Positions 1-64,000 of a stretch of DNA of 64,000 bases are shown piece by piece. The notes under the pieces were generated by a model that saw nothing but the letters and a program-made list of their open reading frames with translations, was not told the origin of the DNA and searched no databases. The first letter of the stretch is position 1, and each line of letters begins with the position of its first letter. Position numbers and translations under genes: made by a program. Source of the stretch: Minisyncoccia bacterium (GTDB lineage: Bacteria; Patescibacteriota; Minisyncoccia; Phycocordibacterales; UBA918); contig JBGSJJ010000004.1 in assembly GCA_041742075.1 (NCBI GenBank), forward strand, positions 35,900-99,899. The letters are read 5' to 3'.

Positions 1-105
1 TATTGAGCCATACCTGATTCGCCAAGGCCTACTTGAACGTACGCCACGCGGGCGAGTAGCGAGCGCAAGTGCCTATAGCCATTTACGAAATATATAGTTT
101 TAAAT

Positions 106-645
106 ATGTCTGGACATAACAAGTGGTCAAAAATAAAACACAAAAAAGCGGTCACCGACTCACAGAAAAGTAAGATTTTTTCTAAGCACTCAAGTTTGAT
201 TACAATGGAATCACGCAATGCCGGCGGTGATGTCTCTTCACCCACATTAGCGGCCGCTATCATTCGAGCGAAGCAAGACTCAATGCCAAAAGAGAATATT
301 GACCGTGCTGTGGCGAAGGGGGCTGGAGCTGAGAGTGCCTCACTTCAGTCGGTTCTGTTTGAAGCTTATGGGCCAGGCGGTGTAGCTATACTCATAACTG
401 CAGTAACAGACAATAACAACCGCACGAGTCAGGAGGTACGAAGTATCTTCACTAAATCAGGACTACTACTTGGCGCGCCAGGTTCGGCTCAGTGGGCGTT
501 TTCGAAAACTTTAGCTGGGTATGTTCCGCAAAATCCAACTGAACTAAATGACGAGGACGGAGAAAAACTAGCCCTCTTGATAGAGAAACTCGAAGATAAC
601 GATGACGTACAAGAGGTGTTCACGTCAGCTGATACACCTGACTAG
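106..645 (+). CDS. YebC/PmpR-family DNA-binding regulator (short form, 179 aa)
   Basis: N-terminus MSGHNKWSKIKHKKA...GGD...NIDRAVAKGAG and central EAYGPGGVAILI...TDN.NRT...VR match YebC family conserved blocks; acidic C-terminal end. Followed by hairpin terminator. Confidence 0.7.
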   Translation: MSGHNKWSKIKHKKAVTDSQKSKIFSKHSSLITMESRNAGGDVSSPTLAAAIIRAKQDSMPKENIDRAVAKGAGAESASLQSVLFEAYGPGGVAILITAVTDNNNRTSQEVRSIFTKSGLLLGAPGSAQWAFSKTLAGYVPQNPTELNDEDGEKLALLIEKLEDNDDVQEVFTSADTPD

Positions 646-659
646 TGAAATGCCTCATT

Positions 660-690
660 AAAAACCTTTCATTCGAATGAAAGGTTTTTA
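660..690 (+). terminator. rho-independent terminator (perfect palindrome AAAACCTTTCATTCG/CGAATGAAAGGTTTT followed by T-run)
   Basis: Read directly from the sequence 12 nt downstream of the yebC-like stop codon. Confidence 0.6.
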
Positions 691-770
691 CCTGGAGTGT
701 TAAAAAGGGTTTTAAGAGTCAAACCTGAAACTGTTTTGAAAACAGCTAACTATGCTATCCTTGATTCATT

Positions 771-1244
771 ATGAAAGTCCTCGGGATTGACCCTGGCTAC
801 GACCGGATGGGGGTGGCGGTGCTAGAAAAACAAGACGGGCGTGAAGTCCTCTTGCACTCAGACTGTATTTTGACGAATAAAAACCTAGCATTATCAGAGC
901 GTTTGTTTACGCTCGGTACTGAACTGTCAGCATTACTTGAAAAACACAGACCTGAAGCTGTGGCAGTTGAAACATTGTTTTTTAATAAAAACATCAAAAC
1001 CGCAATAGGTGTAGCGGAAGCGCGCGGTATCATTGTGTATCTCGCTAAGAAGTTTGGTTGTGTTGTCTATGAGTATGGACCACAAGAAATAAAGGTCGCG
1101 GTAACTGGATATGGTAACAGTGACAAAACGGCGGTTATTATGATGGTAAAAAAACTAGTTGAAAACGTTCCAGAAACTGCCCTCGATGACGAATACGATG
1201 CGATTGCGGTTGGTATAACTGCCCTTGCTCACAATCCTAACTAA
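771..1244 (+). CDS. ruvC: crossover junction endodeoxyribonuclease RuvC (Holliday junction resolvase)
   Basis: 157 aa; MKVLGIDPGY...GVAVLE start typical of RuvC with catalytic Asp in GIDPG; size matches. Confidence 0.85.
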   Translation: MKVLGIDPGYDRMGVAVLEKQDGREVLLHSDCILTNKNLALSERLFTLGTELSALLEKHRPEAVAVETLFFNKNIKTAIGVAEARGIIVYLAKKFGCVVYEYGPQEIKVAVTGYGNSDKTAVIMMVKKLVENVPETALDDEYDAIAVGITALAHNPN

Positions 1245-1331
1245 GATATACTCCGAGGCGTAGAACGTATCTTGCATAAAAGTAAATCGTCTGCTACAAC
1301 ATACACACAGTAATTTATCATAAATGTATAT

Positions 1332-1604
1332 ATGATCTTTTTTGGATTTAAATCAGACGATGAAGAAGAGGAAGAAGCTGAGGATGCAACACTTGATGAT
1401 GACATTCTTGATGAATTAGCCGAACCCGAAGCAGAGGAAGAAGTAGATCCACTGGCTGAAGGTTTTGGGGAGCTTCCGGTAGAAGAAGAGGAGGCTATCG
1501 GTAAAGCTTCAGAAGAGGATGAGGACGGAGAAACTGAAGAGGAACTAGAGGACGACGCAGAGGATGTAGATTTTGATAGCTTTGATGATGTAGATGAGAT
1601 GTAA
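1332..1604 (+). CDS. hypothetical small highly acidic (D/E-rich) protein
   Basis: 90-aa ORF almost entirely Asp/Glu. Its mirror-image Ser-rich ORF lies on the opposite strand, so only one can be real. Lies between ruvC and a bidirectional terminator. No clear RBS. Confidence 0.25.
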   Translation: MIFFGFKSDDEEEEEAEDATLDDDILDELAEPEAEEEVDPLAEGFGELPVEEEEAIGKASEEDEDGETEEELEDDAEDVDFDSFDDVDEM

Positions 1605-1685
1605 GACTGTCGCTGTCGCAAGCTCCAGCGAACCAGGCAGTCTTTCTGGCTAATGATGTCGCCTCCGCGACTCATATTTGAACGA

Positions 1686-1720
1686 TATAAAACACCTCAC
1701 TCTCGTGAGGTGTTTTATAT
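1686..1720. terminator. bidirectional hairpin terminator between acidic ORF (+) and tyrS (-)
   Basis: ATAAAACACCTCAC-TCTC-GTGAGGTGTTTTAT, with A/T runs on both sides. Confidence 0.55.
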
Positions 1721-1737
1721 CTATACCAGTAAACTTA

Positions 1738-2982
1738 CTACAAGTGTAGTTCAACCACTACTCGTAACTTTTTACCGCGTTTAAGAAGAATAGTCTGCCC
1801 GACAACATCCTTAGAAAACACATACGAAACATCAGTAATTACCTCATCGTTCACTGCCACCGCCCCACTCTCAACAAAGGTACGCGCCTCACGCTTACTG
1901 GTGGCAAGCTCTGCTTCCACTAGTGCATCAACAATACCAACACCAAAGGACATGGTTTTTGTGGGTGCATTTTTCTTTAACAACTCTAGTTCACTCATCT
2001 GTAGGTCCTTAAGAGGTACCGTACCAAACAATGCCTCAGTCACTCGTACTACTGATTCAGCTGAGTCAGCGCCGTGAACAAAGGCCACTACTTCTTTGGC
2101 GAGAATATTTTGAGCTAAACGTGTTTCAGGCGCTAGTTGATGCTTCTGCTCAATATCAGCAATTTCGGTTAGTGAGAGAAAAGTAAAAAGTTTTAAGTAA
2201 TCAATCACACTCGCGTCATCAGTGTTGAGCCAGAACTGGTAAAGTTCATAGGGAGAAGTCTTTTCGGCATCGAGCCAAACTGCGTTTCCTATACTTTTGC
2301 CAAATTTTTTCCCGGTAGTTTTATCAACTACAAGCGCCATTGTGAGTGCAAACACCGTATGGCCGGTAACTTTTCGAATATAGTCTACTCCTGAAATAAG
2401 ATTTCCCCACTGATCGGAACCACCAATCTGTAAATCGCAACCATAGGTAGTGTGAAGATGATAATAATCATAACTCTGAAGAAGTGCGTATGAGAACTCA
2501 GTATATGAAATACCCTGCTCACTTTGCATACGAGCAGATACCGCATCTTTTTTAATCATAGCGTTCACGGTAAAATGCTTACCTACGTTTCGTAAGTACT
2601 CAAACAATGAAAGCTTGGTAAGCCAATCGTAATTATTTACAAACGTAATGTCTCCAGTAGTAAGTTTTTTTATACCAACTTCCATCTCTTTCGCTTGCGC
2701 ACTAATGGTCTCTATTTCAGCTAGGGGACGTTCGGTATCTCGTCCGCCAGGGTCACCGATAAGCGCAGTTCCACCCCCAATAAGGAGATACACCTTGTGT
2801 CCAGCCTTAAGTAAGTGGTTAAGGAGCATGAATGGCACAAGGTTACCAACATGAATTGAGGTAGCTGTTGGGTCAATTCCGAGGTAAACGGTTCGTTTTT
2901 CTCCATCAAGAATCTCTCCTAAATCGTCGGTGGAAAACTGATAAACGAAACCACGCGCTTGAAGCTCTTCAGATAATTTCAT
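1738..2982 (-). CDS. tyrS: tyrosyl-tRNA synthetase
   Basis: 414 aa; class I HIGH-type motif (HVGN), KMSKS-type motif (KFGKS), C-terminal S4-like region. Confidence 0.9.
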   Translation of the reverse strand: MKLSEELQARGFVYQFSTDDLGEILDGEKRTVYLGIDPTATSIHVGNLVPFMLLNHLLKAGHKVYLLIGGGTALIGDPGGRDTERPLAEIETISAQAKEMEVGIKKLTTGDITFVNNYDWLTKLSLFEYLRNVGKHFTVNAMIKKDAVSARMQSEQGISYTEFSYALLQSYDYYHLHTTYGCDLQIGGSDQWGNLISGVDYIRKVTGHTVFALTMALVVDKTTGKKFGKSIGNAVWLDAEKTSPYELYQFWLNTDDASVIDYLKLFTFLSLTEIADIEQKHQLAPETRLAQNILAKEVVAFVHGADSAESVVRVTEALFGTVPLKDLQMSELELLKKNAPTKTMSFGVGIVDALVEAELATSKREARTFVESGAVAVNDEVITDVSYVFSKDVVGQTILLKRGKKLRVVVELHL

Positions 2983-3067
2983 ATAGGCACTATACCACAG
3001 CTATTATGACTGTATATATAGACAACTCATGCTACTATGGCCATAGTAGCCAACTTAGAACGAAGGT

Positions 3068-5338
3068 ATGAAGTATATAAAGAAGTATTTTAAAAAAGCA
3101 AAACGGTTTGTAAAACAACATGGTTTGGACCTCTTAATTGACGGCTTAATCGTGCTGTTTGTGGCTGGTTTAGTGATAGCCGGTGGTCTATTTATTTGGA
3201 TATCCACTCTAGAAATCCCTGACCTGTCTGCTTTTGAACAACGTCGCATTCTTCAGTCAACAAAAATCTATGACCGCACCGGAGAAGTTCTCCTTTATGA
3301 CCTCCACCAAGATGTGCGCCGGACAATTGTACCGTTTGAAGAAATCTCCTATCATATTAAAAATGCTTCCGTCGCAATTGAGGATGCAAATTTTTATAGT
3401 CACTATGGTATATCACCACGCGGTATTCTTCGCGCCGCTTTTTCTAACTTAGGTGAAGGTGACCTTTTGGGTGGTCAAGGTGGTTCTACTATTACTCAAC
3501 AGGTTATTAAAAACTCTATTCTTGAACAGGAAAAGCGTCTCACTAGAAAAGTGAAGGAGGCAATTCTGGCACTTAAAATTGAGCGGGTATTAACTAAAGA
3601 CGAAATTCTTTCGTACTACCTCAACGAATCTCCGTATGGCGGTACTATTTATGGCGTCGAGGAAGCTAGTCAAGCCTATTTTGGTAAAAGTTCTAAAGAT
3701 ATAACCCTCCCTGAAGCTGCTTACTTAGCTTCTCTTCCCCAAGCACCTACCTACCTATCACCTTATGGAGAAAATAAAGACGCCCTTGATGTCCGTCAGA
3801 AGCGCGTTTTAACCCGCATGAAAGAGCTAAACTTCATCACAGAAGAAGAATATAATTCCGCATCAAACACAGTGGTTGAATTCCAGCCTCAAGTATTAAG
3901 TGGCATTCGTGCTCCGCACTTTGTGATGTATATCAAAGAGCAGTTAGAAGAGAAGTACGGGGAGGAAGCGCTAGCCGAAAAAGGCTACCGAATTATTACC
4001 ACTCTTGACTATGAACTACAGGCTGAGGCGGAACGTATTGTAAAAGAAAAAGCGCTTGAAAACGTTACTAAGTTCAACGCCAGTAATGCCGGACTCGTTG
4101 CTATTAACCCACAAACTGGCGACATATTAACCATGGTAGGTTCGAGAGACTACTTTGATGAGGAAATTGATGGAAACTTCAACGTGACCCTGGCTAAACG
4201 ACAACCTGGTTCATCTATAAAGCCCTATGTATATGCCTCAGCTTTTGCTAAAGGCTATCGTCCAGAAACAATTGTCTTTGACCTTCCAACTCAGTTTAGT
4301 ACCGCTTGTGAACCATGGGATACCAGTAATGAGAACCCCTGCTACGCTCCAAAAAACTATAACAACATTTTCGTCGGCCCAATTAGTTTGCGTAATGCCC
4401 TCGCTCAGTCACTCAACATACCGGCAGTAAAAGTACTTTATTTAACTGGTCTTAAAGACGCCATTAAACTAACGTCTGACTTAGGTATAACAACTTTAAA
4501 TGACCCTGACCGACTGGGGCTTACGCTTGTGCTTGGTGGTGGTGAAGTAACCTTACTTGAACACACTGGTGGCTATGGTGTGTTTGCCAACGAAGGTGTT
4601 CGAGCTGACAGACGAAGTATTTTACGCATTGAAGACATTAATGGAAACGTACTTGAAGAACCAAAAGAAGTTACCACAAGAGTATTAGACCGAGATGTGG
4701 CCCTTATGATTTCAGACATACTTTCAGACAACAACGCCCGTACACCTCTCTGGGGAAACTACTCGCAAGTATTTTTTGGAGAGCGTGATGTCGCTGTTAA
4801 GTCAGGTAGTACCAACAACTCACGTGATGCCTGGATTATGGGATACACACCTAACCTCGCGGTTGGGGTATGGGTTGGTAATAATGACAATGCACCAATG
4901 AATGGTCTTTCCGGCTTAATCGCAACGCCGATGTGGCGACAATTTCTTGATATTGCTATTACAAAGATTGAAGATCAATCATTTCCCGAACCACCACCAC
5001 CAGATCCTAACTTAAAACCAATTCTTCGAGGTGCTATTATGGATCCGACGTTTATGCTTTCACAAGTTCAAGCTGGAAGTAGTTCACTTGACATAGCTGG
5101 TATAACTGACAACATCCACTCAATTCTTCACTTTGTTGATCGGTCTGATCCTACTGGACCATATCCAACCAATCCCGGCCGAGATGGTCAATATGAATAT
5201 TGGGAGTATAGTGTACAAAAATGGAAAGAATCTACGTATGGAGCACTTTTGGAATCAGTAAAAGCCGAGGAAACAATTAAAGAGGATGAAGAAGAGGAAG
5301 ATCCAGAACCTACACCACGCAGTAGAAGGTCTAGATAA
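3068..5338 (+). CDS. class A penicillin-binding protein (bifunctional glycosyltransferase/transpeptidase, PBP1A-like)
   Basis: 756 aa; N-terminal TM helix; GT51 motifs (EDANFYSHYGISPRGILRA, GGSTITQQ); transpeptidase region with SxxK-like STNN..KSG; acidic C-terminal tail. Confidence 0.85.
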   Translation: MKYIKKYFKKAKRFVKQHGLDLLIDGLIVLFVAGLVIAGGLFIWISTLEIPDLSAFEQRRILQSTKIYDRTGEVLLYDLHQDVRRTIVPFEEISYHIKNASVAIEDANFYSHYGISPRGILRAAFSNLGEGDLLGGQGGSTITQQVIKNSILEQEKRLTRKVKEAILALKIERVLTKDEILSYYLNESPYGGTIYGVEEASQAYFGKSSKDITLPEAAYLASLPQAPTYLSPYGENKDALDVRQKRVLTRMKELNFITEEEYNSASNTVVEFQPQVLSGIRAPHFVMYIKEQLEEKYGEEALAEKGYRIITTLDYELQAEAERIVKEKALENVTKFNASNAGLVAINPQTGDILTMVGSRDYFDEEIDGNFNVTLAKRQPGSSIKPYVYASAFAKGYRPETIVFDLPTQFSTACEPWDTSNENPCYAPKNYNNIFVGPISLRNALAQSLNIPAVKVLYLTGLKDAIKLTSDLGITTLNDPDRLGLTLVLGGGEVTLLEHTGGYGVFANEGVRADRRSILRIEDINGNVLEEPKEVTTRVLDRDVALMISDILSDNNARTPLWGNYSQVFFGERDVAVKSGSTNNSRDAWIMGYTPNLAVGVWVGNNDNAPMNGLSGLIATPMWRQFLDIAITKIEDQSFPEPPPPDPNLKPILRGAIMDPTFMLSQVQAGSSSLDIAGITDNIHSILHFVDRSDPTGPYPTNPGRDGQYEYWEYSVQKWKESTYGALLESVKAEETIKEDEEEEDPEPTPRSRRSR

Positions 5339-5618
5339 TGTCTTTAGGGGCATTCTGTGCCCCTAGACGACCCTTCAAATGAGTAAGGATATCTTTCTTA
5401 TGTAAAATAATTTCAGACTTTAGTGGTCCTGAAATAGTTATATAGAGTATCTTTGCGTTTGTGTTATACCTAATACTCTCTTTTTTTACTTCATATTGAA
5501 GAATATCAACAATAACCTCAATCGTAGTATTTATTACCGTTGATTGTGGTGCTTTTAAAATAGTTGTGTACTTATCAAAAAGATTTTGTATCTTCTTAAT
5601 ACCACCACCTCGCGTCAT
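5331..5618 (-). CDS. small hypothetical protein downstream of dnaN, possibly DUF721/DciA-like
   Basis: 95 aa; position immediately after dnaN; weak resemblance to the DUF721 pattern (..G.L.v.v.s....EL.....il..L). Assignment tentative. Confidence 0.3.
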   Translation of the reverse strand: MTRGGGIKKIQNLFDKYTTILKAPQSTVINTTIEVIVDILQYEVKKESIRYNTNAKILYITISGPLKSEIILHKKDILTHLKGRLGAQNAPKDII

Positions 5619-5619
5619 A

Positions 5620-6711
5620 CTATTTATTCATTGGCATTACTAAGTAACGAAGGGAAGAATCATGAACTCCTTCAATTACCATCGGTCGACCAATTCCAGC
5701 AAAGTGCATAATAATACTTTCGTCGGCAATAAAACTAAGTGGTTCAGAAACATACCGTTGGTTAAAGTTTAAAGCTAAATCTTCCCCCTCTGTCTGAGCT
5801 GGAATTGATTCTATTGTTGTACCAACTTCGCCACTGGTAGAAGTAATAATACATTCCCGACTTGAAACACTAATTCCGACTTGCATGAATTTATTTAAAA
5901 AGATATTTGTCTTTTTAAATGAATTTATAAGGTCATTTTTAAGTAATGTGGTGTGAGAACAATATTCCTTTGGAATAATTTGCTGATAATCAGGAAATGA
6001 ACCACTTATAAGACGTGAGGTTATATATATATCACTAAACGTTAACGAACATTGATTTTCATTGGTTTTAAATTCTGGATCACCTTCAAGTAAGTCACAC
6101 ACACGAGCCAACTCTAGGGCATTTTTTTGTGGAATAAGTATTGAATCAGTAAGAATTAAACCATTTTGAGAGACCGTCTTTTCCATTAAACGGAAAGAAT
6201 CTGTCGCCACAAAAGTTAGAGTGTGTTCTTTTTTTTGTAATATATACACACTACCTAACTCAGGTTTAATAGAAGATTGACTCGCGGCAAAAGCAGCAGT
6301 TTTTATACCGAGGGAAAATAGTGAACGATTTATCTTTTGTCCCGTACCATCTACTTTTGGAATTCCTGGAAATTCACTCTCAGGGATAGTTTTAATATTT
6401 GAAGTAGAACCATTACCTTCTATAACTAAAGTAGTTCCTTCAACCTTAAGGGTAATTTCTTTTTGGTTCATATACTGAACCGTTTGAATTAAAGTTTGAG
6501 CTGGTACTGCCACAATTCCCTCTTTAATTACCTTTGGCTTTAGAGTAGCTTCAATTCCTATCTCTAAGTTAGTTGCTGTTAGAACCAACGTATCACCAGA
6601 CACCTTTAAGAGAACACATTGAAGTACTGGGAGTGTCACATGTTTTGTACTTACCTTCCCTACTAATTCTAATTTTTCAAGTAAGTGTATTCTCTCAAGT
6701 GTTATGTGCAT
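5620..6711 (-). CDS. dnaN: DNA polymerase III beta subunit (sliding clamp)
   Basis: 363 aa; MHITLERIHLLEKL...VLLKVSGDTLVLTATNLEIGIE N-terminus typical of DnaN; directly downstream of dnaA. Confidence 0.9.
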   Translation of the reverse strand: MHITLERIHLLEKLELVGKVSTKHVTLPVLQCVLLKVSGDTLVLTATNLEIGIEATLKPKVIKEGIVAVPAQTLIQTVQYMNQKEITLKVEGTTLVIEGNGSTSNIKTIPESEFPGIPKVDGTGQKINRSLFSLGIKTAAFAASQSSIKPELGSVYILQKKEHTLTFVATDSFRLMEKTVSQNGLILTDSILIPQKNALELARVCDLLEGDPEFKTNENQCSLTFSDIYITSRLISGSFPDYQQIIPKEYCSHTTLLKNDLINSFKKTNIFLNKFMQVGISVSSRECIITSTSGEVGTTIESIPAQTEGEDLALNFNQRYVSEPLSFIADESIIMHFAGIGRPMVIEGVHDSSLRYLVMPMNK

Positions 6712-7070
6712 ATTATTTTTATTTTTAAATTTATTTGTCCGTACTATTAGGGGTGTGGATGTGTGGAAAAGTAGATTTCAGAGTGAGCTATATAGTTTTA
6801 ATTTTATACAAACAGCTATTCTAAGGTGTATAAGACTGTGAGTGGTTAGGTTTCGTTTGGGGATAGAAAAGAAAATTTGAACTACTACTGTGTATAGTAG
6901 TGTACCTATCAGTAGGTTATCCGTATACTGTACACCGGATAAGGTTATTGTATATACATTAAAACCACTTTACTACCCCTACTAATACGCTAGTTTTACA
7001 CAGATTTTCCCCACGTAAACAAACTATGAATACAAATAAAAATACTGGCTTAAAGCCAGTATTTTTATAA
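6712..7070. promoter_or_regulatory. dnaA-dnaN intergenic region with DnaA-box-like 9-mers (possible second origin cluster / dnaN promoter)
   Basis: TGTGGATGT (6754-6762), TGTGGAAAA (6762-6770), TTATCCGTA (about 6917), CCGGATAAGG (about 6944); 359-bp AT-rich non-coding. Confidence 0.35.
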
Positions 7071-8453
7071 TTATTTAAGAAGGAGGCGAATTTGTGTAAT
7101 CTCTTCTTCAAGCTCATTGTTCCCCTTTAAATCATTCTTTATCTTTTCACATGAGTGAATGACGGTGGTATGGTCTCGACCACCTAGTTTTTGACCAATA
7201 GCTGGGTATGAGACTTGAAAATCTTCCCGGAGAATATACATAATAAGTTGACGAGGTTTTACAATTTCTTTTCGCCTTGTCTTCTCATAAATTGAAGATG
7301 GATCAATTTCATAGTAGCGAGCAATTTTTTCTACTACATCAGAAACAGCTAAAGTTTTTCGTGGGCGGGTGCTGTTTTTAATAATAACCTTTACTTCCTC
7401 GAGTGAAAGTGAACGGCCAAGTAGTTGGGACTGGCACATAATGGTATTGAGTGCCCCTTCGAGTTCTCGAATGTTGCCTTCGATGGTAAAGGCGAGATGG
7501 TCAATTACTTCATCGATGAGGGTAATACCATTTTGTGCTGCTTTGGCCCTTAGAATAGCCCCTCTTGATTCGATATCCGGTGCTGGTATATCGACAATCA
7601 TTCCTTGAGCAAAGCGTGATTGAAGACGTTCAGCTAATCCAGAAAGAAGGGCGGGATGAATGTCACTTGAAAATACAATTTGCTTATTGTTATCATGGAG
7701 TGCATTAAAAAGATGAAACAATTCCTCCTGAGTTTTTTCCTTATTAGCGAGAAACTGTACATCATCCATGATAAGAACGTCATACTGACGATACTTATCT
7801 TTAAAACTATTAGCCGTGCCGTTTTGAAGGCTATTAAAGTAGTCGACAGTAAAGCGTTCACTGGTTACATAAAAAACTTTCTTTCCAGACCGCTTAAGGT
7901 GATTACCGACTGCTTGGATAAGGTGGGTTTTACCATGACCAGTTTTTCCGTAAATAAAAAGTGGATTGTATGAGATGCCCGGTTTTTCACTGACGGTCTT
8001 AGCAGCTGCATGAGCAAGAGCGTTAAAAGGTCCAACTACAAATGAATTAAAGGCATATTTAGGATTGAGGTTGTCACTTTTGTTGATGTAGTATTCCTCA
8101 AGTGGGAGGGCTGCATTTACCGTCATCGATTTAGAAGTTTCTTTTCGCTTGTCACTTCTTTGTATGACAACGTACTCAATACTTCGTACGTGTGGGGTAA
8201 GGTCACGCAGTACTTTTAGAATCATGGACTGAAACTTATCAGATAGCCAATCTCTCACAAAGACACTAGGTACGCCAAGAGAAATGGTTCCGTCTTCAAG
8301 TGAGCTAATATGGGTGTCTCTAAACCAAGTCTTAAAGTTGGCAGGAGTGATTGAAAGTTCAATAGTAACAAGCGCATCATCCCACAATTTTTTAACATCA
8401 ATCTGTTCTGTATGTATGATTGTGTTTGATGTGGGATGAGAAATTGGATTCAT
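7071..8453 (-). CDS. dnaA: chromosomal replication initiator protein DnaA
   Basis: 460 aa; AAA+ Walker A GKTGHGKTHL, Walker B VLIMDDVQF, C-terminal HTH DNA-binding domain. Confidence 0.95.
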   Translation of the reverse strand: MNPISHPTSNTIIHTEQIDVKKLWDDALVTIELSITPANFKTWFRDTHISSLEDGTISLGVPSVFVRDWLSDKFQSMILKVLRDLTPHVRSIEYVVIQRSDKRKETSKSMTVNAALPLEEYYINKSDNLNPKYAFNSFVVGPFNALAHAAAKTVSEKPGISYNPLFIYGKTGHGKTHLIQAVGNHLKRSGKKVFYVTSERFTVDYFNSLQNGTANSFKDKYRQYDVLIMDDVQFLANKEKTQEELFHLFNALHDNNKQIVFSSDIHPALLSGLAERLQSRFAQGMIVDIPAPDIESRGAILRAKAAQNGITLIDEVIDHLAFTIEGNIRELEGALNTIMCQSQLLGRSLSLEEVKVIIKNSTRPRKTLAVSDVVEKIARYYEIDPSSIYEKTRRKEIVKPRQLIMYILREDFQVSYPAIGQKLGGRDHTTVIHSCEKIKNDLKGNNELEEEITQIRLLLK

Positions 8454-8669
8454 ACAGAAACTTAGAACTTAGTAGAATGCATTATACGCTTCTCCCAAAA
8501 ACTGTAAACTTTTTTTTAAAATGTTGTCTGTTTTAGGTATGATTTTTTTTGCAACTATCAATTTCTGTGTATAAACTGTGTATAACAAGTTTGAGGAAAT
8601 AAAATATAGGCATACCTTGTCAAATATTGATACTAGTGTATATTAATCCGGTAATAAATACCCAGTTAT
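8454..8669. promoter_or_regulatory. candidate oriC / divergent dnaA and rpmH promoter region
   Basis: Two identical DnaA-box-like 9-mers TGTGTATAA (8566-8574, 8577-8585; one mismatch to TGTGGATAA) spaced one helical turn apart; long T/A runs (possible DNA-unwinding element, DUE); classic rpmH/dnaA divergent context. Confidence 0.45.
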
Positions 8670-8819
8670 ATGTCTAAACGAACCTATCAACCAAGTAAGC
8701 GAAAGCGCGCCACCACTCATGGTTTTTTGGTGCGATCTGCTACAAAAGCCGGAGCCGGTGTCCTTCGGGCCCGTCGCCGAAAAGGCCGAGCGCAATTGAC
8801 GGTAAAGAAGAGCGCTTAA
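8670..8819 (+). CDS. rpmH: 50S ribosomal protein L34
   Basis: 49-aa [52 protein letters not shown] (below the ORF-track size cut-off) matches the L34 consensus (MKRT.QPS.RKR...HGFR.RM.T..GR.VL..RR.KGR..L). Confidence 0.85.
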
Positions 8820-8856
8820 ACACTGGTTATTTTATTTCCGTGTATACTAGACGGAT

Positions 8857-9174
8857 ATGTTGGCTAAGAAAGAACGATTAAACCGAACTGCGTTTGATCG
8901 TTTTTTTGTATCGGGTAAGCGCTACAATAGCCCCTATTTTCAACTGATTTATACCCCTTATAAAAACTTCCATGGGTCGGTGGTGGTGGGAAAAAAAGTC
9001 TACAAAAAAGCCGTTCTCCGTAACCGTCTCCGCCGGCAGGTGTATGGTGTGTTGTATCGAAATAAGACAACCTTAAAGATAGGAGTCTATATTTGTATAG
9101 CAAAACCAGCCAGCACTTCCCTACTTAAAGGTACCATAATTATTGAACTAGAAAAATTACTCAAGCAGATGTAG
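8857..9174 (+). CDS. rnpA: ribonuclease P protein component
   Basis: 105 aa basic protein directly after rpmH; LNRTAFDRFF...RNRLRR pattern of RnpA. Confidence 0.85.
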   Translation: MLAKKERLNRTAFDRFFVSGKRYNSPYFQLIYTPYKNFHGSVVVGKKVYKKAVLRNRLRRQVYGVLYRNKTTLKIGVYICIAKPASTSLLKGTIIIELEKLLKQM

Positions 9175-9246
9175 AGGTTTTCGACAGTCCCCTCGTTTCG
9201 AGGTAGAATAGCTAAATTACACAAGATTCCTACCCCTTTAACTTTT

Positions 9247-9975
9247 ATGTTCAGTTTTATTTGGCACACATTTTTCTTTGACCCAATTTACAATGGTCTC
9301 GTCTTTTTTATAGATGTTATACCAGGTGGTGACGTGGGTTTGGCTATTATTTTTATTACAATACTCGTGAAAGTTATCTTATTACCTCTGTCTATAAAAG
9401 CAGCTAAAACTCAGGTCGTGATGCGGGAGATTGAACCAAAACTTAAAGAACTTAAAGAAAAAATTACTGACAGACAAGAACAAGCAAAAGCCATGATGCT
9501 TCTGTATAAAGAATCAGGCATTAATCCCTTCGCCAGTATCATCCTCGTTTTTTTACAGATACCGATTTTAATTGCCCTCTACTTAGCTCTTTCAAAAGGA
9601 GGTGGTGTACCACTACCGGCTATTAATACAGATATTTTATATACCTTTATTCCTAATCCAGAATCAGCCTCAATGCTTTTCTTAGGTATTCAAGATATAA
9701 CCCTTCGCAGTTTACCCCTAGCGCTCTTAGCGAGTGTATTTCAGTTCATTCATGGCTCACTTACTATCCCAAAAGCTACACCACGTGACCCGAATGTCCC
9801 ACTAACCCTTAAAGAAGACTTTACGCGTAACATGCACCTTCAGATGCGCTATGTGATGCCGATAATTATTTTCTTTGCGGGGTATACAATCTCAGCGGCG
9901 CTCGCACTTTATTTTGCTATCAGCGCTCTGATGGCGATTGGAACAGAGTTTATCGTGAGACGCTACCGAAACTAA
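9247..9975 (+). CDS. yidC: membrane protein insertase YidC/Oxa1 family (short Gram-positive-like form)
   Basis: 242 aa, multi-TM; follows rnpA; conserved LPL..K/ Q..M..I.P...EL segment. Confidence 0.85.
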   Translation: MFSFIWHTFFFDPIYNGLVFFIDVIPGGDVGLAIIFITILVKVILLPLSIKAAKTQVVMREIEPKLKELKEKITDRQEQAKAMMLLYKESGINPFASIILVFLQIPILIALYLALSKGGGVPLPAINTDILYTFIPNPESASMLFLGIQDITLRSLPLALLASVFQFIHGSLTIPKATPRDPNVPLTLKEDFTRNMHLQMRYVMPIIIFFAGYTISAALALYFAISALMAIGTEFIVRRYRN

Positions 9976-11093
9976 CCAGCTCCAATACCGAGAGTACAGG
10001 TCACCACACGATTTATAACACCGCTAGTAACTGGCGTTCCACCAGCTTGATTACACTGGGCAGTTTGAGCAGAGCAATTCCAACCCAATAACCCGAAATT
10101 ACACGGATACGTTTCGGTTCTCGTCGTGGCTGGTGGGTTAGCTGGATCATCTGTTGGAGTGTCTACAGAGTCTATAGGAGTACTGCGGGCACCATAACAA
10201 AGTACCTCTCCCGGGTTACTGGTATTGACGATGCCGAGTTGACTTCCACCACTACAGCGAGCAGTAATGACTGCATCAGTATTCCACGAAGTACAACGTT
10301 CAGCACTTTGTCTAAGACAGGTTGCTTCTAATCTGTCCATTTCACAACCGCCAACTTCAGTACAGTAGTCGAGTAGGTCAGCCCGTATATCGTCTGGAAT
10401 GTCTTCAGGTAAGCCAGGAACTATCGCCGGGTCAACAATTACATCACTGGGTTCTGGAATGATACAACTATATACAATTCCGGTAGCTGTTACATTTGTG
10501 ATACGTGTTTGCCTATCAGGACAACTTTCTGGTCCGGTGATCACGTCTGAATCAGGGTCTGGTTCGCCCGGCCCGGGAGGTTCTGGATTTTCACCGATAC
10601 CGTCACCATCGCTGTCTCTAGGAACGGGTCGATATTGCTGGCCACACTCTACATCGGCCCAGATGTTACCGATATTTTGACCACGTAAGGCTTCCCAGTA
10701 CGTTCCTCCACCAGAGACGGTTAATGCTTTGAGTACCGTGTCGACTATCGTCCATGCCCCAAGGAGTAAGACGAGGCCAATTAAGGCATTGACGAAAAAT
10801 ACTTTTGCTTTGGCGTAGGCGGCCTGGTTTCCACCTGAAAATACGAGTTTAAAACCAGCGTATATAAGCACTAAAGCGACAAAGATGGTCGAGATAGTAA
10901 CTATCCAATCCACCACCACGTCTATCTGCTGTACTAAGTGACAAAAGTTACATTCAGGGCCTTCACACACCACTAAGCCAGCTGGTCCCGGGTCTTGTGC
11001 GAAGCTGGTGCTAGGGAAAGCAAAAACACTCAGAACAAGGAAACTTATGGTGAGTAAAGAAAGTGTCCGCACGAAAAGTGAAGCTAAAGACAT
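9972..11093 (-). CDS. secreted membrane protein: signal peptide + two hydrophobic helices (VirB2/TrbC pilin-like topology) + about 230-aa Cys-rich extracellular C-terminal domain
   Basis: Signal peptide ...STSFAQ; CEGPECNFCH; TM1 VVVDWIVTISTIFVALVLIYAGF; loop SGGNQAAYAKAK; TM2 FVNALIGLVLLLGAWTIV; at least 14 Cys in the C-terminal part. Last gene of the T4SS-like operon. Confidence 0.5.
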   Translation of the reverse strand: MSLASLFVRTLSLLTISFLVLSVFAFPSTSFAQDPGPAGLVVCEGPECNFCHLVQQIDVVVDWIVTISTIFVALVLIYAGFKLVFSGGNQAAYAKAKVFFVNALIGLVLLLGAWTIVDTVLKALTVSGGGTYWEALRGQNIGNIWADVECGQQYRPVPRDSDGDGIGENPEPPGPGEPDPDSDVITGPESCPDRQTRITNVTATGIVYSCIIPEPSDVIVDPAIVPGLPEDIPDDIRADLLDYCTEVGGCEMDRLEATCLRQSAERCTSWNTDAVITARCSGGSQLGIVNTSNPGEVLCYGARSTPIDSVDTPTDDPANPPATTRTETYPCNFGLLGWNCSAQTAQCNQAGGTPVTSGVINRVVTCTLGIGAG

Positions 11094-11098
11094 ACGTG

Positions 11099-12295
11099 TT
11101 ATTGAACCAAAGCTGGGTCAAACACCCAGAGTGTGTTATCGGTCTTGTTTCTAAAGACAATCTTTGACCAATCATCAACCATAGACATGTTTGTGACATC
11201 AAGTTTTCTGCCGGCAGCGGTAAGTGGACTGAGGAAGAAGACGTTCTGTCCGGTTTCGAGGTTAAAGAACCAGAAGGTATCATCTGAAGTTAGGGTTCCT
11301 TTATACCACGCATCAATAAACGTCGTGCTGGTCTCGGCTTCTGGCACGGCACACCACATAAGGACACTATCTGGCCTGGAAAACGTACATTTCTCTGGTA
11401 GTAAGAGGTGATCTGTTTGGTATAGGGTTTTGGTTGGGGTCACTGTCTCACTAAACAGTACGCGATTTTGCGTATACGTATAGATAGAGGCGACATCGTT
11501 TTTGAGCATGACTAAACTAGCCCCACTATTTCCTATTGGAATAAGTGTGTTGTTCCTAATCTCATACGCATACCCTTCAAGGAGAGGAGATGGCTTGGTG
11601 TAAGTATAGATACCTTCTATGGTGTGACCCCACACTATTTTTAATTGACGAATTTTGAGTGAAAATAGTTCTTGGCGCACTTGGGTGTCGAGGTTGTAGC
11701 TATAACCTTTAGTTCCGTTTTGGTTCTCGAGGGTGTAGAGAATGACGCGATTATTTTCATAAGCAATATTGCTTGGATTTGGTGGTAAGGGAATAGTCTC
11801 TTGGGTTTCAGGCGACCCTTCCTCAAGCCCTAGTTCAGCCACAAAACTCGAACGGGTATTGTCGATGTAGGTGCTATAGACAACAGATGAGCCGTCTGGG
11901 GAGAACACAGCTTCGACTGACTGCGGAACCGTCATTTTAGATACGGAGGTCTCTTCCCCAGTAAAGAGATTTATTTCATAGACGTGTCCCACTCCCCGCT
12001 CGGCAAAACGGACTTTGGGATAGCCAGCTGTGGTTGTTATCACAAAACCAGAAGCAGGCCGGTTCGAGAGTAATTTAAGCGGGAACTTGGCGAGGGCTTC
12101 TGGGTCGGGAGTGGTATCAACGATCGACTCACTCTCTAGTTCCTGAAGTGGGCGATCTTCTCCGCCCGTAAAGCCGAGGTTAGTAAATATTTCCCCACCA
12201 GACTTAGGGGTACCAAAAAATAGTAAATACAACCATACTGAAATGAGTATGATAAGTATGAGTATTCCCCCGCCAATTAATATTCCTCGTTTCAT
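11099..12295 (-). CDS. N-terminally membrane-anchored hypothetical protein (T4SS-like operon)
   Basis: 398 aa; single N-terminal TM (ILIGGGILILIILISVWLYLLFF) then a large extracytoplasmic domain; start 3 nt-scale spacing from neighbours. Confidence 0.6.
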   Translation of the reverse strand: MKRGILIGGGILILIILISVWLYLLFFGTPKSGGEIFTNLGFTGGEDRPLQELESESIVDTTPDPEALAKFPLKLLSNRPASGFVITTTAGYPKVRFAERGVGHVYEINLFTGEETSVSKMTVPQSVEAVFSPDGSSVVYSTYIDNTRSSFVAELGLEEGSPETQETIPLPPNPSNIAYENNRVILYTLENQNGTKGYSYNLDTQVRQELFSLKIRQLKIVWGHTIEGIYTYTKPSPLLEGYAYEIRNNTLIPIGNSGASLVMLKNDVASIYTYTQNRVLFSETVTPTKTLYQTDHLLLPEKCTFSRPDSVLMWCAVPEAETSTTFIDAWYKGTLTSDDTFWFFNLETGQNVFFLSPLTAAGRKLDVTNMSMVDDWSKIVFRNKTDNTLWVFDPALVQ

Positions 12296-12304
12296 AAATA
12301 TAGG

Positions 12305-13177
12305 CTAAATGTTTTGACAAGAACAGCTCCTACCGTTATTTCCCTGATCCTGACATAGTAACGTTCGGGTCTCTGTGCCACAAAACTCATTGCCAGTACA
12401 GGCGTCGCCCGAAACTTGTGAAGTTGGTTGTGTCCACACACAAACTCCACCAGGATTAGTATTGTCGCCACCGCCTCCACCCGTGCCGTCAGCCCGGGTG
12501 ACATTTCTGAGAGCATCGAGCTCAGCCCTTTGCGCTTCAAGTGCGGCACGCATGTCAGCGTCAGAACCGGCACCTAAGGCATCAAGTTCAGCCAGGGCCT
12601 CATCTATGGCAGCTAACATGGCCTCTACTTGATTTCGGTCCATTTGGGCTAGGTTTAATCGAGCTGGGAAACAGAGGTATTGGTTTGGGATAAGATTTCC
12701 ATCAGCATCAGTAGCTTGCTCAAAGCGTCCAGGCAGAGCATCACACGCGAGACGACTAACCGCCACCGCATTGGGTTCGTCTCTCACAATTCCGATAGGG
12801 TTAAAGGTTGAGCGGTTATCCTCGCCTTCCCCCGATTCTAAGAAAGCTAGGTTGGTCAAACTGGTGTTGACGGTGTTCAAAATTATTACTGCCGCGAGCA
12901 CGATAAGCAAGCCAAGAATAGCGCCCCTGATGTCTCGCTTAGCATCTTCTTTACTCGTTACGATGTCGGAGAGAACGTACTTTACTCCCGCAATGGTGAT
13001 TTTAAGTAAGGCCAACACTGCCGCAATTGAGATAGAGAGAATATACAGTGCGTTTAGGTAGGCGTCGACGTCTATGTTGCCTTCGTCTACCCCCGGGATA
13101 CCAACCATAACCTGAAACTCCTGTGCAAAGGTATTGAGTGGGAAGAGGAGAGCGAGAACGATAAGTGTTTTTAACAT
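12305..13177 (-). CDS. second VirB2/TrbC pilin-topology protein with coiled-coil and Cys-rich C-terminal extension
   Basis: Signal peptide MLKTLIVLALLFPLNTFAQ; TM1 LNALYILSISIAAVLALLKITIAGVKYVL; charged loop SKEDAKRDIRG; TM2 AILGLLIVLAAVIILNTV; C-terminus ...CVWTQ...CTGNEFCGTE...CQDQGNNGRSCSC. Confidence 0.5.
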   Translation of the reverse strand: MLKTLIVLALLFPLNTFAQEFQVMVGIPGVDEGNIDVDAYLNALYILSISIAAVLALLKITIAGVKYVLSDIVTSKEDAKRDIRGAILGLLIVLAAVIILNTVNTSLTNLAFLESGEGEDNRSTFNPIGIVRDEPNAVAVSRLACDALPGRFEQATDADGNLIPNQYLCFPARLNLAQMDRNQVEAMLAAIDEALAELDALGAGSDADMRAALEAQRAELDALRNVTRADGTGGGGGDNTNPGGVCVWTQPTSQVSGDACTGNEFCGTETRTLLCQDQGNNGRSCSCQNI

Positions 13178-13180
13178 AAC

Positions 13181-14323
13181 TTAAAATCTAATTTGAAATG
13201 AATTACGAGCTGCACTGATGATGTCTGAGGCACTGCGAATCTGAAGTCCAACGGTATACTCAGCACTACCGCTGTCTTTACGAAGGGTTATTTCGTACGG
13301 GTTTTTAAGTGAACCGCTTACTTTCCTACCACCAAGTGTCCACGAGACACTAGCGCCAGAAGCCAGGCTACTCTTTTCTAAGTGGTAGGGTGCCCCAAGT
13401 ACCGTTATTTCATTGGCGGTCAAGTCAAATGGAGACTTAAGAGCTACTTCACTAATACCCCTAAGGGCGTTATTTTCATAGAAAATAAGTTCTCCTTCAG
13501 TTAAAGGTACGTCAATACTTTTTCGCCCAATACGGAGACCGTCAAGGTTTGAGACTTCAACCACTAGGGTGACTTCTTTGCGGAGTGGTGGAGAAAAGCG
13601 GATGGTGTTGCCTCCACGCGTGTTTCCCCCGTTTATTACTTTGTTTTCGAGCTTCCATACATAACTGAGGTCACTAGAACCTATGCCAGTACCGGTATAC
13701 ACGACTGCAGTAGCAGAAATAGGAGAATTAACGCCAGGCAAACTTCTACCCGCATAGAAAACCGGAGCGGTGGTATTGGCATCGATAATGATGTCTACAC
13801 GTATTGGTCTAAAGGTGTAGCTTGCGCTGACTTTTACCCCACTTTCCATAACGAGCTCGGCGCGGACTTCCTTTGTCTTACCTAGTGCGGGGCTGACAAT
13901 AGTAATTTTACGGAGACCTGTAAGAGCATCAATCCGGGCTCCATCGACATACCATACAATAATCGCACCGACGGTATTGAGTGAATAATCATCAAGTCGT
14001 ATTTCGGTAACCGTATCGGGTGGTGGAAAGCTCGGTGAGGCAATAAGGCTTGCTGGACTCCCATTGGTTTGAAATGACTGTATACCAGTCCCTTGACTCG
14101 GCGCATTGGTAGTAGGGAGGCTTCCGTTGAACTGATTTAAAGCGTTAATCAACGACTGCTCGTAGTCGCCTGCTATATTGGTATTGAGTCTATATTCAGG
14201 AAGGGCAATATCGCTTATTGACAAACCCTCACTATCTTCATCTGATTGTGCAAATGAGTTTTGCGCAATCATAAAACTAGTTATGATGAGGAGAAACAAA
14301 AATTTGCGAGCCCAATTTTGCAT
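13181..14323 (-). CDS. secreted hypothetical protein (cleavable signal peptide), T4SS-like operon
   Basis: 380 aa; N-terminal signal peptide ...QNSFAQ; beta-rich composition; no recognisable catalytic motif. Confidence 0.6.
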   Translation of the reverse strand: MQNWARKFLFLLIITSFMIAQNSFAQSDEDSEGLSISDIALPEYRLNTNIAGDYEQSLINALNQFNGSLPTTNAPSQGTGIQSFQTNGSPASLIASPSFPPPDTVTEIRLDDYSLNTVGAIIVWYVDGARIDALTGLRKITIVSPALGKTKEVRAELVMESGVKVSASYTFRPIRVDIIIDANTTAPVFYAGRSLPGVNSPISATAVVYTGTGIGSSDLSYVWKLENKVINGGNTRGGNTIRFSPPLRKEVTLVVEVSNLDGLRIGRKSIDVPLTEGELIFYENNALRGISEVALKSPFDLTANEITVLGAPYHLEKSSLASGASVSWTLGGRKVSGSLKNPYEITLRKDSGSAEYTVGLQIRSASDIISAARNSFQIRF

Positions 14324-14375
14324 AATTTAATCATAGCATAGCCACTAATTACAAAACTTTACTTGCGAACAGTCT

Positions 14376-15350
14376 TTAGGGACGATACGCATGCTGAACC
14401 ATAAAAGCCCAAATGATGACCGCGGGTATAAAGTTGAAAAATGGGAGAAAGTATATGATGAGACTGATAGAAAACCATACCCACAACAGTCCTTTCATGG
14501 AGTTTACTCCAGCTATCTGGTACGAAAGCCAGCCACCAACACAAAAAACAAAACCGGTAATGATATTTAAAGCATATCCAAGTATAGCAACCCCTAAAAA
14601 CATCTCAGCGACGTTTGTCCCGACCCAATTTACCCCACTCCCGAGGAAGCTACCGATAAACGGTACATAGGCAAGCGCGGCAGCAACCCCGTTTACTGCG
14701 GACTTAATGAGTGAGCCAGTACCGACTCCGAAGACAAAAATAAGGAAAAAAAATATTTGAATAGTACAGAAGCCAATTGCAAAGGTAATAAGCATCCTCG
14801 AAATAGTTTTGGCTGCTACCCGGGTGTAGAGGCTTTCACTTGACTCCTCTTCCATAGTCTCAAAGCCACGGGCAGTAGCTTGAGGGTTTTCTAAAACCGT
14901 AATAGTTTCTTCACCCACCTCGTCTTTCGGTTTTTTTTTCTCGGTGCGGTAGAGATTTTGCTTATCTTTGATGCTTTCTCCTAATAATGCCGGACGTCCC
15001 TTACGATCATCCCTGTCAGCTATAATGTTTCCCTCAGTATCCCAATCGTCTGAGGTGTTGGCAACACCGGGTTTTCGGTTTTGGTTGGCGGGAACCATGT
15101 CTTGACGACCCGTCTCCTTTGTATCGCTCATAAAGGGAGAGTTATAAATCACCCGGACGTTTGTCGGACTTTCTACTCGTGGAGCTTTAGTCGGATTAGC
15201 GGGGAGAGAAGAAACTTTTCTGTCATACGCATCAGTCCGGACACCAAAGCCACGTGGAATTTTAGGTGCTGGTGACTGACTTGAGTCAGTTCTACGAACA
15301 CCAGGATTAATGTCTTCAAAATAGGTGTCTTTTCTGTTTGGTTCTGCCAT
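14376..15350 (-). CDS. polytopic membrane protein (disordered basic/Pro-rich N-terminus, 4-5 C-terminal TM helices), possibly VirB6/VirB3-like accessory
   Basis: 324 aa; N-terminal about 170 aa low-complexity; C-terminal hydrophobic block FAIGFCTIQIFFFLIFVFGV ... ILGYALNIITGFVFCVGGW ... WVWFSISLIIYFLPFF. Confidence 0.55.
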   Translation of the reverse strand: MAEPNRKDTYFEDINPGVRRTDSSQSPAPKIPRGFGVRTDAYDRKVSSLPANPTKAPRVESPTNVRVIYNSPFMSDTKETGRQDMVPANQNRKPGVANTSDDWDTEGNIIADRDDRKGRPALLGESIKDKQNLYRTEKKKPKDEVGEETITVLENPQATARGFETMEEESSESLYTRVAAKTISRMLITFAIGFCTIQIFFFLIFVFGVGTGSLIKSAVNGVAAALAYVPFIGSFLGSGVNWVGTNVAEMFLGVAILGYALNIITGFVFCVGGWLSYQIAGVNSMKGLLWVWFSISLIIYFLPFFNFIPAVIIWAFMVQHAYRP

Positions 15351-15362
15351 ACCTGGTGTTGG

Positions 15363-17168
15363 TTAGCTATTGGCACGAAGTTCCTCGCGCGCTTTTTTAA
15401 TCTGAAGAATTTGGGATGGGTCAGAGGTAATAATTTGGTCCTCGGTATACGAGGCAATCACTTTAATCGCTACGTGCTTCATGCCGGCAAAGAAGATACC
15501 TTCCCCTACCCCACTTTCAAGGAGAAGAAACTTCTCTTCATCAGTTAGGTTGAATGTCTGTTGAATGTTATCTATTGCAGTCGGTGACTGCTTCATAAGA
15601 AGCTGAAGACTGGAGTTGGTGATCATCGGAATTCCGTATGGTGAGCGGAGGAAGTCGTCCACGTCTTGGGTAATCGTCGAAAGACCAAGGTAGTATTTTC
15701 GTCCACGTTTGGCGAGCATAAAGAGGAAAGACGCCGTGTCTTCACTTTTCATCATCCACCAGGCTTCATCGATTACCAAGAGTCGTTTAGTGAGGCGTCT
15801 TCTAATGGCACTCCAGATGTGGTTGGTGATGATGTACATTGCCACCGTTTTAAGCTCGTCTTCCATGTCTCGCAAGGAAAACACTACGAATTTTTGGTTG
15901 ATGTCGACGTTGGTTGGTTTGTTCATAAAACCAGACCAGGTACCTGAAGAGTATTTTTGGAGTCGAGAAATCAGTGAACCACTCCCCTCCATGCCGGCGA
16001 GCACCATTTCGAAGTCTGAAAGTAGTGGTGGTTCAAGGGTGCTGTAATCACTGGTTCCTGTAATGTCCTTAAGTGCATAGGTTTCGATAATGGCTTGGTC
16101 AATAATAGTTTCCTCCTCTGGAGTCAGTCCACCAAGCATGAGGCGGAACATACCCATCAGCTCGATAATATGCGAACGTAAAATATCGCTCGGACTCTCG
16201 TCAGGTTGTGCTATCGGTAAGTCAAACGGATTAATGTGGTGAGAAGAAGAAAGCGAAATATTGAAAAACCGACCACCGGTGGCTTCTGCTAGGTACTCGT
16301 ATTCACGCTCCGGGTCAATCACGATTACCTCGACCCCAAACATAAGTGAACGCAAAATCTCTAGCTTGGTGGTGTATGACTTACCGGCTCCAGAGGTAGC
16401 AAACGTAACGGAGTTGTAGTTGGTGAGCTGGAACCGATCGAAGAGGACAAGACTTGAGTTGTGGCGGTTGATGCCATAGAGGATACCGGTGTCCGACGTA
16501 AGGTCAAACGAAACAAACGGAAAGAAACTTGAAAGTGGGGCGGTGTTGAATTTACTGTGAATAAGTAGTTCGTCTGAACAAGTCGGGATCACACTCCGAA
16601 TCCCTTGCTCTTGCTGAAAGAGCGCTGGTTTAAGGTGAATCAGACGAGCATCAAGGATACTTTTTATTTCTGATTCGGTTTTATTTAAAACTGCCTCGTC
16701 CTCACCATAGATAGTTACATAGAGGCCCACATTAAAAAGCTTCTCTTCCGCCTGTTGAAGCTTGTCGCGCAGGTCTTCGAGGTTGCGCCAGGCGGCTTCA
16801 AGTTGTGGATCACGCACCATACCTTGTTCAGCGCGGATGTTTATTTGACTCTGTACCTCAGCTACTTTTTTCTGGAACTTCTTGAGTGTTTCAGCTGTAT
16901 CAATCGGGTGAATCACGATTGATACATCGAGTTCTTTTTCAATGTTAAGAATTGGCTCAAGCCAGCCATCGTTTAGGTAACGTGGGTAGGATACGGTGAA
17001 AAACGTTCGGGCATAGGTACCACTGATGTTTATGCTTCTGGTGTTAATTTCAATTCCCGATGGAGCGATAATGTCCTCTAGGGTAAGCAGTGCTTCAGAA
17101 ACCGCCGAGACGGAGTTATCATCAAAGTTTGAAGTTTTTTTTGGTTGTAAGAAGTCTAGTAAAGCCAT
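15363..17168 (-). CDS. virB4: VirB4/TrbE/CagE-family type IV secretion ATPase (ATPase-domain ORF)
   Basis: 601 aa; Walker A FATSGAGKSYTTK; Walker B LLVIDEAWWMM (DEAW typical of VirB4); size and motif order of the VirB4 C-terminal two thirds. Confidence 0.85.
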   Translation of the reverse strand: MALLDFLQPKKTSNFDDNSVSAVSEALLTLEDIIAPSGIEINTRSINISGTYARTFFTVSYPRYLNDGWLEPILNIEKELDVSIVIHPIDTAETLKKFQKKVAEVQSQINIRAEQGMVRDPQLEAAWRNLEDLRDKLQQAEEKLFNVGLYVTIYGEDEAVLNKTESEIKSILDARLIHLKPALFQQEQGIRSVIPTCSDELLIHSKFNTAPLSSFFPFVSFDLTSDTGILYGINRHNSSLVLFDRFQLTNYNSVTFATSGAGKSYTTKLEILRSLMFGVEVIVIDPEREYEYLAEATGGRFFNISLSSSHHINPFDLPIAQPDESPSDILRSHIIELMGMFRLMLGGLTPEEETIIDQAIIETYALKDITGTSDYSTLEPPLLSDFEMVLAGMEGSGSLISRLQKYSSGTWSGFMNKPTNVDINQKFVVFSLRDMEDELKTVAMYIITNHIWSAIRRRLTKRLLVIDEAWWMMKSEDTASFLFMLAKRGRKYYLGLSTITQDVDDFLRSPYGIPMITNSSLQLLMKQSPTAIDNIQQTFNLTDEEKFLLLESGVGEGIFFAGMKHVAIKVIASYTEDQIITSDPSQILQIKKAREELRANS

Positions 17169-17171
17169 AGA

Positions 17172-17807
17172 TTAATTTATACGGGGTGCGTCACCAGTGG
17201 TATCCCCCGGGTTAAAGATATGATAAAAAAGCTCAACTAATTCTTCATTCTGAAGTGGAACCGTGCGGACACCAATCCGAATCAGTCCCTGTTCAACGAG
17301 GGTAGACCGTTGCTCGAGTTGAACCCGGTATTCTTCAAACTGTTTTTCATCAAACAGTGACTTGTTCTTCTTACTACCAAACATAGAAGTGATACCCGAG
17401 GCTAGGTTTGCTTGAATCGGTGTGTACGGCACTACAATGAAAAAGTTTTTACTCATAATATCCACCTCAGTCGTGAAGGTGCGAATGAACTGCATGTATT
17501 CTCGAAGTTGAATTTGCATCAGGTCATTGTCTTGGATAGGTTCCCGAGCTTCGAGTAAGGCAAGATAGGGTGTGATGTCGAGTCGTCGTGACTGGATATA
17601 AAACTGAATCGAGAAATCGAGCGTGTTTAAAAAAGACTGAAATTGAGTCAAAATAGCCTGTTGTTCGTCGGCACTCTTAAGGGCGAAGTTGATTGAGGAG
17701 GCGAGTAAAATAGTGCAAAGTTTACCATCTTTTAAAACCACCACATTTTCTTTAATGTCGCGGACAGGGACGAAATCTTGAGTTGCTGGTTTTACGTTAG
17801 AAGCCAT
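17172..17807 (-). CDS. VirB4 N-terminal domain ORF (separated from the ATPase ORF only by an in-frame TAA plus one codon)
   Basis: 211 aa; same frame as the downstream ATPase ORF (...PRIN-TAA-TCT-ATG-MALL...); N-terminus VPVRDIKENVVVLKDGKLCTILLASSINFALKSADEQ resembles the N-terminal region of Gram-positive VirB4 homologues (from memory). Confidence 0.6.
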   Translation of the reverse strand: MASNVKPATQDFVPVRDIKENVVVLKDGKLCTILLASSINFALKSADEQQAILTQFQSFLNTLDFSIQFYIQSRRLDITPYLALLEAREPIQDNDLMQIQLREYMQFIRTFTTEVDIMSKNFFIVVPYTPIQANLASGITSMFGSKKNKSLFDEKQFEEYRVQLEQRSTLVEQGLIRIGVRTVPLQNEELVELFYHIFNPGDTTGDAPRIN

Positions 17808-17808
17808 A

Positions 17809-18225
17809 TTATTTTACTTTTTGGAGAGCCTGCATTTCTAGTTTACGGGAGAGCGAGTTTATACCTCCTTTACCAGTCGTGGGCATAGTCTGAATACCAG
17901 AAGCACTACGCGCGTCTCCCGACGCTCTATCTCGGTACACAACGTCAGTTCGTTTGTGCCAGTAGTACATCTTGGTTTTTTTGTAGTAGTTGACGACTGA
18001 TTCAAGAAAGATTGAAAAGGGACGGTTGTTCACTGGATAAAAAGCGAGCAGTAGGGCGAGGAGAGTAAGGGGAAGACCAATTAAGAGAAACACGATGAGT
18101 CCAAAGACAATGTACGAAACGACCCCAACCCCAACCCCGCCAGCTAGATACACGAATTGTTTCCAGGTGAAGGGACCAATGATTTTGTCTTCGATTTCAA
18201 TAAATTGAGGTACCTCAAAACGCAT
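17809..18225 (-). CDS. PrgI/VirB3-like small membrane protein
   Basis: 138 aa; MRFEVPQFIEIEDKIIGPFTWKQFVYL start and double-TM hairpin, typical of the PrgI family found immediately upstream of VirB4 in Gram-positive T4SS loci. Confidence 0.55.
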   Translation of the reverse strand: MRFEVPQFIEIEDKIIGPFTWKQFVYLAGGVGVGVVSYIVFGLIVFLLIGLPLTLLALLLAFYPVNNRPFSIFLESVVNYYKKTKMYYWHKRTDVVYRDRASGDARSASGIQTMPTTGKGGINSLSRKLEMQALQKVK

Positions 18226-18277
18226 ACATATGTATTATACATTGTACTTTACAATTAGCGGCGTAACTTATGCGAAC

Positions 18278-19204
18278 TTATCCCCGACCGTCGTTTGCTT
18301 GGTCGCTACTGAAGTCAGGCGTAGGTACCACCGGTGCTCGTTTTAGCAAGGCATCTTGCGCCACACTATGAATGATATTTTTATTGGCGTCCGGAGTTCC
18401 GTAGAGCTCAGGATATTTTTCTCGATACGCACCGTAGCCATGAATTCGTTCGTTGTCAGTATCCATGGTTCGAACAGGTGCTATGTCAGCAGGACGTTCA
18501 GTTTGGGGTGGTGGCGGAGTAGCAGTAAATGGGTTTGGGATATTGAGTGGCGGAACTGAGCTAACTGGTTTAGTTACCGGCAGTGGTTCAGAAACCACTG
18601 GTTCAGACAAGCTCGTGAGGCGAGCCGAAGAAGCAGGGCCGGCGATTGGTACCTGGGCGACTGACGGAATAGGGCTTGGGGCCACAGTATCGTACGTTGT
18701 ACTAGCGGTAGGAGGTATTACTGGTTGAAACACTGCTTGGGGTGGATTTGGTGCTGTTGCTACTGTGCTACGTGGGGCCGGAGTAGTTTGGGCAGACATA
18801 CCGGTCGGGACTGTTTCAGAGGCTGGTTTTAGGTAGTTTTTGGTAGTTGCTGAAGATGTTCCAGGTAGTGGGCTTTGTGGCAGTGGTGCAGACACAACGA
18901 CACTTTGCGCACTTTTTTCTTTGAGAGTTTTTACTGTTTGGGAAATTTCCAGAGCCAGACTCATTTGTATATCATCAGTTACACCGAGCGAACTAAGCTC
19001 ATTAAGCATCGACTTTAAATCAACGAGGCCAAGAAGATAATAGCTCATCGCAGTGGTAAGAGCTCGCCTATTTTTATCCTCGAGGTGGTGTTTTATAAGA
19101 AGAGCGGTGACGGCAATCGGAATTTGCTCTGAGTCAATCAGGGTCTTTACCTCAGCCGGAGCCTTGGTGTATGCGTCTTGAAATTTTTCCCAGTTACTTT
19201 GCAT
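18278..19204 (-). CDS. hypothetical protein with Pro/Thr/Ser-rich low-complexity C-terminal half (T4SS-like operon)
   Basis: 308 aa; N-terminal helical region, no TM; C-terminal PxxP-rich tract. Confidence 0.55.
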   Translation of the reverse strand: MQSNWEKFQDAYTKAPAEVKTLIDSEQIPIAVTALLIKHHLEDKNRRALTTAMSYYLLGLVDLKSMLNELSSLGVTDDIQMSLALEISQTVKTLKEKSAQSVVVSAPLPQSPLPGTSSATTKNYLKPASETVPTGMSAQTTPAPRSTVATAPNPPQAVFQPVIPPTASTTYDTVAPSPIPSVAQVPIAGPASSARLTSLSEPVVSEPLPVTKPVSSVPPLNIPNPFTATPPPPQTERPADIAPVRTMDTDNERIHGYGAYREKYPELYGTPDANKNIIHSVAQDALLKRAPVVPTPDFSSDQANDGRG

Positions 19205-19215
19205 ATGTGAATGAT

Positions 19216-21348
19216 TTACCTAAAGAATTCTGAACCGTAGACTGAGTTATTTGCCCAATTAGCCCATGGTCCTGGCGGTACGGTTGGAGAGCCACCTGGT
19301 GGCGGAACCAGACCTCCGGCATTAATTAAGACAGCTGTCATGAGTCTTATACGCTCGTTTTCGTTAATTCCGTTTTTCATACGAGCCTCAATAATTCTTG
19401 GGGTGATGTATCCAATCATTTCTGGACGAATCAAAGCGTCTACTGATAGTGTGCCGACGACTGCATCGCCACCAGCTAAGAGTCGTTGTCGTTGAGTAGT
19501 TTGATGTCCTACAGCAGTACCTCCAGTACGTAGAGCGGTATTCGTAGCTTCATAGATTGGAGCGGCTGCCGTTCCCCCGGTTTGAACAACACTAGCTGTT
19601 CCAAACTGCGCAACATTATTTTGTGCTGTGCGACGAGCAGCTCTAATAGCGTTGATGTCTTCGTTACTAAAGTTTCCTGAACCTTCAAGAGAAGTTATCT
19701 GAGCATCAGTAAGGTTAATAGCCACGTTACCATTTGTAAGTTGCCCGACGTCTAAGTTGGCACGTTCGCTATTTGACATCTCACGAATTGTTGTAGCAAG
19801 ATCTCGAAGACTGGTATCGAGCTCCCCAACGGTTCTGGTGTTGTCTTCTAAACCAGCTAGGTGTTCAGCAAACGCAACCTCGCGAGTCTGTTCAGCCAAT
19901 ACCTGGTTGTTTCTAATGTTTTGCTTTTTCTCAAAGGTGTTAACATCGTTTCGTGATTGTTTACCTCCGTACTTAGCAGATGCCGTGGCGTCAATAGCTT
20001 GCTGACGAGTTCGTGCAGTGAGTCCGACAGCACCGAGCGCAACCCGACCCACTCTCGCGCCGGCTGAATTACTGGTACTTAAACGAGCATTAGCCCGGGC
20101 AACGGCTTTCCCAACTCTCGTATCTGGATCACCAATACGGCCAAGAGTATTCCTTCCAACAAATGAACTCCCGCCTCCGACTAATGAACTCGCGCCTCCG
20201 ACTAACCTCCTTTGCACGCTTTGCATCGCGTTAAGTGACATAGAAGCGCCCCCGGCACCCATTTTCTTCGAAACAACGATGGCACCAACCATGAAACCAA
20301 GGGCAATTAAGTAAAACAAAATCGAAAGTGGCACGTCGTTACCAGTTTCTTCTGGGTTGAGGGCGATTTTGTTGAGGTTGTAGGTTGAACCAGCCTCAAA
20401 TGCCTGTGCGTGAAAGCCTATCAATACTTTGAAAGCAATAAAAATCATAAAGAAGTAGGCTGGAGCAAAAAAAGCTTGGTTTAAAAACCCACTCCACCAC
20501 TTACTGGTGTAGCCCTGAAACTTCGGTAGAATCATACCCAGGAACATAAAGGGTGAGAACATCATGTATATCACCAGGGAGATAAATCTAATAGTGAGCA
20601 TGATGGCACCTGCCAAAAACACCGCCGCTGAGGTGAGCATAAACACCAAAATCATAAGCAGGTAGCCAAAGCTCCGATAGCCTTCTTGGTCAATGGCTTC
20701 TGCCCCACCCAAGGCTTGGAGTCCGACGAGTTGCATAAACATAGCGTGTATACCAACACTCTCTGGGCTTTCGATATTTATGGTAGGAAGCGTAGCCCCT
20801 TCGGGAAAAACAGAGGCGGTGGTGTTAACTGTCTCTGCCATGAGGTTAAAAATTTGTATCGCGGCGATGTTTGAGAAGTCAACGATAAATTTTGCAAAGA
20901 AAAGACTAAAGTTTATGAGAAGCGCCGCCACAATCAAAGAACCAAGCGCTCGCTTGGCGCCACTATCGTCAGCGTTCCAGATAAGCTTCAGTCCAATAAA
21001 CACCAGTGCAAAGATAAATAGCATGTTAAAGACGTCTCGAATGATCACCCAGACCTCCTCAACTGCAATACCGATGTTGCCAAGCATCCATTCACCCATA
21101 CCGCGGACAAAGTTATTTACCGCAGCATCAAAGGCAATCCCGGCCAGCCAAACAGCAAAACCACCAATCTGCATGACAACGTGATAGAAGAAGGCAAAAA
21201 TCCAAGCCCCGACACCACTTTCGTCAGCGTCGACTACGGTTGGGGCAGTCCCTTGAGCATGAGATAGGGCCGGAAGCACGAAAAAGAGCGCAATACAAAG
21301 TATCGGGAACCAGGTTCTTAAAATGAGTTGTAATACAAAGTACTTCAT
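19216..21348 (-). CDS. VirB6/TrbL-like polytopic membrane protein with about 330-aa C-terminal extension
   Basis: 710 aa; signal peptide/first TM; at least 6 hydrophobic helices over residues about 50-390; C-terminal soluble region with coiled-coil-like segments. Confidence 0.55.
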   Translation of the reverse strand: MKYFVLQLILRTWFPILCIALFFVLPALSHAQGTAPTVVDADESGVGAWIFAFFYHVVMQIGGFAVWLAGIAFDAAVNNFVRGMGEWMLGNIGIAVEEVWVIIRDVFNMLFIFALVFIGLKLIWNADDSGAKRALGSLIVAALLINFSLFFAKFIVDFSNIAAIQIFNLMAETVNTTASVFPEGATLPTINIESPESVGIHAMFMQLVGLQALGGAEAIDQEGYRSFGYLLMILVFMLTSAAVFLAGAIMLTIRFISLVIYMMFSPFMFLGMILPKFQGYTSKWWSGFLNQAFFAPAYFFMIFIAFKVLIGFHAQAFEAGSTYNLNKIALNPEETGNDVPLSILFYLIALGFMVGAIVVSKKMGAGGASMSLNAMQSVQRRLVGGASSLVGGGSSFVGRNTLGRIGDPDTRVGKAVARANARLSTSNSAGARVGRVALGAVGLTARTRQQAIDATASAKYGGKQSRNDVNTFEKKQNIRNNQVLAEQTREVAFAEHLAGLEDNTRTVGELDTSLRDLATTIREMSNSERANLDVGQLTNGNVAINLTDAQITSLEGSGNFSNEDINAIRAARRTAQNNVAQFGTASVVQTGGTAAAPIYEATNTALRTGGTAVGHQTTQRQRLLAGGDAVVGTLSVDALIRPEMIGYITPRIIEARMKNGINENERIRLMTAVLINAGGLVPPPGGSPTVPPGPWANWANNSVYGSEFFR

Positions 21349-21359
21349 TCTCTATCGTG

Positions 21360-22583
21360 TTAACCGACGGGGTCTACCCCTGGTGGGTCGACAGGAGTGG
21401 CGGGATCGATTGGGGTATCAACAACCGGGTCGACTGGGTCTACCGGTGGCATGTCTGGGTCACCAACTACTGGGTCAATTGGGTCTTCTTCTCCTGGAAA
21501 GATTGGGTCAAATGGGTCGTCTGGGTCTGGAGGTGTGTCAGGGATGTTGATTATGATTGGGTCAGTATCCCACCTTGTAGGGTCGGGTCGGTTGGTTGGG
21601 TTATTGACGTCATTACCAAGTTGATCAAGGAAGCCAGTAGGACCGTCAGTTAGTCCGAGTAGTCCCCCGACGCCTTGGAGGGCTTGGTTGAGGAGTTGTT
21701 GGAAGAGTGCGCTGATAAGCTCATCTATTTCGTCAGCCTCAATCAAGGTACGCGGACCGACTGAAAGTTGAAAAGTGAGTGCTTCTGAAATAACCTGACC
21801 CGGTGTCTCTATCGTACAGTTGGTTGGATTGTCTGGATCTTCACAGCGCTTGACAGAGAGAAAACCATTACCGAAGTCAAGTAATTGACGCTCGTTTACC
21901 TCTACACCAGCAATCTTGGCGTTTAACCTGGCCTCAAGGGCAAACTTCTGACCAAGCGCAGTGTTTTCACTCGGACGTTGTGTCATTTCAAGCCAGGCTG
22001 GCCAACCGCCACCACCGATGAAGTCTCCGTTAAGGAAGCCTTCGATGTTGTTGGTAATATCGCTTAAGCGACACTGTGCCTCGTACTCCCGGGCATTACT
22101 TTGCTGTTCACGGAAAGAGTTGGTGACGGCAATCTGTACATCGAGTGAAAACGGTTCGCAGAGCCCGGCTAGATTACTTTGTGAAATAAACTCACCAAAG
22201 GTTTGGTCAGCCAGGTCAAGCGCAAATGCCTCGAGGTCTTGGATAAAAGCAGGACTACCCTGGAAACCACTGTTTATCCAGGTAAGAAGGCTTTGGGTCA
22301 TTGACTGTAAGATCATTTTGGCAAACCAAAATAGAAGTCCGTCCAGGGCAAATTCTTTAATTTGAAGTAGCCCTGTCATTTGAGCAGAAAATGTGTCGAC
22401 TTGGGCGTTGACGGTGTTTATGAAAACGTTAGCCTGTTGCGTTCCTTCAAGGGCAAAAGCTGCTTCAGCCCTCTTTAGTGAGCCCGTATGCGCAAAGGGT
22501 TGCAGGGTAAGCCCGGCCACTATTAATGTGATGAGCAGTACTGTACTTGGAGTTTTTAGTAGTTTTTTTAACATACACACCAT
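21360..22583 (-). CDS. secreted hypothetical protein with C-terminal Pro/Asp/Val repeat tail
   Basis: 407 aa; N-terminal TM/signal peptide; C-terminal ...PVDPVDPVVDTPIDPATPVDPPGVDPVG repeats (cell-envelope spanning or anchoring tail?). Confidence 0.6.
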   Translation of the reverse strand: MVCMLKKLLKTPSTVLLITLIVAGLTLQPFAHTGSLKRAEAAFALEGTQQANVFINTVNAQVDTFSAQMTGLLQIKEFALDGLLFWFAKMILQSMTQSLLTWINSGFQGSPAFIQDLEAFALDLADQTFGEFISQSNLAGLCEPFSLDVQIAVTNSFREQQSNAREYEAQCRLSDITNNIEGFLNGDFIGGGGWPAWLEMTQRPSENTALGQKFALEARLNAKIAGVEVNERQLLDFGNGFLSVKRCEDPDNPTNCTIETPGQVISEALTFQLSVGPRTLIEADEIDELISALFQQLLNQALQGVGGLLGLTDGPTGFLDQLGNDVNNPTNRPDPTRWDTDPIIINIPDTPPDPDDPFDPIFPGEEDPIDPVVGDPDMPPVDPVDPVVDTPIDPATPVDPPGVDPVG

Positions 22584-22585
22584 GA

Positions 22586-23458
22586 CTAAATTTGACCTTC
22601 TAAGAGCTGATAGAGACTGTCGTTCTCTCCAAGCTGCACCCCGCTCCCGGTAGTCAATTTTTTTCCGATATTGACAAGAGCTTGTGCCATACCAAGTACG
22701 TCATCTTGGTAACGGCTGAGCCTAAGCATGCCGAGCATGGGGTCATCAAAAGCACCACGCATGGCCTTCACGTCGTTTAGTACCGCATAGTAAGCGTTTA
22801 ACAAATTTAAATGTTCGGTCACGTACGCTTCTGGTACTTGAAGTAGCTGCATATCTATAATCATACCGCGGTACCCGAGAATAATGGGGTCTAGTCCCTC
22901 CAAATCCTGGGGGTTATTCGAACGTTGAGCTCTTTGCATGACGACTATTTCTGAGTCACCATCGTAGGGGTATTTCTGGATAATGTCTGCAATTGCGTTA
23001 CCGTAGGTGCGGAGTGATTCTTGGTCACCAGTAGCAACAATGACAATGTCGCTTTGGGTGAAGAGTCGATCTTTGGCTTTTTCAGCCAGGGCATTGGTAG
23101 CACCGGCGATAAGTTGTTCCTGCGGACGACTCACGGGACCAAGCGTCTCGTTGGTTACATATGCCTGAAAAAAAGCTACACTAAACTGATCAGTGAGAGA
23201 ATCTGGGTTCCACTCCGTACTGCTCCCAGTACTCGGGGTTATGATTTCGGTTCGCACTAAAGACTCCTGCCAGTCTGGCGTACCGTTGTTATTACTGTCG
23301 GTAACCTGTACGTAATTTCGTTCAGGTGCGTCAGTGACCACGACCAGTTCGCCATTTTCCTGAGAGCCGTTTTGTTTATCTTTTGTAATCACTACAAAAG
23401 CAATCAAGGCGATACCAAGTAGTAGGGCGACATAAACTTTCTTGTGTGAAGTCACCAT
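22586..23458 (-). CDS. N-terminally membrane-anchored hypothetical protein; first gene of the T4SS-like operon
   Basis: 290 aa; single TM (VYVALLLGIALIAFVVI) then extracytoplasmic domain; start abuts next gene. Confidence 0.6.
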   Translation of the reverse strand: MVTSHKKVYVALLLGIALIAFVVITKDKQNGSQENGELVVVTDAPERNYVQVTDSNNNGTPDWQESLVRTEIITPSTGSSTEWNPDSLTDQFSVAFFQAYVTNETLGPVSRPQEQLIAGATNALAEKAKDRLFTQSDIVIVATGDQESLRTYGNAIADIIQKYPYDGDSEIVVMQRAQRSNNPQDLEGLDPIILGYRGMIIDMQLLQVPEAYVTEHLNLLNAYYAVLNDVKAMRGAFDDPMLGMLRLSRYQDDVLGMAQALVNIGKKLTTGSGVQLGENDSLYQLLEGQI

Positions 23459-23466
23459 AGTAGTGT

Positions 23467-23530
23467 CTATACTGTATTAGTATAACAGTATAAAAATCAC
23501 ACTTTATACATATATATGTATAAAGTGTGA
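23467..23530. promoter_or_regulatory. operator-like palindromes in the promoter region of the T4SS-like operon
   Basis: Perfect 34-bp palindrome TCACACTTTATACATATATATGTATAAAGTGTGA (23497-23530), plus inverted repeat TATACTGT-N9-ACAGTATA (23468-23492) overlapping a TATACT -10-like hexamer on the minus strand about 35 nt upstream of the ATG at 23458. Confidence 0.45.
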
Positions 23531-23575
23531 TTAAGAATTGAATAACGAGTCTTTCTGTGTGTACAAACCTGGGGA

Positions 23576-24391
23576 CTAGTTTGGTATAGGTAGGTGCTTG
23601 ACGAGTTCAAGCCATTTTCTAAGCGACACGTCCTCTGCCCTGGTGGATACCGGTAGAGAGATGGTGGAAAAGATGTTGATAAGTTCGGCGCGGGAGTATT
23701 TTTTGGCTAAATTACCCAGTAGTTGCTTACGTTTTTGCCCAAAACCAAGGTGGAGCACGTCAAAAAAAAGCGCTTCGTCGACCCCTTCTAAACGATCTCG
23801 ACTGATGGCATAAATAGCAATGATACCCGAGTCCACTTTGGGTGGTGGCTGAAAATGACCACGACTGACGTCCCGTACATAGGTGGCGTCACCATAGACT
23901 TGGACGGAGAGCGAAAGCAGTGATTCCTTACTCCCTTTTGCGAGACTGCTGGTTGCGCGCTTAGCTACTTCCTTCTGCACCAAGAAAACCAGCGTCTTTG
24001 GTTGGGTACTCGAGGTAAGAAACAGCCTAAACAGTAACCCTGATAAGTAGTACGGTATGTTAGCTACTACTGAGTAAGAGCCGGCAGTTAACCCAAGTGA
24101 GCTGGGATCAAAGGTACGAACGTCAGCATGGGCTACGCTCAGTTGCCCGCTGGCTATAGCGTCCTTAAAGTTCTCATCAAGTACCGTGACCGCTCGTGGG
24201 TCGGCCTCAAGCGCGAGCACAGTAACTCCCCGAGCGAGAAGTTCCCGAGTTAAAACACCCGTTCCAGGCCCAATTTCAAGCACGGTTTCTCCAGGAGTTA
24301 ATTTACCGGCATCACACAACCACTTCGGGACAATGTCACTCGTGAGAAAATGCTGACCGAGTGATTTTTTAGTTTTAAAATCCAAGCTCAT
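23576..24391 (-). CDS. rsmA: 16S rRNA (adenine1518/1519-N6)-dimethyltransferase RsmA/KsgA
   Basis: 271 aa; SLGQHFL...VLEIGPGTGVLTREL SAM-binding motif characteristic of KsgA. Confidence 0.85.
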   Translation of the reverse strand: MSLDFKTKKSLGQHFLTSDIVPKWLCDAGKLTPGETVLEIGPGTGVLTRELLARGVTVLALEADPRAVTVLDENFKDAIASGQLSVAHADVRTFDPSSLGLTAGSYSVVANIPYYLSGLLFRLFLTSSTQPKTLVFLVQKEVAKRATSSLAKGSKESLLSLSVQVYGDATYVRDVSRGHFQPPPKVDSGIIAIYAISRDRLEGVDEALFFDVLHLGFGQKRKQLLGNLAKKYSRAELINIFSTISLPVSTRAEDVSLRKWLELVKHLPIPN

Positions 24392-24432
24392 AAAAGTACT
24401 GTAGGCTACGGAAGCTAAGTTGGCAAGAAGTT

Positions 24433-26388
24433 TTAATCAAGCCAGATGGTGCGCTCAAATCCTGATGGTGAACTGACGTGACCCCCGTCTCCTTCGAGGT
24501 GGTCTTCACTGATGTCCGCTAAAAATGATGATGGCGCGTTTATGCGCTGACTGCCAAAAATAACTCGCGTGTGAGCGTAAGTCAAAAATACTTTTTTCTC
24601 TGCACGGGTGAGTGCCACATAAAACAGGCGTCGCTCTTCCTCGACGTCGATAGTACTGTCATCGAGTCGTTCGTGTGGGAACAACCCCTCTTCGAGGCCA
24701 GAGATAAATACGTAGGGAAACTCCAGACCCTTCGCAGAGTGAATAGTCATCAGTCTGACCGCGTCTTGTTCCTCTTTGGCTTTAAGTTCGTCTTGGTCAC
24801 TCTGGAGAGCGGCGTTTTCAAGGAGTGTCTCTACCGCTTCTTCTGGTCCAAGCTCATCATAGCGAGTGGCGAGAGTAATCAGCTCACCTAAGTTTTCGAG
24901 TCGCATCATATCGTCATCCGTACCACTCTTCTTAAGCTCAGTTTCAATACCACTGCGTTTCATAATAAACCGAAGTGTTTCTGAAACCGGTTTTGTTCGT
25001 GCTTCGTCGGCAATGTCTGAAAGTATTTGATAGAACCGCTCCACTTTTTCCAGCGTCGCTCCTTTAAGCTCGCTCTGCTTCCCTTCAACAACTTTAAGCA
25101 TGGTCACTTTACCGATACCTCGGGTTGGTTCATTTATTACTCTAGCTAAATCAGCCGTACTTTCAGGGTTAAGCGCCAACCGTAGGTACGACAAAACGTC
25201 TTTTACTTCTTTGCGTTCAAAGAATTTAGTACCAAGGAGTTGGTACGGTACTTCAAAGTCGAGAAAGGCTTCCTCCAGCACTCGTGACTGAAAGTTAGTC
25301 CGATATAAGACAGCAATACCAGATGGTGACGCCCCGTCCTTAATCAGCATTTTAGCAGTGAGGGCAATGTACTGCGCTTCGTCAATTCCAGTTTGGGTAC
25401 TTTGTAAGGTAATTTTTTCACCATCATGGTTACTCGTGAAGACCTCCTTTGGAATACGGTTTTTATTCTTGGAGATAATACTGTTTGAGACTGCAATAAT
25501 GTTTTTGGTGGAGCGATAATTTTCTTCAAGGAGGATAGTTTGTGCGCCTGGAAAATGTTTCTCAAATTGGAGTACGTTTTTGATGTCTGCTCCGCGCCAG
25601 GAGTAGATGTTTTGATCGATGTCCCCTACCACACAGATGTTGTGTTTCTCTCCGGCGAGTAAACGAGCAATCTCAAATTGTACTTTGTTGGTGTCCTGGT
25701 ACTCATCAACATGCAAGTAACGGTAGCGGTTCTGGAGTACCTCGCGTATTACTGGATAGGACTGAAGTAAGCGAAGCGTTTTAAGAAGGAGGTCATCAAA
25801 ATCAAGCGCATGATCAGCGCGGAGGATTTTTTCATACTCACCCCAAACCTCGGCGGTTACTTTTTGGACGTATGAAGAAGCGTCGGTTTGAAAGGAAGTT
25901 TGCGAGATTGAGTCACCTTTAGCTCGTGAGATAGCACTCAAAATCTTCCGAGGTTCAAATTGCTTTGGGTCATAGCCAGTTAGTTCGAGGGCTTTTTTTA
26001 GCGCTCGCGTGCTGTCACTGCGGTCATATATAGTGAAGTGCCGGCGCAGGTTCAAGGTCTCATGGTGCTCACGCAGGATACGGACCCCAAGGGCGTGAAA
26101 GGTGGTTACTGTAGGCACACTCTCCAAAAGAGCGCGGTTAGACGGGGGGTACTTTGCCATGAGTGCCAGTACCCGCTCACGCATCTCTGAAGCCGCTTTG
26201 TTTGTGAACGTAACAGCTAGGATGTTGTGTGGATCGACGCCGGTGTGGATGAGGTGGACAATCCGGTGCGTAATCACTCTGGTCTTACCAGAGCCAGCCC
26301 CTGCGAGCACTAAGAGTGGACCGTCTAACGTGAGGACTGCTTTCTTTTGAGCGTCGTTTAGTCCTTCTAAATAGGCGGGTGAGGTCAT
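24433..26388 (-). CDS. pcrA: ATP-dependent DNA helicase PcrA/UvrD (superfamily 1)
   Basis: Helicase motifs AGAGSGKTRV (I), TFTNKAA (Ia), ...VDEYQDTN (II), GD..QSIY (III), TIHSAKGLEF (V/VI). ORF track extends to 26460, but the ATG at 26388 (MTSPAYLEGLNDAQKKAV) matches the PcrA N-terminus. Confidence 0.85.
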   Translation of the reverse strand: MTSPAYLEGLNDAQKKAVLTLDGPLLVLAGAGSGKTRVITHRIVHLIHTGVDPHNILAVTFTNKAASEMRERVLALMAKYPPSNRALLESVPTVTTFHALGVRILREHHETLNLRRHFTIYDRSDSTRALKKALELTGYDPKQFEPRKILSAISRAKGDSISQTSFQTDASSYVQKVTAEVWGEYEKILRADHALDFDDLLLKTLRLLQSYPVIREVLQNRYRYLHVDEYQDTNKVQFEIARLLAGEKHNICVVGDIDQNIYSWRGADIKNVLQFEKHFPGAQTILLEENYRSTKNIIAVSNSIISKNKNRIPKEVFTSNHDGEKITLQSTQTGIDEAQYIALTAKMLIKDGASPSGIAVLYRTNFQSRVLEEAFLDFEVPYQLLGTKFFERKEVKDVLSYLRLALNPESTADLARVINEPTRGIGKVTMLKVVEGKQSELKGATLEKVERFYQILSDIADEARTKPVSETLRFIMKRSGIETELKKSGTDDDMMRLENLGELITLATRYDELGPEEAVETLLENAALQSDQDELKAKEEQDAVRLMTIHSAKGLEFPYVFISGLEEGLFPHERLDDSTIDVEEERRLFYVALTRAEKKVFLTYAHTRVIFGSQRINAPSSFLADISEDHLEGDGGHVSSPSGFERTIWLD

Positions 26389-26743
26389 GTTCGACCACAC
26401 TATAGCATAGTTTACGTGAGCTCTTTTCCCCACAGACAACCTAGCCATTAAAGTAAGCAATACTTACTCATTACAGTCAATACTTATAATGTGGCTACTA
26501 GGCGGGTTCGTTTACGCTTCATATAACTCCACGCGAAAAGTGCATTACGTCAATTGCTTCCACTATTCAGTTTAGTACAATAGTTCCCATACCGACATTC
26601 GGTACGGAGGTGTCACTACCCTGACACAAAAGATTTCAGAAATTACTGTAGCGGTTGCAAACAAGCGGTGAGTCCATAACACATTCACTATAAAACAAAA
26701 TCTCGAAGACGCAGAGCCTCCACAAAGCACCTATAAAGAAGTT

Positions 26744-27787
26744 TTGGCTCAGCTGACAAAGAAAGCAAAAATAGCGTCGATGACGCGTCGGCGGTTTTTG
26801 TTTGAACTCGTGCCAGTGGTAGCACTTATTTTGGTGCCGGTATCAGTCCAGGCCAACATGATTGCCAAGCTGGCAGAACTTTTTGATACTGAAGTAATTG
26901 CCTATGAGAAAGAAGCGCCTTTTGATGCAACCGCCCTCTCCCTCTCTCTTTTAAGTGCCACCCAAAATCCAGTGCTTGAGTCAGCTACCGGAGGTGCCAG
27001 CATTACCTATGAAAATGGTGTACTTATTGCGACTGGTCCAGTGGGAAGAGACGCAATGGCTAAAGCACAAAGTAACAAAACGGGAGAAATCAGTGTCTAT
27101 GTAGTCCGGGACGGTGACTCGTTGTCACAGATTGCTGAAATGTTTGGCGTAACCTCAAATACGATTCTTTGGGCAAACGACCTTAAGAGTGCAGCGAGCA
27201 TCAAGCCAGGAGATACACTGGTTATTCTCCCGGTCGCGGGTGTACAACACACCGTCAAGAGTGGAGAAACGATTGCTTCCATTGTAAAAAAATATTCAGC
27301 AGAACTGGATGAGGTTTTGGCCTACAATAATCTAAGTAAGGAAGACACCCTTACTGCTGGTGAAGAAATTATTATTCCCGGTGGCACTATCAGTGTACCA
27401 AAGAGCAGTTCAGTCAGTGGATCAGGTGGTAGCGGTGGCGGAAGTGGACTGGCTCACCCAATGCCGGGAGCGGTTCGTTCTCAAGGTATTCATGGGTATA
27501 ACGGTATAGACTTTGCGCGAGTACCGGTTGGCACGACGGTGCGGGCGTCAGCTGACGGTAAAGTAACCGTAGCGAAAGCCAGTGGTTGGAATGGTGGCTA
27601 TGGAAATTACGTAGTTATTAAACACGCAAGTGGTGTACAGACTCTCTACGCGCACTTGAGCTCAGTTGACGTCGTAACCGGACAAGTTGTTTCCCAAGGT
27701 GATCGAATCGGTGGAGTGGGTAATACGGGACGATCTACCGGAGTACACCTGCACTTTGAAGTACGCGGGGGGAAGAATCCATTTTAG
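26744..27787 (+). CDS. LysM-domain M23 family metallopeptidase (peptidoglycan endopeptidase)
   Basis: 347 aa; N-terminal signal/TM; two LysM repeats (YVVRDGDSLSQIAEMFGV..., HTVKSGETIASIVKKYS...); Gly/Ser linker; M23 motifs HGYNGIDFA, ...YAHLS, GNTGRSTGVHLHFEV. Confidence 0.8.
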   Translation: MAQLTKKAKIASMTRRRFLFELVPVVALILVPVSVQANMIAKLAELFDTEVIAYEKEAPFDATALSLSLLSATQNPVLESATGGASITYENGVLIATGPVGRDAMAKAQSNKTGEISVYVVRDGDSLSQIAEMFGVTSNTILWANDLKSAASIKPGDTLVILPVAGVQHTVKSGETIASIVKKYSAELDEVLAYNNLSKEDTLTAGEEIIIPGGTISVPKSSSVSGSGGSGGGSGLAHPMPGAVRSQGIHGYNGIDFARVPVGTTVRASADGKVTVAKASGWNGGYGNYVVIKHASGVQTLYAHLSSVDVVTGQVVSQGDRIGGVGNTGRSTGVHLHFEVRGGKNPF

Positions 27788-28153
27788 ACGCATTACTTCG
27801 TTACGCTTCATAAAATAAAACTCACCGTACCAATAAGTACGGCTCGTTTTATTTTACTTGCGTGCCTCGTACTTCATTCTAAAATGAATCCCTCCGTACA
27901 ACTAAAAGATTGCCCAAGGCCGGTGTGACCTTGGGCAGCGTCAAGTGTTCAGAGCCAACGTAACTTGCTTGCACCGCGTTCACGCTTACTGCAGAATTGC
28001 TTGTCTATATACTTGAGACAATCCGCAACGTATTGGTCAAGCTCGTACACGTTGACACTGTGACGTGCCAGAATCTGCAGAATCGGGTCTTTAATTCATA
28101 TCTTCATACCACCTCTCCTAGGCACTGCAAATAAATTTCAGTAATGTTAAAAC

Positions 28154-29668
28154 CTAGAGTCGTACCCGATATTGCAACGCTTCGAGGAGGTGTGGAACTT
28201 CTATTTCACGCGAGCCTTCTATGTCGGCAATCGTTCTGGCTACCTTAATTACACGGTGATAACTGCGTGGTGATAAATTGAGCTTGGCACTTGAAGTCCG
28301 AAGCAAATCAGACACCTGGGGTGAGAGGGATACCTTGGCGTCTATATCGCGGGCGGACATTTCTGCGTTGCACGTGACCCCGGTGCCAGCGAGGCGGTTT
28401 TTTTGAGTCTCGCGCGCTGAAAGAATACTCGCTCGGGCAGTTGTTGTTTCTTCTGTCCCCGTCTGTTTTTTAGTGAGTGTCTCATAATCAACATGTGGTA
28501 CTTCAAGCCAAAGGTCGATCCGGTCAAGGATTGGTCCAGAGATTTTACCTTTGTAGGTTTCAAGGAGTGCGGAAGCAAAGTCGGTGGTTCCGTCTTCACT
28601 TCCCCGGTAGGGGTTCATGGCAGCGACCAAAATAAAATCAGCGGGAAAGAGGGCTGTTCCTTGCACGCGTGCGATTGAAACGACGCGGTCCTCAAGTGGC
28701 TGTCTGAGGGCGTCAATCGCTCGCCTATCAAACTCCGGAAACTCGTCAGCAAATAGAACGCCTTTATGTGCTAAAGTAACCTCGCCCGGTTTTGGATAAC
28801 TTCCCCCGCCGACTAAGCTGGTATAGCTGGCGGTATGGTGTGGACTACGAAAGGGTGGCTGAGAAGTTATTTCTTCAAGGTTACCCGCAATCGAATGTAT
28901 CGCTGTAACCGCCAGTGCCTCGTCGCGGGAAAGTGGTGGTAAGAGTCCTTGAAAGGCTCGTGCGAGCATGGTTTTGCCGGTACCCGGAGGTCCGACTAAA
29001 AGTACATTGTGTCTTCCAGCTGCCGCTATCAGAAGTCCCCGCTTCGCACTCTCTTGACCTTTGATGTCTTCTAAGCGAACGGTACTCGTCACCCAGGCAT
29101 CAGTGATAGTAGTGAGTGGCGTTGGTTTGATTGGTTTGTGCGTTGGTTTGGTTTCGTCGATATGATTGATAACTTCAGTCAGCGTAGAAGCACCAATGAC
29201 GTTTATTCCTTCTACAAGCGCTGCCTCAGCTTGATTTTCGATAGGTACCACGACCTCAGTAAAGTGATGGGCTTGCGCACAAAGTACAATCGGAAGAACC
29301 CCTTTAACCGGACGTAAGCTTCCGTCAAGCGTCAGTTCCCCAATGTACATTCGTTTGGTCGCGTTTGGTTGTAGTGAATTGCTCGCTATTAAATACGCGA
29401 GCGCAATTGGCAGGTCAAACAAAGGCCCCTCCTTTTTTATGTCAGCGGGAGCAAGTGAGATAACGATTTTTTGGTTTTGGCTTTTTGGAGAACTGAAACC
29501 AGAATTTTTAATGGCGGAGTTCACCCGATCTTTTGATTCTTCAATTGCCTTACCGGCTAAGCCAACTATTGAAAACGAATGCAGACCCCGCGAGAGGTCT
29601 GCTTCAACCGTAATTGGTATACCGCCGGTAACGCCACCTTGAGCTGTGTGTACCTGGGCAATCGTCAT
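28154..29668 (-). CDS. comM: YifB/ComM family Mg-chelatase-like AAA+ ATPase
   Basis: 504 aa; N-terminal Lon-like domain, Walker A LLVGPPGTGKTMLA, C-terminal ChlI-like region; family typical start MTIAQV..GG..G. Confidence 0.85.
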   Translation of the reverse strand: MTIAQVHTAQGGVTGGIPITVEADLSRGLHSFSIVGLAGKAIEESKDRVNSAIKNSGFSSPKSQNQKIVISLAPADIKKEGPLFDLPIALAYLIASNSLQPNATKRMYIGELTLDGSLRPVKGVLPIVLCAQAHHFTEVVVPIENQAEAALVEGINVIGASTLTEVINHIDETKPTHKPIKPTPLTTITDAWVTSTVRLEDIKGQESAKRGLLIAAAGRHNVLLVGPPGTGKTMLARAFQGLLPPLSRDEALAVTAIHSIAGNLEEITSQPPFRSPHHTASYTSLVGGGSYPKPGEVTLAHKGVLFADEFPEFDRRAIDALRQPLEDRVVSIARVQGTALFPADFILVAAMNPYRGSEDGTTDFASALLETYKGKISGPILDRIDLWLEVPHVDYETLTKKQTGTEETTTARASILSARETQKNRLAGTGVTCNAEMSARDIDAKVSLSPQVSDLLRTSSAKLNLSPRSYHRVIKVARTIADIEGSREIEVPHLLEALQYRVRL

Positions 29669-29671
29669 AGT

Positions 29672-30049
29672 TTAGCTGGCTAAGTCACCCTCCTCTTCAC
29701 GGTGCAGAATACAAGTGCGAGCCGCTGGGTTGGCGTCTAAACGCTCAGGTTCAATTGCTTCCCCACTATGCTCACATACACCATACGTCCCGGCTTCAAT
29801 TTTAGCGAGTGCTCTGTGGATGTTGTTGTAACGGGTTTCGAGGTCTACCACTAAAGCCGTCCTTGTACCTAAGTCTTCGTACTTATCAGCGAGCACATTT
29901 TCGTCAGCGTCGGCTTCACTGGTATCTTCAGCAACAGCAATCCAGTCAGCTGGAACGTCAGGGTTTTGAATGCCCAGTGAACGTAGTTCAGCCTCAACTA
30001 TAATACGTTCAGCTTCTAATTTTTCTTTATACTCGTGTGTGGTTGTCAT
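29672..30049 (-). CDS. DksA/TraR-family C4-type zinc-finger protein
   Basis: 125 aa; coiled-coil N-terminus and C-terminal CxxC...CxxC (GVCEHSGEAIE...AARTCILH). Confidence 0.7.
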   Translation of the reverse strand: MTTTHEYKEKLEAERIIVEAELRSLGIQNPDVPADWIAVAEDTSEADADENVLADKYEDLGTRTALVVDLETRYNNIHRALAKIEAGTYGVCEHSGEAIEPERLDANPAARTCILHREEEGDLAS

Positions 30050-30077
30050 ATAGGTAAGTATACCCTAGAGAAATACT

Positions 30078-31973
30078 CTAGCGAACGAGTGGTACAAGTT
30101 TTTCGATAGAGCCACTGCCGGTAGAAATGAGTACAGTATTTTGGTTTACAAATACATACACGATTCTTTCGACACCAAATTCATCATAGAGAATTCGCGC
30201 ACTTCGATTGGCTATGATGGCATCGGTAAAGAATAATGATTTAATGCTACTTTCAGTGCGCGCATTTGGATCAAGGGTGTTTGTAACGGGTGCCCCAAAG
30301 AGTGGAGCTAAGTCAGCACTCATGAATTCTTCCCAGGCCAGCATGCCGGCAAAGGTAGTGTCAAACTCCACTCCCTTCAAAATAATAAACGGTTGCTTAT
30401 TTCCATCCCCACCAAAGGTGAAGTCAGTAATTGAACGGACTAGTGAACCATTGAGTTTAGGGTTAAACACTTCAAGGATAATCTGTGCACCGGCCGGCTC
30501 CTCACGACCACTTTGGCCGAGGGCAGTTGGATAGATCTGGACAGGATCAGTTTCGTTTGTAATCGTGTCAAGAACAGCACCTAGGAGTTCAATCCGGTCT
30601 TGGGTGAGCATGACGGGAATCTGTTTAGTAACGGCAATCAGTGCCGGTGGCTGGGCAATGGTAATTGTGTAGTTTGGCTCTATGGTGCTCCCAAGTAACT
30701 TAAAGCTTACAAACACGCCAAGCGCGAGCGCGCCAATTATAATCAGGATGGTGAGGGTGAGTGTATTGGTGTTGGCATTTTTAGCAACTTCAATACCATT
30801 CTTAATCTCAAACCGTCTAATTTTTGGTATTAGTGTAATTTGCTTAGTGTCAGTAATTTTACGAGGAGCCTCGATTTGAGCTATGGGCATGGTCGACGGA
30901 GGAACTGGTACGGCCACTTCCACCAAAGGTTCAACTGGTGCAGAAACAGGCTCGGCTATTTCTTCTGAGACAGGGACTGTCGAAACTACTGCTTCTGGTA
31001 GTGGCGCAGTTTCACTGACGGAGTCTAGTGACTCGTCACTGAAATAGATCTCCTCCCCGCTTTGTTCAGTGTACGGTACTTGAGCGGGTATTGATTCTGG
31101 TCTAAATGGAGTTTCCCAGATGTAGGGTTCGGTATCCGCTGTCTCCACCACTGGCGGTTCAGGTAAAGTTGGTTCTACTACTTGAGGCAACGGTTCATTT
31201 TGAATAACGTGTGTCCAGCCAGAAGTATCTTCAGGTGAGTCGGTTTCTTCAACTCGATTTGTCAGAGTTTCAGTTTTAGCTTGTTTAAGTGTACTTTCCT
31301 GCTCACGTAGTTTGTGAGCAGCGAGCAGTGCAGCAAAATCATTTTTTGGCGCTTGGGCAGTTTCTGTAACTGCTTTTTGGATGACCTCATTTCTGCTCGC
31401 TGGTTTTTCTACAGGTGAGACTTCAGCTGTGACTGGTTTTACTGACTGACGGGAAAACCAGGTGTGTAGTGAATTAAAGATTGCAGTAAAAAAACCTTTT
31501 CGTGATCGCTTCTTGTCTTGAATAATAGTACCTGAGGGTAAGTCGTCATGACTGGTATCGTAGACAGTTTCGACGTCAGACAAAAGTGAGGTCTTTTTAG
31601 ATCGAGCACTCAAGGCCTGGATTTCATTTTTGAGCGACTCCTCGTGTTCGTTTACAAATGGTCGAGGTTCATCCTCGCTAGTAGTTACATCAGGCAGTGG
31701 TTCGCTCGGGCGAGTGTCGGTTGGCGGAGTATGTTCCACATGAGTCTCGCGCTCTAAAAATGATAACGCGTCTTTTCTTTCTTCACGGACAGTTTCTAAC
31801 ACCACCCTTGGTGCAGGAGGGATTTTTGTTTTTAAAGCGACTACGGGAGGTACTTCCTTTGGTGCTTCAGCTACTGGTTGTGGAGTGACCGCTGGCTGGC
31901 TTCGGGAATGTTCAACATCGTCCGCAAAGGTAATGACGGGACTTATGTTGTGTTGTTTTTTTGCGTCAGACAT
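30078..31973 (-). CDS. hypothetical membrane protein (disordered Pro/Glu-rich N-terminal half, one central TM, C-terminal globular domain)
   Basis: 631 aa; TM LTLTILIIIGALALGVFVSF near residue 400; no recognisable catalytic motif. Confidence 0.55.
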   Translation of the reverse strand: MSDAKKQHNISPVITFADDVEHSRSQPAVTPQPVAEAPKEVPPVVALKTKIPPAPRVVLETVREERKDALSFLERETHVEHTPPTDTRPSEPLPDVTTSEDEPRPFVNEHEESLKNEIQALSARSKKTSLLSDVETVYDTSHDDLPSGTIIQDKKRSRKGFFTAIFNSLHTWFSRQSVKPVTAEVSPVEKPASRNEVIQKAVTETAQAPKNDFAALLAAHKLREQESTLKQAKTETLTNRVEETDSPEDTSGWTHVIQNEPLPQVVEPTLPEPPVVETADTEPYIWETPFRPESIPAQVPYTEQSGEEIYFSDESLDSVSETAPLPEAVVSTVPVSEEIAEPVSAPVEPLVEVAVPVPPSTMPIAQIEAPRKITDTKQITLIPKIRRFEIKNGIEVAKNANTNTLTLTILIIIGALALGVFVSFKLLGSTIEPNYTITIAQPPALIAVTKQIPVMLTQDRIELLGAVLDTITNETDPVQIYPTALGQSGREEPAGAQIILEVFNPKLNGSLVRSITDFTFGGDGNKQPFIILKGVEFDTTFAGMLAWEEFMSADLAPLFGAPVTNTLDPNARTESSIKSLFFTDAIIANRSARILYDEFGVERIVYVFVNQNTVLISTGSGSIEKLVPLVR

Positions 31974-32062
31974 ACGCTAAGTATCTCATGCTTTTGAGGT
32001 GAAAATTTCGCCTCATACACAGGTAATAACCCGGTGCCCAAGCTGGCACCTTTTATACGCGG

Positions 32063-34168
32063 CTATTTTTCAGTGAGAAAGGCTGGTTCAGCTTGCTTGA
32101 TTGATAGGCCGATCTTTCCGTTTTCTACTTTCGAAATTACCACAGGTACTACCTGCCCTTCAGTTAGATAATCCTTGACGCTGACTACGCGAAACGTAGC
32201 CATCTCCGAAACGTGGATAAGCCCTTCGTTATAGTTGTCGAGTTTGGCAAAGGCGCCGAAGTCGGCGAGTCGTGTAATTGTGGCAGTTAGTTTTTCACCT
32301 ACGCTATAGACTTTCGTGAGAGCAGAAATACGGTCAGCAGCCAGACGTGCCGTTCCATTTTTTCCGGTAATAAACACCGTACCGTCGTCTTCAATAGTAA
32401 TTTCGTCTACCCCGGTGGCGTCCTTAATACCGTTAATAGTTTTACCTCCACTTCCAATCACGAGACCAATTTGTTCCGGCAAGATAGTGAGTGAAACAAT
32501 CTCTGGCGCTCGTGGGGAAATGTTTGGTCGAGGGGTTTGTATTTCAGCAGTGAGCACTTCTAAAATTGCGAGTCGAGCCACGCGAGCTTTTTCAAGCGCA
32601 CCTTCGAGTATCTCGAGACTAATCCCCCCTACCTTTACGTCCATCTGAATCGCCGTCACCCCTTCGGTTGTCCCCGCTACTTTAAAGTCCATGTCGCCAT
32701 GTTCGTCTTCGGGTCCTTGGATGTCAGTTAAGAGTACGTACGACTCACCTCTCGTCATAACACCGGAAGCAATGCCAGCCACTGGCCTAAGGAGTGGCAC
32801 ACCGCCATCCATGAGAGCGAGCGTGGAACCACACACTGCACCCATCGAGCTCGAACCGTTGCTCGAAAGTGTTTCAGATACTAAACGTATCGTGTAGGGA
32901 AATACACTGGTCGGCGGAATAAGTGGTAGGAGGGCTTTTTCAGCCAGTGCTCCGTGACCGATGGCGCGTCGATTGAAACCACCGACTCGTCCTGCTTCAC
33001 CAACAGAGAACGGTGGGAAGTTGTAGTGATGAAGGTAGCGTTTTTTAACGTCACTGGTTTCGATAGTGTCGACCACTTGAGCTGCTTCGGGTCCACCTAA
33101 GGTGAGAGCAGTAAAAATATGTGTTTCCCCTCGATAAAAAATACCAGAACCATGTAACACTGGTGAGACACCGCCAGCCTGAGCAAAGAGTGGGCGAATC
33201 TCGTCCATCTGGCGTCCGTCGGCCCGGACTCCCCGCTCGATTGCTCCCTTGTGTAGTTCCACGTCAACCTGCTCTTCAAAGTAAAACTCAAGTTGGGTTG
33301 AACCACATTCAATTTCAGCAGTCTTTACAGCTGAGATAAATTCGTCTTTAAGGGTATAGAGGTGAGCTTTACCAGTTTCTCCCGAAAAAAGAGTTGCAAT
33401 CAGTTTTGTACGCCAGCCATCTTCAAAAAATGCTACGACTGATTCTGGTATTTCGGGAAGACTGAGAGCTCGCTTTGGTTTACCAATTGTGGCGACGATT
33501 TGGCTTTGGAAAGTTTCAAGTAAGGCGTGTACCTGGGTACTTGCTTCCAGCACTGCCAGTATGTCACTTTCTTTAACTTCGTACGCGGCCGTTTCAATCA
33601 TGTTGATCTTGCCATGGTTGCCACAGGCGAGAACCTCAAACGTGAGCTTACCTTCCTCCCGGTCAACGTAGTTTGGGTTGATGATGATTTCTCCTGTGTC
33701 ACGTGTTTTACCAATCCGCACTGCTCCAATTGGACCAGCCCAGGGAATGTCTGAAACACTGAGCGCGAGCGAAGCACCGATGACACCAAGTACGTCGGGG
33801 TCTTCGGCACCGAGCGCAAGTACCGATACCACAATCTGAATGTCATGACGGATACGATGGTCAAACAATGCTCGTATCGTTCGGTCAATGATTCGTGCCG
33901 ATAGGATTGCCTCATCACTTGGCTTTCCTTCACGTCGTACAAACCGACTTCCTAAGATAGCACCGGCAGCGTAGAACTTCTCTTCAAACTCAACTGAAAG
34001 TGGAAAATAGGGCGCACTGTTTTCTCGTTTATTCATAACGGCTGTGACGAGTATGGCAGTCTCACCCATTCTCATGAGGACAGAACCATTTGCTTGTGAG
34101 GCGAGGTCAGTAAAATCTGCTGTAATTGTTTTTCCGCCAATGGTCACTGCAAACGATTGTTTTTTCAT
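32063..34168 (-). CDS. pnp: polyribonucleotide nucleotidyltransferase (PNPase)
   Basis: 701 aa; two RNase PH-like domains, KH and S1 domains at the C-terminus; downstream of rpsO as in the canonical rpsO-pnp operon. Confidence 0.9.
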   Translation of the reverse strand: MKKQSFAVTIGGKTITADFTDLASQANGSVLMRMGETAILVTAVMNKRENSAPYFPLSVEFEEKFYAAGAILGSRFVRREGKPSDEAILSARIIDRTIRALFDHRIRHDIQIVVSVLALGAEDPDVLGVIGASLALSVSDIPWAGPIGAVRIGKTRDTGEIIINPNYVDREEGKLTFEVLACGNHGKINMIETAAYEVKESDILAVLEASTQVHALLETFQSQIVATIGKPKRALSLPEIPESVVAFFEDGWRTKLIATLFSGETGKAHLYTLKDEFISAVKTAEIECGSTQLEFYFEEQVDVELHKGAIERGVRADGRQMDEIRPLFAQAGGVSPVLHGSGIFYRGETHIFTALTLGGPEAAQVVDTIETSDVKKRYLHHYNFPPFSVGEAGRVGGFNRRAIGHGALAEKALLPLIPPTSVFPYTIRLVSETLSSNGSSSMGAVCGSTLALMDGGVPLLRPVAGIASGVMTRGESYVLLTDIQGPEDEHGDMDFKVAGTTEGVTAIQMDVKVGGISLEILEGALEKARVARLAILEVLTAEIQTPRPNISPRAPEIVSLTILPEQIGLVIGSGGKTINGIKDATGVDEITIEDDGTVFITGKNGTARLAADRISALTKVYSVGEKLTATITRLADFGAFAKLDNYNEGLIHVSEMATFRVVSVKDYLTEGQVVPVVISKVENGKIGLSIKQAEPAFLTEK

Positions 34169-34264
34169 GCATTCTTAAGGTTGAGCTCTACTGGTTTTTA
34201 AACTCATCACTAATGAGGTCTACGTACCGGTGAGAGTTTCTGAATAATACTAGTGAGCATAACA

Positions 34265-34309
34265 AAAAATATGCCCAGGTGCACATGTGTGCACCTGGGC
34301 ATATTTTTT
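34265..34309. terminator. perfect 45-nt palindromic hairpin between NYN-domain gene and pnp (terminator / RNase III-type processing site candidate)
   Basis: AAAAAATATGCCCAGGTGCACA-TG-TGTGCACCTGGGCATATTTTTT. Confidence 0.5.
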
Positions 34310-34895
34310 AACGAGGTGGTTTATTTTTAATCACTTGCTGAATCTGTTTTTTAAGTGGTGACGGGCGCTTGTTGTTTCGCTTGTTACCCCTGAAGCCAAT
34401 CAGATACGTGTTTGGATCTTCGTCCATGTCAATGAAGTCATCAACTACTTCTCTGAAGCGAGAAGAAGCTGAACGACCAAAAGTAATTCCCTCGACTTGG
34501 CACCCCTGACTTTTTACATACTCAACGAGTGGAATAAAGTCACCGTCACCGGTTACGAGTACGATAGCGTCTACCTTCTTTGAGAGCTTGATAGCGTCGA
34601 CGGCCATTCCCACGTCCCAGTCAGCTTTTTTAGCACCGCCGTAAAAAATCTGCAAGTCTTTAGTTTTTATTTCGATGCCAATTTTTTCCAAAGCTTCAAA
34701 GAATGGTTGCTCTTCACCACTTTCAGTATTGACCACATAGGATGTGGCGCGCACTAGCTTCCGTCCACCAACCGCCGCTTTGAGGACGGCAGCAAAGTTT
34801 ACTTTGCATTGGTAGAGGTTTTTTGCACTGTGGTATAAGTTTTGAGTATCAATAATAATTGCGACCCGTTGTTCTGGTTGTCTAATTGATGACAT
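34308..34895 (-). CDS. NYN/LabA-like (DUF88) domain protein
   Basis: 195 aa; VAIIIDTQNLY...VLVTGDGDFIPLV pattern of NYN/LabA PIN-like nucleases; basic C-terminal tail. Confidence 0.65.
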   Translation of the reverse strand: MSSIRQPEQRVAIIIDTQNLYHSAKNLYQCKVNFAAVLKAAVGGRKLVRATSYVVNTESGEEQPFFEALEKIGIEIKTKDLQIFYGGAKKADWDVGMAVDAIKLSKKVDAIVLVTGDGDFIPLVEYVKSQGCQVEGITFGRSASSRFREVVDDFIDMDEDPNTYLIGFRGNKRNNKRPSPLKKQIQQVIKNKPPR

Positions 34896-35014
34896 ATATA
34901 TGTAGGTTAGTGCTGACTTAAAACGTCAGTCAAAATATTAAAATGCTTCGCCTAAACTAGTATACGCCTAACAAAAAAGATGTTCCACTAAGGTAACATC
35001 TTTTTTGAAACGAA

Positions 35015-35281
35015 TTATCGTTTGAGGCCAAGTTGCGCCACGAGCTTTTCGTACGCTTTGAGGTCTTTACGCTCAAGGTACTTCAAGTGTTTGCGACGGT
35101 CAGCTACCATTTGGAGAAGTCCACGACGTGAGTGAAAATCTTTTTGGTGCTTTTTAAGATGTTTTGCTAAGTCTTCAATCTGGCGAGTCAAAAGTGACAC
35201 CTGTACTTCTGGTGAACCAGAATCAGTATCATGTCGCTTGGCCGGTTTGATAGCGTTAGCTTTTTTTTGTTTTGTTAGCAT
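35015..35281 (-). CDS. rpsO: 30S ribosomal protein S15
   Basis: 88 aa; ...HLKKHQKDFHSRRGLL..V..RR..L.YL conserved S15 signature. Confidence 0.9.
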   Translation of the reverse strand: MLTKQKKANAIKPAKRHDTDSGSPEVQVSLLTRQIEDLAKHLKKHQKDFHSRRGLLQMVADRRKHLKYLERKDLKAYEKLVAQLGLKR

Positions 35282-35599
35282 AGTTGCAAGCGTTTAATGT
35301 GTAGTGTGTGTGGGTAGATAGGCCCAGTACAGCTCTACGTGTTAACCTGCGAAGGTTGACCACACTATAGCATAGAAATTAACATTTTGCAAGTTACACC
35401 GTATCTTTCCCGTTTGTAAAGGGACACGCCATTTTAAGTAAAATCCAAAGCCGAAATGTGTGGTGTATCCCTTTCCTTCCTTTGTTCGGTCATGGAACAC
35501 GTTCACTGTGTTCCGCGACACTCACCCGCTTGGTAGTCAAAAAAAGAGACCGGTCTAAAAAGCTTAATTTGCTATACTTACTAAGACGTATACATATAT

Positions 35600-36514
35600 A
35601 TGACTCTTACACAGCTCAAGCGACAATTCATGGAATACCTCGAGATTGAGCGGGGTCGAAGTGTCAAAACGGTTGAAAATTATGATCGCTACCTCACTCG
35701 TTTTTTTGCCTACGCCAAAACCGATGACCCGGCCAAGATTACTGAAGATATTGTTCGTGAGTTTAGAATGTATCTCAACCGTCAACCTGGCACGAAGGTC
35801 GGTGGACGGATGGACCCGATGAAGCGTCGGACTCAAAACTACTATTTGATTGCACTCCGGGCTTTTTTGAAGTATGTCCGCAAGCGTGGCGTTACCTCCC
35901 TCTCACCTGAGGTGATTGAGCTTGCGAAAGTGCCAGAGCGTTCGCTTGATTTGATTTCTCCAAATGAGCTCGATCGGCTTATGAAGGCACCAGCGAGTGA
36001 TACGCCCCAAGGACTCCGTGACCGAGCAATTTTAGAACTCCTATTTTCTACTGGCTTACGTATCTCTGAACTTTGTGCTCTTTCTATTGACGATGTTGAC
36101 TTAACGCGCGATGAATTTTCCGTCCGTGGTAAAGGAGACAAAGTCCGGGTGGTCTTTCTCTCTGACTCGGCTAAACACGCCATCAGCACTTACCTAAAGA
36201 AAAGAAAAGATTTAGACGACGCACTGTTTGTGCAGTATGGTAGAAAGGCACATGCCGCTAAAGACTTGCGACTCTCACCAAGAGCAGTACAGCGAGTACT
36301 AAAAACCTATGCTACTAAAGCTGGTATCACGAGAAAAGTCTCACCACACGTTATTCGTCATAGTTTTGCCACTGACTTACTCAGTAACGGAGCCGACTTG
36401 CGTTCGGTGCAAGCCCTCTTAGGTCATGCCAACATTGGTACCACCCAAATCTATACCCACGTTACCGACAAACATTTAAGAGACGTGCATAAAAAGTTTC
36501 ATAGTCGAAAATAG
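35600..36514 (+). CDS. tyrosine recombinase XerC/XerD family
   Basis: 304 aa; N-terminal core-binding domain; catalytic R..ELLFSTGLRISE, HVIRHSFAT, LLGHANIGTTQIYTHV (R-H-R-Y motifs). Confidence 0.8.
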   Translation: MTLTQLKRQFMEYLEIERGRSVKTVENYDRYLTRFFAYAKTDDPAKITEDIVREFRMYLNRQPGTKVGGRMDPMKRRTQNYYLIALRAFLKYVRKRGVTSLSPEVIELAKVPERSLDLISPNELDRLMKAPASDTPQGLRDRAILELLFSTGLRISELCALSIDDVDLTRDEFSVRGKGDKVRVVFLSDSAKHAISTYLKKRKDLDDALFVQYGRKAHAAKDLRLSPRAVQRVLKTYATKAGITRKVSPHVIRHSFATDLLSNGADLRSVQALLGHANIGTTQIYTHVTDKHLRDVHKKFHSRK

Positions 36515-36616
36515 AAAGAAGATTTTTGCTAGATAGTTTGACCACACTGTTTGCATACTACTTACAGATACGTATACTCTAACGTAGTTTCGTCATAGAA
36601 CACACAAGCAGAAAGG

Positions 36617-37126
36617 GTGCTTCGCATGCCATACGTTTACCGGTTGTGGATCTTTGTTTCGATTTTCTTCTTGGCAATGCCAACTTTAGCTTTCGAGGAT
36701 TGCCGGGAATCAGGAAACAGTGATGTGTGCATATTGCTTGCAAGTGATAGTGAGTCACAGGAAAGACCGGTTCCTTTACTAGAGAGACATACGTTTCGTA
36801 CGGCATTTAACGATTCGGGTTATGAGCTTGCGGCTTTTATGTTATGCAACGCTCCCGGCAGACTCTCGTGTGAAGTAGCAGAAGTACAACTCTCACAGCG
36901 GTTTGATTCGGAACCCTGTCGACAGCTTTACTTTGTAGCACTTGTAAATGGGCACGGATATCAAGAACCAATTCTTGCTTACTTCCATGCGATTGAGTTT
37001 GCAATGAAGGGAAGTTTTGGCAATCTACTGCCCGTTCGCACAAGTATGCCCGATACCGAAACAGGTCTTGTACCTTGCTTTAACACAGCATATGCCATAT
37101 TACAGCGTTGGCCTACCAGTAAGTAA
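36617..37126 (+). CDS. hypothetical secreted protein
   Basis: 169 aa; N-terminal signal peptide (LWIFVSIFFLAMPTLAF); followed by hairpin terminator ACAGGCGC-ATAAA-GCGCCTGT-TTTT at 37134-37160. Confidence 0.5.
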   Translation: MLRMPYVYRLWIFVSIFFLAMPTLAFEDCRESGNSDVCILLASDSESQERPVPLLERHTFRTAFNDSGYELAAFMLCNAPGRLSCEVAEVQLSQRFDSEPCRQLYFVALVNGHGYQEPILAYFHAIEFAMKGSFGNLLPVRTSMPDTETGLVPCFNTAYAILQRWPTSK

Positions 37127-37662
37127 GTAAAACAGGCGCATAAAGCGCCTGTATTTTAATAGTAAATTCAAGATAAATGATTCAAGAGAAGGCAGAAAAA
37201 ACAGTTTTCAAAGCCGGTAAAAATAAAGTCGGGCGCAAGCTATCGCTTGCGCCCGTTTCCCTGTGATGGCTTACTCCAGCGAGTCTGGTGATAGTACAAG
37301 ACCGAGCAGTAGAACTTATCGGGAGGCTTCTGGCCAGTGACTCGAACCGAAAAATTGGTACCCTCAGTCCGGCATTTTCTATTTGCACAGTGTTTCGTCA
37401 GTTGTGTATGCGCTACCGGTTGAGTGTTTTCCATTGATACCCTCTTTCTGAACCAATTGTTACTTTCGCAAATTTTCATGAGCTGGTCAAGCTACGCCGT
37501 AACTAGACTGCCGACTCTTGCGTACCAACATTCTCGGTGTATAGTCAGAAGTAGTACTATGCTCGTTCTTTGAAAGAACGACGACGCCTCACTCGTTGCT
37601 TGCCTTACTGTCCATAATAAAAAACGCTCTGGAAACGCTCCTTTTTAGTCTCACTGACAGAC

Positions 37663-38343
37663 ATGTCACACACCAAAAAGGAGAACTACATGATACGTTT
37701 CTATTTGACACTTGGTCTGCTTCTTTGTGCTGGTTTAGGACAAGCACTCGAAACAACAATGACGGCGCAGTCTGTCCGTGAACTTTTGACAGACAGTGGT
37801 TGCTCGGCAAAAATTCCCATCAAGTCTAAACCGGAAACATTATCGGCTAAACAAAGTGACCAGCTAGCTCAGATTGAAGCAAACGCTCGCTCCTTGTTAG
37901 GAGGATACAATGCTCGAGTTGATGTGGTGGGTATGGAGTGCGGATTTGAAGGACTACCGTTTGCGGTTGGTCACATAGTTACACCACTTAAATGTGAGCC
38001 ATTTATAAGGGCATGCAATGTTAGCTTAGAACCGCATGTAATTGTGTATGTGGCGCTTAAGTTTTTAGAGCGAGACGACCCTAGTCTGATTGATTGGGCT
38101 AGTCAGCATGTGTATTGTGCGGTGATGCGAAGCAGTGAATTTTCAAACAATACCTACATTCCCAAACTTGAAGAAGTTGAAGCCTGTGTCAGCTATAAGC
38201 TTGGTCGAGATGTTGACATGCATGCTTACTATTACCTCAGGTACTTAGAGCCAGACATAACGGGTGAGGCGATGATAGCGGCGCATCGTTTGTACAGCGA
38301 AATAATAAAAAGCAGTCTCGATGCCTACCCTGTACCCTGGTGA
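37663..38343 (+). CDS. hypothetical secreted protein
   Basis: 226 aa; signal peptide after MIRFYLTLGLLLCAGLGQA; Cys-containing; terminator follows. Confidence 0.5.
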   Translation: MSHTKKENYMIRFYLTLGLLLCAGLGQALETTMTAQSVRELLTDSGCSAKIPIKSKPETLSAKQSDQLAQIEANARSLLGGYNARVDVVGMECGFEGLPFAVGHIVTPLKCEPFIRACNVSLEPHVIVYVALKFLERDDPSLIDWASQHVYCAVMRSSEFSNNTYIPKLEEVEACVSYKLGRDVDMHAYYYLRYLEPDITGEAMIAAHRLYSEIIKSSLDAYPVPW

Positions 38344-38369
38344 GTTTTTCTAAAAAGGTAATGTAGACA

Positions 38370-38410
38370 AAAAACGACCGACCCAGAAGAGGTCGGTCGT
38401 ATTTTATTTC
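38370..38410. terminator. bidirectional hairpin terminator
   Basis: AAAAAACGACCGACC-CAGAAGA-GGTCGGTCGTATTTTATTT between convergent genes. Confidence 0.5.
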
Positions 38411-38427
38411 ATGCAGTAAGCCTTTGG

Positions 38428-38847
38428 TTAGTCTGCTGAGTAACAACCGACGAGTGTGACACTCTCGGCTACGGTAGTAGATGCACCATTTCTGATTTGA
38501 AGCATTCGTGATGAGCCGACTTCAGACTCAACACACGATACCATCTTGTTAGTGATTTTAAGCTCAGTCTCTTCGATACCGAGAGTAATAAGTGCTTGCT
38601 GTTGTAGTTCTGGTAGTCGAGCAGTCTCGATAGTAAAGGCTACCTCGTCGGCGTCTGTGGGCGCCGTTGGTGTTGTGGTTGGAGTGGCAGAAGTCGGAGG
38701 TGTATTTGTGGGCTGGTTCTGAGAAACCCCAGATGGAGTGGTAGTGGCGGTATTGCTTAAAGTCGTATCAGCCGTCATTGTGCCTAAAAAGTAGCCAATC
38801 ACGAGCCCGACAATTCCGGCGATGACTGTTAGTACTGTAGTGTTCAT
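38428..38847 (-). CDS. membrane-anchored hypothetical protein with Thr/Pro-rich linker
   Basis: 139 aa; N-terminal TM; TPPTSATPTTTPTAPT linker; small C-terminal domain with 2 Cys. Confidence 0.5.
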   Translation of the reverse strand: MNTTVLTVIAGIVGLVIGYFLGTMTADTTLSNTATTTPSGVSQNQPTNTPPTSATPTTTPTAPTDADEVAFTIETARLPELQQQALITLGIEETELKITNKMVSCVESEVGSSRMLQIRNGASTTVAESVTLVGCYSAD

Positions 38848-39064
38848 ATATTTATTTATATTAGTTAATGCGTCGGGTGTCTTGTGTTTATTGACCTTGC
38901 TCCACGTACTGAATCATGAGTAATAGACACACGAATAATTCTTACCATTACAGCCGGGAAATGGAGTTATGTATTACAAAGTAACCAATTTCTGGTGACT
39001 TGACTCGTGTGGCTACTTTTTGTACTGTCTCTAGGAGCTGGTCTAACCTTTTGAAGCAAAGGAG

Positions 39065-39430
39065 GTGAACATGTCTGATGCGATAACTGTTGTTGAAACT
39101 ATTATGCAAGCAACCGGCGACTTCTGTTCACTGCGTATAAAGAGATCCACTGATACGCTTGAGGTACTAACAACCAGCACGTTCACACTGAGTTTTGAAA
39201 TTGACAATACTGGCTTGTATATCCATTACCTCGAAACCTCCACTCGGCTATCTGGGTATGCCCGCACTGTTCTTGATAGTCTGATTGAGCTCGCCAGGAG
39301 TGTATCTCTGCCAATTGTGGCGGTGAATGTACAGCCAGACTACAGTTCTTTTTGGGAACACTTTTCATTTAAACCCTGCTCAGGGAAAATTGGGTATGAT
39401 GTAAACTATATCCTCGAGTTTGAGAAGTAA
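39065..39430 (+). CDS. hypothetical protein
   Basis: 121 aa ORF preceded by AGGAGG-like RBS (AAGGAGGTGAACATG). Confidence 0.45.
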   Translation: MNMSDAITVVETIMQATGDFCSLRIKRSTDTLEVLTTSTFTLSFEIDNTGLYIHYLETSTRLSGYARTVLDSLIELARSVSLPIVAVNVQPDYSSFWEHFSFKPCSGKIGYDVNYILEFEK

Positions 39431-39479
39431 TTTTTCAAGTAGGTACATACTGTGGTGCGCTTCCGGGCGCACCTTTTTC

Positions 39480-39797
39480 TTACGTAGCAGACAGAGTGAT
39501 TGACAGGGCGACCAGGTCAGACGGTGCTTTAAATGCACCTTGCGCACTAATATAGAAAAAGGCGTCGCCAATGACGAACTTGTGGAGTTTGAGGTTAAGG
39601 TTGTTTGCTACTGGCGTTTGCGTAAAATAATCGTCGCTCTCGGTAGTACCGAAAAACCCACCATTGCCATCGCTCGCAAAACTGACGGGCGCACTATGCG
39701 CTCCCGCAAGGTCAAAAGTGTCGAGGGTATAGAAAGCCAAACTCTCCTGCGGAGCAAAAGAGAAAATGAAAATTAAGAGTAGGGTGAGACGAAACAT
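39480..39797 (-). CDS. small hypothetical secreted protein
   Basis: 105 aa; signal peptide MFRLTLLLIFIFSFAPQESLA. Confidence 0.45.
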   Translation of the reverse strand: MFRLTLLLIFIFSFAPQESLAFYTLDTFDLAGAHSAPVSFASDGNGGFFGTTESDDYFTQTPVANNLNLKLHKFVIGDAFFYISAQGAFKAPSDLVALSITLSAT

Positions 39798-39847
39798 TGG
39801 ACGCTACTGTACTACGGATTTGAAGTGTGTCAAGTATTTGGACTCTT

Positions 39848-39963
39848 GGGGAAACGGTCACTCTCGTGGATATTTTAGTTCACTCCACTCCTAAAATATC
39901 TCACTCACTCGACCCCCACTCGTGTCGACCCAGAGGGTCCTCGACACTCGGTTCGATTCCCCG
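39848..39963 (+). repeat. 116-bp direct repeat, copy 1 (ends in tRNA T-arm-like GGTTCGATTCCCCG)
   Basis: Identical in all 116 positions to 41716-41831 by manual alignment. Confidence 0.8.
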
Positions 39964-40137
39964 TGAGTCGCACAACGGCAAACGACGACAACACTATCGT
40001 GTTGTCGTCGGCCGATTGTGGACTATAGGGGAAATTTACCGAACCAATTTAGGGACTATTTGATGAAGTTCTGGGTGACGTATCAGTCCTGCCCTACCCT
40101 GCAACAGATTTTATAAAAGAATAATCAAACCGAATTA

Positions 40138-40821
40138 TTACAAGGTTTTAAGCATCTGTCGCATCATTTCTATCTCCGCTGTCTGTGTCTCCATAATCGC
40201 CTTGGTCAAGTCAGTCATTTCCTTGTGTTCGATGTGTGGTTGTACGCTCTGTGCCATCATTATTGCTCCCATGTGATGCATGATCATGTCTTCCAAAAAT
40301 ACCTTATCCAAAGCAGCTCCACTTAATGCTGATAGGTCGCGCATCATTGGTTTGTAGTCTTTAGGATCAGCTACATATGCTTCACCATACCAGCTCTGGT
40401 ACCAACTTTTCATCATAGCGATTTCTTTCTCTTGAGCCACCACAATATCTTCAGCCAGATTCTTAATTTCAGGCGTCGAACCACCACGTGCGAGCACTTC
40501 CTTTGCAGTATCTACTGCTTCTTGGTGATGTGGAATCATCCCTTCGAGAAACTCACGTTCACTTTTCACCATCATCATTGAGTGATCCATACCTCCCATC
40601 ATGCCCATACTAGAATCAGTGTTACTGGTCGGTGTCGTTGGTTTCCCCATAAGTGACCCGTCAGGCATACGGTGCATCCCAGCTGGAACATCATCTTGGG
40701 AATGCATCCCACCGTTCATGCCCATTGAGTAATCAGTGGATTTGGTATTAAAGCTATATGCAACTGCTCCAATAACAAGTACAGCGAGTCCAATAATGAT
40801 TATGATTGATTGATTTTTCAT
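40138..40821 (-). CDS. DUF305-domain protein (copper-resistance associated), Met/His-rich N-terminal region
   Basis: 227 aa; N-terminal TM; MxxM/MGM repeats; two DUF305 signature blocks (MIPHHQEAVDTA and MIMHHMGAIMMA). Confidence 0.7.
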   Translation of the reverse strand: MKNQSIIIIIGLAVLVIGAVAYSFNTKSTDYSMGMNGGMHSQDDVPAGMHRMPDGSLMGKPTTPTSNTDSSMGMMGGMDHSMMMVKSEREFLEGMIPHHQEAVDTAKEVLARGGSTPEIKNLAEDIVVAQEKEIAMMKSWYQSWYGEAYVADPKDYKPMMRDLSALSGAALDKVFLEDMIMHHMGAIMMAQSVQPHIEHKEMTDLTKAIMETQTAEIEMMRQMLKTL

Positions 40822-40831
40822 ATTTATTTTG

Positions 40832-41377
40832 TTACATGACCATGGTCATACTGTTAAGCATCAAAAGCATCCAAAGACACATACCGATCATGAAGGTTGC
40901 CTCAATGATTGTGACGGTTGAGAGTGGGAGTTTGAAGTATGTGCCAAGACACACACAGTGGAGCGACTCTTTCTTCATGAGTGACTGCAAAGCTCCGAAT
41001 AGACTAGCGCTGTATATAAACAGAGTGATAAGTGTCGCAGGAAAAATCAAGAGCTGGAGAATAAAGAGGATACCGAGGGTAATTTCTAAGAACGGATATA
41101 CCTGAGCGTATACAATGCTTTGCTTAGCCAGTGGATCATATTTAGCAAATCCTTCTGCAAAACCAACTACGTCTGATAGTTTAATAACTCCAAAGAATAC
41201 CAGTACCCAACCCATCAGGTGGGACATATAGTCTGGGTACATATGGAACTGTACGGTATATAAAGAAACGACTGCGGCCACAACGTAGATTAGTGCAATT
41301 GGCCAGTATGACCAGATACTTGCGGGAGTTGCATGATGTATTTTAACCGTACTGTTTGTTGAATGATGATGTTCCAT
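40832..41377 (-). CDS. 4-TM membrane protein (DoxX/MauE-like) with His-rich N-terminus
   Basis: 181 aa; MEHHHSTNSTVKIHH N-terminus; four hydrophobic helices; CVC motif; sandwiched between csoR and the DUF305 gene. Confidence 0.5.
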   Translation of the reverse strand: MEHHHSTNSTVKIHHATPASIWSYWPIALIYVVAAVVSLYTVQFHMYPDYMSHLMGWVLVFFGVIKLSDVVGFAEGFAKYDPLAKQSIVYAQVYPFLEITLGILFILQLLIFPATLITLFIYSASLFGALQSLMKKESLHCVCLGTYFKLPLSTVTIIEATFMIGMCLWMLLMLNSMTMVM

Positions 41378-41379
41378 AT

Positions 41380-41649
41380 TTATTTTCGTTTTAAACGATA
41401 CACTTGTAATATTTCTCCAACAGGTTTCTTTACGTCTCCTGACTTAATTTGATTCACTACACAATGTGAAAGGTGCTCTTCAAGTAGTATGTCTTCAATA
41501 TTTGAAAGAGCTTGCTTTACGGCTGAAGTTTGCGTGATGACGTCAATGCAGTATGCATCTTTCTCAATCATGCCCTGCAGTCCACGTACCTGTCCCTCGA
41601 TTATTTTAAGACGACGGACTAACTTCTTGTGTGATTCTTTCATACACAC
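41380..41649 (-). CDS. csoR: CsoR/RcnR-family metal-sensing transcriptional repressor (copper-sensitive operon repressor-like)
   Basis: 89 aa; RLKIIEGQVRGLQGMIE..YCIDVITQ...H..HC pattern with the C-H-C metal-ligand triad. Confidence 0.75.
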   Translation of the reverse strand: MCMKESHKKLVRRLKIIEGQVRGLQGMIEKDAYCIDVITQTSAVKQALSNIEDILLEEHLSHCVVNQIKSGDVKKPVGEILQVYRLKRK

Positions 41650-41715
41650 AAGTATACCCCCTAGGGGGTATTTTGTACAAGTATTTGCTTCGTGAAATAT
41701 TACCCGTGAACTATA

Positions 41716-41831
41716 GGGGAAACGGTCACTCTCGTGGATATTTTAGTTCACTCCACTCCTAAAATATCTCACTCACTCGACCCCCACTCGTGTCGACCCA
41801 GAGGGTCCTCGACACTCGGTTCGATTCCCCG
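41716..41831 (+). repeat. 116-bp direct repeat, copy 2
   Basis: Identical to 39848-39963. Confidence 0.8.
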
Positions 41832-42062
41832 CTCGTCTCACAAAATACAATCATTGAAACTAACGTTTCAATTTCATTATTTTGTGGACTCACGGGGAAT
41901 GATCCCACGGTCACTAAGTAGAATTGTTCGCTTCACTCCAATTCTTCTAAGTTCCGCTGGACGCGCCTCACTCGCCTGACGGCATCGCTCCGGCGGTTCG
42001 ATTCCCACGAAAGGCGCGCAGGCGCCTTTCTCGTGAGCCCACTCGCTCACTTTGTTCACTCG

Positions 42063-42133
42063 TGGACTCACGGGGAATCGAACCCCGGACTCATCCATGC
42101 CATGGATGCGTATTACCTCTATACTATGAGCCC
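42063..42133 (-). tRNA. tRNA-Ala (anticodon GGC)
   Basis: Minus-strand read GGGCTCATAGTATAGAGGTAATACGCATCCATGGCATGGATGAGTCCGGGGTTCGATTCCCCGTGAGTCCA: 7-bp acceptor with G3:U70, D/anticodon/T arms fold, anticodon loop AT-GGC-AT, discriminator A. Confidence 0.75.
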
Positions 42134-42377
42134 AAAATGGTGTGGGCGTTATTGTACTAGAATTTTTAAATATTGCACCCAGCCAATTGACCTGTGGATA
42201 AAAAATACTAGCATGATTATTTTAAAGGCGTATACTAGTAGAGCCGGGGTCATTCAATCCCTAGCAAAACCAAGCAGGGAGACACGTCCCTGCGCCAGAG
42301 CTCTCGAACTATATTGTGTACTTTTAAAGTACAAACACAATCTAGCTCCAGAGCTCTTTTTATATACGGCTCGTACG

Positions 42378-42422
42378 ATAAAAATAAACCCGAGAAGCTG
42401 TTGCTTCTCGGGTTTATTTTTA
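42378..42422. terminator. bidirectional hairpin terminator
   Basis: AAACCCGAGAAGC-TGTT-GCTTCTCGGGTTT flanked by T/A runs on both strands. Confidence 0.55.
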
Positions 42423-42437
42423 AGGTTGTACCTATGG

Positions 42438-43319
42438 TTAGACCTTTTCAATCTTGGCTTCCGCCTTGAGTCCTTCTAGAATTACGGCAATCTGCTCCTG
42501 CTCTTTTTGGTTTTTGATTTCAGCAATTACCTGGTCTTTAACTTCAGCTAGAGGTGGAATACCGGCTTCTTCACCACCAAGCGAATCATAGAATGCCTGT
42601 ACGTCAGCATCGCTCACTTCGACTGGAGTAATTTTTGTATCGAGGTACGCTTGGATATGGAGGTTATCGGCAATGTTTTTCTTTAGTGTTTCGAGTGTAA
42701 GCTTGTACTGAATGAGTAGTCCATCAAAGGCTTCCTGACCACCATTTTGAGTAATAAGGGTGTCAATTTCTTTTTGTACTACCTCATCGCTCGGTCGGTC
42801 TACTGAAGCACTGGCTGCTTGTCTTAAGAGTTCATTGTTGATAGTAATTTCGTAGGCCTGAGTTTCAATCTGAGCCTTGACGACCATGTCGTTTAAGTCC
42901 ATGCCATTTTGTGCTGCTCCTTGTGAAAGTTGTGTGGCACTTTCTTCAAGCGCCCCTCGACTTATCGCTACTCCATTTACATAAGCAACAGCCTCAGAGG
43001 ATTGCTTATCAGTCAGTTCCCCTGTTTCGGCTTCTAACATCTCAGCTTTATCTGGTCCAAACTGTAGGTAGGCCACCCCCGCTAGAGCCAGTACGACAAT
43101 GGCTATCCCAGCAAAAAAGTAAACTGACCGATTATTGTTGGTTTGGGTGCCAGCAGTAGAGGTAGTCGTTTGAGCTGGTATTTCGTCGGCCATATCGACA
43201 CTCGAAGTGGGAGCCAGGTCGGCAATATCAGCTGTATCAACAGAAGCGGGCTCTACTGGCGGGAGATTTCCCTCAGTGTTTGGTTCGTCTTGTGGATGTA
43301 CGTTTTCTTTCTCGTCCAT
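42438..43319 (-). CDS. membrane-anchored SurA-N-terminal-domain / PpiD-like periplasmic chaperone (no obvious PPIase domain)
   Basis: 293 aa; acidic N-terminus, one TM, then a helical chaperone-like region (VAYVNGVAISRGAL...); assignment by pattern only. Confidence 0.45.
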   Translation of the reverse strand: MDEKENVHPQDEPNTEGNLPPVEPASVDTADIADLAPTSSVDMADEIPAQTTTSTAGTQTNNNRSVYFFAGIAIVVLALAGVAYLQFGPDKAEMLEAETGELTDKQSSEAVAYVNGVAISRGALEESATQLSQGAAQNGMDLNDMVVKAQIETQAYEITINNELLRQAASASVDRPSDEVVQKEIDTLITQNGGQEAFDGLLIQYKLTLETLKKNIADNLHIQAYLDTKITPVEVSDADVQAFYDSLGGEEAGIPPLAEVKDQVIAEIKNQKEQEQIAVILEGLKAEAKIEKV

Positions 43320-43426
43320 ATACTAAATGCATTATTTCGTTACCTCGATAATAAGTATGTACACAGTATCACGTCTGATAATTTTGTCATGGGGGTACTC
43401 ACAGTCGCCCGTCATATGTACGTGCC

Positions 43427-45832
43427 CTACAGAGCAACGTCAGCTATGTCAAGCGTAATCAGGTCACCTTTTTGAATTGTTCCGCCAATAATCTTTTGGG
43501 CTACCGCTTCCTCAATCACGTCTTGAATAACTCGTTGCATCGGCCTTGCACCAAAGACGGGATCATATCCCTTATGAACGAGTGCTACTAAGAGGGCTGG
43601 TGTAATCGTGAGTCGATACCCCTGACTCTCAATCCGTTCGCTTAAGGAACGTAACATAAGTTGCGCCACCGACTGTTGCTGGTTTTCTGATAAGGGTTCA
43701 AAGATAATAGTGTTGTCAAAACGATTTATCAATTCTGGCCTAAAGATGCCCTCATCGATTATCTTGTCGATAATCTCTCTTGAGAGAGTGTTTAAGTCAA
43801 CGCCGGTTTGGAGAGCATCAATAATATGTCTACTTCCCGCATTACTGGTGGCAATAATAATGGTGTTGCGGGCATTGATGCGGTTGCCTTGCCCACTGGT
43901 GAACATACCCTCATCAAGTATTTGGAGAAATACGTCGTGCACGACGCGAGTAGCCTTCTCAAGCTCATCAAGGAGAAGTACCGTGTACGGATGTTCTTGG
44001 AGCAGTGCTGGCAATACCCCACCCTCCTCACTGTTACCGATTAAGTGACCGAGTCGGTCTTCAGTACTGTATTCGGACATATCAAGCCGAATCATTTTTT
44101 CTTCGTCACCAAAGAAAGTATAAGCCAGCGCTTTTGCAGTCTCAGTTTTTCCGACACCGGTTGGTCCAAGGAAAAGGAATGAACCAAGCGGACGTTCACT
44201 GTTTACTATCCCCGCCCGTGCCCGGCGCATGGTGCGGGCAATGGCCGTCAGGGCAGCATTTTGACCGATGACCCGCGCATGAAGGGTTTCTTCTAAGTGG
44301 AGTAAGAGGTCGCGCTCACCTTGGGTAACGGGACCAACCGGCATGCCGGTTTTGGTAGCAATTATGCTGTAGATAGTTTCCGCCGTATACAGCCCGCCTT
44401 CTGGCGTCCGACTGGCAATGTCGGTTAAGAGCATCACTGCCTTGTCTGGCATAACGCCGTCTACCAAATAGCGGTCTGCTCCAATCGCAATCGCTTCAAG
44501 CGCCGGGTAGGTAAAGATACCGTTTTGCTCATTATGAGGCGCAATTGATTCCAGTAGTAAAATGGTGCTCTGTTGACCAGGTTCTTCGATGAGGATTTCA
44601 TCGAAGCGACGGACAAACCCAGGCGACTTAGAGAGGACATTATGAAAGTTTTGTGGTGTATCAAGCGCAATCACATGGAGTTCTGGCATTGATAAGTACT
44701 GATCCAGCAATTCCGGAATATATACCCCAAGCGCCTCAGCTTCTTTAATAAACGTACTGATGTTTTCTATAACAAGCGTAATGTTTCCCGCTCGGGCTGA
44801 TTCATTCATGAGGACAATAAAGGTCCGCTCAAACTCTGACTTGTCACTATGTGTGGAGAATAAAGCATCGGTATCAAGCGCGATAAACACCTGGTCCATT
44901 ACAGACGTAATCGCTTCGCCACGCTTGATGCGATCAGCTAAGGCAATCACGATGTCCATCTTACCGACCCCTTCGGCACCCACTATGAGGGCATTGGCTG
45001 ATTGATTGCGCGCTAAAGCTTCTTCGAGCTGTAGCACAAACGGAAGGGTAAAGTCATAGTTGCGAGTGAGGTTGGCAAAAACAGCGGAACTGTAAATGCT
45101 CTTGGTGTATTTTTGAATATAGTAGGTGTGCCCATAGGTAAGTGAACGACCAAGGCCTTGGGTTTGTGAAAGCATATCTTTGCCCCACCAACGCTCCCTC
45201 CGCTTATGGTTGTGAACTGAAAGTACTACCCAGGACAGCGCACCGAGAAATTGTTCAGGTTGTACTCCACTGGTTGCTAATACTTGCTTGAGACTTGTAT
45301 CATTTTGCAGTAAATAGGTACCGATAGTTATGAGCGTAATTAAGTTTGACCCATCAACCGGTATTTGCTCGGCAGTGATAGGAGTGCGTGGTGCAGTAAG
45401 GTACGCAGATATCTGCTCCGGACGAAGGCCACTTCGAAGGAGCACTAGTTCACCAAGTCTAGAAGTAGCAAACCCTTTGCCGATATCGTCTTGACTGTAG
45501 CTCAGCGCCTCGGCTACCTCATACGTACTGCCCTTTACCGGTCTTTTATCTAGACCAATAATGCTGTTAAGACCAAAGAAGTAAAAATAATTATGGTAGC
45601 TATAAATAAGGAGCTGTTCGATCCAAAGCGCCGTGCTCATGAGAGTAATAGCAATTACATAATTGGCGTAAACACTTTGACCAAGCGCGGTAAGACCAAT
45701 ACTGGCTAGACCGGTTAGAAGGGCGATACTAGCAAAAAGAATCCGCAGGCGGTGCATCCAAGGGCGCGCCAAAATGTTGCCAAGATTGACGGCTGGGCGG
45801 TGGTGTCTAATGGCGTCTTTAAGGCTATACAT
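43427..45832 (-). CDS. Clp/Hsp100-family AAA+ ATPase with N-terminal transmembrane segments and degenerate first nucleotide-binding domain
   Basis: Two hydrophobic helices at the N-terminus; two Clp_N-like repeats (SGLRPEQISAYL, SGVQPEQFLGAL); first nucleotide-binding domain (D1) with Walker A GAEGVGKM and Walker B-like VIEN (degenerate); second nucleotide-binding domain (D2) intact (GPTGVGKTE; LLLDELEKA; sensor/Arg finger), C-terminal small domain. ORF track start 45868 trimmed to ATG 45832 (MYSLKD) to avoid overlap. Confidence 0.75.
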   Translation of the reverse strand: MYSLKDAIRHHRPAVNLGNILARPWMHRLRILFASIALLTGLASIGLTALGQSVYANYVIAITLMSTALWIEQLLIYSYHNYFYFFGLNSIIGLDKRPVKGSTYEVAEALSYSQDDIGKGFATSRLGELVLLRSGLRPEQISAYLTAPRTPITAEQIPVDGSNLITLITIGTYLLQNDTSLKQVLATSGVQPEQFLGALSWVVLSVHNHKRRERWWGKDMLSQTQGLGRSLTYGHTYYIQKYTKSIYSSAVFANLTRNYDFTLPFVLQLEEALARNQSANALIVGAEGVGKMDIVIALADRIKRGEAITSVMDQVFIALDTDALFSTHSDKSEFERTFIVLMNESARAGNITLVIENISTFIKEAEALGVYIPELLDQYLSMPELHVIALDTPQNFHNVLSKSPGFVRRFDEILIEEPGQQSTILLLESIAPHNEQNGIFTYPALEAIAIGADRYLVDGVMPDKAVMLLTDIASRTPEGGLYTAETIYSIIATKTGMPVGPVTQGERDLLLHLEETLHARVIGQNAALTAIARTMRRARAGIVNSERPLGSFLFLGPTGVGKTETAKALAYTFFGDEEKMIRLDMSEYSTEDRLGHLIGNSEEGGVLPALLQEHPYTVLLLDELEKATRVVHDVFLQILDEGMFTSGQGNRINARNTIIIATSNAGSRHIIDALQTGVDLNTLSREIIDKIIDEGIFRPELINRFDNTIIFEPLSENQQQSVAQLMLRSLSERIESQGYRLTITPALLVALVHKGYDPVFGARPMQRVIQDVIEEAVAQKIIGGTIQKGDLITLDIADVAL

Positions 45833-45836
45833 AATA

Positions 45837-46289
45837 TTAGAAGATAAGAAGCAAGATACCCCACACAAAAAGACCCACGATAAGACCCGGTGCAGTAAGC
45901 CAGAAGATATAGATAAACAAAAGTGATACTACCTCAATGAGGAGCGCTAGAAGGCCGATCAAAATAATGATTCCTCGTACGAGTGCACCGAGTAGTCTGG
46001 AGAAGAACCCGATTACAACAACTCCGGCGATAGCTTCAAAGTCGAATTTTCCACCACTGGTTTCAGTCATTCGCTTCCATGGTGCAAAGAGTGAACGAAG
46101 CAAAAGTGGTATGGAGAAGAAATGGACGGTGAACCACAGCATGTTTTTCCAAATATGGAGAATCAGCCAGAGGGCAATCGTGTAATGCCAGACCAAATAG
46201 TGGTTAAGGAAAAGGAGCGAAGTCATATATATAGTATAGCGTGCGGGGCGCGCGCTAAAGGCGCCCCCCTGTGTATCGCTCGCCCACAC
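45837..46289 (-). CDS. hypothetical integral membrane protein
   Basis: 150 aa (true start may be the internal MTSLLF); 3-4 hydrophobic helices. Confidence 0.5.
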   Translation of the reverse strand: MWASDTQGGAFSARPARYTIYMTSLLFLNHYLVWHYTIALWLILHIWKNMLWFTVHFFSIPLLLRSLFAPWKRMTETSGGKFDFEAIAGVVVIGFFSRLLGALVRGIIILIGLLALLIEVVSLLFIYIFWLTAPGLIVGLFVWGILLLIF

Positions 46290-46558
46290 ACTTGCAATCT
46301 CTAGTGACTATGCTTAAATAGCCAAGCCATGAGTTTTGGCCGTAGTCGGCAGGGATGCGTACACCCACCCCACCCCTCGCTTCCTCGCATTCTGTCGACT
46401 ACGAATACCCCCCCTGTGGTGTGATCAAGGAGGGTTTGGGCACACCCATCGCTCAAATCCAGACCCTCCTTGGTTGCACTGTTCCGGTCCGCGTCATTTT
46501 GACCGGACTTTTTCTTTTCTATCGTTGTGTTTATGTTGCCAGCTACTATAATACGGAG

Positions 46559-47356
46559 ATGAAAATTTACTCCTGGAACGTCAATGGTATTCGCGCGGTC
46601 CATAAAAAAGGTGCCTTACAGTCGTTTATAGCCAAACATCAGCCAGATATCCTTTGTTTGCAAGAAACTAAGGCCAATCAGGACCAAATTGAGGTAAATC
46701 TCCCAGAATATGAAGAATATTGGTGTTCCGCCGAGAAAAAGGGTTACTCCGGGACGGCTATTTTTACAAAGATCAGTCCAGAAGACGTATTTTATGGCCT
46801 ACCGTCTCATATTTCAGACAAATACGCCTTGACTGACCAATATGGTGACACGACTACCGAAGGTCGGGTCACAACCCTGGAGTTTGCGGACTTTTACGTG
46901 AGTACCGTGTACACCCCAAATGCCAAAGACGACCTGTCGCGTATCCCAATGCGCCTCGCTTGGGACCCAGCCTTTTTGGAGTACATGTGCGAGTTACAAG
47001 AAAACAAACCCGTCATTTTTTGTGGCGACTTAAACGTCGCCCACCAAGCGATCGACCTCGCCCGGCCCAAAGAGAATGAAGGCAAAAAGGGTTTTACTTC
47101 CGAGGAACGAAAGGGTGTCGACGCCATGCTCGAAGCAGACTTTTTTGATACCTTCAGACACCTCAACCAAGCCGGCGAAAACTACACCTGGTGGTCAGCT
47201 TGGGGTGGCGCCCGCGAACGAAATGTCGGTTGGCGGATAGATTACGTGTTTGCTTCAAGTCCACTTAAGTCGCTTCTAAAGTCAGCGCGCATTCATGCTG
47301 ACGTGATGGGCAGTGACCACTGCCCGGTCTCTATCGACCTAGCCCTTGAGCTGTAA
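46559..47356 (+). CDS. xth: exodeoxyribonuclease III (Xth/ExoA family AP endonuclease)
   Basis: MKIYSWNVNGIRA...LCLQETK..., ...WDP..., ...GDLNVAH..., SDHCPV motifs of the EEP-fold ExoIII family. ORF track upstream extension lacks similarity, and the ATG at 46559 has a GGAG RBS. Confidence 0.85.
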   Translation: MKIYSWNVNGIRAVHKKGALQSFIAKHQPDILCLQETKANQDQIEVNLPEYEEYWCSAEKKGYSGTAIFTKISPEDVFYGLPSHISDKYALTDQYGDTTTEGRVTTLEFADFYVSTVYTPNAKDDLSRIPMRLAWDPAFLEYMCELQENKPVIFCGDLNVAHQAIDLARPKENEGKKGFTSEERKGVDAMLEADFFDTFRHLNQAGENYTWWSAWGGARERNVGWRIDYVFASSPLKSLLKSARIHADVMGSDHCPVSIDLALEL

Positions 47357-47716
47357 ACTCATGCTTTTACAACCACACGAAAGAAAAATTTGTCAAACAG
47401 TGTTTCGTGAATACTCAAAAAAGCCTTATTATAGTTGATATAATCAGGCAATACAAAACGTGTCTTTTATAAAGGACACGTAAAATAAGTTATCAACAGT
47501 TATCCCCAATAATGTCCTTTACACTCAGTTATAAAGGACATACTATACATGAAGGCCCAGAGAGGGCGAGCAGAGGTATCCGAAGTTCTCACCGGAAGCA
47601 CAAGCTTCTACCGAGAGCTTCGGATATTTCCCTTAAAGAGTACCTTCAAAAATTAATGAGTTAATACCTCCAACTCTAAGTTCATAACATCCCACCAAGT
47701 AAAGCAGTTGATTGAT

Positions 47717-47773
47717 GGGTAGTAACAGGGAGACGAATCAGTGGAGACGGATTCGAATCCCGGTGACTACCCA
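47717..47773 (+). other. 57-nt tRNA-like minihelix (perfect 7-bp acceptor stem GGGTAGT/ACTACCC + TTCGAAT T-loop-like motif, no D or anticodon arm)
   Basis: GGGTAGTAACAGGGAGACGAATCAGTGGAGACGGATTCGAATCCCGGTGACTACCCA; too short for a canonical tRNA. Embedded in a 900-bp ORF-free region. Confidence 0.2.
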
Positions 47774-48249
47774 TTTAAGTCAACACAATGTTCACATAAA
47801 TACTATAAGAACAAAAAACTTTACACAAAGCACTAAAGAGCCACCTATTGGGAAATCTCACTGAGATACCCCACTGAAGCAATAGTCTTCATCTTAGGCT
47901 CGAAAAACCAAAGGCCTAGGGCAACCGGCAGCAAATCACCTTTCACCACTGATTAGCTTCCGATTACCCTAGGTCTTTTTTATTTCTAGACTCATTTCTG
48001 GCACATTGCTTCACAAATCAGGCATAATTTTTCCTCGCTGTATGTCTATATACCACTCGTAAAAATTATACCTGATTTCTTCGCACTGCACTCAGAACTG
48101 AGTCTAGAAATTATTAACACCGTTATCGATATGTGAAAAACCGGACAAGAGTAGTTTGAGACACAAGATCATGTCGTTTTGTGGATATGGTCACCCACAG
48201 GTACTAGGACCAGCCCCGTTTATTCAAAACGGGGTTTCGCTTTTTCTAA

Positions 48250-49719
48250 TTATACGTTGTGTTCCTTGGCTATTTCAGCTAAGGCCGCCGCTTCCTCCTC
48301 AGCCTGTTTGGTTTTTCCTGCCTCAGATAGGGCTATCAGTTCAGCTTCAGGTAGTGCCAGTAAAGCTTTGGTGCGTTCCTCGAGGTAGTCTGGCGTATTC
48401 TTGCTGGTATCAATCAGTACCTCTTCTAGTAATGCGTGCAGTACATATCCTAGTCTTTTCCCCTGCTTTTCCCCAGAGATTTCCATAATTTTATCCCCAG
48501 TTATGTTGAGTAGTTTTACTGAAATTGGGTCGCGTAAGGCCTCATCTACCATGGCTTTATACTTGCGAAAGCGGAACGGCTGTTCTTTAGGTCGACCCGT
48601 ACCAATCCGATCACAGACTCGTAAGTTAAGCAGGTTATCAATTTGGTCTTCACCAATCCGGACAATAGTCCGCCTGACTGCCGAGAGCGTGATTTCGTCA
48701 GGGTCCGAGAAAAACATGTGCCAACGAACCAACTTCTCTACCGTGTCTATTAGTTCGCGCGGTAGCTTTAATCTATCGAGGATTTTCCTAGTCATTCTGG
48801 CTCCAATCACCTCATGACCAAAGAAGCTGTATTGCTTATTTTTACCACCTTCTCTTCGACTCGCCGGCTTCCCGATATCATGAAGTAATGCAGCGAGGCG
48901 CATTTCAGTACTGTACCCTTTGTCTGCGGCCGCCTGCAGAGTTCTAAGGAGGTGCTCATAGACGTCGTAGGCATGAATACCGCCCTGCTCGCAACCTATC
49001 GAAGCCTTAATCTCTGGTAGGACTGTATCGATAAGTCCGAGTCGTTCAAGAAAGATAATACCTTGCATTGGGGTCGGTGAGTCGATAATGCGGAGAAACT
49101 CTCCCGCCACTCGTTCGATGGAGATACGTTCTATTTGCTTGTTATTTCTACTAATAGCCGCCATGGTTTCTGACTCAATAATGAAGCCAAGTTCTGACGC
49201 GAGTCGTACTGCGCGCATCATGCGAAGCGCATCTTCTAAAAAGCGTTCGTCCGGGTTACCTACCGCTTTAAGACGTTTTTCGGCAATGTCTTCCCTGCCA
49301 CCATAAAGATCAACCACTGACTGGTCTTTGATGCGGTACGCAATAGCGTTTACGGTAAAGTCTCGGCGCGCGAGGTCATCATGTAGCGAGACACCAAAAG
49401 CCACGCTGTCAGGCCGGCGAGCATCACTATAGCCACTTTCAGTTCGGTACGGAGTTACTTCAACGACTGCTAAGCGCGGGTCCACGGCGGTTTCATTTTT
49501 CACACCAACCGTACCGTAGTCATTATTGCAAAAGCTATCAGGAAAGAGCGCTTGAATCTGGTCAGGATGGGCACTCGTGGTAAAGTCCCAGTCCTTAGGT
49601 ACTTTACCGAGCACGAGGTCCCGCACACAGCCACCAACTATATACGCTTCAAAGCCACCCGATTCGAGCGTATTAGCGATAGTGTGGACTTCGGGCGGTA
49701 TGTCAGTCAAACGAATCAT
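48250..49719 (-). CDS. cca: CCA-adding tRNA nucleotidyltransferase with HD domain
   Basis: 489 aa; polymerase-beta head GGCVRDLVLG...DWDF; HD-domain LHDIGK; C-terminal helical tail. Confidence 0.8.
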   Translation of the reverse strand: MIRLTDIPPEVHTIANTLESGGFEAYIVGGCVRDLVLGKVPKDWDFTTSAHPDQIQALFPDSFCNNDYGTVGVKNETAVDPRLAVVEVTPYRTESGYSDARRPDSVAFGVSLHDDLARRDFTVNAIAYRIKDQSVVDLYGGREDIAEKRLKAVGNPDERFLEDALRMMRAVRLASELGFIIESETMAAISRNNKQIERISIERVAGEFLRIIDSPTPMQGIIFLERLGLIDTVLPEIKASIGCEQGGIHAYDVYEHLLRTLQAAADKGYSTEMRLAALLHDIGKPASRREGGKNKQYSFFGHEVIGARMTRKILDRLKLPRELIDTVEKLVRWHMFFSDPDEITLSAVRRTIVRIGEDQIDNLLNLRVCDRIGTGRPKEQPFRFRKYKAMVDEALRDPISVKLLNITGDKIMEISGEKQGKRLGYVLHALLEEVLIDTSKNTPDYLEERTKALLALPEAELIALSEAGKTKQAEEEAAALAEIAKEHNV

Positions 49720-49779
49720 AGATAGGGGTATTGTAACAGATGTAGGCAGTAAAATTTTTAAAGATTTATGACCACACCG

Positions 49780-50097
49780 CTAAAAAACGGTGTGGTCAGG
49801 CACAGTCGGAGGATAGTCAGCTACCATTTTTTCCAGCCAAAGCCTGGCTACGTGTAACTCACCTTGAAGTAGTTCGCCTCTCGTTATCTCAGTGGTAGTA
49901 AGTACGACCTCGTTTGTGGCACGCCGGAGGTTTTCTGGTACCGAATATCGACAGAAGAAGGCTACAAATATGCCGTCTTTACGGCGCCTCAGTACCTGGC
50001 GGACCTGCCAGCTTTTTCCTACAGCACCTTGCCATAAATGACCAGTGTAAAGATGGGCGTCTCGTAGAGTCGACTCAAAGAAGTAGCCGTCATCCAT
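49780..50097 (-). CDS. hypothetical protein
   Basis: 105 aa; its stop overlaps a perfect 10-bp inverted repeat GACCACACCG-N8-CGGTGTGGTC (49781-49808). Confidence 0.4.
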   Translation of the reverse strand: MDDGYFFESTLRDAHLYTGHLWQGAVGKSWQVRQVLRRRKDGIFVAFFCRYSVPENLRRATNEVVLTTTEITRGELLQGELHVARLWLEKMVADYPPTVPDHTVF

Positions 50098-50294
50098 GAC
50101 GTTGTGTCCTTTTTAAATGAACCCCTAAAAACTAACAGTACGTGAAAGTAAGGTAATTAACAAGTTAGTTTGTAACATAAACCAGGGTCTGGTTGAATAT
50201 CACACCAAAAAGTAGTATAATGCGTCAACAAAATAAGGTATTTTGACCCAATCGGCACCAATGTGTAAAGCAGTTTCCACATTGTTCCTCATTT

Positions 50295-50366
50295 GCACCC
50301 GTGGTGAAGTGGATATCATTACTGTCTTCGGAACAGTCGTCCTAGGTTCGAGTCCTGGCGGGTGCA
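50295..50366 (+). tRNA. tRNA-Arg (anticodon TCG)
   Basis: GCACCCGTGGTGAAGTGGATATCATTACTGTCTTCGGAACAGTCGTCCTAGGTTCGAGTCCTGGCGGGTGCA; acceptor GCACCCG/CGGGTGC, anticodon loop CT-TCG-GA. Confidence 0.75.
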
Positions 50367-50586
50367 CAAACGGCCGGCCTGAAAGCAATAGCTATCAGGC
50401 CGTTTGCCGTTTGTAGCACCCGCCAGGACTCGAACGGCGGAGTCGGGGACCCTTTGGGCCGACGAGCCGCGTCCAGCGTTCTTAGTGAGCAAAGCGAACT
50501 TAGAAAAAGCGGGACAAGTCCTGGCGGGTAAGAAACCACTAACTATTTAATGGAGACTTGGATTGAAATGTTACACTTAAGTTACT

Positions 50587-51060
50587 ATGACAGATTCACA
50601 TTTCACTGAACAACTCATTAAAGGTAAGATTGCTGAAATCATTTTTGCCCAAATGGTACGCAGTACTGGGGCGTATGCTGTACTAGAGTTTGGCTATGAG
50701 AAAACATTGCCCGAACTTGCCCACCTGCACCCAAAAGGTAAAGGAACAGCGGAGACAATTGAAATCATTAAGCGAGCGCCTGATTTCACTATAATTAACC
50801 ACAAAACTAAGGAGGTTCACTTGGTTGAAGTTAAGTTCATGTCTACGTTATCGAACTCTGCAGTTTTGCGTACAGCGCGAACAATTCAACAGTCATGGAA
50901 GAGCGCAGCCCTTTTTCTAGTCACTCCGACTGGCTTTTATTTTGATACAACCGCTAATATCATTGCATCCAAAGGGGCAATTAAGGCCTTTAAGCACAAA
51001 CGGATTCCGGCAAAAACACAAGCAAAGTATATAGAAGTACTTTCGAAGTTCATTCACTAA
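50587..51060 (+). CDS. hypothetical protein with putative PD-(D/E)XK nuclease motif
   Basis: 157 aa; APDF...EVHLVEVKF matches the PD-x(n)-(D/E)xK core; weak, motif-level only. Confidence 0.45.
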   Translation: MTDSHFTEQLIKGKIAEIIFAQMVRSTGAYAVLEFGYEKTLPELAHLHPKGKGTAETIEIIKRAPDFTIINHKTKEVHLVEVKFMSTLSNSAVLRTARTIQQSWKSAALFLVTPTGFYFDTTANIIASKGAIKAFKHKRIPAKTQAKYIEVLSKFIH

Positions 51061-51150
51061 AACTCTGCAACTCTAGCTTTAAGTCTAACTGTAGGTATTT
51101 AATGTATCCATAAACTGAACCCATGATATAGTATTTAAAATACTAGTCTT

Positions 51151-51819
51151 ATGGTTCGGAATGAGAAAAAGCTCGATTTAGCAACACATTATCGCAAACG
51201 TGGTTATTCGTATAGTGAAATAGCGAGTATTGTCGGGGTTAGTAAGAGTACCGTTAGTGCGTGGTTATCTAAAAAAACCTTTTCTAAGAAGATTCGAACG
51301 GAAAATGTTGAACGAGCTGGCAGGGCAAATGCAAAGCGTCTCTCGCTTATGAACAAGGCGAGGCAGAAAGATCGCGTGCGAAGCTATGAAACTGCGCTTA
51401 AGGTCGCTGATACCGAATTCCGCCACTACCGGCATAATCCCCTCTTTATGGCCGGCCTGATGCTGTATATGGCTGATGGCGACTGTACGAAGACGACCAC
51501 CATTCGTCTTTCAACTACCAATATCCCGGTGCACGCCATCTTCAGGCGCTTTGTTAAGCAATTCTTAACAGCGGAAACTAGAGACGTGCGTTTCTGGCTT
51601 TTACTCTATACGCACCAGTCTGAATCAGTTTGCGTACGAACCTGGGCCAAAGAATTGAAGCTGACTAAGGACCAGTGGTACAAAAACCAGCAAATTGAAA
51701 GCCGAAGTAGCAAAGAAACGTTGCATTTTGGCGTTGGTAATACTATAATCGGCAGTACTCTTTTGAAGAAAAAGTTGCTCTATTGGATAGAAATAGCAAC
51801 GAAAGAGTTAAAAAAATAA
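51151..51819 (+). CDS. helix-turn-helix DNA-binding protein with uncharacterised C-terminal domain
   Basis: 222 aa; N-terminal HTH YSYSEIASIVGVSKSTVSAWL. Confidence 0.5.
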   Translation: MVRNEKKLDLATHYRKRGYSYSEIASIVGVSKSTVSAWLSKKTFSKKIRTENVERAGRANAKRLSLMNKARQKDRVRSYETALKVADTEFRHYRHNPLFMAGLMLYMADGDCTKTTTIRLSTTNIPVHAIFRRFVKQFLTAETRDVRFWLLLYTHQSESVCVRTWAKELKLTKDQWYKNQQIESRSSKETLHFGVGNTIIGSTLLKKKLLYWIEIATKELKK

Positions 51820-51823
51820 AAAT

Positions 51824-51894
51824 GCGGCCATGGTTAAGTGGTATAACGAGTCCTTGCCAAGGATTAGTCGGGGTTTCGATTACCCCTGGCCGCA
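51824..51894 (+). tRNA. tRNA-Gly (anticodon GCC)
   Basis: GCGGCCATGGTTAAGTGGTATAACGAGTCCTTGCCAAGGATTAGTCGGGGTTTCGATTACCCCTGGCCGCA; perfect acceptor stem, anticodon loop TT-GCC-AA. Hairpin terminator at 51908-51936. Confidence 0.8.
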
Positions 51895-52147
51895 CACATA
51901 TTTTCAGCAAAAAAGTCCCCAATCGGGGATTTTTTGCTTTGAAAATAGTGTGCGGCCAGAGCAACCTGCTGGGAGCAGGTTGCGTGGGTAATCGAAAAAG
52001 CTTTTGAGATAAATTATGAGTTTTCGAAATAATTTATCCAAAAGGTGTACTGCTCCTGTAAGGAGGCGAATTTACCCCTGGCAATAATGAACGTAGTGAG
52101 AAATTCTACCTAGGATTCCGGGGATCATTACCCCAGGGACATAATCC

Positions 52148-52447
52148 TTAATTCCCCTCCCCCGCCAATTCTTCAATGCGCGACAATAAACCATCAAGTT
52201 CAGATTGCTCAGCTATATCTATGCTGTAATCAGGATCTGTATCTTTAAGCTTGCCATAGCCAGCACTCATCCCGCTTGTAATCCAAGCCTTAGCTAAGTC
52301 GTTATGAGATAAACTCAAGTCCTTAGCCTTATTCCAGTGGTTCATGATAGCTACTTGGAGGGCAAACTCTTTCATGCTGTGGACGCCTTCAGTAATGATT
52401 TGCCGTGCGTGCTCAGGCTCAATCGGTGATTCCATATTCATATACAC
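52148..52447 (-). CDS. hypothetical protein
   Basis: 99-aa ORF, no recognisable motif. Confidence 0.4.
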   Translation of the reverse strand: MYMNMESPIEPEHARQIITEGVHSMKEFALQVAIMNHWNKAKDLSLSHNDLAKAWITSGMSAGYGKLKDTDPDYSIDIAEQSELDGLLSRIEELAGEGN

Positions 52448-52727
52448 GTATCATAACCCATCCACCCTATTCATAACTAAAATAGTTTTCCCCACAGTCG
52501 CATAGAAATTGCTTCTTTTATGAAAAGTGCATAAGTCAGTGGACAGGTGGATAAAGGACTGTCTGATAAAAAGTCTATACTAGGCATTTTACGGCCCAAA
52601 ATATAGTTAATTGTGTCTTTAAGGCATCTATAATAGAAATTCACTACGTTTCACGTGGCACATAATACTGTTACACGTGAAATGAGGCATTCTTACAGAG
52701 GTTACAGTACTTGCTATACTTAAGAGA

Positions 52728-53132
52728 ATGGCGAGTAAGCAAAGAAATAAGGATATTGGTAAGATCGGCGAAAGCATTGCTGCTGAATTTCTTAGAAACA
52801 AAGGTTTGGTTATACTTGAGATGAATTACCTAAAAAGCTTCGGAGAGATAGATATTGTTGCACGTGGAACTAAGGGGATTCATTTTGTCGAAGTAAAGAC
52901 AGTTACACATGAAACCAAAGCAGACTTGGAACACGCAGTTACACATGAAACGTGGCGACCAGAGGAGATGGTCCATTCCCACAAACTTCATCAAATAGCT
53001 AAGGCAATAGAGGCTTGGCAAATGGAGCATAGTTACACGGGAAACCTTCAAATTGACGTAGTAGCCGTTAGACTAGTGCCACGTGAAACATATTCAGTGA
53101 TAAACTACGTTGAGAACGTCATAATTGACTAG
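52728..53132 (+). CDS. YraN-family (UPF0102) endonuclease-like protein with internal 12-aa duplication
   Basis: GKIGESIAAEFLRNKGLVILEMNYLKSFGEIDIVARG...IHFVEVKT matches the YraN signature; in-frame tandem repeat VTHETKADLEHA/VTHETWRPEEMV from a 36-nt-period DNA repeat. Confidence 0.6.
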   Translation: MASKQRNKDIGKIGESIAAEFLRNKGLVILEMNYLKSFGEIDIVARGTKGIHFVEVKTVTHETKADLEHAVTHETWRPEEMVHSHKLHQIAKAIEAWQMEHSYTGNLQIDVVAVRLVPRETYSVINYVENVIID

Positions 53133-53239
53133 ACTTTGTTTCATATGGAACAGAGGCTGGCCGCTTCATATGAAACGAAGTATTAAAAGCTTAAATTAGC
53201 AAAATATCCCTTAAAGGACATAGCTGTCCTTTATAACAA

Positions 53240-53626
53240 CTAAAACTTCTTAAGTATTTCCTCAACGGAAGATACCCAGGTAATGGCAGGGTGGTAGTGG
53301 AACATGGCAAGAGCTTTGTTGCCTTCATCGACAGCAAAAATCTGTATTTTATGTTCCTTTTCCCAGGTAGCGAGGGCAGCACCTAATTCAGCAAATACAC
53401 CATTTCCATCAGCGTGAGAAAGCAATATATAGACATCTGAATCAGTCACCCCGCGTACTGCCTGTTCAGCAAATTTTTCAGCCTCGGCAGTGTTTTCTTT
53501 AGATGGCTTTACCATCGGCAGGGCGGTCCAGTGAAACGTAACATTGTGCCCGAGAGCAAGAATGGCTTGAAAAACGCGCTCTACCTCATCTGAATTGGTC
53601 GATCGACCGGTAACAAAAAATTTCAT
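53240..53626 (-). CDS. nucleoside 2-deoxyribosyltransferase-like (Rossmann-like) protein
   Basis: MKFFVTGRS... and ...VYILLSHADGNGVFAELGAALA resemble the NDT-family G-rich loop and catalytic-Glu block. The ORF-track start at 53644 is GTG; the ATG at 53626 is preferred. Confidence 0.45.
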   Translation of the reverse strand: MKFFVTGRSTNSDEVERVFQAILALGHNVTFHWTALPMVKPSKENTAEAEKFAEQAVRGVTDSDVYILLSHADGNGVFAELGAALATWEKEHKIQIFAVDEGNKALAMFHYHPAITWVSSVEEILKKF

Positions 53627-54002
53627 ATTATTAAAGTGTATCACAGCCGATTGTGGTAATTATGTAACTATATGCTATGATTTGTCGCACTAAGAGGGGA
53701 TTATCTTGTTAATCAACTTAGTAAAGTATGTTTTCAATCGGGGTGTAAGCATAGCTTTCACCCCAGAATTCGAAGAAAAGATTCGCAAGCAAGTTTGTAG
53801 TCAGCCTTCTCGTTCGGGGTGTATGTATTCGCATACGTCACCCGATTGGCTGTAAGCAAAGCTTGCACCCTCTCATTGTTCGGTCATACCGTACAGCAAG
53901 CTAAGCTTGCTACAAGCACCGGCGCGATTGAAAATCAAAGCTAGCTTTTATTTTCAATCGCGCCGCTACTTGAACTCAAGTACGGTACGACACTCACTTC
54001 TT

Positions 54003-54073
54003 CGGGGTGTAGCATAGTGGTAGTGTACGCGGTTTGGGACCGTGTGGTCCGGGTTCGATTCCCGGCTCCCCGA
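54003..54073 (+). tRNA. tRNA-Pro (anticodon TGG)
   Basis: CGGGGTGTAGCATAGTGGTAGTGTACGCGGTTTGGGACCGTGTGGTCCGGGTTCGATTCCCGGCTCCCCGA; anticodon loop TT-TGG-GA; one acceptor mismatch. Confidence 0.7.
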
Positions 54074-54074
54074 C

Positions 54075-54120
54075 AAATACAAACAGCGAGACCTTCTTGG
54101 TCTCGCTGTTTGTATTTTCG
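54075..54120 (+). terminator. rho-independent terminator after tRNA-Pro
   Basis: AAATACAAACAGCGAGACC-TTCTT-GGTCTCGCTGTTTGTATTTT. Confidence 0.6.
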
Positions 54121-54445
54121 GCGAGGGAATCGAAGCCCGATTGAGCTATTTTATGAGGTAACGAAATAAAATAGCCAATTGGGGTACTGAAACTGTAAGT
54201 TTCGATTCCCGGCTCCCCAACAAATATAAAAGGCTGGCAAATGCCAGCCTTTTATATTTGTTGGGGAGAGCAAGCAAACTGCTTTGCTTGCGTCCGGAAT
54301 CGAAAGCCGCAGTGATGTGAGCTTGCGAACGAACGAGATGTGGTTAGTTTATGTAATTTGTGATTGATTCCTGCTCAAAAGTATTGCAAAACCACAAAAG
54401 TGTAGTATAGTTTTAATTGGATAAACACATGACAGGGAGGTCATC

Positions 54446-54757
54446 ATGTCAGTCAATGAGTTTAGAAAACAAAGAATCATCGTCCAGCCGGAGAAATTCG
54501 TCGTGAAGGGTCCTGGTGGGGAAACCTACCAACTCGAGCCTGCCCGGTTGAGCGACCGCAAGGTGATCAATTTTCTTAAGGCTGTGTACGAGCCTGGCAA
54601 GCTGTCAGGCTCGGTCACCATCGAAGGTGATAAACGGGTTGAACTTTATCGCTGGTTTGGCGATGAAGTGATCTACAGCGCGCGCAATTTTCCAGATACA
54701 CCCTGGCAAGGCCTCCGTCATCTCGAGGTGCCAGGTGCACAAGTGACGAGACTGTAA
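54446..54757 (+). CDS. hypothetical protein
   Basis: 103 aa; GGAGG-like RBS (GACAGGGAGGTCATCATG); hairpin terminator CACCCGACCGAAG-TACG-CTTCGGTCGGGTG + T-run follows at about 54770-54810. Confidence 0.5.
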   Translation: MSVNEFRKQRIIVQPEKFVVKGPGGETYQLEPARLSDRKVINFLKAVYEPGKLSGSVTIEGDKRVELYRWFGDEVIYSARNFPDTPWQGLRHLEVPGAQVTRL

Positions 54758-54827
54758 GGCCTCCAGTAAACACCCGACCGAAGTACGCTTCGGTCGGGTG
54801 CAAATTTTTTATGCTACACTTGCTGGC

Positions 54828-55259
54828 ATGTTAGAGCGCCAAGAAGAACACTTTATTGGCAAGATTGCCCAAAAAGCGATTATTATAAATGATAATCAAG
54901 TCCTCCTCGTACGTGACGGAAGAATGTCTGAAGAAATTTGGGAGTTACCAGGCGGTCGTTTGAATGTGGGCGAAGAAGCACGCTCTGGTTTAGCACGAGA
55001 ACTGAAAGAAGAACTTGGGGTGAATTTTACAATCCACGAGGTGGTTCACATGGAACAGTTTAAACAGGGAAGCGAAGGTACTATTGCGTTTATGATTGCC
55101 TACCAGGCAACCATGGAGAATCCTGAAAGTGTCTTTGAGCCGGACCCAACTGAAGTGGCAGAACTGAAATGGGTGAGTAGGGAAGGGCTTGAGACGATGG
55201 TAATCTTTCCTGAGCATCGGCGGGCACTAGAGGTTTTTTATTCGCAATCACCTATATAA
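54828..55259 (+). CDS. NUDIX hydrolase
   Basis: NUDIX box GGRLNVGEEARSGLARELKEELGV (Gx5Ex7REUxEExGU). The ORF-track GTG start at 54798 lies inside the upstream terminator, so the ATG at 54828 is preferred. Confidence 0.75.
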   Translation: MLERQEEHFIGKIAQKAIIINDNQVLLVRDGRMSEEIWELPGGRLNVGEEARSGLARELKEELGVNFTIHEVVHMEQFKQGSEGTIAFMIAYQATMENPESVFEPDPTEVAELKWVSREGLETMVIFPEHRRALEVFYSQSPI

Positions 55260-55262
55260 ATT

Positions 55263-56186
55263 ATGATTACCTATTACTTTCGCACCCTGAAAGATGATTC
55301 CCTTAAAACCGTTACTGACATTCGGACTGGTGTTTGGGTGCATGCGGTTTCTCCAACTGATGAAGAGGTAGCGAAGCTCGTGGCTGACTTTGCGCTTGAT
55401 GCGGACATTTTGCGCGACGCGCGGGACTTCTTTGAAGTCCCGCGCCTCGAGCGTGCTGGTACACTTACCTACTTCTTTACCCGCTACCCGTTTGACGACA
55501 AGCAAGAAGACAGCGACACTGCACCTCTGCTTATGGTGATGGGGGAGTCGTTTGTGCTGACGCTCGCAGTGCGCGATGTCCCGCAGTTTACAAAGATTTT
55601 TGATGGTTCGTTTGTGGTGCATACAACCCAGAAGGCTAAGTTTTTTATCCAGATTATGGATTTACTCACAAGGGCGTTTGATAGTGAGCTCGTTCGACTC
55701 AGGAAGGGTGTGCAAAAAGATCGCGCACGGCTCAGGCGAATTGGGCCACGGGAGATTGAGCGTTTGGTAGAATACGAAACACAGCTCAATAGCATGGTGG
55801 ATGCGCTTATACCGACCAACAGCTGGCTTCAGCAGGTGACAACGGGAAACATCATGCAACTCTATAGCGATGATGTGGCCTTAATGGAGGACTTACTCAT
55901 TGCGAACAATCAGGTGGTGAACTCAGCGCGTTCGGTACTCAAGACGATTCAAAACGTGCGCGGGGCCAGTGAAGCGATTATGACAAGTCGTCTCAACAAT
56001 GCCCTTAAGGTACTCACGGTCCTCACTATTCTTCTAACGGTACCGCTTGTTGTTGCTTCACTGTATGGCATGAACGTGCCACTGCCGGGACAAACCAGCC
56101 CGTGGGCGTTTCCGGTGATTGTGTTGGTTGTCTGTGTGATTATGGGCGGGCTTACACGTTACTTCCAGAAGAAAAATTGGTTTTAG
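55263..56186 (+). CDS. corA: CorA-family Mg2+/Co2+ transporter
   Basis: 307 aa; two C-terminal TM helices with signature YGMN motif. Confidence 0.8.
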   Translation: MITYYFRTLKDDSLKTVTDIRTGVWVHAVSPTDEEVAKLVADFALDADILRDARDFFEVPRLERAGTLTYFFTRYPFDDKQEDSDTAPLLMVMGESFVLTLAVRDVPQFTKIFDGSFVVHTTQKAKFFIQIMDLLTRAFDSELVRLRKGVQKDRARLRRIGPREIERLVEYETQLNSMVDALIPTNSWLQQVTTGNIMQLYSDDVALMEDLLIANNQVVNSARSVLKTIQNVRGASEAIMTSRLNNALKVLTVLTILLTVPLVVASLYGMNVPLPGQTSPWAFPVIVLVVCVIMGGLTRYFQKKNWF

Positions 56187-56342
56187 GCACCCCTCATTTT
56201 TGACACACTACTTTGTTGCACTTCGGCATCTGTCGCTCATCGTATATCAATACGTTTCGCTCCCGCTACCTCGTGCGCCTCGTATTGTATCCAAAAATGA
56301 GGAGCACCAGCTGAAATAATTATGAAATACTAGTAGGTATCT

Positions 56343-56948
56343 ATGAAACAAGTTTTATTTATTCACGGCGGTTCAGCCTACACAGAATACGATGCCTTTC
56401 TTCAGCACCTAAAGACAAGTGAACTTCGGAATCCAACCAGTGACCGGCCGGTGCGGTGGAGCGACACCCTTCGCTTGGCACTCGGTCATGAGTATGAGGT
56501 GTTTACACCAAGCATGCCAAATAAAGACAATGCCAAGTATGAGGAATGGAAGATTTGGTTTGAGCGACATTTTGAGTTTCTACAAGATACGGCAGTTCTC
56601 ATTGGCTGGTCACAGGGTGGGTGGTTTTTGTCTAAGTACCTGATTGAAAATAGCACACCGTTTACCATCAAGGCGCTATTTCTTGTAGCGGGACCGTTTG
56701 AGTCTGAGGATTTTGGTGGTGAAGATGGTGGTGATTTTGTGTTTGATACTACCAGAGTAGGGGAGTTGTCAGGGAAAGCAAAGCGGATTTTTATTATGCA
56801 TTCACAGGATGACTTTGTGGTGCCGTATGCTCACGCGCTCAAGTATAAAAACGCACTTACAGATGCTGAATTGGTGACCTTTACCGACCGGAACCATTTT
56901 TTACAACCAGAGTTTCCGGAATTGATTAGGATGATTGCATCTCTCTAA
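56343..56948 (+). CDS. alpha/beta-hydrolase (YdeN/RBBP9-like serine hydrolase)
   Basis: 201 aa; nucleophile elbow GWSQGG; Asp/His candidates (HSQDD, NHF). Confidence 0.6.
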   Translation: MKQVLFIHGGSAYTEYDAFLQHLKTSELRNPTSDRPVRWSDTLRLALGHEYEVFTPSMPNKDNAKYEEWKIWFERHFEFLQDTAVLIGWSQGGWFLSKYLIENSTPFTIKALFLVAGPFESEDFGGEDGGDFVFDTTRVGELSGKAKRIFIMHSQDDFVVPYAHALKYKNALTDAELVTFTDRNHFLQPEFPELIRMIASL

Positions 56949-56986
56949 AAAAGAAGCACCCCACCAGCAAGCTGGCGGGGTGGAGG

Positions 56987-57664
56987 TCAGTTGATGGCTT
57001 TGGCCATAACCATGAGCTCATCAGTTGTCGCTTCGTTCTTGAACAAACCAAGTGCTTTCTGCTCGGCAATGAGCCGGCCGGCGAGCTTTACAAGCCCAGA
57101 AGGGATAAATGGGTCAAGTCTTCGAGGGGAGCGCACGTTTAGTGTGTGCAGGGTGAGGATGTTCTGATAGTAGCCGACTGCTGCCTCCTCACCCTCCGAA
57201 CCGATGAAGCCGACGTGGTACGCCATCCCGACTAAGGAGCGCAGGTAGCGAGGGGTTACCATCCCCTGAAAATCACGCCCGGAAGCGACCCGGTACAGTT
57301 CGCAGTGGACAATCTCATGAAGAGTTCGTTTTGTCTCCCACAACTTTGCATGCCGCCAAACCCGCTCCTCGTGCTTCAGGTGAAACTCGCTTTCGATACT
57401 TTCGCCCAAGTAAATAGGGTTCCCGGAGGAATAGTCGTGGTAGATGTCCATAAAGCATTTATTAACACTGTCCCTTTGTGCGGCTGAAAAGAATCGGTCG
57501 ACGATGAACGCGCACAATGGCGTAGACATCACGACTGCGCAAGCCATGACATCACCGAGCGTTTCATCAATCTCATCATTGTCTTTGGTTTGAGTCATAG
57601 GAGCAGGTCTCCAGTTGGGTGTACAAGCTGTCCGTACAGTAAAGTACTTTTTGGCACTTGTCAA
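56987..57664 (-). CDS. hypothetical protein
   Basis: 225 aa, no recognised motif; divergent from the ECF sigma gene. Confidence 0.45.
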   Translation of the reverse strand: MTSAKKYFTVRTACTPNWRPAPMTQTKDNDEIDETLGDVMACAVVMSTPLCAFIVDRFFSAAQRDSVNKCFMDIYHDYSSGNPIYLGESIESEFHLKHEERVWRHAKLWETKRTLHEIVHCELYRVASGRDFQGMVTPRYLRSLVGMAYHVGFIGSEGEEAAVGYYQNILTLHTLNVRSPRRLDPFIPSGLVKLAGRLIAEQKALGLFKNEATTDELMVMAKAIN

Positions 57665-57757
57665 TATTTTACAGTAGTTTTAGTTCCACTCTCTATCCCT
57701 GTGGATAACTTGAAAGAAAATGCTATTTAGAGCGTCTACATATATAATGGTTCTTAC

Positions 57758-58348
57758 ATGGCTGTTGCAAGCAAACCAAACAACATACCAAAGGACCACG
57801 AAGAGCGTTTTTTGAAGGCTTTCGATGAGTATAGCGACGCCCTCTTTCGTCACGCGTTTTTGCGCATAAATGACCGAGAGCGGGCAGTTGACGTGGTACA
57901 TGATGCGTTTGCCAAGGTTTGGACCTACGTCCGGGCCGGGCACGAAATCAAGTCCTACCGACCATTTCTCTATAAAGTGCTCAATAACCTCATTATTGAT
58001 GAATACCGCAAGACCAAAGAAGCCTCACTTGATGCGCTTCTTGAGATTGACGGGATTGATGAAGGGACATTTGCTGAGCTCCAAGAAGATGGCGTTGACT
58101 CAATGATCGCTAATCTTGATGGGCAAAAAGCCTTTGATCTTCTATCAGAGCTACCCGACGTATATCGAGAAGTACTCATCTTACGTTTCGTCGATGAACT
58201 CGGTCCTAAAGAAATGAGCGAACTCATCGAAGAAACAGAAAATGTCATCTCGGTCCGCTTGCACCGTGGGCTTAAGCTCCTCCAGGCGCTGGTTGAAAAA
58301 GCTGAAAGCACCGCTACTGGCAAACGCGCCAAACCAAAAACCACCTAA
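57758..58348 (+). CDS. RNA polymerase sigma-70 factor, ECF subfamily
   Basis: 196 aa; region 2 (FLKAFDEYSDALFRHAF...AVDVVHDAF) and region 4 HTH (VLILRFVDELGPKEMSELIEETENVISVRLHRG). Confidence 0.8.
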   Translation: MAVASKPNNIPKDHEERFLKAFDEYSDALFRHAFLRINDRERAVDVVHDAFAKVWTYVRAGHEIKSYRPFLYKVLNNLIIDEYRKTKEASLDALLEIDGIDEGTFAELQEDGVDSMIANLDGQKAFDLLSELPDVYREVLILRFVDELGPKEMSELIEETENVISVRLHRGLKLLQALVEKAESTATGKRAKPKTT

Positions 58349-58349
58349 C

Positions 58350-59855
58350 ATGAAGCAATTCAACCAACAACTCCAAAAGAAAGCTGACGCAGTAAAAATG
58401 CGAGTAGCAGAAAAGCGCGAACTGCGTGAGCGGGTTATTTCCTATATGGAGTATCATCCGCTTCCAGCCGAACTAAAAGTAGCGACAAAAAGTCGCACCG
58501 CTCTCGCGAAAGAAATCATGTCTGACCCATTTTGGGTGTTTAATATAAATACAAAGTATGTCCAAAGTGGCTTGGTACTTGGAGCCCTCATTCTGTTTGT
58601 AGGCGTACCGACTTTGGCTGAAAAGTCTCTTCCGGGTGATATTCTCTACAACATGAAAGTGAGTGTGAATGAAGAAATTCGTTCCACCCTCGCTTTTTCA
58701 CCATACGCAAAAGTGGAATGGGAAGCAGAGCGACTAGAGCGTCGATTGTCTGAAGCTCGACTCCTCTCTCAAGCCGGCCGACTCACTGAAGCAGTCGAGC
58801 AAGAAGTGGCAGATGCGGTTAAGAAGCACTCAGACTCAGCGCATGAAACTATTCTTGCTATGCACGAGACGGACAGTGAAAATGCCATTTTGGCTGAAAT
58901 AGCTTTTGCGTCGGTACTCGAAGCACAGGCTGACATTTTGAACCTACAAGGACCAGTCACATTGGCGGTATCAGACGCAACCGATGAACCAACAGTTGCA
59001 ACCACAATTGCTCTTGCGGTAGCAGATGCTCGTACACAGACCGAAAACTTTGACCCGTCAGCGGTGACGCCAGAAAAACTCTTTGCGCTCATTGAGCGAG
59101 ACACCACGTACGCCGAAGAATTATTTGGATCAATTAGCTCTGATACCTCAAAAGAGGAAGCCGATAGTATTGACAGACGGCTCGGTGACATTGGCCGTAA
59201 AGTAGTGTTGGCCCAAGAAAAAATGGCGATGTTGGTTGAAATGGGGATTACCGTCGAAACAGTTGAAGCCGCCAGTGACATACAACCGTCAACTGAAGTA
59301 CCAACTTCTACTGCCGAGCTTAGTGTGGCGCTTACCACCTCGTCAACCAACGTCCGAGAAGAAGAAACAAAACAACTGATCGCGTTACTTAGAACAGCTC
59401 TCACTGATACACGTAAGCTGATTAGTTTCATGACTGACATTGAAGTCAGAAACTCAGTTACTGTCGAGAACCTCGTCCCGATAACCCTAACCGATGAAGA
59501 ACGAACTCAGCTGGTTGAAAAACAATTACGCGAGATCGAGGTTCTTCGCGCTGAGATTGACACCCTAGTCATTGAGCCAATGCTTGAAGAAAAAATAGTT
59601 CCTGCGGTAGCGGAAGCAGTCGCGAAGGCAGAGCAAGCAACCGCAGCCCTGAAAAGCGGATTGCTGGCTGACGCAGAAGTGTTTGCTCGTGAATCCTTGG
59701 CACTTATAACTGATTCACGTGCCCTTCTCGTAGGCAGTGCCGTGCTCCCGGAAATTATTTCAGGTGACATTAGCACCAGTACTGCAACCAGTACCGAAGG
59801 GTCTCCGCTTGAAACTACGACCGAAGAAGCGACCAGTACGGAGCCAGAAGTGTAA
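58350..59855 (+). CDS. putative membrane-spanning anti-sigma factor (cytoplasmic N-terminus, one TM, large extracytoplasmic domain, Thr/Ser/Glu-rich C-terminal tail)
   Basis: Starts 1 nt after the sigma-gene stop (the ATG at 58350 is preferred over the ORF-track 58242 start, which overlaps the sigma gene); TM LVLGALILFVGVPTLA; position is diagnostic for ECF anti-sigma partners. Confidence 0.5.
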   Translation: MKQFNQQLQKKADAVKMRVAEKRELRERVISYMEYHPLPAELKVATKSRTALAKEIMSDPFWVFNINTKYVQSGLVLGALILFVGVPTLAEKSLPGDILYNMKVSVNEEIRSTLAFSPYAKVEWEAERLERRLSEARLLSQAGRLTEAVEQEVADAVKKHSDSAHETILAMHETDSENAILAEIAFASVLEAQADILNLQGPVTLAVSDATDEPTVATTIALAVADARTQTENFDPSAVTPEKLFALIERDTTYAEELFGSISSDTSKEEADSIDRRLGDIGRKVVLAQEKMAMLVEMGITVETVEAASDIQPSTEVPTSTAELSVALTTSSTNVREEETKQLIALLRTALTDTRKLISFMTDIEVRNSVTVENLVPITLTDEERTQLVEKQLREIEVLRAEIDTLVIEPMLEEKIVPAVAEAVAKAEQATAALKSGLLADAEVFARESLALITDSRALLVGSAVLPEIISGDISTSTATSTEGSPLETTTEEATSTEPEV

Positions 59856-59871
59856 GGGCTCGTCGTATAAC

Positions 59872-59912
59872 TAATAAAATACAGGCGAGCTGTGCTCGCC
59901 TGTATTTTATTA
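59872..59912. terminator. hairpin terminator (perfect palindrome)
   Basis: AATAAAATACAGGCGAGC-TGT-GCTCGCCTGTATTTTATT. Confidence 0.6.
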
Positions 59913-59946
59913 GGGATAGATTTGTACTATAATGCGCTTTTAGGGT

Positions 59947-60726
59947 ATGAATACAAAAATCTTAGCTATTCAATTTAGAAAAAGTCCCACCTCGGCACTA
60001 CTTGAACAGCAGAGTGTGGTACGAGAAATTGGAGCCTCAGCGGTGGTGGATTTTGTGTCGGCGCTTGAAGATAGCCTCGCCTGGGATTACCCAGAATCGT
60101 TTATGGAAGCGTACCAAGGAGTGATTTTGGGAGGCTCAGGCGATTTTGATTTTGATGGCGGGAGGGATGAATTTGATGAGGCAAAGCAGATATCCTTTGT
60201 GTTTCTTGAGAAGTTGCGTCCGCTTTGCGCGTATATATTTAGGCACGACATCCCAACGCTGGGTATATGTTATGGACACCAGATAGTAGGAGCCTTTGCC
60301 GGTGCGCAGGTTATAAACGACCATGAACAAAAAAAGAGTCGTTCACACGAAGTAACGCTTGTGGTCGATAAAAACGAACACCGTATTTTTGCCGATGTAC
60401 CCGATTCTTTCTTTGCTCACTACGGACATAAAGATTCACTGGATAGGGTGCCGGAAGGTGCCATACTTTTGATAGAAGGCGGTCGGGAATGTAAGGTGTC
60501 AGCCCTTCGCTACAAAAATAACATCTTCACTACCCAGTTCCACCCCGAACTCACCTTTGAAGATATGATTCTGCGCATTGAAGCTTCGCCCGGATATCTC
60601 CCAGAAGGGGTAGTGGCTGAAGAAGTGTTTCGGAAAGACCCGCATTCAAATAAGATTATTCAGAACTTTGGTACGTTTGTGGTGGAAGAAGCCAAGCGCT
60701 CGACAGAGAAAGATTTTTCCGTATAA
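59947..60726 (+). CDS. class I glutamine amidotransferase-like protein
   Basis: 259 aa; catalytic Cys elbow LGICYGHQ and His/Glu near FHPE. Confidence 0.65.
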   Translation: MNTKILAIQFRKSPTSALLEQQSVVREIGASAVVDFVSALEDSLAWDYPESFMEAYQGVILGGSGDFDFDGGRDEFDEAKQISFVFLEKLRPLCAYIFRHDIPTLGICYGHQIVGAFAGAQVINDHEQKKSRSHEVTLVVDKNEHRIFADVPDSFFAHYGHKDSLDRVPEGAILLIEGGRECKVSALRYKNNIFTTQFHPELTFEDMILRIEASPGYLPEGVVAEEVFRKDPHSNKIIQNFGTFVVEEAKRSTEKDFSV

Positions 60727-60811
60727 TGGCTACCATGCATACAAACACACGTTTCTACTGGTTTAGTTCGCGGAAACTCGGACAAGCTTTTGGTGTGTAG
60801 TTCTCTACTTC

Positions 60812-60856
60812 AAACCAGCCCCGAGTTTCCAGACTGGAAACTCGGGGCTGGTTTCG
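60812..60856 (+). terminator. long perfect hairpin (21-bp arms), terminator candidate
   Basis: AAACCAGCCCCGAGTTTCCAG-A-CTGGAAACTCGGGGCTGGTTT followed by a T-rich stretch. Confidence 0.4.
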
Positions 60857-60969
60857 TTTGTTGGCCGAGGTGAATGCTTAGCTTAGAGAGCAATCACCTC
60901 GGCACGCAATCCTGCGTGTTGAAACCAGCTACCGCTTAGGCGGATGAGCACAGTATAAGGACAGAAAGA

Positions 60970-61143
60970 ATGGGTACTGATACCAAAGACAATGCTTCTT
61001 TGCAGAAACAGCAGGGAGAAGTTGAGAAGAACAGCGGTGAGAACCGAACCGTTCCTTCGAAAATTGACCCGCACGCCCAGTTCGATGATGGAATGGGCGA
61101 CGAGCCGGTCGACAAGAAGAAATTTCGTCGAAGTGGCTGGTAG
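60970..61143 (+). CDS. possible small protein (57 aa)
   Basis: ORF below the track cut-off with AAGGA upstream and a hairpin terminator downstream; overlaps a likely spurious minus-strand ORF; low confidence. Confidence 0.2.
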   Translation: MGTDTKDNASLQKQQGEVEKNSGENRTVPSKIDPHAQFDDGMGDEPVDKKKFRRSGW

Positions 61144-61283
61144 AGCCTCAAGCGGAAGCGACTGACATGCCAAGCAGGAGCCCAGTTCCTCTACCGCCTG
61201 CTAAGCCGGCGCCTACCAAGCCCGGAGAAGCACCAAAACCAACTAAGCCACTCCCACCACCTGGGTGGAGTTAGCTAAAGAGC

Positions 61284-61318
61284 AAAGGACGCCACCCTGG
61301 CGTCCTTTCTGATATTTG
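61284..61318. terminator. hairpin terminator (convergent genes)
   Basis: AAAGGACGCC-ACCCT-GGCGTCCTTT followed by a T-rich stretch. Confidence 0.45.
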
Positions 61319-61328
61319 ATTTGAACCG

Positions 61329-62402
61329 CTATTCGAGGTTGAACTTGAGCATTGTTTTTAAAAACGGGACGAGTGTTTGTGAAAAAATGTCGGCACGGAG
61401 CGGAAGGTCACCACTCACATTTTGAGCAAAGGAAAATCCTGTCTCTTCGGTGATGGTGCGGTCAATATATGAAAGCGAAACGGCTCGCAAACTACCAACC
61501 CCAAAACGAGTATCATCGCCACGGGTTGAAATTATACCAATCGCATTCCCGTTAGCATCGGCCACGGGTCCACCGGATGATCCTTGTTCACCAATACTAG
61601 TTCCAGCGATTGAAAATAAATCGACATTGTTCGAGCCAAACGTCATGAGCTCGGTAATCCTGGTACCCACCTCAATGCCCCTAAGTGGCGCGTTCGCCCC
61701 TTCCCGAGCTAAGACTTGTGCCGGGTACCCAGCAGCACGTACAGGCCCTTCTAGCGTCGTACGGGTTAGCAGGTTGGTGTCAACCGCGATGGCGGGGAAG
61801 AGAGCTGGCATCGGTGCGTCGTCGACACTACCGGTGACGTACAAAAGTGCATAGTCACGTTCACCCGTTCCTTGTGGTGAAGTTTCGCCGAGAAGCTTAG
61901 CATTTTCTTGCACCCAAGCAGGGGAAATGTAGAGCAGATCGGTTGTATAGGTTGGTACGGCAGGTGTGCCGGTGCGAATGATACATTCGCCACTTCCACC
62001 CATTATATCTTCAAGGAGTAAAAATTGTGCTACGTGCGCGTTCGTGAGAATAACGCCGTTTTCACTGACAAAAAATCCTGAGCCAGTCGTTGAACGCGTA
62101 TATTCTGGAGTGGTAAAAGTACAAAAAATATTTACCAAAGCTTCAAGCGGTGAGGCCGATTTCTGAGGTCGTAAAATACCATCAACGACCGACGCGCCTT
62201 GATAGACACTATTTTCAAGCAGGATTCTTGGAATACCACGTCCATCGTCGTGTTTGCTCGGAAGTTCAACCAGTTGGGCTTCTTCCGCTTTGGTTTGATT
62301 ATTTTCTACACTGAGGTAGGGAGCAATTACGCCAGCCAGGCTCGTCGTAAACGCCAGATAGAAAGCGAGGAGGCCAAATATGGTGTCAGTAATATAGTGC
62401 AT
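61329..62402 (-). CDS. trypsin-like S1-family serine protease (HtrA/DegP-like catalytic domain, no obvious PDZ)
   Basis: 357 aa; N-terminal TM; catalytic His in TNAHV, Asp, and Ser in GSSGGPV. Confidence 0.75.
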   Translation of the reverse strand: MHYITDTIFGLLAFYLAFTTSLAGVIAPYLSVENNQTKAEEAQLVELPSKHDDGRGIPRILLENSVYQGASVVDGILRPQKSASPLEALVNIFCTFTTPEYTRSTTGSGFFVSENGVILTNAHVAQFLLLEDIMGGSGECIIRTGTPAVPTYTTDLLYISPAWVQENAKLLGETSPQGTGERDYALLYVTGSVDDAPMPALFPAIAVDTNLLTRTTLEGPVRAAGYPAQVLAREGANAPLRGIEVGTRITELMTFGSNNVDLFSIAGTSIGEQGSSGGPVADANGNAIGIISTRGDDTRFGVGSLRAVSLSYIDRTITEETGFSFAQNVSGDLPLRADIFSQTLVPFLKTMLKFNLE

Positions 62403-62468
62403 CTTGGCTATGAGTATAACAAATAACGCTAGAAATCTAGAGTGATAAGTGCTAGAATGGCGAACATT

Positions 62469-62539
62469 GCGGGCATAGTTTAGTGGTAAAATGTCTGCCT
62501 TCCAAGCAGAATATCAGGGTTCGATTCCCTGTGCCCGCA
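62469..62539 (+). tRNA. tRNA-Gly (anticodon TCC)
   Basis: GCGGGCATAGTTTAGTGGTAAAATGTCTGCCTTCCAAGCAGAATATCAGGGTTCGATTCCCTGTGCCCGCA; perfect acceptor stem; anticodon loop CT-TCC-AA; terminator-like hairpin downstream (62585-62630). Confidence 0.8.
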
Positions 62540-62656
62540 CATACTAGTGAGACCTATCGAGAGGCTTAAACACCTCACAAACATCGGTAAGTCCAGCTAA
62601 CAAAAAGATCACCCAACGGGGCGATCTTTTTGTTATTTAAGCACAATTTGAGTTAT

Positions 62657-63361
62657 TTAATATGGGATTCCAGTAAACAACTTCGCGGCCTTCAGAGTAT
62701 GAAGTGTGTTCATTGGTAAGTCGCCGGATAAATCATTCAACATTAATCTCGCAGCAACCTCTGGCTTCTTATCCCTATCGAGATATCCAATAGCAAAATC
62801 GACAACGTTTTTAAGAAAAGTTTTTGTGACAGTAACCCTATCTGTATATTCATTCACCTCCTTTGGAACAGAATACCCAACCACCCAAGCGTCATCATTG
62901 AAATCAACTCCATATTCGCCCGGGAATATTCCAGCGGTGTGTCCGTCAGCGCCAATGCCCATAGTGGCAATCACTACACCATCTCTATTTTGCTCTTTCC
63001 ACGTATGGAGTGCGAGATCAAATCGGTCACGTAACGCTTCCATAGTTTCACCTTCGAGCACTTTCGTGGAAATATAATTCACTCCTTGTTCAATGCAGGT
63101 TTTGTAGAAGCTTGTTTGCTCTAGTTGAGCGAAGTTATTTACTGCTGGATCAATGGAATAACGTTCATCAAGCACCGTAACAGTGATATGAGAACCAAGA
63201 ACAGTGGTCGGTACGAAGTCTAAAATGGTGAACGCAGATCCACCAGAAAGAATGAGAAGAATTGGCTTGACTTTATTCTCCTCCAATAAAACACCAAGCG
63301 CCTTGCCTGCATCTTCTTTTGGTGATGTAGTCTCGATAACCTCCATACTATTCTTTCGCAA
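62657..63361 (-). CDS. pgl: 6-phosphogluconolactonase
   Basis: 234 aa; LSGGS... and MGIGADGHTAGIFPG signature of the Pgl/NagB superfamily; adjacent to gnd. Confidence 0.7.
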   Translation of the reverse strand: MRKNSMEVIETTSPKEDAGKALGVLLEENKVKPILLILSGGSAFTILDFVPTTVLGSHITVTVLDERYSIDPAVNNFAQLEQTSFYKTCIEQGVNYISTKVLEGETMEALRDRFDLALHTWKEQNRDGVVIATMGIGADGHTAGIFPGEYGVDFNDDAWVVGYSVPKEVNEYTDRVTVTKTFLKNVVDFAIGYLDRDKKPEVAARLMLNDLSGDLPMNTLHTLKAAKLFTGIPY

Positions 63362-64000
63362 TTACTTTGTGTCCACCAAACTGATTACGCATAGCAGCGA
63401 CGAGCTTGCCAAGATATGACTCTTGCTCTCGTGTTTTCTTTCTTTGTGCGAGTGCGGCTTCAAGTACTTTCACATCACCTAGAGTGGTAATATGCTCCAT
63501 TTCAAATTCAGTTTCACCTTGAGGCACTTCTCCCTTGATGGCGTCGATCTGACCTTCTTCATATGCTTCACGGAGCCACGAAACAAGCTTGCTCGTGATA
63601 ATACTTTCGTGCTCGTAAGGTTTGAGTACCGCACGAAGATCAATTCCAAATTCGTCTTCATGCTCATGGAGCACCGTCATCCCTTCAGCAATTGCACCCA
63701 TCATGCCGTACTCAATGCCGTTGTGAATCATCTTTACAAAATGCCCAGCTCCTTCCTTACCTACACGAGCGTAGCCATCTTTTGCGGCCAGCGCTTTGAA
63801 TATGTGTTCGTGATCAGAAAACACATCTACGCCCCCACCGACCATAATTGAAGCTCCATGCCGTGCACCTGTCATGCCACCTGAAGTACCACAGTCGAGA
63901 AAGTTGAGATCCTTGGTCTTCAATTCTGCATGTCGTCTAATCGAATCTTTATAAAAACTATTTCCTCCGTCAATAATAGTATCGCCACTCGCAAGAAGTG
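63348..64000 (-). CDS. gnd: 6-phosphogluconate dehydrogenase (decarboxylating), 3' portion; gene continues beyond window end
   Basis: HFVKMIHNGIEYGMMGAIAEG and ...DGGNSFYKDSIRRHAELK... match Gnd; reading frame is open to position 64000 (ORF-track start at 63923 is a TTG inside the gene). Confidence 0.8.
   Translation of the reverse strand, partial: LLASGDTIIDGGNSFYKDSIRRHAELKTKDLNFLDCGTSGGMTGARHGASIMVGGGVDVFSDHEHIFKALAAKDGYARVGKEGAGHFVKMIHNGIEYGMMGAIAEGMTVLHEHEDEFGIDLRAVLKPYEHESIITSKLVSWLREAYEEGQIDAIKGEVPQGETEFEMEHITTLGDVKVLEAALAQRKKTREQESYLGKLVAAMRNQFGGHKVIAKE

What the first reader, a model, noticed from the sequence alone, without database searches (positions are those of the whole stretch)
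39848..41831. Two 100% identical 116-bp direct repeats bracket a 1.75-kb copper-homeostasis cassette
Copies at 39848-39963 and 41716-41831 are identical in all 116 positions. Both end in a tRNA T-arm-like GGTTCGATTCCCCG, and they flank exactly three genes (csoR, a His-rich 4-TM protein, a Met/His-rich DUF305 protein). Perfect identity implies a very recent duplication or integration event, or ongoing gene conversion. The cassette could be excised or amplified by recombination between the repeats, a possible unit of copper-tolerance mobility.
Basis: seen in the sequence. Interest (0 to 1): 0.65.

Follow-up and report, generated by a model that had tools for sequence, protein, structure and literature searches.

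The report
tRNA-tail elements bracket a copper cassette
The two identical 116-bp repeats are copies of an apparently undescribed folded DNA/RNA element that sits behind tRNA genes in tiny "CPR" bacteria and marks where cargo genes, here a copper-tolerance operon, get inserted.

Summary
In detail: 39848-39963 and 41716-41831 are 116/116 identical and bracket csoR, a MauE-like gene and a DUF305 gene. The repeats are not an att duplication made by the cassette.

They are two members (E3, E2) of a tandem array of three elements downstream of tRNA-Ala(GGC), which lies on the minus strand at 42062-42133. I call these "anti-tail/tail elements" (ATEs). On the tRNA strand each ATE reads:
- the reverse complement of the tRNA's last ~20 nt;
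- a conserved multi-helix core;
- a direct copy of the tRNA's last ~17 nt.

The same design follows tRNA-Arg, tRNA-Gly and tRNA-Pro in this window, each time with arms matching that tRNA. It also follows at least ten tRNA isotypes in more than 100 Paceibacterota metagenome loci, with strong covariation. No Rfam family matches.

Elsewhere, an ATE core plus a perfect tail copy closes cargo islands at tRNA genes: one starts with a tyrosine recombinase gene, one carries an EcoRV-type restriction-modification system without a recombinase. The copper module recurs next to other tRNAs. In this window it is bounded more tightly by a 16/17-nt tail-derived direct repeat.

Best reading: a tRNA-tail integration hotspot with a structured att-associated module. 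The 116-bp identity comes from unit duplication or core conversion. Recombination between the copies could delete or amplify the cassette. Whether ATEs act as folded DNA or as RNA is unresolved.

The parts
42062..42133 (-). tRNA-Ala(GGC), intact, no encoded CCA. Its last ~22 nt (GGTTCGATTCCCCGTGAGTCCA) is the 'tail' from which all the element arms here derive.
   Evidence: ARAGORN; Rfam tRNA 61.5 bits.
41884..42041 (-). E1: first anti-tail/tail element (subtype B2). TGGGCTCACGAG, then an inserted GC hairpin, then GTGGGAATCGAACC, the core (CGTCCAGCG..), and the tail ATTCCCCGTGAGTCCAC. The acceptor part of its anti-tail keeps the tRNA's own 5' strand GGGCTCA, which gives G3:U70.
   Evidence: Sequence; tail copy with 1 substitution and 1 deletion against the 24-nt tRNA tail; alignment.
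41839..41886 (.). AT-rich hairpin (bidirectional terminator-like) between E1 and E2.
   Evidence: Inverted repeat I3.
41706..41843 (-). E2: copy 2 of the finding (identical block 41716-41831). Subtype B1 core GGGGTCGAG..GAGAGTGACCG. Outer arms degenerate: anti-tail GAGACGAGC, tail TTTCCCCTATAGTTCAC at 41722-41706.
41651..41679 (-). csoR promoter-like site overlapping the palindrome ATACCCCCTAGGGGGTAT (41654-41671), a CsoR-type operator.
   Evidence: The palidrome is also conserved in L017 and, as a variant (TATACCCCCCTGGGGGTATA), in L151. The operator assignment is from general knowledge of CsoR operators.
41380..41643 (-). csoR (87 aa).
   Evidence: PF02583, E 1.1e-26; exact protein in Logan contig L001.
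40832..41377 (-). His-rich MauE-like 4-TM protein (181 aa).
   Evidence: PF07291, E 1.7e-10.
40138..40821 (-). Met/His-rich DUF305 protein (227 aa).
   Evidence: PF03713, E 4e-42; more than 1300 homologs, the best 70-93% identical, in Parcubacteria/Paceibacterota.
40018..40045 (-). Pseudo tRNA 3' end at the distal end of the cassette: GGTTCGgtaaaTTTCCCCTATAGTCCAC. Its 17 nt at 40018-40034 match E2's tail (41706-41722) 16/17. This is the tight direct repeat around the cassette.
   Evidence: Sequence. The single-strand fold pairs it with E3's anti-tail across the terminator hairpin.
39976..40017 (.). Terminator-like hairpin (GACGACAACAC/GTGTTGTCGTC) preceding E3.
39839..39975 (-). E3: copy 1 of the finding (identical block 39848-39963). 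The best-preserved B1 element here: anti-tail GCGACTCACGGGGAATCGAACC, tail TTTCCCCAAGAGTCCA.
   Evidence: Folds: z = -3.5 on the + strand and -3.35 on the - strand, the tRNA/sense strand. First row of alignment A2.
50413..50532 (+). ATE downstream of tRNA-Arg(TCG), with arms matching tRNA-Arg.
   Evidence: The tRNA tail, terminator and anti-tail fold into a ~40-bp hairpin, z = -10.6.
51950..52082 (+). ATE (type A) downstream of tRNA-Gly(GCC), with arms matching tRNA-Gly.
54118..54221 (+). ATE (type A) downstream of tRNA-Pro(TGG), with arms matching tRNA-Pro. A further partial anti-tail lies at 54261-54310.

Best explanation
The 116-bp repeats are two copies (E2, E3) of a conserved structured element that lives immediately downstream of tRNA genes in Paceibacterota (CPR bacteria).

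Anatomy. On the tRNA strand each element consists of:
- an 'anti-tail', the reverse complement of tRNA positions ~52-73;
- a conserved core with several co-varying helices;
- a 'tail', a direct copy of tRNA positions ~57-73 plus 'CAC'.
The ends therefore pair into a stem with the same sequence as the end of the neighbouring tRNA gene.

Role. Units of [terminator hairpin + element] form tandem arrays behind tRNA genes. The same element closes the far end of cargo islands inserted at tRNA tails. I read it as the att-associated module of a family of tRNA-tail-targeting integrative cassettes.

This locus. tRNA-Ala(GGC) is followed by three units (E1, E2, E3). A 1.69-kb CsoR-regulated copper module has been inserted into the tail of E2, leaving a 16/17-nt direct repeat. 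The module is horizontally mobile among these bacteria and repeatedly lands next to tRNA genes.

The 116-bp identity. It covers only the inner part of the element. It most likely comes from recent duplication or conversion of the core between the two neighbouring units.

Shown: anatomy, tRNA linkage, covariation, cargo association, module mobility.
Inferred: that a recombinase acts on the element, that the stem has to fold, and that recombination between the copies excises or amplifies the cassette.
For: 1. Arms match the adjacent tRNA. This holds for Ala, Arg, Gly and Pro in the window and in related genomes. Copies are found only downstream of tRNAs, never upstream.

2. The family is large and tRNA-linked. 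The core pattern GGGGTCGAG-N30-55-GAGAGTGACCG hit at least 120 metagenome loci. 34 of the 122 matches have a same-strand tRNA ending 99-135 nt upstream. A further ~20 have one 143-521 nt upstream, which fits a second or third unit of an array (not inspected individually). The tRNAs span nine isotypes: Ser, Gly, Ala, Trp, Lys, Arg, Val, Phe, Gln. Pro is seen only for type-A elements.

3. Tails track the tRNA. Among the 34 directly tRNA-adjacent elements, 14 tail copies are 17/17 identical to the tRNA and 24 are at least 14/17. Mismatched tRNA/element pairs average 7.7/17. The trailer beyond the tail is duplicated in only 3 cases.

4. The fold is conserved. In an alignment of 45 distinct elements, 84% of cells are paired, against 35-44% when partners are slid. 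24 of 34 pairs show compensatory changes. The covariation score is 0.394 against 0.148 for shuffles (0 of 500 reach it).

5. The element sits at cargo boundaries.
- L139: tRNA-Lys, then a tyrosine recombinase, C5 methylase and other genes, then an ATE core and a 17/17 tail copy 8 kb away, then a second two-gene cassette followed by another ATE (the contig ends inside its core).
- L062/L108: tRNA-Ala, then a D12 methylase, an EcoRV-like endonuclease and DUF5655, then an ATE core and a 17/17 tail.

6. The copper module is mobile. It lies beside tRNA-Tyr, tRNA-Ser and other tRNAs, and beside large serine recombinases. Homology to the window stops at the operator and the DUF305 stop codon. Many homologs sit on cassette-sized 1.5-2.1-kb contigs.

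7. The cassette has its own tight repeat. A 16/17 direct repeat shares a derived 'TATA' in place of the tRNA's 'TCAC'. A pseudo tRNA 3' end, then a terminator, then E3 follow the cassette.

8. The region is variable. The syntenic locus L004 has tRNA-Ala followed by a different gene and no cassette.

9. Cores are exchangeable. Two 98%-identical strains carry different core types between identical arms.
Against: - No recombinase lies inside or next to the window's cassette. The nearest tyrosine recombinase (35600-36514) is a conserved Xer-like core gene, 75-89% identical across syntenic relatives (one more distant relative 66%), and only 25% identical to the L139 integrase.
- Most ATEs carry no cargo and appear conserved at orthologous tRNA loci (82-88% identity). 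That fits a host-encoded RNA as well as a selfish att module.
- No ATE was found on IMG/VR viral contigs, so no free element with an attP has been seen.
- The tails flanking the cassette are degenerate relative to tRNA-Ala. The insertion could be old, or could have arisen by a different route.
- Short-read graphs cannot exclude an unoccupied site plus an 1868-bp circle.
- Evidence on which strand folds is weak. G:T versus A:C counts are 14 to 4 in helix P4 and roughly even in the outer part of P1.
Confidence: 0.6

Rival explanations
1. The elements are genes for a structured non-coding RNA. It would be co-transcribed with, or processed like, the upstream tRNA, and its closing stem would imitate the acceptor/T-stem minihelix of that tRNA. 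Cargo lands nearby only because the tRNA tail and its copy are ordinary integrase targets. On this reading the 116-mers are a duplicated RNA gene.
For: - The core has conserved unpaired nucleotides and variable, co-varying stems, which is the usual signature of a functional RNA.
- The tRNA-sense strand folds better: mean -21.7 against -15.3 kcal/mol.
- A G:U pair closes P3, and G:T outnumbers A:C in P4.
- The elements are always on the tRNA strand and are often followed by a terminator.
- Elements at orthologous tRNA-Ala(GGC) loci are conserved.
- E1 keeps the G3:U70 pair.
Against: - There is no room for a separate promoter between the terminator hairpin and the anti-tail.
- The tail copies include the 'CAC' trailer, so they were copied at the DNA level.
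- No Rfam family matches.
- A perfect tail copy at the far end of 4-8-kb islands is what an att site predicts.
- The outer acceptor part of the stem is poorly kept, with 25-65% of cells paired.
Confidence: 0.25
2. One reading: the 116-bp repeats are the duplication produced when this cassette integrated (attL/attR), or a simple recent segmental duplication with no wider meaning.
For: Perfect identity over 116 nt. The repeats bracket exactly three genes. Their ends are tRNA-like.
Against: - The same element exists without any cassette behind tRNA-Ala(GGC) in other genomes, and behind many other tRNAs.
- Copper-module copies elsewhere do not carry it.
- A tighter 16/17 repeat bounds the insert.
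- The identical block stops at the T-stem positions, while the outer arms and preceding terminators differ.
Confidence: 0.07
3. The linear order in the window is an assembly choice. The population may really contain an unoccupied site with one element, plus a free or tandemly amplified 1868-bp circle made of the cassette and one element.
For: Same-species contigs L155, L157, L158 and L001 end inside or within 8 nt of a 116-mer; L156 ends earlier, at 42021. A de Bruijn graph gives the same picture for both configurations. Many homologous cassettes assemble as isolated 1.5-2.1-kb contigs.
Against: In the integrated order E3 has matching arms (GACTC/GAGTC). The alternative joins would give two elements with mismatched arms. 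No junction or coverage data favour a circle.
Confidence: 0.08

Closest known systems
Genomic islands and integrative elements at tRNA gene 3' ends (attL/attR direct repeats of the tRNA 3' segment)
   Same: - Cargo sits directly downstream of a tRNA.
- It is bounded by a direct copy of the tRNA's last ~17 nt.
- Identity starts in the T-loop and ends at the 3' end of the gene.
- An integrase lies next to the tRNA in L139.
- Units accrete in tandem, and the cargo is defence or metal-resistance genes.
   Different: - The distal copy is always preceded by a conserved ~100-nt multi-helix core and an inverted copy of the tail.
- 'Empty' ~175-bp units are the commonest form.
- One core family serves nine or more tRNA isotypes.
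- The window's cassette has no integrase.
CTXphi-type folded attP(+), used by mobile elements that exploit the host Xer recombinases (described in PMC3442271 and PMC3089051)
   Same: Two inverted copies of the target-like sequence, separated by roughly 60-110 nt, can fold into a stem that imitates the chromosomal target duplex. After integration the layout is: inverted copy, spacer, direct hybrid copy, at one end of the element.
   Different: The target is a tRNA gene end, not dif. The spacer is a conserved structured core rather than arbitrary sequence. No single-stranded DNA stage, phage or Xer dependence has been shown.
Integron gene cassettes and attC sites (PMC4792948)
   Same: Arrays of small cassettes, each ending in an imperfect-palindrome recombination site recognised as a structure. 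Cargo is variable, and the cassettes carry no integrase of their own.
   Different: - There are no R''/R' core motifs (RYYYAAC/GTTRRRY).
- The stem sequence is dictated by the neighbouring tRNA.
- The cassette carries its own regulator and promoter.
- No IntI-type integrase gene or attI/Pc platform is present.
CsoR-regulated copper operons (for example Bacillus subtilis csoR-copZA, Mycobacterium tuberculosis cso; from general knowledge)
   Same: A CsoR-family repressor gene comes first in the operon, preceded by a GC-rich palindromic operator (ATACCCCCTAGGGGGTAT).
   Different: The partner genes are a MauE-like membrane protein and a DUF305 protein instead of CopZ/CopA. In L018-L020 the same module sits beside CopA and a multicopper oxidase.

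Membership tests
tRNA-targeting integrative element (att duplication) | A direct repeat of the tRNA 3' segment flanks the inserted DNA. | tested here: met
   Window: 16/17 tail-derived repeat at 40018-34 and 41706-22. L062, L108 and L139: 17/17 copies 4-8 kb from the tRNA.
tRNA-targeting integrative element (att duplication) | The insert encodes an integrase or recombinase. | tested here: not met
   In the window, only csoR, the MauE-like gene and DUF305 lie between the repeats. The feature is met in L139 (tyrosine recombinase) and near the module in L017 and L021 (large serine recombinases).
tRNA-targeting integrative element (att duplication) | Presence/absence polymorphism of the insert between related genomes. 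| tested here: inconclusive
   L004 (66% ClpB identity) has other content after tRNA-Ala. L002 ends 600 nt after the tRNA without the cassette. No same-species empty site was recovered.
Integron cassette / attC | R'' RYYYAAC and R' GTTRRRY core sites at the base of the hairpin. | tested here: not met
   Reading both strands of 39839-39975 gives only GTTCGAT, GTTCACT and GTTTCCC, none of which fits GTTRRRY.
Integron cassette / attC | An IntI integrase with attI and Pc adjacent to the array. | tested here: not met
   The only nearby tyrosine recombinase is a conserved Xer-like gene found at the syntenic position in relatives. The array starts at a tRNA gene.
CTXphi-like folded attP | Two inverted target-like sites fold into a stem that imitates the target duplex. 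| tested here: met
   Anti-tail and tail pair. The inner 8 bp are ~90% paired across 45-53 elements, and the stem sequence equals the tRNA gene end.
CTXphi-like folded attP | Integration of single-stranded DNA by the host Xer recombinases at dif. | not testable with these tools
   The target here is a tRNA 3' end, not dif. No replication or recombination data are available.
MITE / REPIN-type dispersed repeat | Many copies with the same terminal inverted repeats at scattered sites. | tested here: not met
   The arms differ from locus to locus and equal the adjacent tRNA. In the window the motifs occur only after four tRNA genes.
Known RNA families (Rfam 15, including tRNA, tmRNA, Y-RNA-like and self-cleaving ribozymes) | A covariance-model match. 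| tested here: not met
   No match to any ATE at gathering thresholds. At E up to 10, E1-E3 have no match. The Pro and Gly elements have only far-sub-threshold chance hits.
CsoR-type copper operon | A CsoR-family repressor with an upstream GC-rich palindromic operator. | tested here: met
   PF02583, E 1e-26. The palindrome at 41654-41671 overlaps a promoter-like site and is conserved in L017 and, as a variant, in L151. DNA binding was not tested.

The most novel reading that the evidence does not exclude
The anti-tail/tail element may be a programmable recognition module. It could work as a folded single strand that imitates the target duplex, or as a guide-like RNA carrying both strands of the target. 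Either way, one recombination system could direct small cargo cassettes to the 3' end of essentially any tRNA gene. That would give CPR bacteria an integron-like gene-capture platform built on tRNA genes.
Probability: 0.3. Interest if true: 0.85.

Novelty: new variant of a known kind. Interest (0 to 1): 0.7.

Why it matters
CPR/Patescibacteria have tiny genomes, and how they acquire genes is poorly understood. A conserved, co-varying structured element is tied to tRNA 3' ends, matches each tRNA's own sequence, and closes cargo cassettes for restriction-modification, copper tolerance and integrase islands. Together these would define a main landing pad for horizontal transfer in this radiation.

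If its stem must fold to work, it would be a new example of structure- or sequence-programmed site-specific recombination. It also explains a practical nuisance: short-read assemblies of these organisms break at these elements and leave cargo on orphan 1.5-2-kb contigs.

For this locus, copper tolerance is probably a gain-or-loss trait.

Tried and rejected
- **Rfam.** I searched the whole window at gathering thresholds and both tRNA regions at E up to 10. Nothing matched the elements beyond far-sub-threshold chance hits.
- **Known ribozyme and RNA classes.** I compared the core by eye with hammerhead, twister, HDV, tmRNA, Y-RNA-like and retron msr-msd designs. No core motif fits. This is from memory plus the Rfam negatives.
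- **tRNA or pseudo-tRNA.** ARAGORN and the Rfam tRNA model do not call the elements on either strand. The T-stem is broken in the 116-mer.
- **Viral contigs.** Two IMG/VR scans with type-A and type-B motifs gave only chance matches in coding sequence. One hit was the reverse complement of a phage tRNA-like 5' end.
- **Island-specific integrase.** The idea that the nearby tyrosine recombinase belongs to the island is rejected. It is a conserved syntenic Xer-like gene.
- **Integron attC and MITE/REPIN.** Both rejected; see the membership tests.
- **T-loop intron remnant.** The paper on Patescibacteria tRNA introns concerns position 35/36 in the anticodon loop and is not relevant.
- **Literature.** Searches for a prior description of tRNA-downstream inverted tail copies in CPR found nothing.
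- **Strand-of-function test.** Counting G:T against A:C gave only a weak bias towards the tRNA strand.
- **Helix P2.** It could not be scored on the MAFFT alignment, because the register shifts between short and long variants.
- **Cassette-free allele.** Exact-protein look-ups of flanking genes found only contigs that break at the repeats.
Full report
**1. The observation**

The two copies are real. 39848-39963 and 41716-41831 are identical at 116 of 116 positions. With a few mismatches the similarity extends to 39839-39975 and 41707-41843. A 22-mer from the repeat occurs only twice in the window, against none expected.

Between the copies, all on the minus strand, lie three genes:
- csoR, 41380-41643 (PF02583);
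- a His-rich MauE-like membrane protein, 40832-41377 (PF07291);
- a Met/His-rich DUF305 protein, 40138-40821 (PF03713).

The palindrome ATACCCCCTAGGGGGTAT (41654-41671) overlaps a promoter-like site upstream of csoR. The organism is a CPR bacterium of the Kaiserbacteria/Paceibacterota group: the neighbouring ClpB-like gene finds 66-70% relatives there.

**2. What the repeats are made of**

An intact tRNA-Ala(GGC) sits on the minus strand at 42062-42133. Read on that strand, each repeat has three parts:
- It starts with the reverse complement of the tRNA's 3' end. E3 has GCGACTCACGGGGAATCGAACC, against the exact complement TGGACTCACGGGGAATCGAACC.
- It continues with ~90 nt that form hairpins.
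- It ends with a direct copy of the tRNA's 3' end. E3 has TTTCCCCAAGAGTCCA, against ATTCCCCGTGAGTCCA.

I call these parts the anti-tail, the core and the tail, and the whole an ATE.

A third, diverged ATE (E1, 41884-42041) lies between copy 2 and the tRNA. Going downstream from the tRNA the order is:
- tRNA-Ala, E1, an AT-rich hairpin, E2 (copy 2);
- the csoR operon;
- a pseudo tRNA 3' end (40045-40018, GGTTCGgtaaaTTTCCCCTATAGTCCAC);
- a terminator hairpin, then E3 (copy 1).

**3. The design is general and the arms follow the neighbouring tRNA**

In the same window, tRNA-Arg, tRNA-Gly(GCC) and tRNA-Pro are each followed by the same layout: a terminator hairpin, an anti-tail, a core and a tail. 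The arm sequences match that tRNA, not tRNA-Ala. tRNA-Gly(UCC) has none.

ATE motifs occur nowhere else in the 64 kb. In syntenic loci from related genomes, tail and anti-tail copies are found downstream of tRNAs and never upstream.

The tRNA's own tail, the terminator and the anti-tail together form a ~40-bp hairpin in single-stranded form (z = -10.6 for tRNA-Arg). The anti-tail therefore has two possible partners.

**4. A large conserved family**

- 34 of the 122 matches have a same-strand tRNA ending 99-135 nt upstream.
- A further ~20 have one 143-521 nt upstream, which fits a second or third unit of an array. I did not inspect these individually.
- The tRNAs span nine isotypes.

The 116-mer itself has 83 homologous hits. 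The best, at 82-88%, include elements directly behind tRNA-Ala(GGC). The repeat is thus the tRNA-Ala(GGC) lineage of this family.

Among the 34 directly tRNA-adjacent elements:
- 14 tail copies are 17/17 identical to the tRNA and 24 are at least 14/17, against a mean of 7.7/17 for mismatched pairs;
- identity starts at about C56/G57 in the T-loop;
- it runs through the discriminator and the 'CAC' trailer, so the copy was made at the DNA level;
- the trailer beyond the tail is duplicated in only 3 cases.

On an alignment of 45 distinct elements, RNAalifold recovers four helices:
- the terminal stem P1;
- P3 (GGUCG:UGACC);
- a GUG:CAC helix that alternates with AUG:CAU;
- a variable hairpin P4 with an apical UGAG..CGAA motif.

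With P1 written out to 17 pairs, 84% of cells are paired, against 35-44% when partners are slid. 24 of 34 pairs show compensatory changes. The covariation score is 0.394, against 0.148 for shuffles (0 of 500 reach it).

Two caveats apply:
- The two pattern blocks are invariant by construction.
- P1 'covariation' partly reflects both arms being copied from the tRNA. The anti-tail is not needed to rebuild a tRNA, though, so its tracking of the tail argues for selection on pairing.

Pairing is strongest in the inner 8 bp and fades in the acceptor-derived outer part. No Rfam family matches.

At least two further subtypes share the P4 motif: B2 (CGUCCAGCG..GCGGGAC) and A (CCCGAUUGAG..CCAAUUGGGRUACUGAA).

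**5. The element sits at cargo boundaries**

*L139.*
- tRNA-Lys is followed at once by a 297-aa tyrosine recombinase, a C5 DNA methylase, a SAM synthetase and other genes.
- Eight kb downstream come a terminator, anti-tail, B1 core and a 17/17 copy of the tRNA-Lys tail.
- A second two-gene cassette follows, then another terminator and ATE, with the contig ending inside its core.

*L062 and L108.* tRNA-Ala(UGC) and a 17/17 tail copy bracket a D12 methylase, an EcoRV-like endonuclease and a DUF5655 protein. Again an ATE core sits just before the distal tail, and there is no integrase.

*Core swap.* These two strains are 98% identical. Yet the first ATE after the tRNA has a B-type core in one and an A-type core in the other, between identical terminator-plus-anti-tail and tail sequences. 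Cores are therefore exchangeable between fixed arms.

**6. The copper module is itself mobile cargo**

DUF305 homologs of 70-93% identity are numerous in Parcubacteria/Paceibacterota. Many lie on 1.5-2.1-kb contigs, which is the size of the cassette.

The three-gene module occurs in these contexts:
- directly after a tRNA 3' end and a second tail copy, next to a large serine recombinase and a restriction system (L017);
- next to another large serine recombinase (L021-L023);
- inside a CopA / multicopper-oxidase island after a tRNA (L018-L020);
- beside tRNA-Tyr, between degenerate tail copies (L151);
- after a tRNA-Ser (L152, L153).

Nucleotide homology to the window (78-87%) stops at the operator and at the DUF305 stop codon. 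The 116-mer is not part of the module. The syntenic locus L004 has tRNA-Ala followed by a different gene and then the same conserved Xer-like gene. The stretch between tRNA-Ala and xer is therefore a variable region.

**7. How the cassette sits in this locus**

The tightest repeat around the insert is GTGGACTATAGGGGAAA (40018-40034) against GTGAACTATAGGGGAAA (41706-41722), 16 of 17. Both share 'TATA' where the tRNA has 'TCAC' and E3 has 'TCTT'.

On the tRNA strand this reads: E2 core, TTTCCCCTATAGTTCAC, the cassette, GGTTCGgtaaaTTTCCCCTATAGTCCAC, a terminator, then E3.

The simplest history is a three-unit array (E1, E2, E3) into whose second tail a ~1.69-kb circle integrated, duplicating the tail.

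The 116-nt identical block runs exactly from the complement of the T-stem (GGGG) to the T-stem (CCCC). The outer acceptor arms, the preceding hairpins and the flanks all differ. Together with the core swap in L062/L108, this points to duplication or conversion of the core between neighbouring units rather than an att duplication.

Whatever its origin, 116 bp of identity allows recombination that would delete or amplify an 1868-bp unit.

**8. A caveat from independent data**

Contigs of the same species from three sequencing runs match the window at 99.9-100%.
- Flanking contigs L155 and L157 stop 30 nt, and L158 25 nt, inside a 116-mer.
- Cassette contig L001 stops 61 nt inside copy 2 and 8 nt short of copy 1.
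- L156 stops earlier, at 42021.

A short-read graph cannot tell the integrated order from an empty site plus an 1868-bp circle. The integrated order gives E3 matched arms, which favours it mildly.

**9. Mechanism**

*Shown:* the anatomy, the tRNA linkage, the conserved fold, the position at cargo ends, and the mobility of the module.

*Inferred:* ATEs are the att-associated module of tRNA-tail-targeting integrative cassettes. On this view:
- crossover happens in or near the T-loop/tail;
- the tail in the element restores the tRNA;
- the anti-tail exists because the stem must form.

The layout of inverted site, ~60-110-nt spacer and direct site at the far end of an insert is what CTXphi leaves after its folded single strand is integrated by Xer (PMC3442271, PMC3089051). 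It also resembles integron attC sites (PMC4792948). I rate the folded-strand or guide-like version at about 0.3.

The main rival, at 0.25, is a host structured RNA that merely neighbours ordinary att sites.
- For it: the conserved core, the better fold on the tRNA strand, and a weak excess of G:T over A:C.
- Against it: the lack of promoter space, and the perfect tail copies at island ends.

The nearby tyrosine recombinase is a conserved Xer-like gene (75-89% identical across syntenic relatives, one at 66%) and only 25% identical to the L139 integrase. It may act in trans, but nothing shows that.

**10. Verdict**

The interesting object is not the copper cassette. It is the tRNA-linked element family that the repeats belong to. 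I could not find that family in Rfam or in the searchable literature. I may have missed a description in papers outside that library.

Noticed in passing
window 50413-50532, 51950-52082, 54118-54221 and 54261-54310: Anti-tail/tail elements follow tRNA-Arg, tRNA-Gly(GCC) and tRNA-Pro, each with arms matching its own tRNA. tRNA-Gly(UCC) at 62469 has none.
   Followed up: yes
L062 versus L108 (L108:555-731; L062 reverse-complement 1324-1520): Two 98%-identical strains carry different element cores (B-type versus A-type) between identical terminator-plus-anti-tail and tail sequences. This is a clean core swap.
   Followed up: partly
L108:770-895 and 4400-4527: The restriction-modification cargo is additionally bounded by ~125-nt inverted repeats. 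This looks like a transposon or invertible segment nested in the tRNA-tail cassette.
   Followed up: no
Proteins P0001-P0120: Dozens of DUF305 homologs of 70-93% identity sit on contigs of 1.5-2.1 kb, the size of the cassette. Assemblies seem to break at both ends of this module in many samples.
   Followed up: partly
Type-A elements, for example window 54175-54191; L028:3530-3575: The type-A motif CCAATTGGGnTACTGAAC is the reverse complement of a tRNA 5' end (acceptor strand, U8-A9, D-arm). The opposite strand of type-A elements therefore looks partly tRNA-like. The covariance model does not call it a tRNA.
   Followed up: partly
L053, L063, L130, L152, L153 and others: ARAGORN calls a 'tRNA-Ser' with the odd anticodon ACT next to many elements. 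I did not check whether these are real, mis-called or intron-bearing tRNAs.
   Followed up: no
Window: all five tRNA genes: None encodes CCA. In all five the discriminator A is followed by C, and in four of them (not Ala) by CA. A CCA-adding enzyme gene (PolyA_pol family, 48250-49719) lies between the tRNA clusters (Pfam annotation).
   Followed up: no
Anti-tails at window 42009-42031, 51960-51985, 54268-54292; L002:4898-4923: Many anti-tails carry a GC-rich hairpin (AGCAA..CTGC..TTGCGT) inserted exactly between the acceptor-derived and T-stem-derived parts.
   Followed up: no
L017:1-110: The closest copper-module relative (87% nucleotide identity) starts right after a tRNA 3' end and a second degenerate tail copy 57 nt later. 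No anti-tail or core is present, and a large serine recombinase lies downstream. This is a different att style for the same cargo.
   Followed up: partly
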